From a virus, in the IMG/VR virus record IMGVR_UViG_3300044641_003190, positions 10,535 through 74,534 of that record: a stretch of DNA of 64,000 nt, one strand, 5' to 3'. Position numbers and translations under genes: made by a program. Positions 1 through 64,000 of the stretch are shown piece after piece. Under the pieces are notes generated by a model that saw only the letters and a program-made list of their open reading frames with translations, made no database searches and was not told the DNA's origin. Numbering within the stretch: position 1 is the first letter of the stretch; each line of letters starts with the position of its first letter.

Positions 1-453
1 AATAAAAAAATATTAATAGTTTTATCTGTTATTATTATTTCTTTCATTGGGTTTCCAGTGGTAAGTAAAAATAATTCAAATTGCATAAACCTATATGTTG
101 ATTATAGTGTACTGGACAATAAAACAAAACTAACCAAATGCTTAGAGGCCTCAGCCAATACAAATGCTTTAGATCTATTAAAGGGTGCTAACCTAACAAT
201 AGAAGGAACTAAGAAATATGGCGACGCAGTTGTTTGCCGAGTAAACGGATTACCAGATATATCTATTGAGTCATGTGAAGATATGCCATCAGGAAAAGCA
301 TATTGGGCAATTATAATAAAAGAAAAACAAATTTTACCTTTTCCAACTAAAGAGTGGGGCTGGGGTCAGCTTGCCATAAATCAACAATATCTAAATCCTG
401 GGGATTCAATAGGTTTAGTGTGGGCTAACAATGGAGAAGTAGTATTCCCATGA
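1..453 (+). CDS. Membrane-anchored/secreted transcobalamin-like (DUF4430-type) putative cobalamin-binding protein, 5' partial
   Basis: Frame is open from base 1 (NKKILIVLSVIIISFIGFPVVSK, a signal/TM anchor). Motifs ALDLL..A.L..EGT..YG..VVCRVNGLP, YWA, W..GQL.I...L.PGDSIG match the transcobalamin beta-domain/DUF4430 pattern. Lies next to pduO. Confidence 0.6.
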   Translation, partial: NKKILIVLSVIIISFIGFPVVSKNNSNCINLYVDYSVLDNKTKLTKCLEASANTNALDLLKGANLTIEGTKKYGDAVVCRVNGLPDISIESCEDMPSGKAYWAIIIKEKQILPFPTKEWGWGQLAINQQYLNPGDSIGLVWANNGEVVFP

Positions 454-584
454 AACTATTAGATAGACATGTGGAACAAAAGTCTACTTACAAAGTAATA
501 GTTCAACTTTCTTTAACTTTGATATGCTTATACATAGCAAACTCTAAAACAGTAGACATCTGGCGTTCTTTGACTGGACACTAA
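450..584 (+). CDS. 44-aa single-pass membrane peptide (not in ORF track)
   Basis: MKLLDRHVEQKSTYKVIVQLSLTLICLYIANSKTVDIWRSLTGH*. ATGA overlap with the upstream gene and TAATG overlap with pduO suggest translational coupling at both ends. Confidence 0.6.
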   Translation: MKLLDRHVEQKSTYKVIVQLSLTLICLYIANSKTVDIWRSLTGH

Positions 585-1153
585 TGGTTAACCTAACTCG
601 TATTTATACAAAAACAGGGGACGACGGAACCACTTCACTTGGAGATATGAGTAGAACTTCTAAAAACGATCCAAGACTCGAAGCATTTGCAACAGTTGAT
701 GAATCTAATTCATACATAGGGGTTAGTATTCTTCATGTAAAAAATGAAGAAATAAGGTTACTGCTTTTAAAAATTCAAAACGACTTGTTTGATGTGGGGG
801 CAGACCTGTGTACCCCAGTTGTAGATAATCCAGAAATTAAACCACTAAGGGTTACACAAGATCAGATAGAATATCTAGAGTATCAAATAGACAAATATAA
901 TAAACACCTAAAACCACTCAGATCATTTGTTTTGCCAAGTGGTTCTTCGTCATCCTCACATTTACATGTTGCCAGAACTATTGTTAGAAGGTCAGAAAGG
1001 TGTGCCTGGTCAGCCATATCCTCATTTGGTTCTGGGGTCAGCGTGTTAACTGCAAAGTATCTAAATCGTTTGTCTGACCTGTTGTTTGTTTTAGCTAGAT
1101 ACGAAAATATAGAATTTGGAGATAATTTGTGGGTTCCTGGAGGTCCAAAGTAG
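584..1153 (+). CDS. pduO: PduO-type ATP:cob(I)alamin adenosyltransferase
   Basis: IYTKTGDDGTT N-terminal signature, TVDE.NS.IG, LFDVGADL, FVLPSG, LHVARTIVRR.ER, YLNRLSDLLFVLAR. Confidence 0.95.
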   Translation: MVNLTRIYTKTGDDGTTSLGDMSRTSKNDPRLEAFATVDESNSYIGVSILHVKNEEIRLLLLKIQNDLFDVGADLCTPVVDNPEIKPLRVTQDQIEYLEYQIDKYNKHLKPLRSFVLPSGSSSSSHLHVARTIVRRSERCAWSAISSFGSGVSVLTAKYLNRLSDLLFVLARYENIEFGDNLWVPGGPK

Positions 1154-1186
1154 GGTTACTATAAAATCAGTCTAGAACTGTTTTTA

Positions 1187-1195
1187 TGATAAAAT
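1187..1195 (+). promoter_or_regulatory. Extended -10 promoter (TGaTAAAAT) for the first fibre operon
   Basis: TG-n-TAAAAT, then GGAGG RBS at 1207-1211. Confidence 0.5.
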
Positions 1196-1218
1196 GGAAT
1201 TATCTTGGAGGTATATAA

Positions 1219-1572
1219 TTGATGGCAGGAATTAAAAATTGGAAGGTTGATCAAGCCGCTAATTTTCGTTTTAGCATAGTCTACAAAGACCCAGACGGAG
1301 ACCCAATAGACCTAACACAATACCAAGTTTATATGGATATAAAATCAGCTCCAGGATCTAAAAAGATCCTTGCTTCCTGTGCCATAGGAGACGGAATAGT
1401 TGTTACTCCACTTCTCGGAAAAATTGACGTAAACGTTAATGCAGATAAAACAAAAGTTATTGCCTATCCAAAATCTGCTTATGATTTAATTATTGTAACT
1501 GCAAGCGGTGTCGTAACAAGACTGCTTGAAGGATGGCTAGACGTTTCTAGAGCGGTAACAATAAATGACTAA
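1219..1572 (+). CDS. Virion structural protein, small beta-sandwich (BppU-N-like)
   Basis: DQ.A.F...YKD.DG.PIDLT.Y...M.I....YDL....G...RLLEG pattern common in minor tail/fibre anchor proteins. Confidence 0.55.
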   Translation: MMAGIKNWKVDQAANFRFSIVYKDPDGDPIDLTQYQVYMDIKSAPGSKKILASCAIGDGIVVTPLLGKIDVNVNADKTKVIAYPKSAYDLIIVTASGVVTRLLEGWLDVSRAVTIND

Positions 1573-2020
1573 TTACATAGACAACTCTAATATTATAGAT
1601 ATTACTACCACTGAAAATGAGGTAATAATATCCGATACTGGTCAGCCAGGTCCAAGAGGTAATTCAATACTTAATGGAACACAAGTTCCAACTGCTAACT
1701 TTCCAGCAAATGCCGTAGAGGGTGATTTTTACCTAAAGGTACCAGAGTACTTATTGTATGGCCCAAGAACATATGCTGGCAACTGGGGAACCCCAATTGA
1801 TCTCTTTACCCTACCAGAATCTGTATTTACCTTTACCCAAGAGATTTCAAATACCACTTGGAATATACCATTTTCTCTGCATAAACTGCAGTTTAAACCA
1901 AACGTAACCGTAGTGGATAATAATGGATATCAGGTAGAGGGTCACGTCCAGTACCAGAATGATAATTCTGTTATAATTAGTTTCGCAGCAGGTTTTTCTG
2001 GAAAAGCATACCTGTCGTAA
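1565..2020 (+). CDS. Putative fibre-associated virion protein
   Basis: GQPGPRG..ILNG..P....GDFYL....LYGP motif and C-terminal TW.I.H.L...P.VTVVD..G..VEG.V.Y...FSGKAYLS domain. Confidence 0.6.
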   Translation: MTNYIDNSNIIDITTTENEVIISDTGQPGPRGNSILNGTQVPTANFPANAVEGDFYLKVPEYLLYGPRTYAGNWGTPIDLFTLPESVFTFTQEISNTTWNIPFSLHKLQFKPNVTVVDNNGYQVEGHVQYQNDNSVIISFAAGFSGKAYLS

Positions 2021-2046
2021 TCTTAAATACCTAGGAGTAATAAACA

Positions 2047-3354
2047 GTGGCACGTAAATTTTTAACGTCGATAGATATGACGGGTCTGGAAATCCAGAAA
2101 CTCCGTATAGAGAACGCTACTTCAAATCCAACAGTACCTTCTGGATCAGAAACAGTATTCAAGGGTAGAGTCTACTTTGACTCAACAACAAACAAATTAT
2201 TTTATTACAATGGAACAGCATGGGTTTCATCTGGACAAATGTCCATTACTCTTGGCGGAGACCTTTCTGGAACAGCAACAACAAATGCTGCTGGAGAGAT
2301 TACGCTTAATGCCACAATCACAGCTAACTCCGTAGAACTTGGTACAGATACAACAGGAAATTATGTAGCAACACTAGCTTCTTCTGCTGGAACAATTACA
2401 ATTACAGGTTCTGGTTCAGAAACTGCCGCAGTAAATATTGATCTTCCTACAACTGGTGTAACCGCTGGTTCATATGGATCAACAACAAAAATTCCTACAT
2501 TCACAGTAGACTCAAGAGGTCGTTTGACCGCTGCTGGTGAAGTAGATGTAGCAACTAATCTTTCAATAGCAGGAGATACTGGAACAGACACAGTAAATCT
2601 TCTTACAGATACACTAACAGTATCTGGTGGAGAAGGTATCGATGTAGCTGTAACAAATAATACAATTACGGTATCTGCAGAAGATGCAACTACTACCAAT
2701 AAGGGTGTAGCATCATTCGCAGACGCTGACTTTACAGTATCATCTGGTGCAGTATCAATAAAGAACGTAAACCTTGGAACGCAGACAACAGGAAATTATG
2801 TTGCTGGAATTACTGGAACGGCAAACGAAGTTACAGTTACTGGTTCTGGATCAGAAAATGCAAGCGTAACAATTGGACTTCCAGATGACGTAACTATTAC
2901 CAATAACCTTCTTGTTGGCGGTAACTTAAATGTAACTGGAACAATTAACTCTGTTAATACAACACAGGTAAACATTGTTGACAATAAGATTAACCTTAAT
3001 ACAGACTTTACTGGAACACCAACAGTAGATGCTGGAATTAGAGTAGAGCGTGGCTCAGAAGCAGATGTTGAAATTCTATGGAATGAAACAGACAATGCAT
3101 GGACACTTACAAATAATGGTACAAACTATAATGCTATAACTAGAAAATATTCTACAACTATAGGAGACGGTACCGCAACATCATTTACAGTAACACACAA
3201 CCTTGGAACGAGAGAAGCAACAGTCCAGATTTTTGATTCTTCTACATTTGAGTCAGTAGAGGCTGGTGTGGTTAGAACAAGCACATCTGCAGTCACAGTA
3301 TCTTTTGCAGTAGCACCTGCGTCTGGAGCTTATAAGGTAATAGTAGTAGGGTAG
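2047..3354 (+). CDS. Fibre protein (Thr/Gly/Ser-rich, internal repeats)
   Basis: Duplicated LGTxTTGNYVA motif, GVTAGSYGS...P.FTVD..GRLT fibre repeat, C-terminal FTVTHNLGT domain. Confidence 0.7.
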   Translation: MARKFLTSIDMTGLEIQKLRIENATSNPTVPSGSETVFKGRVYFDSTTNKLFYYNGTAWVSSGQMSITLGGDLSGTATTNAAGEITLNATITANSVELGTDTTGNYVATLASSAGTITITGSGSETAAVNIDLPTTGVTAGSYGSTTKIPTFTVDSRGRLTAAGEVDVATNLSIAGDTGTDTVNLLTDTLTVSGGEGIDVAVTNNTITVSAEDATTTNKGVASFADADFTVSSGAVSIKNVNLGTQTTGNYVAGITGTANEVTVTGSGSENASVTIGLPDDVTITNNLLVGGNLNVTGTINSVNTTQVNIVDNKINLNTDFTGTPTVDAGIRVERGSEADVEILWNETDNAWTLTNNGTNYNAITRKYSTTIGDGTATSFTVTHNLGTREATVQIFDSSTFESVEAGVVRTSTSAVTVSFAVAPASGAYKVIVVG

Positions 3355-3357
3355 TAA

Positions 3358-5055
3358 ATGTCTATTAAATTTAAGTTACCTGTAAATTTAGTAGCTTTAG
3401 CCCAAGACCCAGTGTCAGCTAACGCTGGGGATATATATTATAATACAGCATTAAATTCTTTTAAATACTATAATGGAACCGCATGGGGTCCAGTATCATC
3501 TTCATTAACTTCTGAAGAAATTCAAGATGCAACAGCAACACTATTAAGTCACTCTAATCATACAAATATAACAGCAACATATGACGATGCAAACAACCGT
3601 GTTGTTTTAACTGCTGAAGATGCAGTAAAAGTTCAATTTACCCCACCAACAACAGCTTCAGTCGGAGATGTTTGGTTTGATAATCAAACTGGAGAGTTTT
3701 ATGTATATGATGGATCGTTTTGGGTTCAAGTATCTGGAGTAACAGGACCTACAGGACCCACTGGACCTGCAGGTGTAGCTGGCCCTACTGGCCCCGCAGG
3801 ACCTACTGGAGCCACTGGTACAACTGGTTCACAAGGAATACAAGGTGTGCAGGGTGAGCAGGGAATACAAGGTGTTACTGGTGCCTCTGCTGGAGTAAAG
3901 TGGTCATTCATAACTGGAACTACAGATTCAGACCCATCTTCTGGTAATTTTAAATTCAATAGTGCAGTTCCACTAACCGTAACAAATATTTATGTAAGCA
4001 ATACAGATAAAATATCTGTATCCCAGTTTGACTGGATAGGAAGTTGGGATGACTCAACATCTTCAACAAGAGGACACATAGTAATATCTGGTGAATCGGA
4101 ATCTAAAAATTATGTTTTTGCAATTAATGGATCAGTAACTTCCGCTTCTGGATATTATAAGGTTCCAGTAGCATATGTTTCTGGTTCTACATCTATTCCA
4201 ACAAATAATAGCAATATGTTATTTGTTGTTACTAGAACTGGTAATCAAGGAGCTACTGGCCCTACTGGTGCACAAGGAGAAACTGGTCCACAAGGAATAC
4301 AGGGAATACAAGGAGCAACAGGAGCAACTGGCGCTACAGGACCAACTGGACCACAAGGTCCGACGGGACCACAAGGACAGGCTGGAGCATCAGTCACATT
4401 AAAGGGTAGCGTTGCTGCAGTTATTAATTTACCTTCAAGCGGAAATACAATAGGAGATTCATGGATTGTAGATGCAGACGGAAATCTTTATGTTTGGAAT
4501 GGAACTAGTTGGACAGATGCTGGACAAATAGTTGGGCCAACTGGACCAACAGGAGCAACTGGCGCAACTGGCGCTACAGGACCAGCTGGTCCACAAGGTG
4601 AACAAGGAATACAAGGAGTTCAAGGAGCTACAGGCTCTACAGGCGCCACAGGTGCTACAGGTGCCACAGGTGCTACAGGACCAGGTGTTGCAGCGGGAGG
4701 ATCTACAGGACAGTATCTTGTAAAATCAAGCAATACAGATTATGCAACAGAATGGTCTAGCATTGCAGGAGGCCTATCACCACAATCAGTATCTACAAAC
4801 ATAACACTATCGGCAAGCACAAGATATTTTGTAGATACCACAGGAGACAGAAGCCTTACTTTGCCAGCCACACCAGCACTAGGAGCTGAAATAGAAATTT
4901 TAGATGCATCTAACAATGCATCAGTTAACGATGTTATTATAAATAGAAACGGTGAAAAAATAAATGGTGTTGCTGACAATGCATCATTAGATATAAGTGG
5001 ATTTTCAGTATCATTTATATATACTGGATCTACTTATGGATGGAAGATGAAATAA
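3358..5055 (+). CDS. Collagen-like (Gly-X-Y) fibre protein
   Basis: Three GPT/GAT/GxQ tracts separated by globular knobs; C-terminal TLTLPATP..G..I...D....RNG.KI.G...GW domain. Confidence 0.8.
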
Positions 5056-6863
5056 TGGTAATAAATCTATCTAATTCACAACCACAAGGTCCAAAATCTA
5101 CAGAGACCTTTGAGAGTAAGACTATTATAGGATCACAAAATAAAATGGGATTAAAAAGTGGTAATAGTGCTAATAGAACACAGTCTCCAGTAGAGGGAGA
5201 AAACTATTTAAATACAGAAACAGGAAGCCTAGAAATATTTAAAAACTCTGCATGGACATCCCTAATTTTACTACCAGATACTGTAACAAATTTAGTAGCA
5301 ACAAATCAAGGTAGTAGTAGGCCTTACAATAATGGACAAGTATCATTGTCATTTGAACCAGGTGTAGTACTTGGAACTTCATATACTTCAACTTCTAATC
5401 CAGGGGCTATAACAACAACATCAAGCTCTACTCCTATAATAATAACTGGATTACAATCTAATACGGCATACACATTTTCAGTTGTTGCATCAAGTCCGCA
5501 AGGTGCATCCCAGCCAAGTTTGGCATCAAACTCTATTACAGTTACAACGGTTCCTCAATCTCCAACAATTGGAACAGCAACGCCAGGAGATTTATCAGCT
5601 TCTGTTTCTTTTACTCCTGGTGCTACTGGAGGGTCAGCAATAACATCTCATACCATAACAGCAAACCCTGGTAATATAACTGCCTCTGGTTCTTCATCTC
5701 CAATTACAATTTCTGGATTAACAAATGGAGTTACTTATACAATAACAGCTTCATCTACAAATGCTAATGGTACATCCTTAAGTAGCGGTTCTACAACAGT
5801 TACTCCAATAGCGCCATTTTTAATAAATAAATCTGTTCCAGATTTATTTACCGCAGCAGAGTCGTTTTCTCATCCAGATCCAGTTGTTGGAATTCCAACT
5901 GCTGGAGGAACACTATCAGTAAATAGCGTTTCACTTGGATCTTATGATTATGTTAAAAGAAATGGACCGCTCACAGTATTTAATTTTTCATCGGATGACT
6001 GGTTTACTGTTACAGAAGATAGCAGATCGGCCTTTGTCTACATTGAAGGAAATTTAACAATAAATACTGGACAAATATTCAAGCCATCAAAAAGAAAATT
6101 ATTTACATGTATTTACGTTAATGGAGACCTTACTCTTAATGGAGAAATTTCTATGACTGCTCGTGGTGCAAACCATTCTACAAGTGGGTCAAATATAAGC
6201 CCTGGAGAAATTTTAATTAAAACTGGTACATATAGTAGTGTTACAAACCCTAGAGTTCCCGCATCTGGTGGTTCAGGAGGAACTGGCGGAGTAGATCCAG
6301 ATGGTGCATGGGGTAACAGTGGTGTAGGTACCAACGGCGCCGCAGGAACAGCTGGAGGAACTGGAGGAGGAGCTGGTGGATCACATTACACTCCAGTACA
6401 GCCAACAAATTTTTCACGAGGAGGAAACGGATCTGCTGGAACTTCATTTAGCGGTGGATCTGGTGGTGGAGATGTATTTTCTGGATACTTTAGTGGAATG
6501 AATCCAGATGCACAAACAAACGGTGGTTACGGAGGAGACTCACATAACTATTATTCAAGTTTTCCTGGGCAAAATGGTGGAGCTGGAAATCCAACTGGAA
6601 GATCTTATTACGGAACGGGCAACCCAGGTGCGCTGGGAACTTCTCCAGTAACTGGTACTGGCGGAGTTTTAATTATTTTTGTTAATGGTACACTTTCAAC
6701 TGGTGGAACTGGAACTATAACTGCACAAGGTGCATCACATGGTCAAGCATCAGGTGGTGGATCAATAACGGTTATGGTAAAAACAGATATGGGTCCAACA
6801 CCAAATGCTTCTGCAATTAACAGCGGAGGCGCAGGAACAGCAAGGAAACTATTGTGGACATGA
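5055..6863 (+). CDS. FN3-repeat plus glycine-rich domain protein, putative fibre tip adhesin
   Basis: Two FN3 units (ITGL....YTF.V.A; ISGLTNG.TYTITA) and a C-terminal polyglycine domain. ATG 5055 forms a TAATG overlap. Confidence 0.7.
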   Translation: MVINLSNSQPQGPKSTETFESKTIIGSQNKMGLKSGNSANRTQSPVEGENYLNTETGSLEIFKNSAWTSLILLPDTVTNLVATNQGSSRPYNNGQVSLSFEPGVVLGTSYTSTSNPGAITTTSSSTPIIITGLQSNTAYTFSVVASSPQGASQPSLASNSITVTTVPQSPTIGTATPGDLSASVSFTPGATGGSAITSHTITANPGNITASGSSSPITISGLTNGVTYTITASSTNANGTSLSSGSTTVTPIAPFLINKSVPDLFTAAESFSHPDPVVGIPTAGGTLSVNSVSLGSYDYVKRNGPLTVFNFSSDDWFTVTEDSRSAFVYIEGNLTINTGQIFKPSKRKLFTCIYVNGDLTLNGEISMTARGANHSTSGSNISPGEILIKTGTYSSVTNPRVPASGGSGGTGGVDPDGAWGNSGVGTNGAAGTAGGTGGGAGGSHYTPVQPTNFSRGGNGSAGTSFSGGSGGGDVFSGYFSGMNPDAQTNGGYGGDSHNYYSSFPGQNGGAGNPTGRSYYGTGNPGALGTSPVTGTGGVLIIFVNGTLSTGGTGTITAQGASHGQASGGGSITVMVKTDMGPTPNASAINSGGAGTARKLLWT

Positions 6864-7237
6864 TAGATAAAAACAAAATATATTTTTTTCATAATATATA
6901 TGGAGATGAACAAGAACTTTTAAATACAATTCCAGAAAACGTTGTCGCCGTACCATTTGGCTGGTCAGAAGAAGCAGAGTCAAATAGAAATGCCATTATG
7001 AGAGAATTAAATGTTTCTGTTTCTAGTATACCTTGCGTAGTGGCATACATAGAGGAGCATTATGCAGATAGCTCATTTTTTCCAAATTTACAATTTTTAC
7101 CAGAAAATGATCCACGAAGAGAAAAAGCAGAACATTTGGTATATGCAAAGTGGACATTTTTTGATATACTAAATATGGAAAAGCCATGGAACTGGCAAGA
7201 CATATTAAATAAAATTAATAACTATCATAAACTATAG
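6860..7237 (+). CDS. Hypothetical protein
   Basis: ORF with ATGA overlap to the upstream gene. Confidence 0.55.
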   Translation: MIDKNKIYFFHNIYGDEQELLNTIPENVVAVPFGWSEEAESNRNAIMRELNVSVSSIPCVVAYIEEHYADSSFFPNLQFLPENDPRREKAEHLVYAKWTFFDILNMEKPWNWQDILNKINNYHKL

Positions 7238-7248
7238 AATAGGAAAAA

Positions 7249-7953
7249 ATGTTTAAAAAAATATTTTTTATACCAAAAAATAAAGAAGTTTCAAATTTAT
7301 TAAAAACCCCCTATCCTGCAAAAAACATAATACCTGATTGGTATAAAGAATCAGAACTATTTATGGGTTCAGATCGTTTACAGGTAGATAGATATGCAAC
7401 AAATGCTGGTTTAAAACATTGTATGTCATACCTAGATGCAATGGTACACGGATACATATACGAACTTTGGACAGACATACATGTGTCTAATGGAGAAAAT
7501 GGAATACAAATTAGTTGGACAAACACTCCAGACCCTATAGTTAAAAGAACAAAAGACCTGGGAGCTAAAATACCAAGACCAACAGAAATGTATGAAGATA
7601 TGTTTAATTGGGTTTTACAATGGGGTGCTAAAGCGCCCAAGGGGTATAGCCTATTAATGACTCATCCCCTTAATAGAACGGACCTGCCATTCTATACCCT
7701 GAGTGGAATAGTTGATTCTGATAACTATATGGGTGAAGGAAAGGTACCGTTTTTTATTAAAAAAGACTTTACTGGAATTATTCCAGCTGGAACCCCAATT
7801 GTTCAAATTATTCCAATAAAGACTGATGAAGTCTGGAAATCGGAAAAAGCAGAGCATTTAATGCAGGAGCGAGATAAGCAGCAATGGCTATTAAGAACAA
7901 GCATTACTGGATACTATAAAAAAGTTTTTAGAAGGTCTAAAATATTCAAATGA
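7249..7953 (+). CDS. Conserved hypothetical phage protein (possible dUTPase-like beta-clip fold)
   Basis: P.WYK, KHC...LDAM..GY, P.GYSLL.THPLNR.DLPF.TLSGIVD.D, I.AGTPI.Q.IP; a family often found next to fibre genes of aquatic phages. Confidence 0.6.
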   Translation: MFKKIFFIPKNKEVSNLLKTPYPAKNIIPDWYKESELFMGSDRLQVDRYATNAGLKHCMSYLDAMVHGYIYELWTDIHVSNGENGIQISWTNTPDPIVKRTKDLGAKIPRPTEMYEDMFNWVLQWGAKAPKGYSLLMTHPLNRTDLPFYTLSGIVDSDNYMGEGKVPFFIKKDFTGIIPAGTPIVQIIPIKTDEVWKSEKAEHLMQERDKQQWLLRTSITGYYKKVFRRSKIFK

Positions 7954-7955
7954 GG

Positions 7956-7961
7956 TATAAT
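7956..7961 (+). promoter_or_regulatory. -10 element of a probable leaderless transcript
   Basis: TATAAT 6 nt before ATG 7968. Confidence 0.5.
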
Positions 7962-7967
7962 TAGAAT

Positions 7968-8858
7968 ATGGCCACAATTTTTCCTTCCAGCCCCACGCTA
8001 AACCAGGTATACCAAGGGTACATTTGGAACGGTGAAGCATGGAAAGTAATAGACAATAGCGTAGAAAAAGCACAAGATGACGTTGCCTCCTTATTTACAC
8101 ATAATCTACATACAAATGTAAGTGCTACCTACGATGACGCAAACAATAGAATTGTTTTATCAGCTGCATCAGCTACAGTTACAGCAGCATCTAAAATATC
8201 ACAAGAGGTTATAAATAATACTGGGGCAACAATTAATAAAGGACAAGCGGTATATGCTTCTGGAGCAGTTGGAGCGTCTGGGAAAATAAGAGTTTCTCTT
8301 GCATCAAATTCAGGAGAAGCGACATCATCTAAAACATTTGGAATTTTAGAAAACACATTAACAAATGGATCATCTGGAACGGTAGTTACAGAGGGATTGA
8401 TAGAGGGCATTGATACATCAACAGCTCAAGAAGGAGATCCCGTATGGTTAGGCCCAACAGCAGGATCATTAATATTTGGAACAGCAAATAAACCAGTATC
8501 CCCTGCTCACTTAGTATTTATTGGAATAGTTATAAGAGCACAACAAAATACTGGGTCTATATTTGTCAAAGTTCAAAACGGATTCGAGATAGGCGAACTT
8601 CATGATGTTGCTATTACTAGCCCAGTTAATGGAGCCGCAATATTATTTAATTCAACTACTGGACAATGGGAAGATGTCGACATTTCAACAATTTATGCCC
8701 CAAAGAACAATCCAACATTTACTGGAACAGTGCAGGTAGGATCGGGCGGAATTAGGTTTGCCGATAACAGCGTACAAACTAGCTCAGCCGATGTAAGTCA
8801 ATTTGCCACAAAGGCAGAACTGGAGGATCTAGAAGCCCTAGTACTCGCTGGCTTATAA
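7968..8858 (+). CDS. Fibre/decoration protein with a cement-like beta domain
   Basis: FPSSPT.NQ...Y.WNG.AW N-terminus; NNTG.TI.KGQAVY..G domain; shares the [12 protein letters not shown] module with 3358..5055. Confidence 0.65.
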   Translation: MATIFPSSPTLNQVYQGYIWNGEAWKVIDNSVEKAQDDVASLFTHNLHTNVSATYDDANNRIVLSAASATVTAASKISQEVINNTGATINKGQAVYASGAVGASGKIRVSLASNSGEATSSKTFGILENTLTNGSSGTVVTEGLIEGIDTSTAQEGDPVWLGPTAGSLIFGTANKPVSPAHLVFIGIVIRAQQNTGSIFVKVQNGFEIGELHDVAITSPVNGAAILFNSTTGQWEDVDISTIYAPKNNPTFTGTVQVGSGGIRFADNSVQTSSADVSQFATKAELEDLEALVLAGL

Positions 8859-8867
8859 TACCAGTAA

Positions 8868-8876
8868 TGCTATACT
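8868..8876 (+). promoter_or_regulatory. Extended -10 promoter (TGcTATACT)
   Basis: Followed by GAGGT RBS and ATG 8892. Confidence 0.5.
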
Positions 8877-8891
8877 TCTATAGAGGTAAAC

Positions 8892-9800
8892 ATGTCACTT
8901 AATTTCACAAATCTTGAAGCAACAATCAATGCTAAGCTCAATTCGCTTACTGCAACAGTAACCGCTGCATCAGCAGCAGGTGGCACAGTAACTTATACAG
9001 CAAACAACGCATTTGCAGTAGGACAAACAGTAACAATTACTGGATTGTCTACAGCAGCATTTAATCTACAAGGCGTTGCGGTAGCAACAAAATCTCCTAC
9101 ACAGTTTACAGTAACAAATGCAGCTACTGGAACAGCGGTAACAGGAGCATCAGGAGTAGCAACAATCATTGTTGACTCAAAAGAACTTTTAATTCAAATG
9201 AAGGCCCTGGAAGCGGCCACACAAAATTTATCATTAGGAAAAGTAGTTGCTGAGGGTTTATACCAACAGGGTCTCATTCAGACAACAGCCAACTCAGCTC
9301 TATCTACATATAATGCAACAACTGCAGCAGCAACAGTACAAATCAATGCATTGATCGCACAACTCGGAGGAGTTAATACTCAAGCTATCGTAGACCTTGT
9401 AACAGCAAAATTAGCAGAAATTAACTCTGCTACAACTACAGCAATTAATAATATTAGCTCGGCAGCATCCGCTGCACAAACTACTGCCGTTAACGCAGTT
9501 TCAGCCCAACAGACAACATCTGTAAATGCTGTAACTTCAGCCCAAACAACAGCAACTACTGCCATTACTTCAGCACAATCAACAGCTGTTTCTGCAGTTG
9601 GCACTGCTGGTACAAATGCGACTAATACTGCAACAGCAGCCATAACAACTGCAAAAAATGCAGCGATAACAGAAATTAATACAGCTCTAACAGGAACGGG
9701 AGCAGCACAGATATCTGTATCTTTGAATGATCTAGATGGTCGATTAGACCTGCTAGAAGCAAACAGCCCACAGGCACTTATCTACGCCCTGACAGACTAG
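8892..9800 (+). CDS. Ala/Thr-rich coiled-coil fibre protein with an inserted beta domain
   Basis: Roughly 11-residue periodic A/T/V repeats; FAVGQTVTITG...FTV insert. Confidence 0.65.
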   Translation: MSLNFTNLEATINAKLNSLTATVTAASAAGGTVTYTANNAFAVGQTVTITGLSTAAFNLQGVAVATKSPTQFTVTNAATGTAVTGASGVATIIVDSKELLIQMKALEAATQNLSLGKVVAEGLYQQGLIQTTANSALSTYNATTAAATVQINALIAQLGGVNTQAIVDLVTAKLAEINSATTTAINNISSAASAAQTTAVNAVSAQQTTSVNAVTSAQTTATTAITSAQSTAVSAVGTAGTNATNTATAAITTAKNAAITEINTALTGTGAAQISVSLNDLDGRLDLLEANSPQALIYALTD

Positions 9801-9855
9801 TATTATGAAGCAAAAAAATAAAAAAACAGTCTCAAAAAGCCTACAAATAAAGGGT

Positions 9856-9884
9856 TTGACAGAGCAGAAAAGGGATGGTAAAAT
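9856..9884 (+). promoter_or_regulatory. SigA-type promoter TTGACA-17-(TGg)TAAAAT, leaderless
   Basis: Near-consensus -35, extended -10 and -10; ATG 6 nt downstream; no SD in between. Confidence 0.75.
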
Positions 9885-9890
9885 TTAAAC

Positions 9891-10445
9891 ATGACACTAA
9901 GCTTCACTAACTATAGCACAGTACTGCAAGCAAAATTAAACGCAGTAACTTCAAGCACAACTCCGCAGGACTTGTTGCTTATATCAAAGTCTGTACAAAC
10001 TACCGTTGGAAACATTGTGGTAGCAGATATCCAGTCTACTGGAGCATCTCAGGTAGCGCTAGTTCAGTCAGCAGGTACATCACAAATTTCAGCTGTAAAC
10101 TCAGCAGGTAGCACAAAATTAACAGAACTTCAGAATTACTACAACTCAGTAGTTTTGGGGGCTCCAGCCGCTCTAGATACTTTAGATGAATTGGCAGCAG
10201 CTCTCGGAGACGATGCAAATTTCGCCTCCACAGTAACAACCGCCTTAAATGGAAGGATCCAGAAATCGACCCTTACAACGAAAGGTGATATAATTGTTGC
10301 AAGCGCTTCATCAACACCAGTTAGAGTTGGAGTAGGTCAGAACTCATATGTTTTGACTGCAGATTCTTCAACAGCAAGTGGAGTTACATGGACTCGTGTA
10401 GCAGATAGCTCGACAAAAATTTTAGCCCTAATGGGTGCATACTAA
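9891..10445 (+). CDS. Fibre protein, N-terminus paralogous to 8892..9800
   Basis: GAPAALDTLDELAAALGDDANFASTVT tail-fibre motif; TTKGDI.VA..../VLTADSS...G..W module. Confidence 0.75.
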   Translation: MTLSFTNYSTVLQAKLNAVTSSTTPQDLLLISKSVQTTVGNIVVADIQSTGASQVALVQSAGTSQISAVNSAGSTKLTELQNYYNSVVLGAPAALDTLDELAAALGDDANFASTVTTALNGRIQKSTLTTKGDIIVASASSTPVRVGVGQNSYVLTADSSTASGVTWTRVADSSTKILALMGAY

Positions 10446-10480
10446 GCAAAGTAGTATGAGAAAACAAGGAGAATAAATAA

Positions 10481-12916
10481 ATGCCATTAACAAAGACAGC
10501 GGTTCTAACAGGACCTCAAAGAAGTAATTACCTAAATTTCTGGGGACATGGAAACACCCTACAGATGAATGACGGTACAGAAATATTTCTGTTCGGAGGA
10601 AACGATACTGGTATCGATCAATTTGATTTCCCTCTTGCGTATAAGATCAATTTAGTAGCAAACGGTCTAGAGAATCAACCACTAGCTGTTTCTGAGATTA
10701 CGGTGGCTGGTCACGGACAAATGACTCTCCCAGATGACTACTCTACTGGAATGATACCAATAACAAAAGACAACGAAGATAATATTTACTTTGCAACAAT
10801 GAGTGGAACAACATCAACCGATTCCACAAGCAGCTGGATTAACATTTATAAGATCCACGCACCAGCAGTTGGATGGAGAAGATGGACAGATCAAACATCA
10901 TCTTCACAGAACGTAAATTCATTTTATTCTGAAGATATACAAATAGCAGAAACTGCAGTAGTTACAAATATTGATAACAACCACGCAAACGTACGTCATG
11001 TACCAAATTATGGTGGAGAAGCTAAAGTATTTCAAAATGAAATAATTGTAGAAAAGCTAAATTCATGGAGAAACTCTATGACATATACTAGCAATAGATA
11101 TATACAAAATATCACATGGTTTAGATCAAATCACATAGGTGTTTGGTGCTTCAACGACAGAACAAACTCTGCAGGAAACGAGTACTATACAGTACAAATT
11201 TTTGCGACAAAGAATCAAATGGCAGTTAAAGCAGATAGAATGTGGACAAAGGGTCAGTGGGTTTCATCTACAATCCTTCAGTACTACTCATTTGCTGGAT
11301 CAGCTACAACAATAGATGACTTCACTCAATTCGGAGCTGGAGAATATCAAGGAGCTTATGTTTGTGGGCAAACATATCAAAACTCATCTAACTCATATGT
11401 TGCTCACGTAGTAAATACATGGAGATTTATTCCAGAAACTGGAGTTCTAACTCCATACGGAACACCAATTGCTGTTGGAAACTCAAGTAATCAGTCAGGC
11501 AACCAACTTAGCAGTAGATTTCACAAAGGTTTCGGACACTTAATAACATACCTTGGAAGATATAACTCAAACTTCTATATGGCTATCCTGGGTCCAGATT
11601 CAGACAGCGGCTCTGATACAAATATTCGTGCCTATATATTAGGAACAAATGGAACTTCTACACTGTTCAATCCAAAGGTTTTGGATACAGTTACCTACTT
11701 CGTACATGATACGCCAGGTAATAGAGCAGCACAATACAGAATGAGACAATCTAACGATGAGACAAACACCAACGGTGGATACAGATGGGAAAGAACACTA
11801 CAAAACTGGACAGATTCTGGAAAATTAAGATTCTGGCAGTGCGGTAATGACCATTACTGGAACACATGGTACTTAGACATCGACTACACATTTGGAGCCA
11901 CAAACTCAATGACATTTTCTACTAACGGAGTAAGATTTAACGATATTCCTCAGTATGGAACATGGAACAGAGGAGTTGTAAGTACAATTAATAAGTATCC
12001 AACTAGAAGAGATACAAATATGTACGGTATAGTTAACCACGGAAGAATAGACGTTAATCCAGGATATACATCTACAATAAGCACAGTCAACGAAGCTTAT
12101 GTATTTATACCTTATGCCGCTGGGTCAAGAAATTCATGGTGGAACAAGTTAGTTTGTTACACATTGACAGATGATGGAATAACAACAGCAGCAGTAGCAA
12201 ATGCTTCTGCAGCCTTGATATCACCTACATCAACAGTAACTTCACTTCCAAAGGTTGGCGGAGTAACACTAAGATTTACACCAAACATTAGAACTGGTGC
12301 AACTGGAGGTAGCGGAACATCCTACTATGGATGGCCAACAAACGTACGTGGATTTAGATTGTCAGCAAATGACGGTACTACAACCACTTACTATAATGGA
12401 ACAACATTAGGGTCAACAGAAACTACAATTCCTTTCTACTTTAACGGTATCACTAGAAGGTCACATGAAGAAGTTGTTGTAGACCTTCCAGGAACAGCCT
12501 TTACAGCAGGACTAACATACACATTTAAAATAGCATTTGTTACAATGGATGGGTCTGTAAGTGCATACTCATCAAGTAACTTAGCTACAATACTATTCAC
12601 AGCCGCTCCTACAGCAAAAGACACTCCTACAGCAATAAGACTTGCTAGAGTGTTGACAGCTGGCAGCGCTGAAGCTCACATAGCAAGCGTAGATAACAAA
12701 GCTTTAGTTAACAGAATAAGTATTACTAATCCAACATCACAACAGGGTAAATTCTCTGTAAGAATTGGCGGATTCCCACTACTATCACCAACGGTTGTAC
12801 CAGCTGGAGGAACTTTACACATTGATTCATCTCACATAGTTGATCAAGGTGACAAGATTCTTGTTTCTGGCCCAGTCGGTGGAAGCATTTACATCAGCGG
12901 AACGGAAGGTATCTAA
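10481..12916 (+). CDS. Large virion protein with a C-terminal fibre-adaptor-like beta-sandwich
   Basis: Aromatic/Asn/Thr-rich beta-type body; C-terminal RLA....LVNRISITN...VPAGGTL......GDKI...ISG.E domain; RBS AAGGAG. Confidence 0.6.
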   Translation: MPLTKTAVLTGPQRSNYLNFWGHGNTLQMNDGTEIFLFGGNDTGIDQFDFPLAYKINLVANGLENQPLAVSEITVAGHGQMTLPDDYSTGMIPITKDNEDNIYFATMSGTTSTDSTSSWINIYKIHAPAVGWRRWTDQTSSSQNVNSFYSEDIQIAETAVVTNIDNNHANVRHVPNYGGEAKVFQNEIIVEKLNSWRNSMTYTSNRYIQNITWFRSNHIGVWCFNDRTNSAGNEYYTVQIFATKNQMAVKADRMWTKGQWVSSTILQYYSFAGSATTIDDFTQFGAGEYQGAYVCGQTYQNSSNSYVAHVVNTWRFIPETGVLTPYGTPIAVGNSSNQSGNQLSSRFHKGFGHLITYLGRYNSNFYMAILGPDSDSGSDTNIRAYILGTNGTSTLFNPKVLDTVTYFVHDTPGNRAAQYRMRQSNDETNTNGGYRWERTLQNWTDSGKLRFWQCGNDHYWNTWYLDIDYTFGATNSMTFSTNGVRFNDIPQYGTWNRGVVSTINKYPTRRDTNMYGIVNHGRIDVNPGYTSTISTVNEAYVFIPYAAGSRNSWWNKLVCYTLTDDGITTAAVANASAALISPTSTVTSLPKVGGVTLRFTPNIRTGATGGSGTSYYGWPTNVRGFRLSANDGTTTTYYNGTTLGSTETTIPFYFNGITRRSHEEVVVDLPGTAFTAGLTYTFKIAFVTMDGSVSAYSSSNLATILFTAAPTAKDTPTAIRLARVLTAGSAEAHIASVDNKALVNRISITNPTSQQGKFSVRIGGFPLLSPTVVPAGGTLHIDSSHIVDQGDKILVSGPVGGSIYISGTEGI

Positions 12917-12918
12917 TA

Positions 12919-13782
12919 ATGTCACTATCATATAACACAAATCAAGAACACCCACTAATGAGCATCTTGGGACAAAAACCAAAAGCCATTATTCTATCAA
13001 GCTCATCATGGATTGCACCAGCAGGTATCGACAAGGTATTTGTTGCAGTAATCGGTGGCGGTGGCGGTGGAGCAATGGGATTTACTGGCGCAGGATCAGG
13101 TGGCGGTGGTGGAGGAGCAGTTGTTCTCGGATACGTACACGTTGAGGCAGAAGAAACATATTTTGCTACAATTGGTAAAGGCGGAATGCCTGGTTACCAA
13201 TCTACCACACAAGCACACGGTAAAGTCGGAGGAATTACTAAATTTAATAACATCATTGCATATGGTGGATTAGGTGGAAGACAAGGTGCTGGTACATCAA
13301 CAACAGCTGGAATGGGATCTGGCGGAAACGGCGGTCTCGGACAAGGATGGGTATTTTACGATAAAGCAACACTAGGAACTATTGAAGCAACTGATGGTCA
13401 ATTTAACCTAGGAGTCGATCCAGGAACATCATCAATGCTATATCGTGGATCCATGAGAAATGGATATCCAGGAATTAGCGGAACAAACTCAGGCGGTGGG
13501 GGATCAGGAACTGGTATTTCAGAATTCCAGCAAAATGTTGGACAAAACCCTAGAGGTGGAGCTGGTATTACAGGTGGAGGACAAGGCGCACTATTTAACG
13601 GAGTATTTTATTCTGCAGGTATGGGTGGAGCTGGATTCCTAGGACAAGGTCAAGAACCACATGGAGAGTATTTCTACTTCGGAGGTGCAGGTGGACTCGG
13701 CGGTGGCGGTGGTGGAGCAGGTGGACCAACAAACTTCCCAGGCGGAGAAGGCGGCGACGGCGCAGTCGTAATTTGGTACTAA
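12919..13782 (+). CDS. Glycine-rich domain protein, putative adhesin
   Basis: W.AP.G...V.VIGGGGGG ... GG.GG.GAVVIWY glycine-rich domain signature. Confidence 0.7.
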   Translation: MSLSYNTNQEHPLMSILGQKPKAIILSSSSWIAPAGIDKVFVAVIGGGGGGAMGFTGAGSGGGGGGAVVLGYVHVEAEETYFATIGKGGMPGYQSTTQAHGKVGGITKFNNIIAYGGLGGRQGAGTSTTAGMGSGGNGGLGQGWVFYDKATLGTIEATDGQFNLGVDPGTSSMLYRGSMRNGYPGISGTNSGGGGSGTGISEFQQNVGQNPRGGAGITGGGQGALFNGVFYSAGMGGAGFLGQGQEPHGEYFYFGGAGGLGGGGGGAGGPTNFPGGEGGDGAVVIWY

Positions 13783-13793
13783 GGAGAATATAA

Positions 13794-14003
13794 ATGAGCA
13801 AATTACTAAAAACAATAATTAATGGAGCAGCAGTTTATACTGTTGCAACAGAGTATGAAGTAGAAAACTTTGATTCTATCATAAGTTTAGAAGAGGTAGA
13901 ACTTGTAGACTCAACCCCAGAATTGGAAGCTCTTGTATCAAGAGTAGAGGATACTGAATTGGGACCAATAACTTCTGACCCAGGCGCAGAAGAAGAAGCG
14001 TAA
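13794..14003 (+). CDS. Small acidic hypothetical protein
   Basis: AAGGAG RBS; last gene before the terminator. Confidence 0.6.
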   Translation: MSKLLKTIINGAAVYTVATEYEVENFDSIISLEEVELVDSTPELEALVSRVEDTELGPITSDPGAEEEA

Positions 14004-14021
14004 TAATTAATAAATAAATTT

Positions 14022-14049
14022 AAAGGCCAGTCGAAAGACTGGCTTTTTT
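14022..14049. terminator. Intrinsic terminator, probably bidirectional
   Basis: AAAGGCCAGTC-GAAA-GACTGGCTTTTTT between convergent genes. Confidence 0.85.
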
Positions 14050-14050
14050 A

Positions 14051-15019
14051 TTATAATTCTTTATCTAGGGTTAACCAAGATTGTATAAATTTATCTAAAG
14101 AATACTTTTCATTCATAAGTTCTGACTGATTTCCTGGGTTATAATTACCAGATCTTATCAGGCTTATTGACTTAGATAGATTTTCCGTAAGTATGTCTTG
14201 ATGCTTTTTATAATCATCTTCATAGTCGTATGATATTCCTATACCAGAGCCTATTTCTTCAAGGGCACCTAATTTAGGATATATTGTCACCATATTGGCA
14301 GAAATAGCTTCTACAAGAGAGATACAAAAAGTTTCTTTGTAGATTGATGGGTAAGCAAAAATATGTGACTCCTTTAGAAGAGTTAATACCTCACGCTTAG
14401 ATACCCTTCCATGATACTTTATGCCAGGATGATTGATATTTGAAGCATTTCCATGTTCATCAAATAAGCCAGGAACTCCATTACCAAGTATATTAAGTGT
14501 TATATTTTTATCACCTAGCTCAACAATTGAGTTCAACAATATTGTTAAACCTCTTTCTCCCCCTGAAGTCCATAAGAGCTTAACATTGTCTACATCATTA
14601 AACTTTTCCAGATCCTTTTCAACTGGGTCAAAAGTGTTGTGTATTACATGGACTAGGTTCTCATCGATCCCTATTTCCTTTATTATTTCATTTTTATGCC
14701 ATTCAGAAACTGCAATTATTTTCTTTACCTTTTTAATAAATTTATGTGACCTCATTAGAGTTAGGGTCTCGTAGCTAAATTGGGATGGTAGGTTATGTAC
14801 CCACATGATAATTTCTTTATCCTCATTATCAACATATTCCTGTAAAAGATTATTTCTACAACCAGGGACTATTACACAGTTATACTTTTTTATATTATTC
14901 ATTTTATCTAAAACATGGTTATGGAACTTTAAACCCATTCTTTCTGTTCCGCCATTTAATATAGGGTTATACTCGAATATATCTGGTACCTCATTTATCA
15001 TCTTTGGCTGACTCCTCAT
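14051..15019 (-). CDS. GT-B fold glycosyltransferase (GT4 / Glycos_transf_1)
   Basis: IAVSEWH, RGL..LL, YHGRVSK.E, HIFAYPSIYKETFCISLVEA (EX7E). Confidence 0.85.
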   Translation of the reverse strand: MRSQPKMINEVPDIFEYNPILNGGTERMGLKFHNHVLDKMNNIKKYNCVIVPGCRNNLLQEYVDNEDKEIIMWVHNLPSQFSYETLTLMRSHKFIKKVKKIIAVSEWHKNEIIKEIGIDENLVHVIHNTFDPVEKDLEKFNDVDNVKLLWTSGGERGLTILLNSIVELGDKNITLNILGNGVPGLFDEHGNASNINHPGIKYHGRVSKREVLTLLKESHIFAYPSIYKETFCISLVEAISANMVTIYPKLGALEEIGSGIGISYDYEDDYKKHQDILTENLSKSISLIRSGNYNPGNQSELMNEKYSLDKFIQSWLTLDKEL

Positions 15020-15212
15020 TATTATTGTTATTGTTATCTAGATTCATCTGCTTTACATATTTTTCAAGCATGTTCGCAGCTCTCTGGGATTGTCTTTTTT
15101 TACTAGAAGGCTTGGTAGAAAAATGAGAGTTGCTAGACTTTTTCTTTCTTTTCTTATTTTTATCGCTTCTTTTAGAAGCCCTAATAGATTTATTTTTATT
15201 ATTTTTTTTCAT
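14991..15212 (-). CDS. Small Lys/Arg-rich hypothetical protein
   Basis: Overlaps both neighbouring GT genes; very basic N-terminus. Confidence 0.55.
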   Translation of the reverse strand: MKKNNKNKSIRASKRSDKNKKRKKKSSNSHFSTKPSSKKRQSQRAANMLEKYVKQMNLDNNNNNNEESAKDDK

Positions 15213-15886
15213 TATGGTCTCGCAATCTCAAATCCAACTGATTTGTGGTGTTTAACTATTACTGAGGAATCCATCCATATTTCAAACCCAGCATCATTTA
15301 TCTTAGAGCAAAATCCTATATCCTCTGAACCATTTCTTCTATCAAAATAGTTGCCATCTTTATCTAAAAACTTTATGTATGGATTCCAAAACCATGGCTT
15401 TTCTAGTTTTTCTACTATTCCAGACTTCAAGCACATAAACCCCATGCCAGATGCCCAGATTTTTTGCATAGACCCACCACATTCATAAATCTCTTCTGGA
15501 GACATCAAGGTATAGTCTACTTCCCTATCCTTAATAATAGCAGCCTTATTCTTAAATACTACTGGGTATACCCCAGTTGTTACATCTTTTTCGGAGTTTA
15601 ATATTTTTATAAAATCTTTTACTTCCCAGCTTATATCAGAGTCTATCCAAAATATCTTATCGTAGGTATATTCACCATTTCCTGGGAATGAAGAATCAAC
15701 CAAACCATCATTAAGAGTTAGCTCTCTCGCCACAGAAACTATAGAGGAGTAGTTGTTTAAAAACTTCCACTTTATGTTATTTGAAGACAAGAAAGAAGTA
15801 GTCTGTAGTATGCTGTGAATATATTGGACGTCAAAAGACATTCCTGGTGTAGCAATTAAAACATCATAATGAGGTTTTGAAGACAT
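15212..15886 (-). CDS. GT-A fold glycosyltransferase-like protein
   Basis: LIATPG, FWIDSDI (DxD), GMGFM, SEDIGFC, G..IW.D..V.V.H.K; RBS GAAAGG. Confidence 0.75.
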   Translation of the reverse strand: MSSKPHYDVLIATPGMSFDVQYIHSILQTTSFLSSNNIKWKFLNNYSSIVSVARELTLNDGLVDSSFPGNGEYTYDKIFWIDSDISWEVKDFIKILNSEKDVTTGVYPVVFKNKAAIIKDREVDYTLMSPEEIYECGGSMQKIWASGMGFMCLKSGIVEKLEKPWFWNPYIKFLDKDGNYFDRRNGSEDIGFCSKINDAGFEIWMDSSVIVKHHKSVGFEIARP

Positions 15887-15905
15887 TATGGCCTTTCGTC
15901 TAGTC

Positions 15906-15919
15906 TATAGGTACCTATA
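15906..15919. promoter_or_regulatory. 14-bp perfect palindrome TATAGGTACCTATA, candidate operator or 5'UTR element
   Basis: Lies between the minus-strand -10 and the RBS of the GT cassette. Confidence 0.4.
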
Positions 15920-15932
15920 TCTTTATATATCT

Positions 15933-15961
15933 AGTATACCTATGTTGTTATTGCCTGTCAA
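15933..15961 (-). promoter_or_regulatory. SigA-type promoter TTGACA-17-TATACT driving the GT cassette
   Basis: Reverse complement of AGTATA(15933-38)...TGTCAA(15956-61); spacer is exactly 17 bp. Confidence 0.8.
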
Positions 15962-15973
15962 TCTAATTTGGGG

Positions 15974-15979
15974 TATAAT
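15974..15979 (+). promoter_or_regulatory. -10 element (TATAAT) of a divergent promoter for the third fibre cassette
   Basis: Followed by AGGAG RBS and ATG 15998. Confidence 0.5.
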
Positions 15980-15997
15980 TGAGGTTTAGGAGAATAC

Positions 15998-17557
15998 ATG
16001 CCAAATACCAGTAAAGGGTTTCCATACCCAGTAGCAATAGATGATCCAAATATCCCAGCAGATATACAGGCACTTGCACAGGCAATCGATACCCAGCTAA
16101 ATAACTATTCACAGACAACACATACCCATACTGGGGTATATGCTACATCAGCACATAATCATGATGGCACATATTCTTTATCAGCACATGTGCACTCAAA
16201 CTATTTAACATCTGCAGACCTAACTGGATATTCTCAAACAACGCATAACCATGACTCATCATATGCCACAACTGGGCACACCCACTCAACATTTATATCA
16301 ACATCACTAATTAGTTCTACAAAAGGCTCCATGCCCGTTGGGACTGGAACTGGTGTTTCTACAATAACTCCAGGAGCAAATGATTACGCTTTGTTATCAG
16401 ATAGCAGCACCGCCACAGGATTAAAGTGGGCATCTCTTGCAGCCGTTGGAACAGTAATACCTAATACATTTTCTAGCATAGCGGTTTCTGGACAGACTAC
16501 AGTTTCTGCAGATCAACAGGCAGATACCCTGACATTAACTGCTGGCTCTAACATATCATTAACCACAAACAATACTACAAATACGGTAACTATTACTGGA
16601 AGTAATTCTGGAGTAACAACACACGAAGCGGCAGCAGATCCACACCCACAATATTTAACAACAGCAGAGGCAAGCTCTGTGTATGAACAAATTGGAGCGG
16701 CATCACTAGCACAAACTGCAGCGGCAGCATATACAGATACAGCAATATCAAACTTAGTTAACTCAGCACCAACAACACTAAATACATTAAAGGAATTATC
16801 TGATGCTTTAGGAGGGGACGCTGCTTTTGCAACAACTGTAACAAATTCTATTGCAGCTAAGGCACCAATAGCATCTCCAACGTTTACTGGAACGGTAGCT
16901 GGTATTACCAAATCAATGGTAGGACTTGGAAATGTAGATAATACTACAGACGCCCTTAAACCAATTTCAACTGCTACCCAGACAGCACTTGATACCAAGC
17001 TTTCGTCTTCAACAGCTTCAACAACATATGCTCCAATTGCCTCACCTACTTTTACAGGGACAGTATCTGGTATTACAAAATCTATGGTTGGGTTATCAAA
17101 CGTTGACGATACTACCGATGCCAATAAGCCAATTTCAACCGCAACACAAACAGCATTAGATGCAAAAGCACCTCTGGCAAGCCCCACATTTACTGGTACG
17201 GTATCAGCCTCTACTGTATCTGTTAGTGGAAATTTAATATCACATATAACAATCAATCCACAAACAGCATCATATATTCTAGACATATCTGATGATGGAA
17301 AGATAGTTGAAATGTCTGTTTCAGCAGGAAATACAGTTACTATTCCACCTTCTAGCTCTCAAAATTTTACAGTTGGATCACAGATTATAATAGTACAATC
17401 TGGAACTGGTAAAACAACAATACAGCAGGGCTCTGGAGTAACAATAAATTCAAGAGGTAATGTAGCAACAGCTCCAGAACTTGCAGGACAATGGGCATCA
17501 TGCGTTTTAATATACCGTGGTTCCAATAGTTGGCTAGTTACTGGAGACATTGCATGA
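15998..17557 (+). CDS. Fibre protein with HxH repeats and tail-fibre repeats
   Basis: Five HxH motifs; H.AAADPHPQY; AP.TLNTLKEL..ALG.D..FATTV; duplicated VGL.NVD.T.D..KPISTATQTALD; C-terminal ...W.V.GD domain. Confidence 0.8.
   Translation: MPNTSKGFPYPVAIDDPNIPADIQALAQAIDTQLNNYSQTTHTHTGVYATSAHNHDGTYSLSAHVHSNYLTSADLTGYSQTTHNHDSSYATTGHTHSTFISTSLISSTKGSMPVGTGTGVSTITPGANDYALLSDSSTATGLKWASLAAVGTVIPNTFSSIAVSGQTTVSADQQADTLTLTAGSNISLTTNNTTNTVTITGSNSGVTTHEAAADPHPQYLTTAEASSVYEQIGAASLAQTAAAAYTDTAISNLVNSAPTTLNTLKELSDALGGDAAFATTVTNSIAAKAPIASPTFTGTVAGITKSMVGLGNVDNTTDALKPISTATQTALDTKLSSSTASTTYAPIASPTFTGTVSGITKSMVGLSNVDDTTDANKPISTATQTALDAKAPLASPTFTGTVSASTVSVSGNLISHITINPQTASYILDISDDGKIVEMSVSAGNTVTIPPSSSQNFTVGSQIIIVQSGTGKTTIQQGSGVTINSRGNVATAPELAGQWASCVLIYRGSNSWLVTGDIA
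16862..17161 (+). repeat. Duplicated 44-aa fibre module (about 16862-16993 and 17030-17161)
   Basis: APIASPTFTGTV.GITKSMVGL.NVD.TTDA.KPISTATQTALD occurs twice, with many synonymous differences. Confidence 0.85.
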
Positions 17558-19146
17558 AGCCAGCCTTACTAGGAGCATTATCTAAAAAACACGGAGTTGC
17601 AATTCTAGCAACTGGTGAAAATATATTAACAACATACAATGGTTATGTTTATCACACTTTTACATCTTCTGGAACACTAGCAGTTGCAGCACCAGTCACA
17701 GCAGAAGTTTTAACAATTAGCGGTGGTGGAGCTGGTGGAATGCACCACTCAACACTATACAATACATATGGCGGTGGAGCAGGGGGAGTTATTTATACTT
17801 CATCTACATCACTTACACCAGGAAACTATATTGTTACTGTTGGTAGCGGAGGCTCAACATCATATACAACAGTTGGCGTAAGAGGTGGTAATGGCACTGG
17901 ATCTACGTTTGGTTCATTGGGTGGCCCAATTGGTGGTGGCGGTGGTGGTTCAAGTAGCGGGTTAAGCGCATACGGTGGTACTAATTCTCAAGATGGTTCA
18001 ACTGGACAAAATGGTGGCTCTGGTGGTGGAGGTTCTCCTGCTGGCTCAGCAACAATAGGTGGTCAGGGTAATAACGGAGGACTTGGTGGTGGAGGTGGAG
18101 CAGGATCTTCAGCAACATCAACTTCTCCTGGAAATGGAACAACATTATATGCAGACTGGGCATTAGCAAGTCAAAGAGGAGTCAATTCATTTTTTGCATC
18201 TGGTGGAGGATCATCTGATTACATAACAGTGACTGGCGGAGGTGGTTCTGGTGGTGGACCTGCACCATGGGGAGGTGCTGGAGTTGCTGGATCAATTAAT
18301 ACAGGTTCTGGTGGCGGAGGAAGCGGAAAAAACCAAGATCAATACATAGGTGCTGGCCAGGGTGGATCTGGAATAGTTATAGTTAGATATCCTGGATCAA
18401 ATCCAAATGCTACTGTAGTAACTGCACCATCTGGAATTCCTACAAATACTTCTATACCAACAATAAGTGGAAGCGCATCAAGTGGATCAACTTTATCTAA
18501 ATCATCTGATGGTTCATGGACTGGATCACCAACTTCGTTTGAATATAAATGGCAATACTCAAATGATGGAACATATTGGGGAGACAGAAATTCATGGGGA
18601 TCATATTCAGATCGTACAATAGCAGCAAATAGCGTACAGTATTACCCTTGGCAATATTTTACAATGTATCCAAATAGAACATCATCATCTAACTCATTTC
18701 CACAATTTATGCAGGGCTCATCAGATCAAGGTTTGTACTACAGACTTGCAGTAAGAGCTATAAATTCTAACGGAACATCTGAGCCAGCATATTCATCATC
18801 GATAGGTCAAATACCATCAATTCCAATTTACACAGGAGGATCTTCTTGGGTAGGATCACTATCCTCTGGTTCAACAGGCTACGCCTCATTTGCAGGATGG
18901 TCAACCAGTTCACCTCAATGGATATTCCAATATTTTTATTCACCAACACCAACAGGATCACAAACCTTTACTCAAATTGGTGCTACCGATGCAAGTGGTA
19001 ACACTTTGCCAGGCTGGACAAATGGAAGAAATTATACTATTCCATCAGCAGCTAGATTTAATTATTTAGGTGTAGTACTATTTCCAATAGGTGGTAGTGT
19101 TTCTGGTGGTTCTGGTCCAAGAATAAATTTGGGGTACGTACCATGA
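17554..19146 (+). CDS. Glycine-rich domain plus Ig-like domain protein, putative adhesin
   Basis: YHTFTSSGT...L.I.GGG.GG...GGSGIVIVRY domain, then P.NT..PTISG....G.W.G.P..Y.WQ module; ATGA overlap. Confidence 0.7.
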   Translation: MKPALLGALSKKHGVAILATGENILTTYNGYVYHTFTSSGTLAVAAPVTAEVLTISGGGAGGMHHSTLYNTYGGGAGGVIYTSSTSLTPGNYIVTVGSGGSTSYTTVGVRGGNGTGSTFGSLGGPIGGGGGGSSSGLSAYGGTNSQDGSTGQNGGSGGGGSPAGSATIGGQGNNGGLGGGGGAGSSATSTSPGNGTTLYADWALASQRGVNSFFASGGGSSDYITVTGGGGSGGGPAPWGGAGVAGSINTGSGGGGSGKNQDQYIGAGQGGSGIVIVRYPGSNPNATVVTAPSGIPTNTSIPTISGSASSGSTLSKSSDGSWTGSPTSFEYKWQYSNDGTYWGDRNSWGSYSDRTIAANSVQYYPWQYFTMYPNRTSSSNSFPQFMQGSSDQGLYYRLAVRAINSNGTSEPAYSSSIGQIPSIPIYTGGSSWVGSLSSGSTGYASFAGWSTSSPQWIFQYFYSPTPTGSQTFTQIGATDASGNTLPGWTNGRNYTIPSAARFNYLGVVLFPIGGSVSGGSGPRINLGYVP

Positions 19147-19346
19147 TAGACAAAGAAGTAACTGAAATTAAATATTCAAGTTTATTGGAGGACAGAGAAA
19201 ATATGTCCATTTGGGTTTCTGAATCCGAAGGAAGACTATGGGTTGAAATTATTGATGGTCAACTTTCTGCTATAAGATATAATGAAAACGGATCTATATT
19301 AATAAAAAATAACGATGAGGATGACTGGAGGGTAGAAAATGTCTAG
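19143..19346 (+). CDS. Hypothetical protein
   Basis: ATGA overlap, acidic. Confidence 0.5.
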   Translation: MIDKEVTEIKYSSLLEDRENMSIWVSESEGRLWVEIIDGQLSAIRYNENGSILIKNNDEDDWRVENV

Positions 19347-19728
19347 TTGGGCAGAGATTGATAATAACAATGTTGTTCTTAGAGTGCTTGTAGGAAATGA
19401 CAATCTACCAAATGAAGGTTACGACTGGTTTGTAGAAAACCTAGGAGGTACATGGATTAAGGCTTCATATAATACATTTAGAGGAGAACATAGACTGGGT
19501 GGAGTACCACTTAGAAAAAACTTTCCATCACCAGGGTATTTGTATATTGAAAATATAGATGCATTTGTTTTGCCAAAGCCTTATAACTCATGGAGTTTAA
19601 ATGAAGATACTGGCTCATGGGAATCACCAGTTCCACTTCCTGATGATGGTGGGGCATACATGTGGAATGAAGAATTACAAAATTGGGAATTAGAAGATAT
19701 ACAGTATGGAGAAGAAGATGGGCTATAG
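19339..19728 (+). CDS. Putative fibre-associated/assembly protein
   Basis: AEID.NN.V.RV.V ... W...SYN...RKN....Y....DAF..PKP..SW.L......W..P.P.P...Y.WNE...W pattern; this family typically follows Gly-rich fibre genes. Confidence 0.65.
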   Translation: MSSWAEIDNNNVVLRVLVGNDNLPNEGYDWFVENLGGTWIKASYNTFRGEHRLGGVPLRKNFPSPGYLYIENIDAFVLPKPYNSWSLNEDTGSWESPVPLPDDGGAYMWNEELQNWELEDIQYGEEDGL

Positions 19729-22165
19729 AGAAGTAATATTAGGACAAGACCCTGTATCTTTTTGGCCATTAGATGACCAGGTTTCTTCTGGGATTGCTAA
19801 AGAGGCATCTGGTGTTGGAAATGATGGGGCCTACGTAGGTTTAATCTTTGATAAAGCTATGCCACTAGTATCAAATGGATTGTATGGAACTAGATTGTTA
19901 GACTCTACTGCAGAAATATATTATCCATGCCCAGGCGCTACTGGATCAGGAACTTCATGGTCTAATGGAAGCATGTGGTCTGCGGGTAAAGAGTCACAAA
20001 CATTCTCCGTAGAGCTATATTTTAAACTTAATGAAAATGCCTCATACCTTAATAACGAGATAGTGCTGTTTGGAAATAGAACAATTGTGCAGTCATCCTC
20101 AATGTCACAGTATCAAACATACACAGACATCATAGAAGACTTTGCAACATATACTGCCGTTCTTAATGCTTTTCAGACATATGATCAAATATTAAATGCT
20201 AGTATATTTGCCCCATATGGAATTTACTTATACAAAAATAAAATATACTTTAGACCAGACCCAGAGGTTAACTATTATGTTTCTTATCAGGTTCCAGACT
20301 GGAACAGAAGATATCACGTTATCGCCAACTACTCACAGGGCGGAATTTCATTGATAGTTAATGGAGAGAATGTTGTTTCAAATACCACAGATGTGCTTGA
20401 TACAGACTTTTCCTTTTCTTTAACAAATTCAATATTTAAGACAATAGGTAGTGATGATTATAAGCTTACGGTAGATGCCGTTGCCTTGTATAAATATAAC
20501 ATTAGTCAAACACGGGCCCAGGATCACCTAGACCTTTCAAGAAGAACTGTAGTAAAAAGAAATTACTTTAACTCCAATAACCAGCTTTTTTACTCACCAA
20601 ATAATTCTGAATGTATGAAGGCGTATAGCTTTACAAACAACTGGACTAACTTTAGTTTTACAAATGCGATAGTAAATGAAAAAAATAACGTAACCCTAAA
20701 GTACATATCAGACCATACGATATCTGGAACAGGATCAGCCGTATACTCTACAAACTCTAGTAGGACTGGGCTATCACTTGGCTCAGATCAATATTTAGAC
20801 ATATCTCAAATAGTGGCACTCATAGAGCGTGGAACTGCTATATCAATGAGCTTTTTCCACTCCACGGTATCTCCTCAAAAAGGCCTCCTATCTCTAGAAA
20901 ATTCAGAATCTTCCCAGTCCCTATTTGCCTGGATTAATTCTTCTAATCAGTTAACAATAAATTATAACGGGTCTGCTACAGTATCTGGCACAGCACCAGT
21001 TTCTGGGTGGAACGAACTTTTAGTAGAAAACAAAACGGGGGACCTAAAGGTATACCTTAATGGAACATCAATATTTTCATCAATAACCAGTTTCAATAAC
21101 ATAACCCTTGCACATATAGGAAGAACAAACACCTTATATGCTCAATGCCCAATAACTTGGGTAGCAATAAAGTCTGATATTAACTATAATGGAATAGTTA
21201 GTCATGTTTTATACAATCAGCCATCGGACTACATATTAAAATTACAAAACAATTTATCATGGTCTCAGCATGCATCTGTAAATGGGTCCATATACGTCCC
21301 TGCAGCCCTGTATGAGGGTTCTTTAGCTTTCTACACAGGAAGTTCCCAAAACCTTTCCGTAACCTATAATAACGGCCTTGTATGGCCTAAGATGGGCATT
21401 CTGCCACAGATCACAAGCTCCGCTATCAATACCGTAACAGATTATGAAATCACTATTAGTTTATCTACTGATAATTCAGAAACAGATCTACCAATCTTAA
21501 CAAATATTGGACTTTATGCTTATTCAGATTCGATGAAGCGGGTCATTCCAGAAAATGGAGAAGACCTAGCGCAGATTATGAATATAGATCAATCTGTTAT
21601 TTTTGACGACGACGTAGAGGTATTAGACAGAATTGATCAAGCGGGTATATGGCTTAATGGAACTTCATATTTAAAGATACCGTCTCAATCAAAACACTCA
21701 GACTTAAATGGTTTTGACGGAACAAAGTCTATAACAATGATTTTAAAAATTAATGAAGCTCTAACTTCTGGAAAGTATATTTTAGAATCTGGTTCTAAAT
21801 CCCTTTATTGGGACGGAACGGCATGGCAGTACCCAGGATTTTCAGCTATGTATGTAAATGGACAGAGCACATTTGACAATAAGGCAATAATAGATGATTG
21901 GGTACACATATCTTTAACATCAACATCAAAAATAAACGCTGGAGAATATATTTATGTAGGGTCTGATGATGCTGGAGCAAATCAATTAAACATAACACTA
22001 GGAGCATTTTCAATGGCTGCCTATGTTTTAGACTCCGCAGATATTGAAAACGAGTACGAGATGTTTGTCGGATATCCACAAGAAGAGCTATTTACTGACA
22101 CTGTAAGCCTAAATTCAATAGATATTGGCCTTATCCCATACCAAGTAGCCTGGCAAACAGCCTAA
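19718..22165 (+). CDS. LamG/concanavalin-A-like domain virion protein
   Basis: Y...IL...P..FWPLDD..., FSVEL.F, L.VNG, D.VALY pattern of phage LamG proteins. Confidence 0.65.
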   Translation: MGYREVILGQDPVSFWPLDDQVSSGIAKEASGVGNDGAYVGLIFDKAMPLVSNGLYGTRLLDSTAEIYYPCPGATGSGTSWSNGSMWSAGKESQTFSVELYFKLNENASYLNNEIVLFGNRTIVQSSSMSQYQTYTDIIEDFATYTAVLNAFQTYDQILNASIFAPYGIYLYKNKIYFRPDPEVNYYVSYQVPDWNRRYHVIANYSQGGISLIVNGENVVSNTTDVLDTDFSFSLTNSIFKTIGSDDYKLTVDAVALYKYNISQTRAQDHLDLSRRTVVKRNYFNSNNQLFYSPNNSECMKAYSFTNNWTNFSFTNAIVNEKNNVTLKYISDHTISGTGSAVYSTNSSRTGLSLGSDQYLDISQIVALIERGTAISMSFFHSTVSPQKGLLSLENSESSQSLFAWINSSNQLTINYNGSATVSGTAPVSGWNELLVENKTGDLKVYLNGTSIFSSITSFNNITLAHIGRTNTLYAQCPITWVAIKSDINYNGIVSHVLYNQPSDYILKLQNNLSWSQHASVNGSIYVPAALYEGSLAFYTGSSQNLSVTYNNGLVWPKMGILPQITSSAINTVTDYEITISLSTDNSETDLPILTNIGLYAYSDSMKRVIPENGEDLAQIMNIDQSVIFDDDVEVLDRIDQAGIWLNGTSYLKIPSQSKHSDLNGFDGTKSITMILKINEALTSGKYILESGSKSLYWDGTAWQYPGFSAMYVNGQSTFDNKAIIDDWVHISLTSTSKINAGEYIYVGSDDAGANQLNITLGAFSMAAYVLDSADIENEYEMFVGYPQEELFTDTVSLNSIDIGLIPYQVAWQTA

Positions 22166-22190
22166 AACTACACAGTATGGTGTCATTTAC

Positions 22191-22219
22191 TGGCACTTAA
22201 TAGAAAAAGATGGTATTAT
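22191..22219 (+). promoter_or_regulatory. Promoter (TGGCAC-17-TGgTATTAT), leaderless, portal operon
   Basis: -10 lies 6 nt before ATG 22226. Confidence 0.55.
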
Positions 22220-22225
22220 AGGTTA

Positions 22226-22555
22226 ATGAAGAATTTAAAAACATCGGTAGTAGAAGAAACAACCCTAGGAGTTTTTGTCTGGGAAATGCCAGACGGTAGA
22301 TGGGTGGGAGACGACAACGGTAACTATTTATCAATACAAGGATTCAAGGGAGATAGAACAAGAGTTAATGTTTTGACAGAGGTTGTTAAAGGGTATGGAA
22401 TACATACTGGTAGCGCAAAGTTTTTATCTGGTCAAAGAAAAATTAATGATGAAGAATATCAGGAGCAAATACAAAGATTAAACTGGGGGCTTACTCCAGA
22501 TCCACTAGATATTGGTGAGTATAAAGATAGCTTAAAGAATTTGAGGAATGACTAA
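22226..22555 (+). CDS. Conserved hypothetical protein upstream of portal
   Basis: G..VW.MPDG.W..D..GN.LSI...EEY..Q..R...GL.PD..D; TAATG-coupled to portal. Confidence 0.75.
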   Translation: MKNLKTSVVEETTLGVFVWEMPDGRWVGDDNGNYLSIQGFKGDRTRVNVLTEVVKGYGIHTGSAKFLSGQRKINDEEYQEQIQRLNWGLTPDPLDIGEYKDSLKNLRND

Positions 22556-24123
22556 TGTCTGATGTAGTTGACGATTCAAAAGAAATCAATGCCGTAATCT
22601 CTGGAGATTTTTTCCAAGAGAGACCTTCAGAAACTACCACCGATCCCTTTGAGGCAAAAGCAGATGACATCTCAAAGTATAGAGGATTCTCTCCAAACTT
22701 TAAACGCAAGAACACAAGACTTTTACAAAAGTTTCAACGTGGCCAAGAGGGTGTTTCATCTAAAAGAAATGAAACAGAGCTTCTTATGGGGTACGACGTA
22801 TTAGACGTTGTAACACCTCCATATAACCAAGATTATTTAGCACAGATATATGAAATATCATCCCCACACTTTGCAGCAATAAATGCCAAGGCTTCTAACA
22901 TAGTTGGATTAGGTTACGAGTTTGTTGAAACCCGTGCAACCAAGGATAGAATTTCTGAACTTTCAGAAACACAAGAAAGCCTTTCAAGATTTAGAAAAAA
23001 ATTAGAAAGATTAAAAGAAGACCTAGCAGTTCAGTTAGAGTCTATGAACGAAGAAGATACCTTTACAGAAATTCTAAGCAGAGTGTATATTGACTATGAG
23101 GCTACTGGAAATGGGTATATTGAAATTGGTAGAAAAGTAAACGGAGAGATCGGATACATTGGTCATATTCCAGCAAGAACAATGCGTGTTCGTAAGCAGA
23201 GAGATGGCTTTGTTCAGATAGTATCCAACCTAGTTGTATTCTTTAGAAATTTTGGGGACTCAGAAACAGAGAATCCAATTGGAGATGACACAAGACCAAA
23301 TGAAGTTATACACATTAAAAAATACACGCCAAACAACTCATTTTATGGGGTTCCAGACGTAATCCCAGCAAAAACAGCATTAGCTGGAGACGAGTTTGCT
23401 TCAAGATTCAACCTAGACTACTTTGAAAATAAAGCAGTGCCTAGATATATTATTACAGTCAAGGGCGCAACCTTAAGTAGGGATGCAGAAAGAAAACTAT
23501 TAGAGTTTTTCCAAACAAACTTAAAGGGAAAGAATCATAGATCTTTATACATACCACTACCAGCGGATGACGAAGGTAATAAAGTAGAGTTTAAAATGGA
23601 AGCCGTAGAGTCTGGTGTACAGGATTCATCATTTAATAATTATAGAAAAATGAACAGAGATGAAATTCTAATTGCACACAGAGTTCCAGTATCAAAGATA
23701 GGACTGCCAGAAGGCGTGTCACTTGCCGCTGCTAAGGATGCAGATAAAACATTTAAAGAGCAGGTTGCAAGACCAGCACAAAGAAATCTAGAGAAAAAAA
23801 TAAATAGATTAATCGGCGAGCTTACCGACGCTTTTGTTTTAAAGTTTAATGAACTAACTTTAACTGATGAGGATACCCAATCAAAGATTGATGAAAGGTA
23901 CCTGAGAATGAAGGTCATTGTTCCAAATGAAGTTCGTGCTAGACTTGGTATGGCTGGAAGATCTGGTGGCGATGACCCAGTTCAGTTAACTGGACAACAG
24001 GCTGCTGATCAAACAGCGAGGGCTACTGCTAATCGTAATAGAGATCAACAGAGAACAGCAAATGCAACTGATTCAAACGATGGTGCAAGAAATCCTCAAG
24101 GTGAAGGGCGTAATACGCCCTGA
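22555..24123 (+). CDS. Portal protein
   Basis: TGNGY.E..R..G......HIP...MR, NEVIH.K, FYGVP, F.N.A.P, I...HRVP, PNEVR..LG; head-module position. Confidence 0.93.
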   Translation: MSDVVDDSKEINAVISGDFFQERPSETTTDPFEAKADDISKYRGFSPNFKRKNTRLLQKFQRGQEGVSSKRNETELLMGYDVLDVVTPPYNQDYLAQIYEISSPHFAAINAKASNIVGLGYEFVETRATKDRISELSETQESLSRFRKKLERLKEDLAVQLESMNEEDTFTEILSRVYIDYEATGNGYIEIGRKVNGEIGYIGHIPARTMRVRKQRDGFVQIVSNLVVFFRNFGDSETENPIGDDTRPNEVIHIKKYTPNNSFYGVPDVIPAKTALAGDEFASRFNLDYFENKAVPRYIITVKGATLSRDAERKLLEFFQTNLKGKNHRSLYIPLPADDEGNKVEFKMEAVESGVQDSSFNNYRKMNRDEILIAHRVPVSKIGLPEGVSLAAAKDADKTFKEQVARPAQRNLEKKINRLIGELTDAFVLKFNELTLTDEDTQSKIDERYLRMKVIVPNEVRARLGMAGRSGGDDPVQLTGQQAADQTARATANRNRDQQRTANATDSNDGARNPQGEGRNTP

Positions 24124-24125
24124 TT

Positions 24126-24154
24126 TTGTATTTTCATAAAAACGTTGCTAAAAT
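24126..24154 (+). promoter_or_regulatory. Promoter TTGTAT-17-(TGc)TAAAAT
   Basis: Upstream of the protease gene. Confidence 0.6.
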
Positions 24155-24163
24155 AGGTACACC

Positions 24164-25474
24164 ATGGAAATAAAAAAAGCTAATTGGTATTCAGACGGAG
24201 ACTCATTAAAACTCTCCATGCCTATCGCAAAGGTAGACAAAGAACGCAGAATCGTATCTGGATTCGCCACCCTTGATAATATAGATCAACACGGGGACAT
24301 AGTTTCATCAGAGGCATCAACAAAAGCATTTGAAAGATTTCGTGGAAATATTCGTGAGATGCACCAACCACTCGCTGTTGGTAAAATGGTCTCATTTAGA
24401 AAAGAAACAGTATTCGATAAGCAAAGCGGAAAAGAGCATAACGGAGTATTCGTAAACGTTTATGTATCTAAGGGCGCACAAGACACATGGGAAAAAGTAT
24501 TAGACGGAACACTATCTGGATTTTCAATTGGTGGAAACGTTAAAGAGGCAAAAAATGAATTTGTTGCAGAGCTAGAAAAAACAGTCCGCATTATTAAGGA
24601 CTACGATCTAACAGAGTTATCACTTGTAGACAACCCAGCAAACCAATTATCAAATGTATTATCAATTCAAAAAACATCAGACGGAAACGTTTATAAAGGA
24701 ATTGCAACAGACGTAAAGGTAGAGAATGTTTTTTATGATAAAGAAAACGACTCAATATTCCTATCGACAGAATCAGAATTTAAATCACCAACATCAGAAA
24801 ACAACTTAGAACTAATAGGTTGGGTAGAAACAAATGACGCTAATAAATCTTTAGAGATAACAAGAATTCTTGAGGCCTATAAAACTTCAAGAGCAGTTTT
24901 GCCTGAGAGCATTGTTGAAAAACAATCTGGGCAAAATAATGAAACTACCGAAGGAGGTGTTACTGTGGCAGAAACTACAACAGTAGAAGATACCAATATA
25001 GAAGCAGTAGCCGAAGTTGAAGAAGTAACAGAAGCGGAGCTTGCTAAATCAGCTGATGCAGAGGAAGCACCAGCAGTAGAAGCAGCAGAAGCTCCAGCAG
25101 TAGAAGAGCCTGCAGCAGTAGAAGAGGCCGCTAACATTTCTGAAGTTGAAGTTGAAGAAACTGATTTTGCAAAAATGTTGGACAATATGAAAGCATTCTT
25201 CTCAGCAGAGATAACAAAAACAGCAACCGCACAGGCAGTGTCAAACTTGTCTACAAAGGTTGATGAAAAAATTGCTGAAATTACAAATAAGTATAATGAG
25301 CTTGAACAAGCAGTTAGCAATATAAAATCACACATCTCTAGCGTTGAAAAACGTATTGATGGAGTTGAAAGTGATACAGCAATAAAAAAGTCTTCTGATC
25401 TGGACGGGTCAGATGTTAAAATAACAAAAAGTACGTGGGGCGGGCATTTCCTCAGCGTCCGTAACATTGACTAA
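24164..25474 (+). CDS. HK97-type prohead protease fused to a scaffold domain
   Basis: R.VSGFAT...D..GD, EMHQ...VGK, G.L.GFSIGG, ELSLVD.PAN; acidic coiled-coil C-terminus. Confidence 0.9.
   Translation: MEIKKANWYSDGDSLKLSMPIAKVDKERRIVSGFATLDNIDQHGDIVSSEASTKAFERFRGNIREMHQPLAVGKMVSFRKETVFDKQSGKEHNGVFVNVYVSKGAQDTWEKVLDGTLSGFSIGGNVKEAKNEFVAELEKTVRIIKDYDLTELSLVDNPANQLSNVLSIQKTSDGNVYKGIATDVKVENVFYDKENDSIFLSTESEFKSPTSENNLELIGWVETNDANKSLEITRILEAYKTSRAVLPESIVEKQSGQNNETTEGGVTVAETTTVEDTNIEAVAEVEEVTEAELAKSADAEEAPAVEAAEAPAVEEPAAVEEAANISEVEVEETDFAKMLDNMKAFFSAEITKTATAQAVSNLSTKVDEKIAEITNKYNELEQAVSNIKSHISSVEKRIDGVESDTAIKKSSDLDGSDVKITKSTWGGHFLSVRNID
24965..25474 (+). CDS. Nested in-frame scaffolding protein (internal GTG start)
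   Basis: AAGGAGGT at 24951-24958, 6 nt before an in-frame GTG at the start of the acidic/coiled-coil region. Confidence 0.65.
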   Translation: MAETTTVEDTNIEAVAEVEEVTEAELAKSADAEEAPAVEAAEAPAVEEPAAVEEAANISEVEVEETDFAKMLDNMKAFFSAEITKTATAQAVSNLSTKVDEKIAEITNKYNELEQAVSNIKSHISSVEKRIDGVESDTAIKKSSDLDGSDVKITKSTWGGHFLSVRNID

Positions 25475-25510
25475 TAAAATCTATAAAAAAGATGGAGGTG
25501 AAATAAAATA

Positions 25511-26497
25511 ATGAGCGATATCCTACAAAAAGTAGTAGATACAACAGACGTTGGAGCAGGTGGCGGAGGTTTGCTAACAAAAGAGCAATCTAACCGTTTC
25601 ATCGACTACATGTTTGATGCAACAATACTTGCCCGTGCAGCCAGAACTATTCGTATGAGTTCAAACACCGCTGATATTGACAAGGTCGGTGTTGGTACAA
25701 GATTGATGACAGTTGCAACTGAGTCTACAGACACAGCTACAAATGCAGCAGTTACATTCACAAAGATTTCTTTAACAACAAAGAAACTACGTCTTGACTG
25801 GGAACTTTCAAGCGAAGCACTAGAAGATAATATCGAAGGTGCTGATCTTGAAGATCACATTGCACGTCTGATGGCAACACAGGCTGGAAACGACATCGAA
25901 GATCTTTTGATCAACGGTCTCGGAACTGGTTCTGGTTTGATGTCAGCATTCGCAGGTTTCCGTTCGCTAGCACTTTCAAGTGCTAACGTCGTAAACGCTG
26001 GTGGTGCAGTAATCAGCAAGGCAGTATTCAATAGCGCAATCAAGGCATTACCACGTAAGTACAAGCAACGTCGTAATGAGTTAAGATTCTTCACAGGTTC
26101 AAACCTAGTGCAAGATTATCTATACAACCTAACAACAATTGGCGCAGGAGGAACTCCAGAAGACATTGCATCGTCAATTCTTCGTGGAAATCCTAACGGT
26201 CCAGCTGGTGCTCCAGGTGGCGTAGTTCCATTCGCATTTGGTATACCAGTAGTTGAGGTACCACTAATCGATGAAACTCGTGCTGGTGATTACTCAGGTG
26301 CAACAGGAATACACGGAGACATTCACTTGTCTTTCGCTAACAACTTTGTTGTTGGTGTAAAGCGTGAAATTCAGGTTTACCGTGAATTCAAGCCAAAGAA
26401 GGACACAATTGAATATACCATGTTCATCAGAACAGGTTGTGCAATTGAGAATCCAGAGGCTTTTGTTGTGGTTAAGAACGTAAAAGTTTCTTCATAA
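25511..26497 (+). CDS. Major capsid protein (HK97 fold)
   Basis: GGLL..EQ..RF.D, L.TKKL......S.E.LEDNIE, D.EDL.ING; strong GGAGGTG RBS; position after protease. Confidence 0.93.
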   Translation: MSDILQKVVDTTDVGAGGGGLLTKEQSNRFIDYMFDATILARAARTIRMSSNTADIDKVGVGTRLMTVATESTDTATNAAVTFTKISLTTKKLRLDWELSSEALEDNIEGADLEDHIARLMATQAGNDIEDLLINGLGTGSGLMSAFAGFRSLALSSANVVNAGGAVISKAVFNSAIKALPRKYKQRRNELRFFTGSNLVQDYLYNLTTIGAGGTPEDIASSILRGNPNGPAGAPGGVVPFAFGIPVVEVPLIDETRAGDYSGATGIHGDIHLSFANNFVVGVKREIQVYREFKPKKDTIEYTMFIRTGCAIENPEAFVVVKNVKVSS

Positions 26498-26524
26498 CAA
26501 CCCTTAAAAACTAAATAGTCTACT

Positions 26525-26549
26525 GGGGGGCCCGAAAGGGCTCCCCTTT
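26525..26549 (+). terminator. Intrinsic terminator after MCP
   Basis: GGGGGGCCC-GAAA-GGGCTCCCC-TTT. Confidence 0.8.
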
Positions 26550-26561
26550 AGTCATTTTTGG

Positions 26562-26570
26562 TGCTATAAT
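26562..26570 (+). promoter_or_regulatory. Extended -10 promoter TGcTATAAT
   Basis: Consensus, directly after the terminator, with GAGGAG RBS downstream. Confidence 0.6.
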
Positions 26571-26598
26571 TAGTAAAGAAAAGACGAGAGGAGAATTA

Positions 26599-26991
26599 AT
26601 GTCTTTCAATAATCTGAGGCTCGAGGAGCTTCAAAAGGTAGCAGAAACCTTCGCCGTAGATCACCAAACTGCAAATAATAAAGCCGACCTAATTGCACTT
26701 CTTACTGAAGAGGGCATAAGCTTTGAAATGTATGAAAAGTTTTCAAATGCTGATAAGGTTGATCCAGAGCTTTCGCCTGGAGTAGTAAAGACTGCCCCAG
26801 AAGCCCCAACGGATGGTCAAGTTTTAGTAAAAATGGAGCGAATGAATCCTAGATACGATGTTAATGAGTTTACCTTTACAAAGGAAAATCCATTTATTGT
26901 TATGTCTGAACCAAAAGCCCAAGAAATTTTTGATAGCCAAGAAGGATTCAGACTGGCTACACCCAAGGAGGTTCAGGAGTTTTATTCCTGA
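26599..26991 (+). CDS. Head-completion region protein with a HeH/Rho-N-like N-terminus
   Basis: L..EELQK.A.......KADLIA.L; C-terminal FRLATP.E..EFY. Confidence 0.6.
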   Translation: MSFNNLRLEELQKVAETFAVDHQTANNKADLIALLTEEGISFEMYEKFSNADKVDPELSPGVVKTAPEAPTDGQVLVKMERMNPRYDVNEFTFTKENPFIVMSEPKAQEIFDSQEGFRLATPKEVQEFYS

Positions 26992-26996
26992 TTTAA

Positions 26997-27926
26997 ATGG
27001 AGTTATACACAGGTCTGACCCAAAAAATATACTTAGACGTATATGAAGATGGTGAGTTAAGCGCAACAGATTCAAACCCGATAGTAACGATATATGACGG
27101 GGTCACTGATGTACAGATATTTAACGCATTTGCACTACCAGAGCTAGATGATGACGGTCACTATGGATTCTCTATTCTGGATAACCACCTGCTAGTAGAT
27201 AAAACAATCAAGGCAGTTTGGTCATATGCTGTTGGTGGCAATACAATGCAAACTATTGATTACTACAATGTGGTAACTCCATATATTTCAATTTCAGAAG
27301 CCTACACAAAGCTACATATTGGTCGTGAAGTAGGAGACTCTAACTATAAGCCATTCCATGAAATGGCAGAGGCAGAGAGATTTGCCAGATTTATGATAGA
27401 GAATTACACAGGTAATAAGTTTGGAAAGTATAGCGGATCTATTACAGCATACGGACAAGATTCAGACGTACTGTATCTGGGAGAAAGAATAACATCATTT
27501 AGCCAATTAAAAGAAAATAATAAAGTTGTAGTAAATACGGCAAGTAATATAAACGTATTTGGATATCCAATAGAAATTACAGAAACAAATCACTCTATAC
27601 GAATATATTCAACAAACGATATTTCAGAGGGTGGACAAAAAGACCTAGTATACCCATCAAAAGGTAGCTTTTTAAATGGATATAAGTACGATATTACTGG
27701 CGTATTTGGCTGGAAGTCTGTTCCAGAAAAAGTCCAATTAGCAGCGCTAATGCTAATGAAAGATTACTTTGGTAAAGATAATATCTGGAGGGCTAGATAT
27801 GTTCAAAATATATCTTTCGGAGATACCGATATTCAGTTATCAAAACTAGCATTTAGAGGAACAGGCAATTTTTACGTGGACAAACTACTTGACGAGTACA
27901 AGTCTACAAGCATGGCGGTAATATAA
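26997..27926 (+). CDS. Head-tail adaptor/connector
   Basis: AE..AR..IE.YT...F, G.FGW..VP..V..AA..L..D, TGN..VD.LL..Y. Confidence 0.75.
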   Translation: MELYTGLTQKIYLDVYEDGELSATDSNPIVTIYDGVTDVQIFNAFALPELDDDGHYGFSILDNHLLVDKTIKAVWSYAVGGNTMQTIDYYNVVTPYISISEAYTKLHIGREVGDSNYKPFHEMAEAERFARFMIENYTGNKFGKYSGSITAYGQDSDVLYLGERITSFSQLKENNKVVVNTASNINVFGYPIEITETNHSIRIYSTNDISEGGQKDLVYPSKGSFLNGYKYDITGVFGWKSVPEKVQLAALMLMKDYFGKDNIWRARYVQNISFGDTDIQLSKLAFRGTGNFYVDKLLDEYKSTSMAVI

Positions 27927-28357
27927 TGATAGGATATTTTGCTGTAGAGGCTAAATATGCTATGAAGTTAGATGTCTATCGTGTACAGATTTCGCAAGAC
28001 CCAAATAGCGGAGAGATAAGAAGGCAATGGGCTTACACAGAAACACTACCATGCCTAGCAAAATCTATAATTTCTACTGGAGTTAGAAGTCCATCAAACG
28101 ACAGGACTATAGATTCTAGATATATGGTTGAAGAAATAATAAAGGTTAATACTTTATCTAAGCTACCAAGAAATGCAAAAATAAGTAATGTAAGAGATTT
28201 AGACGATAATGTTATTTGGGAAGAGGCAGAGATATCTGGAAGTCCTGCAACCATATTTGAGATAGTTGGATCAACTCCGATTATAGATGGATTTGGTCAG
28301 ACGCTAGAGTATGAAAGTACTTTACAGAGGAGTGATATTCAGAATGCCCTCACTTAG
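27926..28357 (+). CDS. Head-tail stopper/closure protein
   Basis: Synteny; QD.NSG...R.W motif. Confidence 0.6.
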   Translation: MIGYFAVEAKYAMKLDVYRVQISQDPNSGEIRRQWAYTETLPCLAKSIISTGVRSPSNDRTIDSRYMVEEIIKVNTLSKLPRNAKISNVRDLDDNVIWEEAEISGSPATIFEIVGSTPIIDGFGQTLEYESTLQRSDIQNALT

Positions 28358-29093
28358 TATAAAATCAGATGCCGCAAATATAATAGAGAATGCTACTGCA
28401 TATATGCAAGGCATTGCACAGGCACCAAATAAACTAGCAGTAAATAATGAGATCGGCATTGCTATTACAGCAATAGCCCACAGATCTTTGTCTAGATTTA
28501 TAGACACAGAGGCAAGACTTAGTCCAGTATCTATGCACCACGTATACGAATGGAATCAGGTAGGCAAGCCTCTAGGAAGACTATGGAAATTAAACTCAAC
28601 ATATAAAACAGGGACAATATCTCTATCAGCAAATTTCAAGCAATCCAGAACATTTGTTCCAATTAAAAATGGAACATCTCGTAGAAGTAAGTTTATATTT
28701 AAGGCAGAGGTTATGGAAAAAGGAAAAACTGTAAGAATAACTGCCAAAAAAGCAAACGCATTATTTTTTTATTCTTCTAGCGGAGATCCAGTTTTTATTC
28801 CAAGAGGTAGGTTTGTTGTTGTAAGATCTCCTGGAGGAAAGCAAGTAAGAGGAGCCTTTGGTAAAACTATGGATAGGTTTAAGTTTTCTAATAATTTAAA
28901 TATTGATATTCAGGCTTCGGGAATTATAAAAAGGCTAGAGTCTGCTCAAAGATTAGCAGCCTCACAAACAATTTTAGGACTTTCTGGATCATCAAGATCT
29001 TCCATGTCTGCAGCTGCAGTTTCAAATACAGCAAGACACATCAGACAAGTAACGAAAGCCTACTCTTTGGCGGATGGTGATTTAATTGGCTGA
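28344..29093 (+). CDS. Neck / tail-completion protein
   Basis: Basic protein in neck position; RBS GAGGAG before ATG 28344. Confidence 0.55.
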   Translation: MPSLSIKSDAANIIENATAYMQGIAQAPNKLAVNNEIGIAITAIAHRSLSRFIDTEARLSPVSMHHVYEWNQVGKPLGRLWKLNSTYKTGTISLSANFKQSRTFVPIKNGTSRRSKFIFKAEVMEKGKTVRITAKKANALFFYSSSGDPVFIPRGRFVVVRSPGGKQVRGAFGKTMDRFKFSNNLNIDIQASGIIKRLESAQRLAASQTILGLSGSSRSSMSAAAVSNTARHIRQVTKAYSLADGDLIG

Positions 29094-29613
29094 CTATTCT
29101 AAAGGCGCTGTGTGGGAAGTTAGAAAACTGCTTTGGGCAGAACTACAGTCTACTGGAATTTTGACAGCTTCAGATTACAGAGAAAATAATATTAGTTATA
29201 TACCAATTATACCTGTTCAAGAGCAGGACACCTTTAAAAATAAATTTGTTGTTAATAGAGAAAACCCACTACCGTATATTGTATATGATTTAGATGTTGT
29301 CGGATATGATACAGACTGGTTTATATGTAATGAAAGATTAACATTTAAAATTTATGCAAATTCATATAATACGGTTATAACAATAACCAACCTGATGATA
29401 GACCTATTTAGAAGGTTTGATGATAGTGCCAAGACCATGAACTCTTATGCCAAAAATCTGGACCCGACCACACCATTCAATTACCACTACTTTACCCTTG
29501 CAGAAGCAAATTCCCCTAACCCAGCAGAAGAATTAGCTGGTCGTTTAGAGGCGGATATAGCAATAACCTACGCATATTCAAGAGATTTAAACCAGAGCGG
29601 AAGATTTGCCTAA
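29086..29613 (+). CDS. Tail terminator protein
   Basis: PYIVY motif; directly upstream of MTP. Confidence 0.6.
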   Translation: MADYSKGAVWEVRKLLWAELQSTGILTASDYRENNISYIPIIPVQEQDTFKNKFVVNRENPLPYIVYDLDVVGYDTDWFICNERLTFKIYANSYNTVITITNLMIDLFRRFDDSAKTMNSYAKNLDPTTPFNYHYFTLAEANSPNPAEELAGRLEADIAITYAYSRDLNQSGRFA

Positions 29614-29634
29614 TAAGGGCTATTCGGCTATGAT
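29606..29634 (+). promoter_or_regulatory. Promoter TTGCCT-17-TATGAT for major tail protein
   Basis: Spacing and near-consensus boxes. Confidence 0.55.
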
Positions 29635-29694
29635 TAGATATGAGGAAATGCCGCAATCCACATTCCAGAAAAAGGAGGAGGTGAAATAAAATAA

Positions 29695-30369
29695 ATGGCA
29701 ACTAATGTTCGTAATATTATTATCGGTGCAGCTAGAATTTATATATCAAAAAAGGATTCAACAACAGCTGATTGGACAGATGTATACCAAGATGGATTAG
29801 ATCCATTCGCAGTATCACCACAACCAACAGGATCATACGTAGCTTCAACAGGCACTGGAGGAGCTCTAGATTCAGCAAAATGGTCAGAGGTAGGATTTAC
29901 ATCTGACGGTTTACGTGTTATGTATGAGCCAACATTCGGTGAGGTAGAAGTTGATCAACAGCTCGACGTTGCAAAACTTTTCAAGTCTTCACAGCGTGTT
30001 ATGCTTTCAACAACACTTACAGAAGGTACACTTCGTAACCTTTTGGTTGTTTTCGGTGCATCCGAAAGCGATCTAAAGACATACGATGCAGTCCCAGACG
30101 CACGTCTTGACTTATCAATTGGTGCTCTAAACGCAGAGCCAACAGAACGTCAATTCGTAGCAGTCGGAAACGCACCATCTGCAACCGTCTCTAACGTATC
30201 AAAGGACCGTGAGCGTGTTTACTATGCTCGTCGTGTTCTCTCAGTAGAATCATCTGAGCATGCTTTAACCCGTAACGAGGCAACTAGATTCCCAGTGACA
30301 TTCCGTCTCTTGGGTGATCCACGTTACTCAGATACATATGGTAGAATCGTTGATCGCATTGTAGCGTAA
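29695..30369 (+). CDS. Major tail (tube) protein
   Basis: NII.GAA, VGFT.DGL...YEP.F..V.VDQ, E.TL.NL, FPVTFRLL; strong RBS; followed by a terminator. Confidence 0.88.
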   Translation: MATNVRNIIIGAARIYISKKDSTTADWTDVYQDGLDPFAVSPQPTGSYVASTGTGGALDSAKWSEVGFTSDGLRVMYEPTFGEVEVDQQLDVAKLFKSSQRVMLSTTLTEGTLRNLLVVFGASESDLKTYDAVPDARLDLSIGALNAEPTERQFVAVGNAPSATVSNVSKDRERVYYARRVLSVESSEHALTRNEATRFPVTFRLLGDPRYSDTYGRIVDRIVA

Positions 30370-30390
30370 TTCGATTTTAGAATTAGGCAC

Positions 30391-30421
30391 AGGCCCTTCG
30401 AAAGGAGGGCCTTGTCTTTTT
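30391..30421 (+). terminator. Intrinsic terminator after MTP
   Basis: AGGCCCTTC-GAAA-GGAGGGCCT followed by TGTCTTTTT. Confidence 0.75.
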
Positions 30422-30441
30422 AACCTGTTTTTTGGTATAAT
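30412..30441 (+). promoter_or_regulatory. Promoter TTGTCT-18-(TGg)TATAAT
   Basis: Upstream of the TAC gene with AGGAGGT RBS. Confidence 0.6.
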
Positions 30442-30468
30442 TATATTGACTATTTAGGAGGTCAAATT

Positions 30469-30804
30469 TTGGCTACTCAGTTATATGACACTGTAGAGAT
30501 TGAACTGCAAGATGGAAGGCAAGTTAAGTTAAAGCCGCTTCCAATTAAATACCTTCGTGATTTTATGGAGGTCGTCACAAAACTTGATGACGTAAAAAAC
30601 GAAAAAGAAGCAATCGACATTTTTATCGATGCTTGTGCAATAGCTCTTAAGAGATCATTGCCAGACCTAGCAGGGAATAGAGAAGCCCTAGAAGAGGCCC
30701 TAGACGTACCTACAATATGGAAAATTATTGAGGTGTGCGGCGGTATTAAACTTGGTGATCCAAATTTAATAGCGGCAGCGAACAAGATGGTTGGGGAGAA
30801 CTAA
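30469..30804 (+). CDS. Tail assembly chaperone (G-like)
   Basis: Between MTP and TMP; AGGAGGT plus TTG start. Confidence 0.85.
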   Translation: MATQLYDTVEIELQDGRQVKLKPLPIKYLRDFMEVVTKLDDVKNEKEAIDIFIDACAIALKRSLPDLAGNREALEEALDVPTIWKIIEVCGGIKLGDPNLIAAANKMVGEN

Positions 30805-31169
30805 CCGAAAAAACTAAGTCTTCAACGACTTGGAAAGAACTTGATCTCGCTGCCTTAGAAAAGCAAATTTTTCTTTTAGGATCATGGGAAAACTATGAAG
30901 AACTAGAAGAGAAGATGTCATTAAAAGAACTTATTGACACACTAGAAGAGATGAATAAGAAGGACTTAGAAGATAAGAAATTCTTAGCAGCCCTACAAGG
31001 GGTTGATCTCGAGGGTGGATCAGAAAGCTCTAAATCATTTGATGATGTCAGGAGGGAAGCACTGGGAGACGATCCAAGAACAAACGATATAGCAAACCTT
31101 AAAGGCAATCTTGCCAAAGAAGAAGGTTTCGGTATCGGTAATGGTTTAGGATACGAAGTCTGGGATTAA
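30762..31169 (+). CDS. Tail assembly chaperone C-terminal extension (T-like) reached by -1 frameshift; fusion 30469..31169
   Basis: The -1 frame is open from 30759 (...WKELDLAALEKQIFLLGSWENYEELE...); in-register A-AAT-TTA slippery heptamer at 30762-30768. Confidence 0.75.
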   Translation, partial: KFNSGSEQDGWGELTEKTKSSTTWKELDLAALEKQIFLLGSWENYEELEEKMSLKELIDTLEEMNKKDLEDKKFLAALQGVDLEGGSESSKSFDDVRREALGDDPRTNDIANLKGNLAKEEGFGIGNGLGYEVWD

Positions 31170-31173
31170 TTAA

Positions 31174-34100
31174 ATGGCACAAGCAGTAGTAATTAATTTT
31201 AACGCTAACGCTAATTTCTCTGATTTAATATCAGAGATTAGAAAAGCCAACGCTGAAATTGGTACACTACAAGCCCAACTTAATGGTTTGGGCTCAGGAG
31301 CCTTTGTCTCCATAGATAACTTAAATAAACAATTCATACAGGGTATGCGAAACAGCAGACTCTGGTCATCTTCTTTCGTAGATGTAACAAACCAAACCAG
31401 AGAATTTGGAAAACATCTAGATCAAGGAAGACTTAAATTAAGAGACTACTATCGTGAATTCACAACACAGGCTAGAGGTCAACGTGGCCTAATTAGAAGG
31501 CTTGCAGAAGATCAAGTAAAATTACAAAAATCAGTATTAACAACTTCAATTGGTCCAAGCGGTGATACTAGAAGCATACTTTCTACACCTACTGGATTAG
31601 ATAAATTTGATCCAGCGGTTATGAAGTCTTTAAGATCAGAGCAATTTAAAATTATAGGAAAGTCCATTCAGGGCGCCTCAACAGAATTAATTAACTTAGG
31701 TAAAAATACACAATGGGCTGGAAGACAGCTTACTGTTGGTTTAACCGTACCGCTGACAATGTTTGCGGGATCAGCAGCAAATGCCTTTAAAGAGGTGGAT
31801 AAGCAGCTAACAAGATTAGCTAAGGTATATGGAGATGTTGGTGGTGCAACAGCATCAGAAATACAAAACATAAAGAATCAAACAACAGATTTAGCAAAAA
31901 CATTAGCTAGAGACCTAGGTGCCTCCGTGCAGGAAACTATTGGACTAGCTGCGGATATTGCAGCAACTGGAGCTACAGGAGAAGATTTAATAAAGTCTGT
32001 TGCAGAAACAACCAGGCTTGCTGTTTTAGGTGAAGTAGATAGACAAGAAGCAATGGCAGCAACACTGTCACTTCAGAATGCATTTAATTTAAATACAAAA
32101 GAACTAGCGGAATCAATCAACTTCCTTAACGCAGTTGAAAACCAAACGTCAACATCTTTGAATGACTTGGTTATAGCAATTCCTAAAGCTGGACCAGTTG
32201 TAAGACAGCTGGGTGGAGATGTAAAAGATTTAGCTTTATTCCTTACCGCTATGCGTGAAGGTGGTATCAATGCTTCAGAATCAGCTAACGCACTTAAGTC
32301 TGGTCTAGCATCTATAATTAACCCAGCACAAAAAACAACAGAGGTATTAAATTCATTCGGAGTAAATATTGAAGGAATCGTTAATGCAAACGCTGGAGAT
32401 TTAGTTAAAACAGTTGTTGCATTAAAAGATGAATTAAATAACCTGGATCCCTTAGCAAGAGCAAGAGCAATCGAACAACTTTTCGGAAAGTTCCAGTTTG
32501 CACGTATGTCCGCATTGTTCGATAACTTAGGAAAGGCTGGAAGCCAAACACTACAAGTTATAGAACTTATGGGATCATCAACTGCCGAGTTAGCACAAAT
32601 AGCTGACCGAGAGTTATCAATCTTAACAGAATCAGCATCTGGTAGATTCCAGAGACAGATAGAAACTTTCAAGGCTAACCTAGCTGGCGTGGGAGAAGGA
32701 TTCTTGCAAGTATTCTCTACAGTGCTAGGAGCTGTAAATAAATTATTAGATGGATTTAATAATCTTCCAGATGGAGTTAAAAATGTTCTAACAATAGTCG
32801 GAGCATTAGTTGGATTAGTTGGACCGCTTATCATGTTGTCTGGTGTATTCCTAAACTTCTTTGGATTCTTGCTAAAATCAGTGGGAGTGCTAGGCAGACT
32901 ATTTACTGGAACTCCTAAATTCCAGCTACTCACAGAAGAGATTATGGCAACAAGCCTTTCTTCAGAAAAAATGTCAAACTCTTTTTATGACCAAGCACTT
33001 GCCGCTGAAACAGCTAGAAAAAATATTGATAACCTAATAAACTCATTAAAGAATCTCAATGCTGCACAAGGAACAGCAATGTCAGGAGCTGCACAAAGAG
33101 CAGCTGGGGCATTTATACCAAAACCAATGTTCCAATCAGGTGCTGGAGTTATGCCAGCTGGAATAGAATACTCTCACGGAGTTTCAAAGTCCGCTAGAGC
33201 ACAACTAGCATCACAGTTAGGATTAACGGCACAAGAAACACAGCTTCTTGGTGGCTCTGGATTATCTGGACTATCATCTTTAACAAGACCTATGTCCGCT
33301 GGCTCTCCAGAAGCACAACTACAACAAAATTTTGCAGAAAGAATGCCAAACTTTATTGTTCCTGTTGGAACTACGGCAGAACAGATGAGGGCAAGACTGG
33401 AACCACTTGCTACAACTGAAAGAAGTAAAGAGTCTTTGATGCGAATAGGTCCAGATATAACAAAAGCATTTCAGACATCAGAAGATTATGCACAAACACA
33501 AGCGATACACGTTGCAAACTTAAAAGCAATATCACAGGCATACTCTAAGAGTGCTAAAGATGGAGCAGCTCTAGCAAACTCAATGAAGACAGCGTGGCAA
33601 CAAACATTCTCAGACACTGGTGATGAAGTAGCAGCAGCCAGAGCAGCAGCTGAAGTAGCAAAAGCAGAGCTAGGATCTGGATACAGCGCACTTGTAAGAA
33701 AAACATCTAGAGAAATATCTGCCGCATTCTCATCAGGCGGAGCAGACGCAGCAATTATAGCTGGTGCCAAAGCCGAACTTGCAGCAATGCGTGGTGGATT
33801 ATTATCGGGCGGGGCGGCAAAGACAACGGTTGAAAGAATTTCAAGAATGTCATTAGCAATTGCACAAGGTGGCGTAATGAATGAGATAGCTGTTTATCAA
33901 AAGAGAGTTACAGCCTCAACAAAAGAATTTGGAAGAGTAGCAGTTCAGTTACTTGGTGACACAGCAATAGCATTTACTGCAGCTGGTAGAGAATTAACTG
34001 CACAAGAAATGTCAGATGATGCAAAAGTTTCTGCAGCGATAGCACAATTAAAAGCTGCAAAGATTAAAGCAGATAGAGCAGTTGTTCAAGATATCCAGGA

Positions 34101-36492
34101 GAAGGCTACTGCACTTCAGGTGGTAGCAAATACTGCAGCAACTGGAGGAGCAAGCGAGATAACAATGGCTGGGTCAGCTGCTGGAGGAAGATTCGGAAGA
34201 TTCCGTGGAATGGGAATGTCTATGGGAATGATGGGTCTTGGAATTGCGTCTACAGCTATACCACAAACTGGAACTGCTGGAAATATTGCAGGTGGAGCAT
34301 TAATGGGAGCATCAATGGGCATGATGTTCGGACCACAAGGTGCGGCAATTGGAGCAGCTCTAGGAGCGATAGTACCAGCAGCAAAAGCCTTGTATACACA
34401 ATTTGATAGATTAAGAGATATTGTTGCACTTAATGTAAGACAATATCAAATAGATCAAGAGTTTGCAAAAGCAGCTGGACTAAACCTAAAAACAATTGGT
34501 GACATTCAATTACAACAAATAGTTGGAAAATCTGCAGAAGCAGCAAGCCAACTAGAGGTACTTGCACAAGCAGCACTAAGCGCTTCAACAAACTTATCTA
34601 CTGGCGCACTTAGAGAAAAAACAAGAGGGGCACAAGATTTTGCAGAAGTTTCTGCAGAGTTCCAGAGCCAGTACCTAACCTACCTCGCTGCTGGTGCAGC
34701 ACCAGAAGTAGCGAAAACAATGATGGCTGCTATATTAAAAGCTGCTGGTAAAGAAGGATTTGCTACAGACTTAAATATGATGCTAAATAATCTTCAAACT
34801 GCTACACAGCAGTCTGCTCCAGGATTAATGCTTTCTAGATTACCACAACCAGCTCCAGTACCAACAGTTGTACCAAACACTGGCAGATATAATACTTCAG
34901 CAGCAGCGGCTAATCTTCAAAGACAAAATGATTTAATATTTAGACAACAGGCAGAAATAGTAAATAATATTTTGGCTAACTCAGACTTAGCCACATTTGC
35001 ACAACAAATGGCGGAACTAGGAAGAAGCGGAAAGCTTGCATCACAGTCATTAGGACTAGTCGCAGATTCTATATCTGGTCTTAGTACTCCAGAAAGAACT
35101 GTTTATGACGGACTTATAAGAAATGGCGTAAACGCAGCAGACGTGGCACTTGCACTAAAGATGAGAATAGAAGGACTCATACCAAGCCTACAGTCTGTAA
35201 AAGACTTTGATGGAATGAAAATAAGAGCAACATTTGAATTGCTTACAGCTCAAAAACAACTAGAGGATGCTAAAAAGAACCTAGAGTCTTCATTACAAGG
35301 TATGTTCTCTGGAGGTAATGCTTCAGGAAATAATGATGCGGCAAAGAAAGCTCTACAGGCCCAGATAGACGCACTTGATGAGATTGAGCGTAAAGAAAAA
35401 AATATAAATAAGATAAAAGAACTTAGAATAAAGTATGAGGAAAAGTTAAGAAATCTTTCAGTAGACTACTTATCAGCATTAAGCTCTGGAGATTTAGAAG
35501 GAGCATTAAGAGCTCAGTTATCAGTACAACAACAACAAGCTGAATATGCTTCTGAAAACGCACAACTACAAAAAGAAATAGCTCGTGAAGATAAAAAGAA
35601 AGCTCTTCAAGATAGGCTAAAATCTTTAGATAATGCGCCTGCTGGAGTAAATAATACAAACGCTAAGTTTAAACAAATGCAGTCTAATATAGATGAAGCA
35701 ATTAAAAAAATTGTTGCTGGATTTAAAAATGGTGGAGAAATAGGAAAGACCCTAGAAGGATTTACTACTAGTGACTCATTTAAGAATTTTGAAAAACAAT
35801 TTAAGGGTGTACTAAGTCCCAAAGCTTTTGAAGATGCAGTATCAGTATTAAAGGGAGCACTTGGCGAGGCAAAGGGATTGCTAGATCTTTCAGCATCTGG
35901 CCTAAGTGGACAAACTGGGGCTACTAGGTCAACAGCTAGAGATGTTTCAAATATTTTAGGTTTCCAAAAGAATCCAAACGAGGTAAGAAAATTAACTAAC
36001 GCAGAAGAACAAGAAATTATATCTAAAGGCGGATTAGTTTCTAATGAAATGATAAAGGCATTTGGTTATATATATAGATATGACTTAGAGAAAAAAGATC
36101 TTATTAATACTGGCGCAATTCAAAAGAAATTTTCTGGAGGAAAAATTCGTGGTTATGCTGGAGGTGGTTACATTACTGGATTTGGAAGCTCAGTAGCAGA
36201 CAACATACCGCTATTTGCATCTAATAAAGAATTTATGATGAGTGCTAAGGCTGTTAGTAATTATGGAGTTCCATTTATGGAAAGCATTAACAGATTGCAA
36301 TATAACCCAGGGGCTCCTAAGAGAAACGACATGTCCCAGTCTAATTTTGGATCATCATCAGTTAGCGTTTATGTAAATAAAATTGATATCATAGAGCCAG
36401 GTGCGGATGCTGATACAATTATTGCTACAATGGAAAAGAAGCTATTTGCATCTGTTGGCAGATCAAAGGAACCGAGGTATCTTTCAATATGA
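31174..36492 (+). CDS. Tape measure protein
   Basis: 1772 aa Ala-rich helical protein; TP901-type TMP core; hydrophobic segments; YAGGGYITG...D.IP....EF.M C-terminus. Confidence 0.95.
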   Translation: MAQAVVINFNANANFSDLISEIRKANAEIGTLQAQLNGLGSGAFVSIDNLNKQFIQGMRNSRLWSSSFVDVTNQTREFGKHLDQGRLKLRDYYREFTTQARGQRGLIRRLAEDQVKLQKSVLTTSIGPSGDTRSILSTPTGLDKFDPAVMKSLRSEQFKIIGKSIQGASTELINLGKNTQWAGRQLTVGLTVPLTMFAGSAANAFKEVDKQLTRLAKVYGDVGGATASEIQNIKNQTTDLAKTLARDLGASVQETIGLAADIAATGATGEDLIKSVAETTRLAVLGEVDRQEAMAATLSLQNAFNLNTKELAESINFLNAVENQTSTSLNDLVIAIPKAGPVVRQLGGDVKDLALFLTAMREGGINASESANALKSGLASIINPAQKTTEVLNSFGVNIEGIVNANAGDLVKTVVALKDELNNLDPLARARAIEQLFGKFQFARMSALFDNLGKAGSQTLQVIELMGSSTAELAQIADRELSILTESASGRFQRQIETFKANLAGVGEGFLQVFSTVLGAVNKLLDGFNNLPDGVKNVLTIVGALVGLVGPLIMLSGVFLNFFGFLLKSVGVLGRLFTGTPKFQLLTEEIMATSLSSEKMSNSFYDQALAAETARKNIDNLINSLKNLNAAQGTAMSGAAQRAAGAFIPKPMFQSGAGVMPAGIEYSHGVSKSARAQLASQLGLTAQETQLLGGSGLSGLSSLTRPMSAGSPEAQLQQNFAERMPNFIVPVGTTAEQMRARLEPLATTERSKESLMRIGPDITKAFQTSEDYAQTQAIHVANLKAISQAYSKSAKDGAALANSMKTAWQQTFSDTGDEVAAARAAAEVAKAELGSGYSALVRKTSREISAAFSSGGADAAIIAGAKAELAAMRGGLLSGGAAKTTVERISRMSLAIAQGGVMNEIAVYQKRVTASTKEFGRVAVQLLGDTAIAFTAAGRELTAQEMSDDAKVSAAIAQLKAAKIKADRAVVQDIQEKATALQVVANTAATGGASEITMAGSAAGGRFGRFRGMGMSMGMMGLGIASTAIPQTGTAGNIAGGALMGASMGMMFGPQGAAIGAALGAIVPAAKALYTQFDRLRDIVALNVRQYQIDQEFAKAAGLNLKTIGDIQLQQIVGKSAEAASQLEVLAQAALSASTNLSTGALREKTRGAQDFAEVSAEFQSQYLTYLAAGAAPEVAKTMMAAILKAAGKEGFATDLNMMLNNLQTATQQSAPGLMLSRLPQPAPVPTVVPNTGRYNTSAAAANLQRQNDLIFRQQAEIVNNILANSDLATFAQQMAELGRSGKLASQSLGLVADSISGLSTPERTVYDGLIRNGVNAADVALALKMRIEGLIPSLQSVKDFDGMKIRATFELLTAQKQLEDAKKNLESSLQGMFSGGNASGNNDAAKKALQAQIDALDEIERKEKNINKIKELRIKYEEKLRNLSVDYLSALSSGDLEGALRAQLSVQQQQAEYASENAQLQKEIAREDKKKALQDRLKSLDNAPAGVNNTNAKFKQMQSNIDEAIKKIVAGFKNGGEIGKTLEGFTTSDSFKNFEKQFKGVLSPKAFEDAVSVLKGALGEAKGLLDLSASGLSGQTGATRSTARDVSNILGFQKNPNEVRKLTNAEEQEIISKGGLVSNEMIKAFGYIYRYDLEKKDLINTGAIQKKFSGGKIRGYAGGGYITGFGSSVADNIPLFASNKEFMMSAKAVSNYGVPFMESINRLQYNPGAPKRNDMSQSNFGSSSVSVYVNKIDIIEPGADADTIIATMEKKLFASVGRSKEPRYLSI

Positions 36493-36947
36493 CATGGTTA
36501 GTCAGCGGTCTTAAAGACTCATTAATTTATTTTAAATCTTCTGCATCTGGTGCAACATACCAAAAAATCACAGATCACAACAGAAGACCTTTAGGTATAG
36601 ATATTGAAAAAATAGAAAACTCATTAAGAACAGCAAATGGAACAATGAGAAGATCGACCATAGCCGAAAAGCACAGATTCGACATATCTTGGCAAGATGT
36701 TCCTAATATTTCGCAATACACCGTAGATGGTGGATTTGGCGGAGGAGAAATATATGATTTCTATATGGATAATCAACAGCCATTCTACATGAAGATAACA
36801 CAAAAAATTGACTCAGATGCCTCATTATCATATCAGGAGTTCCTAGTAAACTTTTCATCCTGCTCGTTTGAAATTGTAAAACGTAATCCATCTGGGACAT
36901 ATCCATATATAAGGATGAATGTAAACATATCTTTAGAGGAGGTTTAA
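36489..36947 (+). CDS. Distal tail / minor tail protein
   Basis: Follows TMP; R.ANG.MR.....K..F.ISW. Confidence 0.7.
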   Translation: MTWLVSGLKDSLIYFKSSASGATYQKITDHNRRPLGIDIEKIENSLRTANGTMRRSTIAEKHRFDISWQDVPNISQYTVDGGFGGGEIYDFYMDNQQPFYMKITQKIDSDASLSYQEFLVNFSSCSFEIVKRNPSGTYPYIRMNVNISLEEV

Positions 36948-39900
36948 TGTTAAGCTTTCCTTCAGTCAAAACAGCAGTAGACTCTCAATATACATTAAGG
37001 CCAAGTCAAAAAATATGGCTAGAGTGGAACTATAACATCCATGCTGGAATTAATGAGATGGGTATAGACGATATTGCACTTTATCAGTATGACAATACAA
37101 TATCAGATCTTAAGTTAATTGAAACCTCAACAGTATATAACAAGTACTACGAGTCATTGTACCCACTTACATCAGTGTCTAATTTTATTAGGCCAGGAGA
37201 GTATGCTCTTCATAACAACCAAAAGGTAGGCGGTATAGTAAAGTCTATATTTGGAAACTCTGTAAGCGGACTATCTAATTATGACCTAACCTCAGCTACA
37301 AGAAATTATTTTGTGTCTAAAGATGATGGATATAAGTACTGGGCGTTTATAAGAAAAAATCAATCTAGCACAGCAGTAAATAAGTCTATTTATTTAAACT
37401 ATGATAGAACTGTAAAGGTAAATAAACTTGTTGTTAAATTTGAAACATCTCATACGGTACCAAACAGCTACACTGTATTTGTAAGACGGTCTGGAGCCTG
37501 GGTTCAGGCATACACATCATCTACCCCATTAACAAATGGTGGGCTAGTTTTATATTACAATGGTAGTGCATGGAATACTACAAGGCATACGTCGCCATCA
37601 GTTACAACAAATACACAAGAAATATCTGGAATCAAGGTGCTTGTATCTACTGTAAATGTTGGTTATTCACCTTTAGAAATAATCGAAGTTTCTGGAAGGC
37701 TAGAGGCAGACGTTAGCGCAGAAACAGTATCTTGGACAATCGATAAGACGTACTTTGAAGACCATGAAGTTCTTCCAGTTGGAGAGATAAGCTCTAATAG
37801 CGCAAGTATTAATTTTGACAATACCTCAAATATATATAGTTATGAAAACACATCAGCCAAGTATGCTGGACTTGTAGATAAAAGAATAGGCGTAAAGATA
37901 TTTACGATTATTGATTCAAATGAGGTGCCTCAGTTTACGGGATTTACTGATGCCTGGAGTTTATCTGCAAATGATACGGCAACAGTAAGTTGCTATGACA
38001 TGGCAAAAATATTACAACAGACTCAGGCTCCAGATATGGTAATAGGAAGCAACCTGCCAATATCTCGTGTTATAAGAACAATATTCGATTCTGCTGGATT
38101 AAATGAAGTACAAATAGATACAATTGGATCCTCATCACAGGTTGTAGATATATTCTGGATGTCAAAGGAGCAAACTATATGGCAAGCTCTTCAGCAACTT
38201 TGTATGTCTAACCAATGTTCAATTTTTGTAGACGAGTACGGTAAATTTATTTTCAAGTCAAGGTCTACTGTTTTAGACTCTTCTACAGTAGAACAGATTT
38301 TAACTTATAACAATAGCGGAAGCACCCTGTCAAATATAGTAAGCATAGACCAATCATCAAAACCAAGAATCGGAAACTTAGTCGTAAAGTACTCACGAAG
38401 ATCGTATGAAACTCAAAGCGACGTTCTTACAACTTACCAAAGTATTGCAAATAATCCAAAAGAACAGTTGGTTAGCTTTAGAGGCTCCTCATATGCAACA
38501 TCTATTTGGGATCCAGGAGAAGCATGGGTACTTGGAGCGGCACCACTTGTATATCCAATTACACAATCTGAAGTAACATCTATACAAACACAGGCTCCAG
38601 AAATGCAACAAGTTGTTCAAAAAAATGGGGAGGTTGTCTGGAAGGTAGTTTCTGGACTTACAGCATTCTCTGGGTATTTTTATTTAAATGGAGAGATTAT
38701 CTATTATGATGCTATAAGGCACAGAGTACTTTATAAAGATGGAAGGGCTCCAGAAAATATAGAGATATCTTCAAGACAGCAGTTTGAGTCATTAATTCAA
38801 TCTGACCCAGGAGTCAAAACCATAACTAATACTGGAATTCTTACTGGAATAAAAAGAGCACAGTTTTCAACAACACAAATAGCGCACACACCAGTCTCTA
38901 CAGATAATGGTCTATGGTCTAGAAAGCAATTTAAAATTGGTACAACCACGCAAAGTAACCTTACGGCACCTGCATTTAGTCTTCAACAAAGAGCATTAAA
39001 ACTATCAACAGATAACGATTCTGGTGCGAGCAAGATTTCTTCTTTATCGAATTCAGAAAGAAGAAAGTATATTCAGCTTGGCTTAGTAGATTTAAAAAAG
39101 TCAAACTATAAAAGATTTGAGTGCACCATGAGGATAGTAAATAAGCAGCCTGGCGAAGAAGTCGGAGACGTAGATAGCCTAGGTGGAATATTCTTTGACT
39201 ATAATCCAGCAAATAATTCTGGATACTTTATAGAGCTTGGACTAGACTACACAACAGCAACATATAAAACAGCCAATGCCAATAAGTCTGTTAATATATA
39301 TAAGATTAATTCTAGTGGAAATATTTCTGAAATAAAAAGCGTAGGAAGCCTTACTGGTAGAGCAAAAACAGACAGCCCAGAAACTGTTTTTAAAGATACT
39401 GTTTCATTTGAAACGGTACAAGATTACGACATACAAGTATTGCGTGTAGATAGAAATGGTAAAAGATGTATCGATGTATATATAATGGGTCAATTAATTG
39501 TTCAGGTAGAAGACTCTACACCACTATCTCCAACAAATAAATCTGGTGTATTTGTACGTGGAGACTCAACAGCATTCTTTACAAAGTTTGCTGCATGGGG
39601 AGCAAACAATGAATCAACCCTACAAGACGGAAGCTTCTTTGCAGATTCAATTAGAGGGTTTATGACGGAAGTTGTTGCAGCGGGAAATCTAGGAGTAGCA
39701 AGTAAGCTTAGCCTTGAAAAAGATTATGACTATTATGAGTTTTATCCACACATGAGGGAAATACGTGTTGCTGAATTTGACTACACAAAGTTCCCAGCAT
39801 CTCCACTAAAGATATCTGCAGGACCAGCAATAACATTATATGGAGCAACAATTTTAGAATCTAATTCATTTAGAGCAAAAATTGCTGTGGTCAATGAAAC

Positions 39901-40327
39901 TAACTCTCCAGTAGATTTATCTAGTACATTCCCTGGAACAACAACAGCAGTATATCCAAAACTATTAGGGTATGCATTAAAAAAGTTTGAGCCTAGAGAA
40001 TATAAAACAACAATATCTAAGGCAAAATCAGATGACGCAAAATTTGAAATAGACAGCGAATGGATTCAATCTGAGGGCCAAGCCAAGGATATAGCAGAAT
40101 TTATTAAGTTAAACTCCGTAACCTTGAAAAATGGCAAATTAAATGATATCATAATACTAGACGTTGAAATTTTTGCTAACCCATTAATTCAACTAGGTGA
40201 TACGGTAGACGTCATACACCCAGACCTGGGGCTATCCGCAACAACCCATACCTTTGTTGTTACGAGAATAAGTCAAGAGTTCAATGGTGGTATTTCAACT
40301 AGTGTCAGATTACAGGAGATACCATGA
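36947..40327 (+). CDS. Tail tip / baseplate hub protein
   Basis: W.ALQ.L......FVDEYG...F; C-terminal NP.IQLGD.V......F.VT.I motif. Confidence 0.75.
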   Translation: MLSFPSVKTAVDSQYTLRPSQKIWLEWNYNIHAGINEMGIDDIALYQYDNTISDLKLIETSTVYNKYYESLYPLTSVSNFIRPGEYALHNNQKVGGIVKSIFGNSVSGLSNYDLTSATRNYFVSKDDGYKYWAFIRKNQSSTAVNKSIYLNYDRTVKVNKLVVKFETSHTVPNSYTVFVRRSGAWVQAYTSSTPLTNGGLVLYYNGSAWNTTRHTSPSVTTNTQEISGIKVLVSTVNVGYSPLEIIEVSGRLEADVSAETVSWTIDKTYFEDHEVLPVGEISSNSASINFDNTSNIYSYENTSAKYAGLVDKRIGVKIFTIIDSNEVPQFTGFTDAWSLSANDTATVSCYDMAKILQQTQAPDMVIGSNLPISRVIRTIFDSAGLNEVQIDTIGSSSQVVDIFWMSKEQTIWQALQQLCMSNQCSIFVDEYGKFIFKSRSTVLDSSTVEQILTYNNSGSTLSNIVSIDQSSKPRIGNLVVKYSRRSYETQSDVLTTYQSIANNPKEQLVSFRGSSYATSIWDPGEAWVLGAAPLVYPITQSEVTSIQTQAPEMQQVVQKNGEVVWKVVSGLTAFSGYFYLNGEIIYYDAIRHRVLYKDGRAPENIEISSRQQFESLIQSDPGVKTITNTGILTGIKRAQFSTTQIAHTPVSTDNGLWSRKQFKIGTTTQSNLTAPAFSLQQRALKLSTDNDSGASKISSLSNSERRKYIQLGLVDLKKSNYKRFECTMRIVNKQPGEEVGDVDSLGGIFFDYNPANNSGYFIELGLDYTTATYKTANANKSVNIYKINSSGNISEIKSVGSLTGRAKTDSPETVFKDTVSFETVQDYDIQVLRVDRNGKRCIDVYIMGQLIVQVEDSTPLSPTNKSGVFVRGDSTAFFTKFAAWGANNESTLQDGSFFADSIRGFMTEVVAAGNLGVASKLSLEKDYDYYEFYPHMREIRVAEFDYTKFPASPLKISAGPAITLYGATILESNSFRAKIAVVNETNSPVDLSSTFPGTTTAVYPKLLGYALKKFEPREYKTTISKAKSDDAKFEIDSEWIQSEGQAKDIAEFIKLNSVTLKNGKLNDIIILDVEIFANPLIQLGDTVDVIHPDLGLSATTHTFVVTRISQEFNGGISTSVRLQEIP

Positions 40328-40704
40328 TAAATAAAAAAGTAAACTATTCAAATAGGCAGGTGAAGGGCGAGGAAGACGTATTCTCACCGTTTGACACAGA
40401 TGCAGAATTAGTTGGCGGAGTTAACCAGTCTGATCCGTACGGGTATTCTGTTGCATATTCAAAAAAACAGCCTATAGATTTAGATGATGGGGTTGGCGAC
40501 GGAAGCACGGACATATTATCAACAGACGTAAGTACTGATAATGAATTAGGCGAAGAAGAAAAGCTAGGTACTGTGTCTTCAGTCTCATTTGAACAAACTG
40601 GTTCTTTTACTGGGGATGGTACATTTTTGGCAAACGTTACAGTTACATTATCTGGAATTAAGGGGGCAACAAATTATGAAGTTGAATTTACCAAAATATC
40701 TTAG
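40324..40704 (+). CDS. Minor tail protein (hypothetical)
   Basis: Acidic ORF in tail-tip region; ATGA overlap. Confidence 0.55.
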   Translation: MINKKVNYSNRQVKGEEDVFSPFDTDAELVGGVNQSDPYGYSVAYSKKQPIDLDDGVGDGSTDILSTDVSTDNELGEEEKLGTVSSVSFEQTGSFTGDGTFLANVTVTLSGIKGATNYEVEFTKIS

Positions 40705-41632
40705 TGGTGAATACATATTCTATAAAAATGGAATAGAAGTATTTAGGTCAAAAAATATAGTAACCACATTGGGCAAAGAGGCAATATTAAAATATTTATC
40801 TAGAGAGTCCTATGAATATGCTTCTAGGCTAGTTATTGGATGCGGATCTACTGCAGCATCAGCAACAGATGAGTTCCTATCACTAGAGATGTTTGCTACC
40901 TCAATCAATTTTAAAACATTAGATTATACAAAAACACCCACTCAGTTAGTTTTTAGATCTACACTGCCATCAACATTTAATGGTGTTATATATGAATCTG
41001 GAATTACAACTGGCGGTGGATCAATATTGTCAGATTTAAATAGCGTGAACGATTACCAAGAGTTAGTAGCCACATTCGATCCAGATTTTGAAAACTGGTC
41101 TATTTCAAGTGGGGTAGCTTTTCATACAAATGATTTAGAGGGCACTCCAAGGCTTAGAGTAGGAAAATATGGACTTCAGATAACAGCACCATCATCATCG
41201 ACAAGACAATCTACACTAGACTCTGTAGTTCCAGTTCTTCCATATATTAGTTCGGATAAGATTAAAGTTGCACTGCATATATCTGGATCAGTACCAAGCT
41301 CTGTTATTGTAAAGCTATCTAACGATGGACTAAACTACTATTCATTAACAATACCATCCACCAACCTATCCCTTGGCTATAACATTGTTAATTACAATGT
41401 TGGTCAACTAATAGCAACTGGATCTCCAGAAATTAGCCAAACACAATCAATATCAGTTATTGTAAACTCAAGTGCCTCACAATCAGTTGTTACTATGGAT
41501 GCAATTAAATTTGATAGCATGTCCGATTTAGAAAAACCAATATTGGTTAGCAGGTCTGTTTTATCAACACCTTTAGTTGTTGAAGGCGGATACCCGTTTG
41601 ATATAGAATATAGGTTGGCGTTTAACATATAA
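40676..41632 (+). CDS. Minor tail / baseplate protein
   Basis: KNIVT..GK..I..YL......IG.G.TA....D..L..E...I.E.G...SR.......IEY.L motif. Confidence 0.65.
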   Translation: MKLNLPKYLSGEYIFYKNGIEVFRSKNIVTTLGKEAILKYLSRESYEYASRLVIGCGSTAASATDEFLSLEMFATSINFKTLDYTKTPTQLVFRSTLPSTFNGVIYESGITTGGGSILSDLNSVNDYQELVATFDPDFENWSISSGVAFHTNDLEGTPRLRVGKYGLQITAPSSSTRQSTLDSVVPVLPYISSDKIKVALHISGSVPSSVIVKLSNDGLNYYSLTIPSTNLSLGYNIVNYNVGQLIATGSPEISQTQSISVIVNSSASQSVVTMDAIKFDSMSDLEKPILVSRSVLSTPLVVEGGYPFDIEYRLAFNI

Positions 41633-44409
41633 TGGAATTTAAAAAAACAATTGCTGGTCTAACCCCAGGAACATGGGGATTTAGATTTAAATCAATAAAT
41701 GATAGTGGTTTATCTGGCGATTGGTCTGCGGTATTTACATATACTGTTACTGGAGATTTAACTGCCCCTCCAGTTCCCTCAAAGCCAAACGTTACATCTG
41801 TCATAGGTGGAGTTTCTGTTAAATGGGTAGAAACAGGGTATCAAACACCAATTGATTTTAACAGGGTTGATGTTTATGTTTCTAGCGGAGGAACTTACAC
41901 TAAGTTTGGATCAATTGCTTCAATAAATAGCGTAGTTACATACGTTCCACCAGAAGGTATTACTGGACCATTTACATTTAAATTTACTGGTGTTGACAGA
42001 AGCGGTAACGTATCAGAATTATCAGAAGCTTCAGATAGCGTGTCTTCTGGAACAATAGGAATAGATACGACACCACCATCAGCTCCAAGCGGACTGTCTG
42101 TCCTTGCATATAATGATTCATCAGATACATCTGGAGCCACAGGTTATGTAGATGTATCCTGGACTGGATCAACATCTACAGATTTACTAGGACACTACAT
42201 TAGATATGGAAGAACATCATCTGTGTGGGACGAGTACTTGTTTATTCAAGCAGGTCAAAATACTAAAAGAATATTTAATTTAAAATCTGGCACAACATAC
42301 TATTTTCAGGTTAACGCTACCGACGGAAGTAATCCAAGTTCTTACGTTCCATCTACTCCTATATCAGTTTTAATTCCTGGAGATACAACAGCCCCATCCG
42401 CACCACAAAATTTATCTGCAGTTTCTGGACTAGACTATGTTATTGCTTATTGGGATAGAAATACAGAAAATGACGTAGATCTTGCAAGGGGTCAATATCA
42501 AGTACAGATTTCAACATCAAGTAGCTTTTCATCTGTAGTAGAAGACAGCGTAATAACTGGAACCGTAGCCACATTCAATGGGCTAACAACTGGAACTTTG
42601 TATTATGTTAGAGTTAGGGCTACGGACTCTTCTGGTAATTCTGGCCCATGGTCATCTATAGCATCTACAACACCATCAACAATAAATGCTCAGACAGCAA
42701 TTACATCTGGAACAATTGTAGGAAACTTAATAGCAGCAAACACTATTATCGGAGATAAAATACAAGCCAACACAGTTGATGTAGATAGATTTAAAACAAA
42801 TACTGGAATTGCAGGTATCATATATGTTGGTGCAGACGACTCACCAACTGGAACAAACAGAATAGTATTAGATGGATCAAGTACACTACCAAAAATATAT
42901 TATGGAAGCGGAGTGTATAACAATTCTAATACACCATTTTATATAGACGCTGCTGGAAAGTTTAGCTTAAAGGACCAGCTTACTTGGGATGGATCAGCAT
43001 TAACAGTAAGAGGATCACTAAATGTAACACAAGCTTCTACAATAACAGCAAATTTAAATATAAACTCTGGCGGAAGCTTGATAGTAAATGGTGGTGCCAT
43101 AAGGGTTACTGGAACGGCTGGCCGTGTAGAGATGAGTTCTTTGGGTATAGTTGGATATAATGCTTCAACTGGAGGATCACCACTTGTAACAATACAAGCA
43201 AATACTGGACAGATAGTTGCTACTGGTGGACAAATTGGTGGATTTACACTAGGCCCTACATCTTTAACAACAACAAACTCTTCTGGGCAGGCCGTAGGCC
43301 TATACAGTACTGGACAGTTTAGTCTTGGATCAAACTTTAATGTTAGTGCTGCGGGAGACCTTACAGCAACTGGAACATTTACTATTGCTGGAACAGGTCA
43401 GGCAGCTATTGCAGCAAATCAAGTTAACTCTAATGTTACATCTATTTCTGGTGGTGTGATATCTACTGGAACAATTAATCTTAATAACGTATTGGTTAAT
43501 AGCGGTACTGGAAATAACACCATTAGATTAAGTAGCTCTGGGTTAGAAATTTGGAACTCTAGTGGAACTAGAACAGTAAACTTAACACCTTCAGGTACTG
43601 CAACATTTAGTGGAGCTATTAGTGGAGCAACACTTAATGTTACTGGTGAAAATTTTGCAATTAACTATAACAACGATGCTGATGGATTAGCCCCACCAGT
43701 AAGTACAATTTCAAATGCTTTTGCAAGCACATACATTAGACAAAGTATAAATTGTGTTGGATTTAATGCTATAGCATTTACTTCAATAAACACTGCTGGA
43801 GTACTAAGTTCTTGGTACCCATATTATGATGCTGACGTAGACTTGGGTGTAAAGTTTAGTCCAACAGCTGGTGCTGGTCCATTTAGGTGGAGAAACGGAA
43901 GATTTACTGGAAGCATAATGATTGGTGGAGACGGCAGTACAGATACACCAAGTACAAGTGGCGTTGGCCCATATACAAGACTTTATGATAATGGAAGAAT
44001 ATACGCAAACTCTTTAGGCACATCAACTAGAACTCCAGGATCTGGCGTAACAATTGTTCAGGATACTAATGGGTTTTTAAGAGTATTCACATCCGCATCT
44101 AGCCAAAAATATAAAGAGAATATTGTGACATTTGGTGGTAGTGAAACATACAATATAATTAAAGGAATGAGGCCAGTAAAATTTAATTATAAGCCTGAAT
44201 TTTCTGATTATCCAGAACAGGAGCACCTAGGTCTTATTGCTGAAGAGGTCAATGATTTAGAAGAAGGTCAAGATTTAGTTTTATATAAGGACGGGGTACC
44301 AGATTCTGTAGTTTATGAAAAAATACCCATGTACCTAGTTTCCGCATTTAAAGAAATGGCTAACAAAATAGATAGCCTCCAGACTAGGCTTGACGCTCTT
44401 GAGTCATAA
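41632..44409 (+). CDS. Tail fibre/spike with FN3 repeats and a C-terminal S74 intramolecular chaperone
   Basis: DTT.PSAP..L FN3 units; SS.KYKENI......I..MRPV.F.YK....LGLIAEEV....V.Y......L......coiled coil. Confidence 0.85.
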   Translation: MEFKKTIAGLTPGTWGFRFKSINDSGLSGDWSAVFTYTVTGDLTAPPVPSKPNVTSVIGGVSVKWVETGYQTPIDFNRVDVYVSSGGTYTKFGSIASINSVVTYVPPEGITGPFTFKFTGVDRSGNVSELSEASDSVSSGTIGIDTTPPSAPSGLSVLAYNDSSDTSGATGYVDVSWTGSTSTDLLGHYIRYGRTSSVWDEYLFIQAGQNTKRIFNLKSGTTYYFQVNATDGSNPSSYVPSTPISVLIPGDTTAPSAPQNLSAVSGLDYVIAYWDRNTENDVDLARGQYQVQISTSSSFSSVVEDSVITGTVATFNGLTTGTLYYVRVRATDSSGNSGPWSSIASTTPSTINAQTAITSGTIVGNLIAANTIIGDKIQANTVDVDRFKTNTGIAGIIYVGADDSPTGTNRIVLDGSSTLPKIYYGSGVYNNSNTPFYIDAAGKFSLKDQLTWDGSALTVRGSLNVTQASTITANLNINSGGSLIVNGGAIRVTGTAGRVEMSSLGIVGYNASTGGSPLVTIQANTGQIVATGGQIGGFTLGPTSLTTTNSSGQAVGLYSTGQFSLGSNFNVSAAGDLTATGTFTIAGTGQAAIAANQVNSNVTSISGGVISTGTINLNNVLVNSGTGNNTIRLSSSGLEIWNSSGTRTVNLTPSGTATFSGAISGATLNVTGENFAINYNNDADGLAPPVSTISNAFASTYIRQSINCVGFNAIAFTSINTAGVLSSWYPYYDADVDLGVKFSPTAGAGPFRWRNGRFTGSIMIGGDGSTDTPSTSGVGPYTRLYDNGRIYANSLGTSTRTPGSGVTIVQDTNGFLRVFTSASSQKYKENIVTFGGSETYNIIKGMRPVKFNYKPEFSDYPEQEHLGLIAEEVNDLEEGQDLVLYKDGVPDSVVYEKIPMYLVSAFKEMANKIDSLQTRLDALES

Positions 44410-44418
44410 TGGTAGACT
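44390..44418 (+). promoter_or_regulatory. Promoter TTGACG-17-(TGg)TAGACT
   Basis: Spacing and near-consensus boxes. Confidence 0.6.
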
Positions 44419-44446
44419 TATTAGAAGTATATACTGAGAGGTAAAA

Positions 44447-44611
44447 ATGGAAAACAACGAACAACAAAATAAGGCTGAACTAGTAGTATTGGCACTACAA
44501 CAAAGAATCGGTGAGCTGGTATCAAATTATGAGACTCAAATTGCTATCCTTCGTGCAGAAATTACTCGAATGGTCAACAAGAGTAATTCTGAAGACAAAC
44601 CAACAGAATAA
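44447..44611 (+). CDS. 54-aa coiled-coil protein (not in ORF track)
   Basis: GAGGT RBS; MENNEQQNKAELVVLALQQRIGELVSNYETQIAILRAEITRMVNKSNSEDKPTE*. Confidence 0.75.
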   Translation: MENNEQQNKAELVVLALQQRIGELVSNYETQIAILRAEITRMVNKSNSEDKPTE

Positions 44612-44990
44612 TTTAATAGATCCACCAGTAGTACCAACGGTGTACCCAAGCGGTGTTGCCGTATCTGATGGAATCAATACTTATTTTATTAAGAATGGTA
44701 AAAAATATAGAGTAATCTCTGACAGGGCTTTAGAGAGCTGGGGATTCTCTGTTTGGTATGGAAGTCCAGAATCTCTTTCTAAGACGGTCCTAGGGGGTAT
44801 TCTAGGCTTTAGAGACGGTACTGTGATTAAGGACATATCAAATGGTAAAATATATCTAGTGGTAAATAGCAAAAAACAGCATATTACAAGTCCAGATGTG
44901 TTTACTAAGTTTGGTATTGATATAGAGTCAATATTATTAGTAAGCCATAAAGAGGCTGAATTGCACAAGGATGGGGAGCCAATAAATTGA
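44511..44990 (+). CDS. Hypothetical protein with two internal repeats (start uncertain)
   Basis: Y.I.NGKK..I.S.......G unit occurs twice. Confidence 0.6.
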   Translation: MSWYQIMRLKLLSFVQKLLEWSTRVILKTNQQNNLIDPPVVPTVYPSGVAVSDGINTYFIKNGKKYRVISDRALESWGFSVWYGSPESLSKTVLGGILGFRDGTVIKDISNGKIYLVVNSKKQHITSPDVFTKFGIDIESILLVSHKEAELHKDGEPIN

Positions 44991-45598
44991 CTATAAATTA
45001 TCTGAAGCCGTTTGAGCCAGGAGACCCAATAGACATAAATGTATTAAATAAACTTATACAGAATGTTAACTATTTGTCTTCTCAGATTGCACAAATTTAT
45101 AAACTTCCTGCTGTAGAGGCACCAGTATTAGTATCTGGTCCAGTTGGAGTAACTGGAGGATCAACAAGCTCTGGAACAAGCACATCTACAACAAATAATC
45201 CTGGAACGTCCTATGTTGATTATCCATTAAAGTGGATTGATAGCAATATTAATTTTAGTAGTGTTAATAATAGAGTTGTCAGGTCAGTAACTTCATCAAT
45301 ATTGTCAACATACCTACCTGGTATAAAGTACACCAGTTTTGAAATTTTATCAGCATCTACATCTAGTTTATTTTTTCACCCAGGAGGAAATCAAAACTCT
45401 AGGTCTCAGGCCAATGGTGTAAGGTTAGACTATTATAAAGTAGACCCAGGTAAGCAGTCTTTTAGCTTTATGCCTAAGAAAAATGGAGTCGATGGAACGG
45501 TCTACAGGTCTGGTATCAATGGCCCACTAACAAATGGTGGAACGCTCAGCAATAGGCTATTGGCAACATTCGATATTACTGTTAGACTATATAAGTAG
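44987..45598 (+). CDS. Hypothetical protein, possibly virion-associated
   Basis: GGGGAG RBS; F.PG.PID...LN.L..N N-terminus. Confidence 0.6.
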   Translation: MTINYLKPFEPGDPIDINVLNKLIQNVNYLSSQIAQIYKLPAVEAPVLVSGPVGVTGGSTSSGTSTSTTNNPGTSYVDYPLKWIDSNINFSSVNNRVVRSVTSSILSTYLPGIKYTSFEILSASTSSLFFHPGGNQNSRSQANGVRLDYYKVDPGKQSFSFMPKKNGVDGTVYRSGINGPLTNGGTLSNRLLATFDITVRLYK

Positions 45599-45861
45599 TG
45601 TACAAGCCAATCACTGATTGGTCTAAAAGAAAAAAAGAAAAACTAAATAAGTATATAGTTGTATGGGTACCAGAACACCCTAAGTCATTTAGCGGTGGAT
45701 GGTATTACGAACATAGACTAGTTTTAGAAAAACAATTAAATAGGATCCTTAAAGCTTGGGAGACAATCCATCACCTAGATGGAAATAAAGAAAACAACTC
45801 AATAGACAATCTCTTTCCGTGTACGGAAAGGGAACATAGATATGCTCACGAAATAGCTTGA
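45598..45861 (+). CDS. HNH endonuclease
   Basis: P.HP......Y.EHRLV.E..L.R.L...E.IHH.DGNK.NN...NL....EH...H. Confidence 0.85.
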   Translation: MYKPITDWSKRKKEKLNKYIVVWVPEHPKSFSGGWYYEHRLVLEKQLNRILKAWETIHHLDGNKENNSIDNLFPCTEREHRYAHEIA

Positions 45862-45887
45862 CTTTATAGTCAGGGCAAGAGTAGAAT
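45858..45887 (+). promoter_or_regulatory. Promoter TTGACT-18-TAGAAT at the start of the replication arm
   Basis: Near-consensus boxes in an intergenic gap. Confidence 0.6.
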
Positions 45888-45913
45888 AGATATAGGACAC
45901 AGAAGGGTTCTTA

Positions 45914-46729
45914 ATGAGTAACGATTTAAAGTGGATGCTATCATCCGACCAGCAGTTCCCATACCAGGATGATAAGGCTATCGCTTTATGGTTTAAGGTT
46001 ATGAAATGGTTTAAACCAGACGTAGTAGATTACCTTGGCGATACAGACGATCAGGCATGCTACAGTAAATATACCGAAGGCAAGCCAACTGAGTTTATTA
46101 AAGCTTATAAGAACGACAATGTAACAAATGATCTAGAGCTAATGATAAAAGATATGCGTATCGAAGCAAGTGGCGCTAGAGAGTTTTATGCCAAGACTAG
46201 AAAAATGTTGCCTAAAGCACAACTGTTCTCTGCTCTTGGAAATCACGATATTAGAATTTTTGATTATCTAGATAAGAAAATACCAGAGTACGCAAAGCAT
46301 GTAACACCAGAAGCTTTATGGGGACTAGACTCTATGGGGTATGACTATATCTATTACAATGAACTACCGAAAAAAAGATTTGGTGATATCCATGTTCATC
46401 ATGGAATGTCAATTAGCGCAACTGGCGCAGTAAGAAAAGATATGGAAGATATGCAAATATCTTTAATCCGTGGTCACTCACATAGAATTGCATCACACCT
46501 ACAAACCTATGAATTAAGAAATGGTGGTAAGGGTGAGACTATTAGAGGATATGAGATTGGACACATGTGTGATGAAAAAGGTCCAGGTATGAAATATACT
46601 CAGCACCATGACTGGCAAAAAGGATTTGCAGTTGCACACATTGAAAACGGAAAATATCCACATATAAACATGATTCATATTTCTCCAAATTATACATGCG
46701 TTGTAGATGGGAAAATGTTTTCTCTATGA
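45914..46729 (+). CDS. Calcineurin-like metallophosphoesterase
   Basis: SD.Q, LGD..D, GNHD, HHG, GHSH motifs. Confidence 0.85.
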   Translation: MSNDLKWMLSSDQQFPYQDDKAIALWFKVMKWFKPDVVDYLGDTDDQACYSKYTEGKPTEFIKAYKNDNVTNDLELMIKDMRIEASGAREFYAKTRKMLPKAQLFSALGNHDIRIFDYLDKKIPEYAKHVTPEALWGLDSMGYDYIYYNELPKKRFGDIHVHHGMSISATGAVRKDMEDMQISLIRGHSHRIASHLQTYELRNGGKGETIRGYEIGHMCDEKGPGMKYTQHHDWQKGFAVAHIENGKYPHINMIHISPNYTCVVDGKMFSL

Positions 46730-46917
46730 TGTTTTGTAAAAGGTGTAGAACTGGCAGGGTGTTCATAGACAGGGTTTATTCCCAGTACGATCACCTTGAG
46801 CTATACTGTATTAAATGCGCTAAAAGATGGGTCTTTCATAAACAAGGGAGCAGATTTGCATCATGGCTAATGAAAAAAGAAGCCGAAAGAGCAAAGACTT
46901 ACGGTACTTTTTCTTAA
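46726..46917 (+). CDS. Small zinc-finger protein
   Basis: CKRC...CIKC; ATGA overlap. Confidence 0.7.
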   Translation: MMFCKRCRTGRVFIDRVYSQYDHLELYCIKCAKRWVFHKQGSRFASWLMKKEAERAKTYGTFS

Positions 46918-47378
46918 ACGGAGAACTCCATAAGAAGTTGCACGTAAACAAGTCCTCGGACGTTATAACTGCTTGGAATTATACTCAAGCAAAACGTATC
47001 GGATACTCTCTTAGCGATGCAAAAAAGAATTTGCAGCAGGCATACACCATTAATGAGGCAGCACTTTTATTGAATAGACATAGAAACAGAATCCTTGAGT
47101 ATATTGAAAAAGGATTTATATCTAAACCTAGAATGAGTTATACGCTAGATTCTAAAAAGAAGCCAGTAAAGTATTTAATGTCAGAAGATGATGTTATGGC
47201 TGTAAGAGAATTTTTATCTACATTGCATAGAGGTAGACCAAGAAAAGATGGTCTTATTACTTCAAAGAATGTACCTACTAAACAGGAGCTACGTGCAAAA
47301 ATTAAAAATGAAGTTGTACTATATCAGCAAACAGAAGACGGTGAGTTTATACCTGTCTGGAAACAACCAGAGTGGTAA
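46863..47378 (+). CDS. HTH (MerR/excisionase-like) DNA-binding protein with an RGRP motif
   Basis: YTINEAA.LLNRHR..I..YI..G.I; HRGRPRKDG. Confidence 0.7.
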   Translation: MANEKRSRKSKDLRYFFLNGELHKKLHVNKSSDVITAWNYTQAKRIGYSLSDAKKNLQQAYTINEAALLLNRHRNRILEYIEKGFISKPRMSYTLDSKKKPVKYLMSEDDVMAVREFLSTLHRGRPRKDGLITSKNVPTKQELRAKIKNEVVLYQQTEDGEFIPVWKQPEW

Positions 47379-47692
47379 GAATGACTAAGCAAACAAAAAA
47401 GGCTGTTAAAAAGACAACAAAGAAAGCTGTAAAAAAGAAAGTTGTTAAAAGACCAAGAATGCAATCTGAGCCTGATCACAAGGTAGATATTAATCAGGAG
47501 CTAGCATATACTAGGTCTGCAGTTTATTTAGAAGAAGCTGGAAGTAGAGCAGCAACATCTAAAAACATAGAAGGACTATTGTTGGTTGCAAAAGGATGGA
47601 TGGAATTAGCTGATATGTTAGACACTGGACAGCACTCTAAGAAACGTGCTAAACTGGGATTCAGACCACATGGAGAGGAAGATCATGAGTGA
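47372..47692 (+). CDS. Hypothetical protein with a histone-like Lys-rich N-tail
   Basis: TKKAVKKTTKKAVKKKVVKR. Confidence 0.6.
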   Translation: MVRMTKQTKKAVKKTTKKAVKKKVVKRPRMQSEPDHKVDINQELAYTRSAVYLEEAGSRAATSKNIEGLLLVAKGWMELADMLDTGQHSKKRAKLGFRPHGEEDHE

Positions 47693-47903
47693 AATTGATA
47701 GCACAAGAGTAACCGTAACCCTGGGGTTTACCAAGAACCTAGGTAACTTTGAAAGCCTAAGAGTAGATATTGGAATACAAGATCATTTAAGATCTGGTGA
47801 AAATATTAGTGATGCAACTGATCGTGTCTATAAGTTTGTTGAAAAAAAGTTAGAAGAAAAAGCAACAGAGATAGCGGAAGAACTAAGTGTCGGCAAAAAG
47901 TGA
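47685..47903 (+). CDS. Conserved hypothetical protein
   Basis: V.V.LG.T.NLGNFESLR.D motif; GGAGAGG RBS. Confidence 0.7.
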   Translation: MSEIDSTRVTVTLGFTKNLGNFESLRVDIGIQDHLRSGENISDATDRVYKFVEKKLEEKATEIAEELSVGKK

Positions 47904-48240
47904 TCCAAAACTATCCTATGCATTAATATCATTATATGAAAATTTATATTTAGATAGGTATGGGAAGAGGCCAGTGGTTAACAGGTACAGAGAAAAGTGG
48001 GGCATGCAGGACGTCATAGAGTCTGTCGGCTTTGATCGTGCTAAAGAGCTTATGGAATATTATTTTAAAACTGGTAAGCCTGGACACCCAGTAAACTGGT
48101 TTTTTATGAATTTTGATAATATAGATAAAATGTTATACCAGAAGGCCGAAGATGAAATTAATAGAAAAAAGCTTAAAGAATTAACTAGACAAATGGTAGA
48201 AGAGATGGAGAAGGATGAACACCGAAGCAGCAGTAATTAG
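47887..48240 (+). CDS. Hypothetical protein (possible helicase loader/initiator)
   Basis: Directly upstream of dnaB. Confidence 0.55.
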   Translation: MSAKSDPKLSYALISLYENLYLDRYGKRPVVNRYREKWGMQDVIESVGFDRAKELMEYYFKTGKPGHPVNWFFMNFDNIDKMLYQKAEDEINRKKLKELTRQMVEEMEKDEHRSSSN

Positions 48241-49429
48241 TGCGGTATGCAAAAACAAAGATATTAGCGTTCTTCTTGCAGACAACGTAGATGAAGTATT
48301 TCAGTCCCACAAAGACGTTTGGGATGGTTTAAAGTCATACTATTATAAGTTTAGGGCTGTTCCAGATATTGGTGTGCTGCAAGACAAGTACAGAGATTTT
48401 GATGCCGTAGATGTAAATGCAGAAACTGGATTTTATTTAGAGCAAATGAAGTCAGAGTTTCTTGGAAACAAAATTAAAACAATTATTTTAAACTCTGGAT
48501 CCTCTTTAAAAGAAAATGCTCCATCAAGAGTTTTACAACAAATGCAAATGCAGTTAGCTGGACTTAGCAAGTTTACCAACAATGTTAGAGACTTGGATAT
48601 TACTGACATTCAGTCTGCCACAGATCACTATTTATCGGTAAGAGATAGATCATTGGCCATGGGCGGTTCACCAGGAATACCAACTGGATTTAAAGCAATA
48701 GACGCTGCGTATCCAACTGGTCTAGCCCCAGGACACCTTGCGGTGGTTATTGGTTGGCCAGGAAAAGGAAAGACTTGGTTTACATCCTACTTAGCTTGTA
48801 AGGCGTGGGAGCAGGGATTTAAGCCTATGATTATATCTCTTGAAATGTCTCCAGAGAATATGCGTGACCGTATATATACAATGCTGGGTTCTGGATTGTT
48901 TAGGGCAAGCCAATTTCAAAGAGGAGATATTAACCTAGACGATTTTGGAACATGGGCAAACAAAAGCTTTAAAGACAAGCGTGGCTTTATCTTGGTGTCC
49001 AATGAAGGAACTAATGAAGTAACGCCAGCTACTGTTCAGGGTAAGATAGAGCAGCACAGACCAGACCTTGTAATTTTAGATTATCACCAATTGTTTAATG
49101 ACAATAAAAGATCTAATTCTGAAGTTGAAAGAAATAGAAATATTTCTAGAGAGTTCAAGTTGCTTGCGGTAACAAATAACATACCTGTTATTGATATTAC
49201 TGCTGCTACTGCGGATGATATATCTGACCACGATACTCCACCTATGATGAGCCAGGTGGCTTGGTCAAAGGCTATCGAGTATGATGCAGATATAGCTATG
49301 GCTGTCCATAGACATCCAGATACAAATATGATTGAGATTGTGTCTAGAAAAAATAGACACGGAAGAGATTTTAGCTTCTTTTTGGACTGGGATATTGATA
49401 GGGGTATAATTAAAGAACTGTACGAGTAG
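48215..49429 (+). CDS. dnaB: Replicative DnaB-like helicase
   Basis: GIPTGF..ID, GWPGKGKT Walker A, SLEMS, ILDYHQL, ISREFK.LA, IEYDAD, KNRHG. Confidence 0.93.
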   Translation: MNTEAAVISAVCKNKDISVLLADNVDEVFQSHKDVWDGLKSYYYKFRAVPDIGVLQDKYRDFDAVDVNAETGFYLEQMKSEFLGNKIKTIILNSGSSLKENAPSRVLQQMQMQLAGLSKFTNNVRDLDITDIQSATDHYLSVRDRSLAMGGSPGIPTGFKAIDAAYPTGLAPGHLAVVIGWPGKGKTWFTSYLACKAWEQGFKPMIISLEMSPENMRDRIYTMLGSGLFRASQFQRGDINLDDFGTWANKSFKDKRGFILVSNEGTNEVTPATVQGKIEQHRPDLVILDYHQLFNDNKRSNSEVERNRNISREFKLLAVTNNIPVIDITAATADDISDHDTPPMMSQVAWSKAIEYDADIAMAVHRHPDTNMIEIVSRKNRHGRDFSFFLDWDIDRGIIKELYE

Positions 49430-49443
49430 AAAGATGCGACAGT

Positions 49444-49761
49444 TTGACCCACAAAAGAATAAAGCGTTTTAAAGTAAATGGTACATTTAGGGACGATTCG
49501 GACATGATCCGAATACGTGCCCAGTTTGAGTCCACTTTAATTCAATCTATGCGTGGGGATGGTTATATACCAGTGCTTGACATAGACCCAGCCTTTTCAG
49601 TATCATATAATGTAGAAGATAAAAAATGGTCGTTTGTATTAACGATTCAAGGTATTTATATAGGAAAGGTTAAGGCGTGGCAAATAGAGGGATTCTCAAG
49701 CGGCAAGATGCTTCCACGCAGTATACCGAAAAGCAAGTCAAAAAAGTCCTTAAGTCGATAG
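49444..49761 (+). CDS. Conserved hypothetical protein
   Basis: MR..GY.PVLDID..F motif; between helicase and primase. Confidence 0.65.
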   Translation: MTHKRIKRFKVNGTFRDDSDMIRIRAQFESTLIQSMRGDGYIPVLDIDPAFSVSYNVEDKKWSFVLTIQGIYIGKVKAWQIEGFSSGKMLPRSIPKSKSKKSLSR

Positions 49762-50702
49762 AGATTAAGTTAGTTTCTGAAACAGGAAATGACTTTTTAT
49801 GTCTATGCCCAATTCATGGAAACAGAAACACGCCAAGCTTATCAGTATCAAAACAAACTGGACTGTTCCTTTGCTTTAATCCATCATGCGGTGCAAGTGG
49901 ATCTTTGCAAGAGTTAGTTAAAACAGTTACTAAAAGAAATGAATTTGAATCCTTAAGATTAATATCTAAATGTGTTACTGATTCGCTAGAAGATTTTGAT
50001 GAACAGGTTATAGAGGTTTTAGAAGAGAAGCCAGATTTTGTACAGTTTGATCCACTTATACTAGACAAGCTTTGGTCAGAGATGAGCTCGTATCCAGATG
50101 GTAGAGAGTATATGCATGGTCGTGGATTTAATGATGAAACTCTAAACTATTTTCAGGTTGGGTATTCTCATAATCAAGAAATGGTTACAGTTCCAGTTCA
50201 CTCTCCAGATGGACTACCAATAGGAATTGTTGGTCGGGGCATAAAAGATAAAAAGTTTAAAAACTCTACTGGGTTACCAAAAACCAAAACATTATTCAAT
50301 GTACATAGGGCCAAGAGATTGTCATCAACAGTAGTAGTTACAGAAGCATCGTTTGATGCAATGAGAGTACACCAAGCTGGATATCCAAATGTTGTTGCAA
50401 CACTGGGAGGACACCTAAGCCCACATAATTACGACCTTCTTAATAGATATTTTACAAAGATCATAATAGCAACAGACTTTGACGACAAGTCTAGCCATAA
50501 TGGAAAAAATCCAGGAAGAGACTTAGGAAATTCAATATCTAATAAACTAAAGAATAAAGATGTTTACTGGGCTAGTTATGAATATAATGTTGTATACCCA
50601 CACGGAGCTAAAGATATGGGTGATATGACTGATGAAGAAATAAAGCAGTGTATAGAAAACTCTGTACCAAATTACGAGTACCACTCTTGGGAAATCTACT
50701 AG
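49677..50702 (+). CDS. dnaG: DNA primase (zinc finger plus TOPRIM)
   Basis: CPIH....PS......GLF.CF...C; TEASFDA, NVVATLG, TDFDD, KD.GD. Confidence 0.9.
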   Translation: MANRGILKRQDASTQYTEKQVKKVLKSIEIKLVSETGNDFLCLCPIHGNRNTPSLSVSKQTGLFLCFNPSCGASGSLQELVKTVTKRNEFESLRLISKCVTDSLEDFDEQVIEVLEEKPDFVQFDPLILDKLWSEMSSYPDGREYMHGRGFNDETLNYFQVGYSHNQEMVTVPVHSPDGLPIGIVGRGIKDKKFKNSTGLPKTKTLFNVHRAKRLSSTVVVTEASFDAMRVHQAGYPNVVATLGGHLSPHNYDLLNRYFTKIIIATDFDDKSSHNGKNPGRDLGNSISNKLKNKDVYWASYEYNVVYPHGAKDMGDMTDEEIKQCIENSVPNYEYHSWEIY

Positions 50703-50715
50703 AATGGTGTATACT
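50687..50715 (+). promoter_or_regulatory. Promoter TTGGGA-17-TATACT for the ssb gene
   Basis: Spacing; AAAGGA RBS downstream. Confidence 0.5.
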
Positions 50716-50768
50716 AGAATGACAGAGACATTTATAGTCTCAAATATCAGAAAAGGAAAACATATAAT

Positions 50769-51440
50769 ATGATGGCAATAGTAAAAGGGCTTAAGAACAT
50801 TAACAATGCTCTAGACAAGCCAAGCGATTCAGAAGGTAGCAAAGCTCGTTGGGTAAAACTAGCGGACGGCGAAAGCGTAAAGATCAGATTTTTACAAGAA
50901 TTGGATCCAGACTCACCAAATTATTTAGAAAAAAATGGGTTAGGCTTTATAGCAGCAGAACATACAAACCCAAAAAACTACAAATCAAAAGCGTTATGCA
51001 CATCAGATGACCAAGGTCGTTGCTGGGCATGCGAACAACACCGCAAAGATTACAAGGCTGGCTGGAAAGCACGTAGCCGACTATACATAAACGTATTAGT
51101 TGATGATGGTAAAGAAGATCCATACGTAGCAATTCTTTCACAAGGCACAAGCGGTAAGTCAATCACCCCAACATTAATTGAATATGCTGGAGAGATGGGC
51201 AGTGTATCAAATCTCACATGGAGACTAAAGAGAAGTGGTACTGGCACATCAACAGAGTACGTAGGTATTTCATTAGGTCAGGACAAAGAAGCCCTTGATA
51301 TATCCAAGTACGAACTATTCCAACTTGAAAAGGTTGCAGTTAAGGAAATCCCATATGAGGAACAAGAAAAGTTCTACATGGTAGGAGAATCCGAAGAGCA
51401 ATCATCAACCGATAACTCATCTAGTAACGTAGAGTGGTAA
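50769..51440 (+). CDS. Single-stranded DNA-binding protein (gp32-like)
   Basis: W.KL.DG.S.KIRFL, H...C.....C..C, R.G.G..T.Y, acidic tail ending in W. Confidence 0.8.
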   Translation: MMAIVKGLKNINNALDKPSDSEGSKARWVKLADGESVKIRFLQELDPDSPNYLEKNGLGFIAAEHTNPKNYKSKALCTSDDQGRCWACEQHRKDYKAGWKARSRLYINVLVDDGKEDPYVAILSQGTSGKSITPTLIEYAGEMGSVSNLTWRLKRSGTGTSTEYVGISLGQDKEALDISKYELFQLEKVAVKEIPYEEQEKFYMVGESEEQSSTDNSSSNVEW

Positions 51441-51441
51441 A

Positions 51442-51469
51442 TTGTAGGGGCGGGAAACCGCCCCTACAA
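51442..51469 (+). terminator. Perfect 12-bp hairpin between ssb and dnaE (terminator or attenuator without U-tract)
   Basis: TTGTAGGGGCGG-GAAA-CCGCCCCTACAA. Confidence 0.7.
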
Positions 51470-51488
51470 ATATTCAAGAAAGGTATAA

Positions 51489-54400
51489 ATGTCAAACTTC
51501 ACACACTTACATGTGCATTCACAATATAGCGTAATGGATGGCTTAAATAGCCCCATGGAAATATTAACTGCTGCACAAAAACTAGGACACACGTCCATTG
51601 CCATTACAGACCATGGAACTTTATCCAGCCATAGAGAGATGCAAAAGGCATCGGAAGAGCTTGGGATGAAGCCTATACTTGGCGTAGAGGCATATATTTC
51701 TGCAACAGATAGATTTGATAAGCGTGATACAAGCAAGCGTGACGATAATACATCTATATTCAACCACATAATTATCTTGGCTAAAAATGAAGCAGGTCTC
51801 CGTAATTTAAACAAGCTTTCAGAGATTGCTTGGACAGAGGGATATTATCATAAGCCAAGAATTGATAGAGAGATTTTGGCTGAGTATAAAGAAGGTCTAA
51901 TAGTTTTATCTGGTTGCATGAACGGACTTATATCAAAAGCAATTGAACGTGGCGAAGAAGACGAAGCACGTATGCTTGCAAAGTGGTTTAAAAATACATT
52001 TGAAGATGACTTTTATATGGAGATTCAGCCACACAACCCAGTAGAATTAAACAATAAACTTTTAGAAATTGCAGACGAGACTGGAATTAAACCAGTTGTT
52101 ACAGCAGATTGTCATTTTTCATGTGAAGAAGAAAGAGCTCTTGAAGAGGCAATGCTCATCTTATCAACATCACCTAAGCCAAACAAAGATGTAGATTTTG
52201 AAAAATCTAGACAGATAGATAATGTGTTTGAAAGATTCAATTATCTTTATCCAGAAAGAAAGATAAGCTTTGAGAATTTAGACGTTTATATTATGGACCG
52301 TAAAGAAATTGAAAAACGAATGATTGATCAGGGGATTACTAGATCAGATATATACGACAATACGGTTTTAATTGCAGACTCAGTAGGCAAATATAAATTT
52401 CATCAGAACCTTAATATTCTACCAAGACCAAAAGAGGATCCAGATGAGACTGTAAGAAAGTTTTGCTGGGAGGCAATGGAAAGACTAAAACTTACTTCTC
52501 CATGGCTAGGCAATGATGTATACGAGCTAAGACTAGAAGAAGAACTTCATGTAATTAAAGAGAAAGATTTTGCCCCATATTTTTTGGTTATTTCAGATAT
52601 GATTAACTGGGCAAAGTCTCAGAATATTTTAGTTGGACCAGGTCGTGGTTCCGCAGCAGGCTCCCTAGTTTGCTACCTATTAGGAATTACAAATGTCGAC
52701 CCGATAGAATATAATTTATTGTTTTTTAGATTTATTAACGAGGAAAGAAATGACTTCCCAGATATTGATACCGACTTTGAAGACCGTAGACGTGGAGAGG
52801 TTAAGGATTATATCCGTAAAAAGTTTAAAAACGTAGCATCTATTTCTACATTTACATATTTTAAAGATAAAGGTGTTGTGCGTGATGCTGCTCGTGTATA
52901 CATGGTGCCACTTGGTGAAGTAAATAAAGCTTTAAAGTTGGTAGATACGTTCGAAGAGTTTGAAGAATCTGAAAATCTAAAATGGTTTAGATTAAAATAT
53001 CCAGAGGTTGTTAAGTTGGCAAGGCAACTTCGTGGAAGAATAAGATCTGTTGGAATGCATGCTGCAGGAGTAGTTGTTGCTAACAAACCACTTAATGCAT
53101 ATGCCCCAATTGAAACAAGAACTGACCCAAGCGATAAGGTTTCTGGGCGTGTACCAGTAGTTGCATATGACATGGACCAGGTTGCGGACATTGGATTGAT
53201 TAAGCTTGACGTATTAGGGTTAAAAACGCTATCTGTAGTTTCAGATACCGTATCTATGATTGAGGAAAGAACTAAAACTAAAGTTGACCTATCTCAAATA
53301 TCTCTAAAGGATGAAAAAGTATTTCAGTCATTATCTGCTGGATTTACAAAAGGCGTGTTTCAGGCAGAAGCTGTTCCATACACAAACCTACTAATTAAAA
53401 TGGGAGTAAGCGAGTTTGAAGACTTGGCTGCTTCAAACGCATTGGTTAGACCAGGAGCAATGAATACCGTAGGACAGGCTTACATCAATAGAAAAAACAA
53501 GCATGAGGCGGTGTCATTTATTCACCCAATCATGAAAGAGTTTACAGATAACACATATGGTGTTATTATTTATCAAGAGCAGGTCATGCAAGCTTGCGTA
53601 CACTTAGGTGGCATGTCCTGGGCAGAGGCCGATAAGGTAAGAAAAATTATTGGTAAGAAAAAAGATGCAAAGGAGTTCGATCAGTTCCGTGAGAAGTTTG
53701 TTATTGGTGCAAGCAGACATATATCAAAAGAAGCGGCTGAAAGCCTATGGCTTACTTTTGAAGCTCATGCTGGTTATTCCTTTAACAGGTCTCACGCTGT
53801 TGCTTATTCTCTCCTATCTTATTGGACGGCTTGGTTAAAGCTTTATTATCCACTAGAGTTTATGTTTGCCCTATTAAAAAATGAGGGTGACAAAGATGCA
53901 CGAACAGACTATCTTATAGAGGCAAAAAGACTTGGAATAAAAATCTTGCTTCCACACGTAAATGAATCAGACCTAGATTTTACAATTCAGGGTGATGCAA
54001 TAAGATTTGGTCTATCCAACGTAAAGTATATATCAAGTAACATTGGTCATAAGATTATTGATAACAGACCATATAAGAGTTATGCTGACTTAAAAGAAAA
54101 GGCTTCACAGAAGAAGAGCGGAATATCTTCTAGGGCCATAGACGCATTGAATCTTATAGGCGGTGCTTCGTTTGATGACAATCCAAGAACTGGTAAAGAA
54201 AAAGATAATCTGTATGAATATCTTAATATACCAAAGTTTGATATTAGTGGGATAACACCATTCATTAAGTCTCAGATAAATAGACTTGAAGATTTTGAAG
54301 AGCTTGGCACATTTGTATTTATGGCAATGGTTAAATCAATCAAGCGTGGCCAGGGTTGGTCAAGAATTGAATTGGTAGATGAGAGCGGATCAATTGGTGT

Positions 54401-54782
54401 GTTTCATAATGAGCAGACACAAATTGAAGCTGGACAAATGTATTTCTTCCTGGTTGGAGATAATAGAATACATAGATATGTTGAGATTGATAAGGTTGTT
54501 AAAGAGGACAGATCAGACCCATTCGTTAACTTCTTGTATTCACAAAAGTTTGATTTGAAGGATAACAACTTCTATGTAATAGATTTTACTAACTATAAAA
54601 CTAAGGCTGGAAAAATGATGGCACACACAATATTAACAGATCCAAATAAAAAATTAATACGTGCAATTGCCTTTCCTCAGATATACGCCAAAGCTCTTGG
54701 AAAAATGAAGCCAGGGCATAAGGTAGAACTAATGTTTGGAAAAACTGACGATGGAACAATAACAATAAAGGAGATAAAATGA
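51489..54782 (+). CDS. dnaE: DNA polymerase III alpha subunit (family C)
   Basis: HLHVHS.YS..DG PHP domain, ITDHG, GPGRGSAAGSLV, FPDIDTDF, HAAG.V, KLD.LGL, YSFNRSHA. Confidence 0.97.
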   Translation: MSNFTHLHVHSQYSVMDGLNSPMEILTAAQKLGHTSIAITDHGTLSSHREMQKASEELGMKPILGVEAYISATDRFDKRDTSKRDDNTSIFNHIIILAKNEAGLRNLNKLSEIAWTEGYYHKPRIDREILAEYKEGLIVLSGCMNGLISKAIERGEEDEARMLAKWFKNTFEDDFYMEIQPHNPVELNNKLLEIADETGIKPVVTADCHFSCEEERALEEAMLILSTSPKPNKDVDFEKSRQIDNVFERFNYLYPERKISFENLDVYIMDRKEIEKRMIDQGITRSDIYDNTVLIADSVGKYKFHQNLNILPRPKEDPDETVRKFCWEAMERLKLTSPWLGNDVYELRLEEELHVIKEKDFAPYFLVISDMINWAKSQNILVGPGRGSAAGSLVCYLLGITNVDPIEYNLLFFRFINEERNDFPDIDTDFEDRRRGEVKDYIRKKFKNVASISTFTYFKDKGVVRDAARVYMVPLGEVNKALKLVDTFEEFEESENLKWFRLKYPEVVKLARQLRGRIRSVGMHAAGVVVANKPLNAYAPIETRTDPSDKVSGRVPVVAYDMDQVADIGLIKLDVLGLKTLSVVSDTVSMIEERTKTKVDLSQISLKDEKVFQSLSAGFTKGVFQAEAVPYTNLLIKMGVSEFEDLAASNALVRPGAMNTVGQAYINRKNKHEAVSFIHPIMKEFTDNTYGVIIYQEQVMQACVHLGGMSWAEADKVRKIIGKKKDAKEFDQFREKFVIGASRHISKEAAESLWLTFEAHAGYSFNRSHAVAYSLLSYWTAWLKLYYPLEFMFALLKNEGDKDARTDYLIEAKRLGIKILLPHVNESDLDFTIQGDAIRFGLSNVKYISSNIGHKIIDNRPYKSYADLKEKASQKKSGISSRAIDALNLIGGASFDDNPRTGKEKDNLYEYLNIPKFDISGITPFIKSQINRLEDFEELGTFVFMAMVKSIKRGQGWSRIELVDESGSIGVFHNEQTQIEAGQMYFFLVGDNRIHRYVEIDKVVKEDRSDPFVNFLYSQKFDLKDNNFYVIDFTNYKTKAGKMMAHTILTDPNKKLIRAIAFPQIYAKALGKMKPGHKVELMFGKTDDGTITIKEIK

Positions 54783-55027
54783 CAGAGCAAACAAGTATAC
54801 AAAATATAGAAATATCACTGCCTAGATTATTGCTGGCAGCGACTGCTACAATGGGAGAGTTGCCAATAAGTATTGAAAAGTATCTTTCTCATGACCTAGA
54901 CCATAAAAAAATGATGCTAGATTTAGATGAAGATCAAAAAACTTTCGTTGTTAGACTGGTTGATAAAGAAGATGAAGACCATGTACATTCAGAGGGAGAA
55001 AATAATGAGCCTGGATCTACTAGCTAG
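54779..55027 (+). CDS. Hypothetical protein
   Basis: AAGGAG RBS, ATGA overlap. Confidence 0.6.
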   Translation: MTEQTSIQNIEISLPRLLLAATATMGELPISIEKYLSHDLDHKKMMLDLDEDQKTFVVRLVDKEDEDHVHSEGENNEPGSTS

Positions 55028-55325
55028 AGAAACACACATCACCGCAAAAGCCAAAGGGTTTTGGGACGGAGAGATAAACTATGACAAGATAGGTAATAAG
55101 CTTGCATTGGTTCACTCAGAGGTTACCGAAGTGCTAGAAGCAATTCGAAAAAGCAAAGGCGGAGATGAAGTGGTTGAAGAAATGGCAGATGTAATAATTA
55201 GATTAGTAGACATTTATCAAGCAATGGTTAACTCTGGAGACATAACTAGATCACTAGACATTGCTATAGAAACAAAGATGATGAAAAACAAAGCAAGACC
55301 AGCACTTCACGGGAACCTATTTTAA
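55005..55325 (+). CDS. MazG-like NTP pyrophosphohydrolase
   Basis: LALVHSEV.E.LEA.R....EEMAD..IR..D. Confidence 0.85.
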   Translation: MSLDLLARETHITAKAKGFWDGEINYDKIGNKLALVHSEVTEVLEAIRKSKGGDEVVEEMADVIIRLVDIYQAMVNSGDITRSLDIAIETKMMKNKARPALHGNLF

Positions 55326-55334
55326 TGGTATAAT
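55306..55334 (+). promoter_or_regulatory. Promoter TTCACG-17-(TGg)TATAAT for the recA operon
   Basis: Consensus extended -10. Confidence 0.6.
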
Positions 55335-55345
55335 ATAGTATACAA

Positions 55346-55645
55346 ATGAATGGTTACTTCTTATTTGGAACCAATGAGGAGATCATCCTTGTCATAAAGT
55401 CATCTGACGAGGAAGATATACTAAATATCATTAAGAAAATAGCTACAATGCGTAGCAAAAAGGTGAAGGCTTTAGCTTCACAACTAGAAGAGAGTTTTTA
55501 TGAGCGCAGTTACAGACATAATGGCAAAGCTGGACCCAAAGACAAGACAAAGAGTTCAGACAGCACTAGAAGTAGAAACACCACAACAAAAAACACCGAG
55601 CATAGGGCTGAATATGGCTCTAAAAGGAGGACTGGGACACGGTAG
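55346..55645 (+). CDS. Hypothetical protein; 3' half overlaps recA out of frame
   Basis: ATG just after the promoter; the first ~52 codons fill the gap before recA. Confidence 0.55.
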   Translation: MNGYFLFGTNEEIILVIKSSDEEDILNIIKKIATMRSKKVKALASQLEESFYERSYRHNGKAGPKDKTKSSDSTRSRNTTTKNTEHRAEYGSKRRTGTR

Positions 55646-56501
55646 ACAAGTTCTTGTCTGGGGAAACAAGTCTGCAGGAAAGTCATCATTTTGTTTACAA
55701 CTAATTGCAGATGCACAAAAAGAAGGAAAGTCTTGTGCATGGATAGATGCAGAAAACTCATACTCTAAAGACTGGGCAGAAAAGCTAGGCGTAGATTCAG
55801 AAAACTTAATTTATTCTCCAGCTAAAACTATAAATGATATGGTTGACGTAGCAACACAATTAATGGAAGCCGATATTGATATCATTGTAGTAGACTCAAT
55901 ATCCGCACTACTTCCAGCCATATATTTTGAGAAAGATAGTTCTGAGTTAAAAAAGCTAGAGGACACAAAACAAATTGGTGCTGAGGCAAAAGATATGACT
56001 CATGCCGTAAAGATGTTAAACTATTCAAATAAAAATACATTACTCATTCTTATATCACAACAAAGAAATCAATTTGGATCAATGCATGCTTCGCACATTC
56101 CAACTGGTGGTATGGCTGTAAAATTCTTTTCATCAACCGTTATTAAGTTATGGTCTTCAGAAGCAGAAGCAAATGCTATTAAGTCTGGAATGAAGGTTGG
56201 CGATAAGATAATTGAACAGCGTGTTGGAAGACCAGTAAACTGGATAATAGATTACAACAAGCTTGGTCCACCAAACCTTTCTGGACAGTATGATTTTTAT
56301 TTTCAGGGCGATCATGTAGGTGTAGATGGCGTCGGCGAGATCCTTGACGTAGCAGAGCAATTTGGTGTAGTAGAAAAGGGTGGAGCCTGGTACACAGTGC
56401 TTGGTGAAAGATTCCAGGGTAGAGCTAAAACTGTTGAGTGGCTTAGAAAAAATCCAGAGTCAGTAGAAAAACTAAAAGAGGAGATATATGCCAAATCCTG
56501 A
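55500..56501 (+). CDS. recA: RecA-like recombinase
   Basis: GNKSAGKS Walker A, WIDAE, IVVDSI.AL, TGG.A.KF, GAWY. Confidence 0.93.
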   Translation: MSAVTDIMAKLDPKTRQRVQTALEVETPQQKTPSIGLNMALKGGLGHGRQVLVWGNKSAGKSSFCLQLIADAQKEGKSCAWIDAENSYSKDWAEKLGVDSENLIYSPAKTINDMVDVATQLMEADIDIIVVDSISALLPAIYFEKDSSELKKLEDTKQIGAEAKDMTHAVKMLNYSNKNTLLILISQQRNQFGSMHASHIPTGGMAVKFFSSTVIKLWSSEAEANAIKSGMKVGDKIIEQRVGRPVNWIIDYNKLGPPNLSGQYDFYFQGDHVGVDGVGEILDVAEQFGVVEKGGAWYTVLGERFQGRAKTVEWLRKNPESVEKLKEEIYAKS

Positions 56502-56679
56502 TATTGAGAATTTTATGTTTAAGAAAAATCCAGAGGGTGCGCCATATTGGACATCAATAGAAGGATCATTTGATTGTCAAGAATGTCATGAAAAAGTTAA
56601 TCGTGCTAGTTACCAAGAAAGAACTGGCGAAATAAGATGGCAATGCTCACAAAAACACGAGTCAAAGGCGACAATGTAA
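56488..56679 (+). CDS. Small zinc-ribbon protein
   Basis: CQEC...W.C...H.S. Confidence 0.65.
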   Translation: MPNPDIENFMFKKNPEGAPYWTSIEGSFDCQECHEKVNRASYQERTGEIRWQCSQKHESKATM

Positions 56680-56984
56680 TGTCTGAGCGTGGAGAAGTAA
56701 AGCGTGATAAGGCTGTGGCACAAAAAAATTCTGGTAGAGGTCAGTACCAAAAGGGTGACGCAAAGTGGAAACAATTTGTTGTTGACTATAAAGAAGCTGG
56801 AACTTCTTTTAATTTAAACAAAGATAACTGGGCAAAAATCTGTACTGATACCTTTAAGGTTAGTAGAAGTATGCATCCAGCGTTAAAGATTATTATTGGT
56901 TCCGAGTCTAAAGTAAGGTTAGGAATTATTGAATGGGCAATACTAGAAGAACTAATAGAGTTCTGGGAGGAAAATCATGGTTAA
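56679..56984 (+). CDS. PD-(D/E)xK nuclease, putative Holliday junction resolvase
   Basis: SE..E......NSG.G...KGD......VDYK. Confidence 0.7.
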   Translation: MSERGEVKRDKAVAQKNSGRGQYQKGDAKWKQFVVDYKEAGTSFNLNKDNWAKICTDTFKVSRSMHPALKIIIGSESKVRLGIIEWAILEELIEFWEENHG

Positions 56985-57087
56985 TTTTATGTACGGAGTT
57001 TTAGTTGGATGGGTTGCTGGATACGGTATTGGACTGTGGGCATCTTGGTATACACTTAAAGAGGTAAAAAAACATGTCGGCAGATAA
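56977..57087 (+). CDS. 36-aa membrane peptide (not in ORF track)
   Basis: GGAGG RBS; MVNFMYGVLVGWVAGYGIGLWASWYTLKEVKKHVGR*. Confidence 0.65.
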   Translation: MVNFMYGVLVGWVAGYGIGLWASWYTLKEVKKHVGR

Positions 57088-57391
57088 CGTTTTAGAAAAT
57101 ATTAGTGAAATTACAGAGTTTAATGATATAAAAGAGTTTATGAATGATCCAGAATTGGACTCTGCGCTAGAAGCAATAATTAAAATAATTGCTAAGCCAG
57201 ACATTCCACCCGCTGCAGCATCAATCTTAATCATTAAGCTTCAAGCTATATCCTCTAAGCTTGCTATTTTGGCACGTTACTATACTACCTTAGAAAAAGG
57301 AGAAGCTGCCAGTAAAAAGAAAAATGTTTACTATACTGTAAGTGACTCTTTGGACAAACTCGTAGCAGCACTTAAGTATGGCACAAAATGA
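57074..57391 (+). CDS. Conserved hypothetical helical protein
   Basis: GAGGT RBS; KKN.YY....L.KLV.ALKY. Confidence 0.7.
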   Translation: MSADNVLENISEITEFNDIKEFMNDPELDSALEAIIKIIAKPDIPPAAASILIIKLQAISSKLAILARYYTTLEKGEAASKKKNVYYTVSDSLDKLVAALKYGTK

Positions 57392-58158
57392 TGGCTAGAA
57401 GTTTGGTAAGTAATCTAAAGTTTAAAAAATATACTGGTTCATTCGACCCAGAGACTCTTTCTAAAATGCTAGATGACGCATACCTTGGGGCAAAAAATAA
57501 TAAAAAGTTTATGAAGAAGACAACCTTTTCTCCAAGTACCGTAGGATATGGACATGGAACATGCCCAAGATACTGGTACATAGCATTTGAGGGCGCAGAA
57601 TTTACAGATAGTTTCGATGCCATATCTGTTGCCAATATGTCTACTGGCGTAGCAGCCCATGAAAGACTTCAAGAGGTGTTTAAAAAAACTGGTACTGTAA
57701 AAGCAATAGAGCAGGAAATTTTAAAAGATCATCCACCAGTCAAAGGATTCGCAGACGTAGTTTTAGACTGGGAAACAAAAACTGTTGTTGGTGAAATTAA
57801 AACAACTAAGGATGAAGCATACCTATTTAGACAAAATTCTATGGAGCCTTCAAAAAACCACCTACTTCAAATTCTAATATATATGGATGTCATGGAAACA
57901 GACGAAGGTTTTGTGCTATATGAAAATAAAAACAACCAGGAGATCTTAATAATTCCAGTTAAAATGACTGAGTCTAATAGAGAATTTTTGGACGGGTGTT
58001 ACTCATGGATGAAGGAAACTCACCTATCTTGGACAGATAAAGAGCTACCAAAGAGACCATTTAGAAAAAACAATAATATTTGTAAAAACTGTCCAGTTTC
58101 CGAAACATGTTTTGAAATGGAGGATGGAGAAAAATTAATCCCAGTTCTGAAAATTTAA
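57388..58158 (+). CDS. Cas4-like (RecB family) Fe-S exonuclease
   Basis: SPS.....CPRYW, G.A.H, G.AD, EIKT, Q..IY, C..C.....C. Confidence 0.88.
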   Translation: MMARSLVSNLKFKKYTGSFDPETLSKMLDDAYLGAKNNKKFMKKTTFSPSTVGYGHGTCPRYWYIAFEGAEFTDSFDAISVANMSTGVAAHERLQEVFKKTGTVKAIEQEILKDHPPVKGFADVVLDWETKTVVGEIKTTKDEAYLFRQNSMEPSKNHLLQILIYMDVMETDEGFVLYENKNNQEILIIPVKMTESNREFLDGCYSWMKETHLSWTDKELPKRPFRKNNNICKNCPVSETCFEMEDGEKLIPVLKI

Positions 58159-58442
58159 TATGTGGGTATGACGAGTGCAACAACTCATTTGAAAAAGCAA
58201 CACACAATCAGAAATACTGTTCTGAAGAGTGCTGCCGACTTGCAACAAATAAAAGGACTATGGAGAGGTACTACGAAAGACGAGCAATAAAGCTAGGATC
58301 AGTAAGACATTGTAAGAAATGTAAAATAAAGCTAAGTAGATATAATTATGATGACATGTGCTCAGTATGTATGGACTCTGAGGTCTATGATGAAAGAAAA
58401 ACTATATTGGATATGATAAATGGGAATAGCAAGCCTAGTTAA
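58134..58442 (+). CDS. Cys-rich zinc-finger protein; real N-terminus extends upstream of ATG 58260 (non-canonical start)
   Basis: In-frame ICGYDECNNSFEKATHNQKYCSEECC precedes the track's Met. No ATG/GTG/TTG between the TGA at 58113 and 58260. ATT at 58134 follows GGAGG/GGAG. Confidence 0.6.
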   Translation: MNPSSENLICGYDECNNSFEKATHNQKYCSEECCRLATNKRTMERYYERRAIKLGSVRHCKKCKIKLSRYNYDDMCSVCMDSEVYDERKTILDMINGNSKPS

Positions 58443-58986
58443 GCCTAGAGCTCGACGTGTTATTGGTATAGATGCATCCACTTCATCAGTGGCATTTGGC
58501 ATTATAGAAAACGGAAAGCTTGTAAAGCATGGCAAAATAAACATAAATGGAAATGACATATATGAAAAAGTATATGATGCTAGGAAAAAGGTATCCGCAA
58601 TGCATGGACACCTTATGTCTGACTATATTGCTATAGAGGGTGCGGTATTTGTTAAATCAGCAGATGTTGTTATTAAGCTTTCTTATGTTTATGGAGCAAT
58701 AATATCTCAACTAATGCAAGACGGGACAAAGGTTGTTACCGTAGCCCCAACCTCATGGCAAAGCTTTATAGGAAATAAGGTATTTAATAAAGAGCAAAAG
58801 GCGGCAATAAGAATTGAGTATCCAGGAAAGTCTGATACATGGTATAGCAATAAAATAAGAGAAGTAAGGAAACAGAAAACTATGGACTTTGTTAATAATA
58901 AGTTTGGTGTAAACGTAGAAGATAACGACGTTGGGGATGCTATAGGAATAGCACACTACGCATACGAGAATTTGACGGCAAGATGA
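58420..58986 (+). CDS. ruvC: RuvC-like Holliday junction resolvase
   Basis: VIGIDAS, IAIE, P.SW, D..DAIGIA. Confidence 0.85.
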   Translation: MGIASLVKPRARRVIGIDASTSSVAFGIIENGKLVKHGKININGNDIYEKVYDARKKVSAMHGHLMSDYIAIEGAVFVKSADVVIKLSYVYGAIISQLMQDGTKVVTVAPTSWQSFIGNKVFNKEQKAAIRIEYPGKSDTWYSNKIREVRKQKTMDFVNNKFGVNVEDNDVGDAIGIAHYAYENLTAR

Positions 58987-59129
58987 AGTTATACGAATCA
59001 AAAGAGTGGCTTTATAGAAGATATGTTGTTCAAAAAAAGAACATAAAAGAGATAGCAGAGGAAGCTGGCTGCTCACATATGACAATACAAAGATACTTAG
59101 AGAAGTTTGGATTAATTAAAAAACGATGA
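58983..59129 (+). CDS. 48-aa HTH DNA-binding protein (not in ORF track)
   Basis: MKLYESKEWLYRRYVVQKKNIKEIAEEAGCSHMTIQRYLEKFGLIKKR*; ATGA overlaps at both ends. Confidence 0.8.
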   Translation: MKLYESKEWLYRRYVVQKKNIKEIAEEAGCSHMTIQRYLEKFGLIKKR

Positions 59130-59812
59130 ATATTGCCTATAAAGTTTTTCATACACCTGGAATACAAAAAGAACGTGATGAGTCTTATAATAAAATTAAT
59201 TCCTACCTGTCTAGTAAAATAAATATATTAGATACCCCAACCATAAAAATATCTTCAGAAAAAGATTATGTAGATTTTTTAAGAAATAATCCAAAATTTA
59301 TTATAAATAAAGATGGATATGAATTAGCTGGAGAGTCTGGATGGAGATTCGGAGAAATTGGAATATTGGCTAGTAATTGGACTGCCTGGTGTAATTTTAT
59401 AAATTCACAGTATGATTATTTAATTTTAATGGAAGATGACATAAAGCATAATGATTTTTTTTATGAAAGGTTGACTGGTTATATACTAGAACTACCACCC
59501 GACTTTGATGTATTTAGTGCATTTGTTCCCAGAGATCAATTTGCAAAACATGATGTGCGATTAAATATTTCTGATGGAGACATATCATTATCTTACCAAG
59601 ATTGGTCATCTTTATGTTATGTAATTTCTAAGGAAGGTGCAAAAAAATTAATTAATGATTTTTATAATGTTAGTCTACCTTTAGACTGGTATATTTATAG
59701 GCAGACGGATAAATTTAATGTATATGCATTAAAGCCGACAGAAAACCCAATTTGTGATTTAATTGGGGTTGAATCAACCTTTCAAACAAAAGAAGGTAGG
59801 CACAGAATTTGA
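59126..59812 (+). CDS. Glycosyltransferase, GT25-like
   Basis: GEIG..AS...W.........ILMEDD, Y.IS..GA.KL, PLDW. Confidence 0.75.
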   Translation: MNIAYKVFHTPGIQKERDESYNKINSYLSSKINILDTPTIKISSEKDYVDFLRNNPKFIINKDGYELAGESGWRFGEIGILASNWTAWCNFINSQYDYLILMEDDIKHNDFFYERLTGYILELPPDFDVFSAFVPRDQFAKHDVRLNISDGDISLSYQDWSSLCYVISKEGAKKLINDFYNVSLPLDWYIYRQTDKFNVYALKPTENPICDLIGVESTFQTKEGRHRI

Positions 59813-60597
59813 TACCAAAAATAATATGGCAAACATATAAAGACAAAATCGATGATTTGCCAGACTATGCTGTGCAAGCAATGTCTACCTGGATGGAGCA
59901 TAACCCAGGTTGGGAGCATAGATACGTAGATGACTCAGAAGCCAGAGACTTTATTGTTTCCGAATATGGAAATGAGTACGCAGAAATATTTGATAATCTT
60001 CCAGTGCCAGTAATGCGTGGAGACATGTGGAGATATTTGGTTATTTATAAGTACGGTGGTGTTTATGCGGATCTAGATACAGTATGCTTATCCCCCATAG
60101 ATTCTTGGATCGGTGAAGACTATAGTATGGTTGTGTGTCCAGAAAATAACCTGCACTTTTGCCAGTGGGCTTTTGCGGCGGAGCCTGGTCATCCAGTAAT
60201 GAAATCGGTAGTTGAAGCAATGATTAATAGGTTAAGAAATCCAGACTACTCAATAAAACATTTTGTACACATACATACTGGTCCAGGTGTCTGGACAGAA
60301 GGCATATACAACGGGCTTGGTATAAATAAAGATAAGCATAATTGTGGTAAAGATAATGAAAATGGAGTATGCGAACACCACTCGCTAATACTTGACTCAA
60401 TAGAGTATAATGGATATATGAGAACAAAAGAACTTGGATTTCATTGCTATAGCTCTATTCAAGAGGACGAAGAGTCTTTTTATGGGTGGAGAATATTTCA
60501 TAACAAAGCAATTAAGCATATCTACGGAAGTCAAAATTGGAACGACGGAAGATATACCCAATGGATAAAAGATGAACTAGTTAAGGGGATAGAATGA
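59809..60597 (+). CDS. Glycosyltransferase, GT32/DXD (OCH1-like)
   Basis: IPKIIWQT, W...NP.W, D.WRY....YGGVYADLD, HP......TGP. Confidence 0.88.
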   Translation: MIPKIIWQTYKDKIDDLPDYAVQAMSTWMEHNPGWEHRYVDDSEARDFIVSEYGNEYAEIFDNLPVPVMRGDMWRYLVIYKYGGVYADLDTVCLSPIDSWIGEDYSMVVCPENNLHFCQWAFAAEPGHPVMKSVVEAMINRLRNPDYSIKHFVHIHTGPGVWTEGIYNGLGINKDKHNCGKDNENGVCEHHSLILDSIEYNGYMRTKELGFHCYSSIQEDEESFYGWRIFHNKAIKHIYGSQNWNDGRYTQWIKDELVKGIE

Positions 60598-61148
60598 TTA
60601 TTGGATTAAGTGGATATGCAAGGTCTGGAAAAGATACTGTTGCAGAGATACTTGTATTGAATCACGGATTTAAAAGATTAGCTTTTGCAGACAATATTAG
60701 AAAAGCTATTATTAAGTTAGACCCAATACTAGAAAATGGAAAGCGTATCTCTGATATGGTTGATGAGTATGGTTGGGAAATTGCAAAATCTTATGAGGAA
60801 GCCAGAAGACTTCTCCAGGTATTTGGAACTGAAATAGGAAGAGACATGTTCGGACAAAACTTTTGGGTAGAGCAGGTATTTGAGGAAATGGATCTATATC
60901 CAATGTACGACAATTTTGTTATATCAGATGTTAGGTTTCCAAACGAAGCAGATATGATTGCCTGGAATCAAGGAGAGGTTTGGAGAATAAATAGGTCAAG
61001 CGTTTCTCCAATTAACTCTCATCCATCAGAGCTAGCGTTAGATGAATATAACTTTACAAGAACTTTATCAAATGACGGAACGATAGAAAATTTATCTAGG
61101 GAAGTTTCTTCAATACTAAGGGGTAGCAATGCCAATATATCAATATAA
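60594..61148 (+). CDS. Deoxynucleoside monophosphate kinase
   Basis: IIGLSGYARSGKDT, FAD, R.LLQ..GTE.GR, SDVRFPNE, H.SE. Confidence 0.9.
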   Translation: MIIGLSGYARSGKDTVAEILVLNHGFKRLAFADNIRKAIIKLDPILENGKRISDMVDEYGWEIAKSYEEARRLLQVFGTEIGRDMFGQNFWVEQVFEEMDLYPMYDNFVISDVRFPNEADMIAWNQGEVWRINRSSVSPINSHPSELALDEYNFTRTLSNDGTIENLSREVSSILRGSNANISI

Positions 61149-61329
61149 ATGTGACTGTGCCGAAGAGCCTGATCAAAATCCAGTTTTTGAATATGAGCGT
61201 AAGATAACAGATGCAGAGCCATTGTACATATGTCCAGAATGTGATATTCCAATGACAAGGGTGTACGGTGTCCCTGGAATATTATTTAATGGTTCTGGCT
61301 TTTATGCCACAGACAATAGGAAGGCATGA
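61129..61329 (+). CDS. FmdB-family zinc ribbon protein
   Basis: MPIY.YKC.C...F...CP.C....R......F.GSGFY.TD. Confidence 0.85.
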   Translation: MPIYQYKCDCAEEPDQNPVFEYERKITDAEPLYICPECDIPMTRVYGVPGILFNGSGFYATDNRKA

Positions 61330-61330
61330 G

Positions 61331-61861
61331 ATGACAGAATTAGAAAAACCATTTGAACAAATGAATGTTGTTGTTGAGATGAGTCTTAAGGGTTATAATC
61401 CAACAGAGATAGCTAAAGAGTTAGATATAAAAAGAGCTGATGTTCTTCGCATAATAGAAGAGTGGAAGTCTTATGCACAAAATGACAGAAGCATTCAGGA
61501 ACGTGCAAGAGAAGCTCTTGTTGCATCAGATCAACACTACAGCATGTTAATAAATCGTGCATGGGAAACTGTAGAGCAGTCAGACGTAGCAGCAGACCTA
61601 AAGGCAAAGGTATCGGCACTTAAGCTTGTGTCTGATATACAGTCTAAGCAAATGGAAATGTTGCAAAAGGCTGGTCTTTTAGATAATGCAGAAGTCGGAG
61701 CAAGGATAGCTGAAGCCGAAGAAAAGCAAGAGATCCTGATGGGAATCTTGAGAGATGTAACATCTGAATGTAGTCATTGCCGTAGAGAGGTTGCACAAAG
61801 GCTTTCTAGAATATCTGGTGCTGTTGAGCCGATACATATTGTGCAAGTAGACAATGGCTGA
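61331..61861 (+). CDS. Putative terminase small subunit (N-terminal HTH)
   Basis: GY.PTEIAKEL.I.R..V; helical; overlaps the terL start. Confidence 0.65.
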   Translation: MTELEKPFEQMNVVVEMSLKGYNPTEIAKELDIKRADVLRIIEEWKSYAQNDRSIQERAREALVASDQHYSMLINRAWETVEQSDVAADLKAKVSALKLVSDIQSKQMEMLQKAGLLDNAEVGARIAEAEEKQEILMGILRDVTSECSHCRREVAQRLSRISGAVEPIHIVQVDNG

Positions 61862-63647
61862 TTTTAGCGATTTTTTAAGCGCATTAGATAAAGATGAGTT
61901 TGAAGAAACCCCTGCGGATTTACATGAGTTTGTAACATCAACTAAATATTTAGGTCTTCCTCCGCTTTCTGAAAATCAGTATATTATGTTAAAATCAATG
62001 ACACAGATATACAAAAAAGAAACTCTTTTAAAATGGCTTGGCGAAGATGAAGGTGAAAAAAGATGGAAGCAGACATGTAATGAAGTTATTTTTCAGTTAG
62101 GAAAAGGTTCTGGAAAAGACTATACATCAACAATTGCGGCAGCTTACATAGCCCACTTACTATTATGTTTAAAGGATCCAGCAGTCTATTATGGTAAACC
62201 ACCAGGGGACTCAATTGATATTCTAAATGTTGCTATAAACGCAGTACAGGCAAACAACGTTTTCTTTAAGGGATTCAGGGCTAGGCTAGATAAGTCACCT
62301 TGGTTTGTTGGTAAGTATAATGCAAAAGCTGGCTCGGTAGAGTTTGATAAAAGCATTACTGTGCACTCTGGACACTCGGAAAGAGAAGCCTGGGAAGGAT
62401 ACAACGTAATGGTTGTAGTGCTTGATGAGATATCAGGATTTGCACTTGAGTCAACAACTGGTCATGATCAAGCTAAGACTGCACAATCTATTTATGATAT
62501 GTATCGTGCATCTGTATCTTCACGTTTCCCAGATTTTGGAAAGTTAATACTACTGTCTTTCCCTAGATTTAAAAATGACTTTATACAGCAAAAATATGAA
62601 GAGGTTGTATCCCAAAAGAGTGTCGTTATAAAATCTCACACCTTTATTCTTAATCCAGATCTTCCAGAAACAGAGCCAGGAAATACCTTTAGCGTACAGT
62701 GGGAAGAAGATGAGATAATTGCATATAAGATACCAAATGTTTATGCACTAAAAAGACCTACGTGGGAAATCAATCCAACTAGAAAGATTGAAGATTTTAA
62801 AATTGAGTTTTATAGAAATGCTGAAGATGCCCTATCGAGATTTGCCTGTATGCCACCAGAGGCAGTAGATGCTTTCTTTAAGTCTAGAGAAAAAATAGAG
62901 TCATCATTTAATAACCCAAACTTAGCTGTAGATTCATCGGGAAGGTTTGCCGAATGGTTTAGGCCACAAGATGATAGGGAATACTTCATACATATTGACT
63001 TAGCACAAAAACACGACCATTGTGCTGTAGCTATGGCCCATGTTGAAAAATGGGTAAATCTAAAAGTAGGAAATGAGTATGCACAATCTGCTCCCATGAT
63101 AACAGTAGATGCAGTAAGATACTGGACTCCAACATCATCTAAGAGCGTAGATTTTAGCGAAGTAAAAGATTACATTTTATCTTTAAAGCAGCGTGGCTTT
63201 AATATAAAGTTGGCTACATTTGATAGATGGAACTCACACGAAATGATGCAACAGTTAAAAGCATACGGAATGAATACAGAGTTGCTTTCAGTTGCAAAGA
63301 AACACTACGAAGACTTTGCTTTAATTATTGCTGAGGAGCGGGTTAAGGGACCAGTACTACCATTGCTTATAGATGAATTACTACAACTTAGAATTATAAG
63401 AGATAGAGTAGACCACCCAAGAAAAGGATCTAAGGATCTTGCAGATGCTGTTTGCGGGGCAATATATAATTCTATATATCACTCCAGACGTAGAGAAAAT
63501 AAAGAAATTGAAGTTCATACGTTTAAAGAAATGCAGAGAGATAACTATTTAGATGAGCAACAAAAACAGGTCAAAAATTTAATTCAACCTCCAAGACAAA
63601 TGCCTCAAGAGCTTTCCGATGCATTGGGTAGTATGGGCATAGTATAA
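61854..63647 (+). CDS. terL: Terminase large subunit
   Basis: LGKGSGKD Walker A, VVVLDE Walker B, HIDLA, FDRWNS, KDLADAV nuclease motifs. Confidence 0.92.
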   Translation: MADFSDFLSALDKDEFEETPADLHEFVTSTKYLGLPPLSENQYIMLKSMTQIYKKETLLKWLGEDEGEKRWKQTCNEVIFQLGKGSGKDYTSTIAAAYIAHLLLCLKDPAVYYGKPPGDSIDILNVAINAVQANNVFFKGFRARLDKSPWFVGKYNAKAGSVEFDKSITVHSGHSEREAWEGYNVMVVVLDEISGFALESTTGHDQAKTAQSIYDMYRASVSSRFPDFGKLILLSFPRFKNDFIQQKYEEVVSQKSVVIKSHTFILNPDLPETEPGNTFSVQWEEDEIIAYKIPNVYALKRPTWEINPTRKIEDFKIEFYRNAEDALSRFACMPPEAVDAFFKSREKIESSFNNPNLAVDSSGRFAEWFRPQDDREYFIHIDLAQKHDHCAVAMAHVEKWVNLKVGNEYAQSAPMITVDAVRYWTPTSSKSVDFSEVKDYILSLKQRGFNIKLATFDRWNSHEMMQQLKAYGMNTELLSVAKKHYEDFALIIAEERVKGPVLPLLIDELLQLRIIRDRVDHPRKGSKDLADAVCGAIYNSIYHSRRRENKEIEVHTFKEMQRDNYLDEQQKQVKNLIQPPRQMPQELSDALGSMGIV

Positions 63648-63667
63648 CCGTTTTGGTAGTCATTTCC

Positions 63668-63676
63668 TGATATAAT
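63668..63676 (+). promoter_or_regulatory. Extended -10 promoter TGaTATAAT
   Basis: Intergenic after terL. Confidence 0.55.
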
Positions 63677-63715
63677 TAACCCAGTAATCATTGTATTGCT
63701 GGGGAGAATTGGAAA

Positions 63716-64000
63716 ATTAATAAATTAAGACTAGTATTTGGATCTTTTATACTGACCGTGTTTCTTCTTTTCATGGGTCAATCCTACTCCTATGCTACAG
63801 ATAGTAATTCACAGGAACAAGTAATTGTAAGCCCTGCACAGCAGGCAGTTAATACGGCTTTATCAACAGCCACAGCAGAAGTTCAGCAGGCAATAGACTC
63901 AACTACAACAGCAGCAACAGAAATAGTTCAGGCACAAACCGAATATTCACAAGCCCAGTCTGTAACTACAGAGATAGCATCAAAAATATCTTTAGCTAAT
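63716..64000 (+). CDS. Exported Ala/Thr/Gln-rich protein, 3' partial, probable ATT start
   Basis: (I)NKLRLVFGSFILTVFLLFMGQSYSYA|TDSNSQEQVIVSPAQQAVNTALSTATAEV... reads as a signal peptide; GGGGAG at 63701-06; frame open to the window end. Confidence 0.65.
   Translation, partial: MNKLRLVFGSFILTVFLLFMGQSYSYATDSNSQEQVIVSPAQQAVNTALSTATAEVQQAIDSTTTAATEIVQAQTEYSQAQSVTTEIASKISLAN

Follow-up and report, generated by a model that had tools for sequence, protein, structure and literature searches.

A phage gene cassette that probably captures and activates vitamin B12 for an RTPR-type ribonucleotide reductase

The nearest described arrangement to the one analyzed here is bacterial, the nrdJ-cbrS-cbrT-pduO cluster of L. 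delbrueckii (PMC5997447). The phage cassette follows the same logic of vitamin uptake, adenosylation and use by the reductase, and the gene order is alike: a B12-dependent reductase comes first, PduO comes last, and two genes for B12 acquisition (putative ones in the phage) lie in between. The second middle gene, however, encodes a six-helix S-component in L. delbrueckii and a 44-aa one-helix peptide in the phage. The cassette also differs in being phage-borne and in having no ECF module in its record. It is a phage-borne version of a known bacterial B12-salvage gene cluster, with an uncharacterized pair, a putative binder and a micro-peptide, in the middle.

Two other known systems bear on ORF1, the first of these middle genes. 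In its model it shares the fold of the beta domains of transcobalamin, haptocorrin and intrinsic factor (2BB6, 5NO0, 4KKJ, 2PMV) and of the DUF4430 protein 3U7Z, and its strand motifs (AYW..., ...GD.I.LVW) resemble those of the transcobalamin-beta/DUF4430 group, although sequence identity to these beta domains is just 10-17% and there is no Pfam match. Unlike the carriers, ORF1 is a stand-alone beta domain with a membrane anchor, four conserved Cys and no alpha domain, in place of which the cassette encodes a micro-peptide partner. The second system is lsa1836-1840 of Lactobacillus sakei, an ECF-like operon with split transcobalamin alpha- and beta-like proteins that has been linked experimentally to heme uptake, not B12 (bioRxiv 10.1101/864751). 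It combines a Gram-positive extracytoplasmic transcobalamin-beta-like protein with an ECF transporter, and ORF1 homologs of Microbacteriaceae are arranged alike. It also has an alpha-like subunit as well as the transporter, whereas the phage has neither.

Phages often carry class II (B12-dependent) reductases, and to our knowledge the source of their cofactor has so far been an open question. The cassette is a concrete and widespread gene set that would supply it, by surface capture and adenosylation. A study of marine RTPR phages of the virioplankton (PMC10547690) went no further than to speculate on phage-enhanced B12 uptake. Full-text literature searches, incomplete in coverage, turned up no publication on a phage cassette of this kind. 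Among 50,697 GenBank phage records, PduO matches 15, mostly short unannotated fragments, and ORF1 matches none. The RTPRs of Streptomyces phages and of Puniceispirillum phage HMO-2011 are 65% identical to the reductase upstream of the cassette, but no Streptomyces or Puniceispirillum phage is among the PduO matches listed.

Layout, enzymes and phage setting of the cassette

The window analyzed is a 64,000-nucleotide stretch, bases 10535-74534 of a 74.5-kb IMG/VR record that IMG/VR classes as linear and ~60% complete. The genes of interest are:

Window 1..453, + strand: ORF1, membrane-anchored extracytoplasmic protein with a predicted transcobalamin beta-domain/DUF4430 fold; cut by the window edge
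Window 450..584, + strand: ORF2, 44-aa single-pass membrane micro-protein with a C-terminal His
Window 584..1153, + strand: ORF3, predicted PduO-type ATP:cob(I)alamin adenosyltransferase, 189 aa
G000:C1:8556-10478 (outside the window), same strand as the cassette: predicted RTPR-type class II ribonucleotide reductase, 640 aa

The complete ORF1 (G000:C1:10520-10987, 155 aa) starts 15 nt before the window, and a GGAG ribosome-binding site lies 7 nt before its ATG. The three coupled genes claimed in a first-pass annotation of the window are indeed present as plus-strand ORFs: the TGA of ORF1 overlaps the ATG of ORF2 (ATGA, 450-453), and the TAA of ORF2 overlaps the ATG of ORF3 (TAATG, 582-586). 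With the reductase they make four consecutive same-strand genes in the order RTPR, ORF1, ORF2, PduO. Most of the testable predictions of that annotation held. Promoter-like sites occur at a frequency not above that in shuffled sequence.

Both enzyme steps rest on firm family membership. ORF3 scores 200.6 bits against PF01923 (Cob_adeno_trans; cut-off 24, E 2.6e-59) and 172.6 bits against TIGR00636 (cut-off 108.45, E 5.6e-51), it retains the N-terminal nucleotide-binding motif TKTGDDGTT, and its alignment with the Mycobacterium tuberculosis ATR (2G2D/6WGS, E 7e-63) runs end to end, over residues 2-188. It is an intact, full-length PduO family member and a predicted adenosyltransferase, which agrees with the earlier claim of a PduO with intact motifs. 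That annotation had also predicted an nrdJ gene upstream of the window. A reductase gene was found there, ending 41 nt before ORF1. Its product has the RNR barrel and the B12-RNR insertion domain PF21995 (28.3 bits, cut-off 27), and the best family is RTPR (TIGR02505, E 6e-89), far ahead of NrdJ_Z at just 66.8 bits. The TIGR02505 score is below the curated cut-off (299 vs 340 bits); the RTPRs of related loci score 334-360 bits against this model. The active-site block of the Lactobacillus leichmannii enzyme (1L1L), NPCGEI...PCNL, has its aligned counterpart here in NPCSEI...FCNL. The gene is of the monomeric RTPR type and its product is predicted to be AdoCbl-dependent.

Does the cassette belong to the phage? 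Host DNA beside a prophage, or an assembly chimera, had been named as what would undo its assignment to a virus, and such an origin could be argued from the existence of cellular homologs and from the linear, incomplete state of the record. The neighborhood makes it extremely improbable. Phage genes flank the cassette on both sides. Upstream are genes for a nuclease, Hsp20, a CHAP endolysin, an SLT lysozyme and a glycosyltransferase as well as the RTPR; downstream are virion and replication genes (fiber genes, portal, protease, capsid, tape measure, helicase, polymerase, recombinase, terminase). GC is even across the window (0.36-0.39). In a related contig, L007, the cassette sits between tail-fiber genes and portal, and sixty other viral contigs bear it. 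The record is a true phage and not a host flank. The actinophage marker whiB was not found in it. The source is probably an uncultured freshwater phage of actinobacteria.

ORF1, its fold and its cellular relatives

The N-terminus of ORF1 is basic, and a hydrophobic segment of 18 residues (peak Kyte-Doolittle 3.1) comes next. Its family, with ~200 near relatives and 156 at the representative level, is marked by four invariant Cys and by the conserved blocks AYW, WGWGQ and GDS.GLVW. The first-pass annotation had called the protein transcobalamin-beta/DUF4430-like; the fold part of this stood, the Pfam part did not. No Pfam or NCBIfam model matches ORF1, PF14478 (DUF4430) not even at E up to 1, and a search of solved structures by sequence with the ORF1 family profile gave no match. 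An AlphaFold (AF2) model built from 60 input sequences (pLDDT 87.9), however, has a clear top match. VIA-align places five proteins well ahead of the rest, at Z 10.6-11.7 and with rmsd 2.6-2.8 across 94-98 residues: the bacterial DUF4430 protein 3U7Z and the beta domains of intrinsic factor, haptocorrin and bovine and human transcobalamin. The sixth hit, a generic beta-grasp fold, has Z 6.7. The Foldseek ranking agrees, its top 19 being the same proteins. ORF1 is accordingly modeled with the transcobalamin beta-domain/DUF4430 fold, and the Pfam model does not cover it. When the ORF1-family alignment was compared by hhalign with two single actinobacterial DUF4430 proteins, the match was weak (E 0.001-0.002, probability 13-21%) but the expected motifs aligned, and 2 of 72 distant ORF1 homologs match Pfam DUF4430. 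Across 301 Actinomycetes genomes the ORF1 profile matches 56 (a tally that takes in one unpublished genome, G034) and PF14478 matches 3. In some distant relatives the ORF1-like domain is joined to an alpha/alpha-toroid (squalene-cyclase-like) domain, which in two of them is the N-terminal one; their build resembles the two-domain one of transcobalamin. Corrinoid binding by ORF1 would be in keeping with this fold.

With the phage ORF1 as query no match was obtained in GTDB genomes, whereas an ORF1-family profile did match. The analysis covered 80 Microbacteriaceae loci (e.g. Cryobacterium, Agromyces, Aurantimicrobium, Aquiluna, Pontimonas) in which an ORF1-like lipoprotein gene heads an ECF operon. 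It is followed by an ECF T-A-A' fusion in 79/80 loci, and a multi-helix membrane protein resembling an S-component is encoded in 72/80; the best fold matches of this protein are all ECF S-components, with weak E-values. A convergent B12-dependent metH gene is present in 66/80. No riboswitch was found at gathering score at nine of these ECF-linked homologs.

A second set of relatives comes from freshwater metagenome contigs of 41-45% GC that carry an ORF1/ORF2-like pair. In 22/24 long loci of this type the ORF1 homolog is immediately preceded by an AdoCbl riboswitch (RF01482; 52-63 bits, cut-off 50). One riboswitch-bearing contig, L216, has actinobacterial housekeeping genes, encoding NadA, GcvT, Lpd and an actinobacterial-type SucB, and its riboswitch unit consists of the ORF1 homolog and the micro-peptide, with no other gene. 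As for the two loci without a riboswitch, one (L178) bears a phage-type RTPR-PduO cassette, and both bear tRNA or tmRNA genes. The ORF1/ORF2-like pair thus occurs in freshwater actinobacterial chromosomes as a stand-alone two-gene unit behind an AdoCbl riboswitch. In a maximum-likelihood tree of ORF1 the phage sequences and the riboswitch-linked freshwater actinobacterial ones group together, set apart by a 100/100 branch from the ECF-linked homologs of Microbacteriaceae; being unrooted, the tree gives no direction of transfer.

Two independent lines link the cellular relatives to B12, the ECF/metH operons and the AdoCbl riboswitches. This bears on the ligand. A fold does not by itself fix what is bound, and the Lactobacillus sakei operon is a precedent for heme capture by proteins of this kind, so ORF1 and ORF2 might capture heme or another tetrapyrrole, their adjacency to PduO and RTPR being incidental. 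We consider this quite unlikely, given that the riboswitches before the freshwater homologs are AdoCbl-specific, that the other homologs have metH as a neighbor, that the phage copies accompany PduO in three gene orders, and that no heme gene was seen in any cellular or phage setting examined. The relatives also point to a B12-capture pair of bacteria that is itself uncharacterized, a transcobalamin-beta-like protein with a His/Cys-tailed micro-peptide, in abundant lake actinobacteria.

Phage copies and a putative route of cofactor supply

The cassette is present on more than 70 viral-type contigs, in three gene orders: RTPR-ORF1-ORF2-PduO (60 IMG/VR loci), PduO-ORF1-ORF2 (12 viral loci) and RTPR-PduO-ORF1-ORF2 (4 metagenome loci). 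The RTPRs of the sixty loci are only ~27% identical to that of the record, though still RTPR-type, so that the conserved ORF1/ORF2 pair is preceded by two RTPR lineages just 27% identical to each other. PduO falls into two classes, ~47% and ~77% identical to the PduO of the window, while ORF1 and ORF2 of related viral loci retain 60-88% identity. The genes have stayed linked even though their order has changed and some of them have been replaced, which argues that they function together.

Two elements that the first-pass annotation had suggested looking for upstream of the window proved to be confined to the cellular homologs. One is a cobalamin riboswitch: none was detected in the 12 kb upstream in the phage record, even at a permissive threshold, or in nine related viral loci (10 phage loci in all, with the record itself). 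The other is an ECF S-component or CbrT-like gene: neither the T-A-A' fusion nor the S-component of Microbacteriaceae, used as tblastn queries, had a match anywhere in the 74.5 kb of the record or across 60 related viral loci.

We consider it probable that the cassette is a phage-borne cobalamin supply device, for capture, adenosylation and use by RTPR. The annotation had likewise proposed B12 scavenging plus adenosylation that feeds an AdoCbl-dependent RNR, and the upstream RTPR, the modeled fold of ORF1 and the intact PduO all support this. The most likely reading is that the virus in this way secures the cofactor for its own DNA-precursor supply. During infection the phage would express its own riboswitch-free copy of a host-type capture pair. 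ORF1, tethered on the outer face of the membrane, would bind cobalamin or other corrinoids, with ORF2 beside it, its C-terminal His (Cys in some relatives) outside and probably capping or ligating the cobalt. The corrinoid would then be handed to a host importer, which is proposed because the phage record, at ~60% completeness, encodes no ECF component. In the cytoplasm PduO would adenosylate cob(I)alamin to AdoCbl, which would load the phage RTPR and so yield dNTPs for phage replication. Whereas the two enzymes are firmly placed, the capture steps are suggested by fold and gene context.

Several observations weigh against a supply role. In the first place, Pfam DUF4430 misses ORF1 and the DUF4430 profile match is weak. 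Second, import leans on a host transporter. Third, ORF2 is without a known relative and its topology is read from charge only. Finally, there is the heme precedent in L. sakei.

Could the surface pair have some other role? It might keep B12 from competitors, shield or alter a surface receptor so as to exclude superinfecting phages, or act in B12 sensing. A surface-tethered ORF1 in a record that encodes no importer would fit such roles, and no known relative fixes the role of ORF2. Even so, we regard them as unlikely. The tight coupling to PduO and the adjacency of a B12-dependent reductase argue for supply, and the cellular pair is regulated as B12-acquisition genes are, that is, shut off by AdoCbl. 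On the supply reading the wider context matters as well: vitamin B12 is a traded and often limiting micronutrient in plankton, so that a virus controlling its uptake would have consequences for the ecology of the community.

The micro-peptide ORF2

All related viral loci have ORF2 directly 3' of ORF1, with a length of either 44 or 54 aa. A hydrophobic core (residues 16-30) forms a single predicted helix, and the peptide ends in an invariant tail, ...DIWRSLTGH, that is conserved in 60 viral loci. Other phage groups have diverged tails such as IWRQFTGH and VWRFCTGC. Cellular forms end in WR..G(G/A)(H/C)(Y) in 64/74 loci, with WRFWGGH, WRLWGAC and WRYWGGHY among the tails seen on cellular contigs. 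The common pattern is W-R-x-x-x-G-(H/C). Since His and Cys are both metal ligands, the swap between them at the terminus suggests cobalt ligation. In the 54-aa forms the N-terminus is strongly basic, a charge distribution that suggests an outward-facing tail.

No Pfam or NCBIfam model matches ORF2. Word-based searches recovered only near relatives of 39-54 aa, and the diverged cellular forms were recovered solely by position and tail motif. Two candidate identities were rejected. CbtB (PF09489) gives no Pfam match, and in an hhalign comparison with ten actinobacterial CbtB peptides the probability was 0.9%, with the helix alone aligned (the CbtB count, 40/151, takes in the unpublished genomes G009, G026, G032 and G045). 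Neither these four genomes nor G034 contributed any sequence to the analysis. Nor is ORF2 similar to any piece of an ECF S-component.

A more specific possibility, which we put forward tentatively and hold to be the less probable side of the question, is that ORF1 and ORF2 make up a hitherto undescribed two-piece minimal 'transcobalamin', an anchored lone beta domain completed by a one-helix micro-peptide whose strictly conserved C-terminal His (Cys in some lineages) serves as the axial cobalt ligand. The pair would then serve very abundant freshwater actinobacteria as their device for B12 capture under riboswitch control, and phages would have taken it, stripped it of its riboswitch and wired it to PduO and RTPR. 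If so, B12 acquisition would escape host feedback control during infection.

That ORF2 is a real gene is indicated by its codons. Among 15 distinct 44-codon alleles the variable sites number 20, 8 and 36 at first, second and third codon positions, respectively. Within the final ten codons the alleles differ at third positions, yet the encoded tail is the same in all of them. This codon pattern, together with the silent variation in the tail, indicates a translated gene under purifying selection.

Enzymes flanking the ORF1-ORF2 pair

Two lineages of AdoCbl-dependent ribonucleotide reductase (RTPR) flank ORF1-ORF2, and these share only ~27% identity with one another when the gene upstream of the window (L002 8556-10478; L002 is the phage's own locus, and all its positions given here precede the window) is compared with those of the 60 related viral loci having the order RTPR-ORF1-ORF2-PduO (L003-L062). 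The flanking PduO proteins likewise fall into two classes in this comparison (~47% and ~77% identical), and conservation of the ORF1-ORF2 pair is far above that of either flanking enzyme. An RTPR of the HMO-2011/Streptomyces-phage type together with the cassette, as found here, occurs in none of the 60 related loci.

A candidate promoter and the surrounding phage genes

Inspection of the RTPR-ORF1 junction revealed a near-consensus sigma-70-like site, which spans the RTPR stop codon and lies just 5' of the ORF1 ribosome-binding site:

L002 10465-10493, TAGACA, 17 nt, TATAAT

This could be an internal promoter of ORF1-ORF2-pduO; the frequency of sigma-70-like sites in the phage sequence is not above that in shuffled sequence.

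Further features of the phage are:

Window 3358-5055 and 5040-6863, large fibre-like proteins, glycine-rich at their tips and bearing long G-x-x repeats of the collagen type (GPTGPTG...)
Window 55104-55298 (65638-65832 of the record), MazG-like pyrophosphohydrolase domain, 25.1 bits (cut-off 22)
L002 6089-6159, minus strand, tRNA gene, 60.8 bits
L002 4382-4804, plus strand, Hsp20 small heat-shock protein gene
L002 3472-3852, minus strand, staphylococcal-nuclease-like gene

The fibre-like genes begin directly past the cassette, far upstream of the portal gene. The MazG-like domain match agrees with the MazG-like gene listed in the first-pass annotation.

Relatives of ORF1 and of the cassette

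Five distant ORF1 homologs from actinobacteria (P0238, P0242, P0183, P0204 and P0216; 550-1030 aa) have an ORF1-like domain and a squalene-cyclase-like alpha/alpha toroid in one chain. In P0238 and P0242 the toroid is N-terminal to the ORF1-like domain, which is the domain order of transcobalamin. One toroid-fused homolog, from a Nocardioidaceae MAG, is annotated as 'terpene cyclase/mutase family protein'. In an Actinomycetes genome (G180:C1:3652229-3659127) an ORF1-family gene lies ~6 kb from a true Pfam DUF4430 gene.

In the 97-kb metagenome contig Ga0114981_10000009 (L178), a cassette of the order RTPR-PduO-ORF1-ORF2 is followed ~2.5 kb further downstream by two RNA genes:

L178 8975-9434, tmRNA gene and tRNA gene

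Because this contig looks viral, the tmRNA may be phage-encoded.
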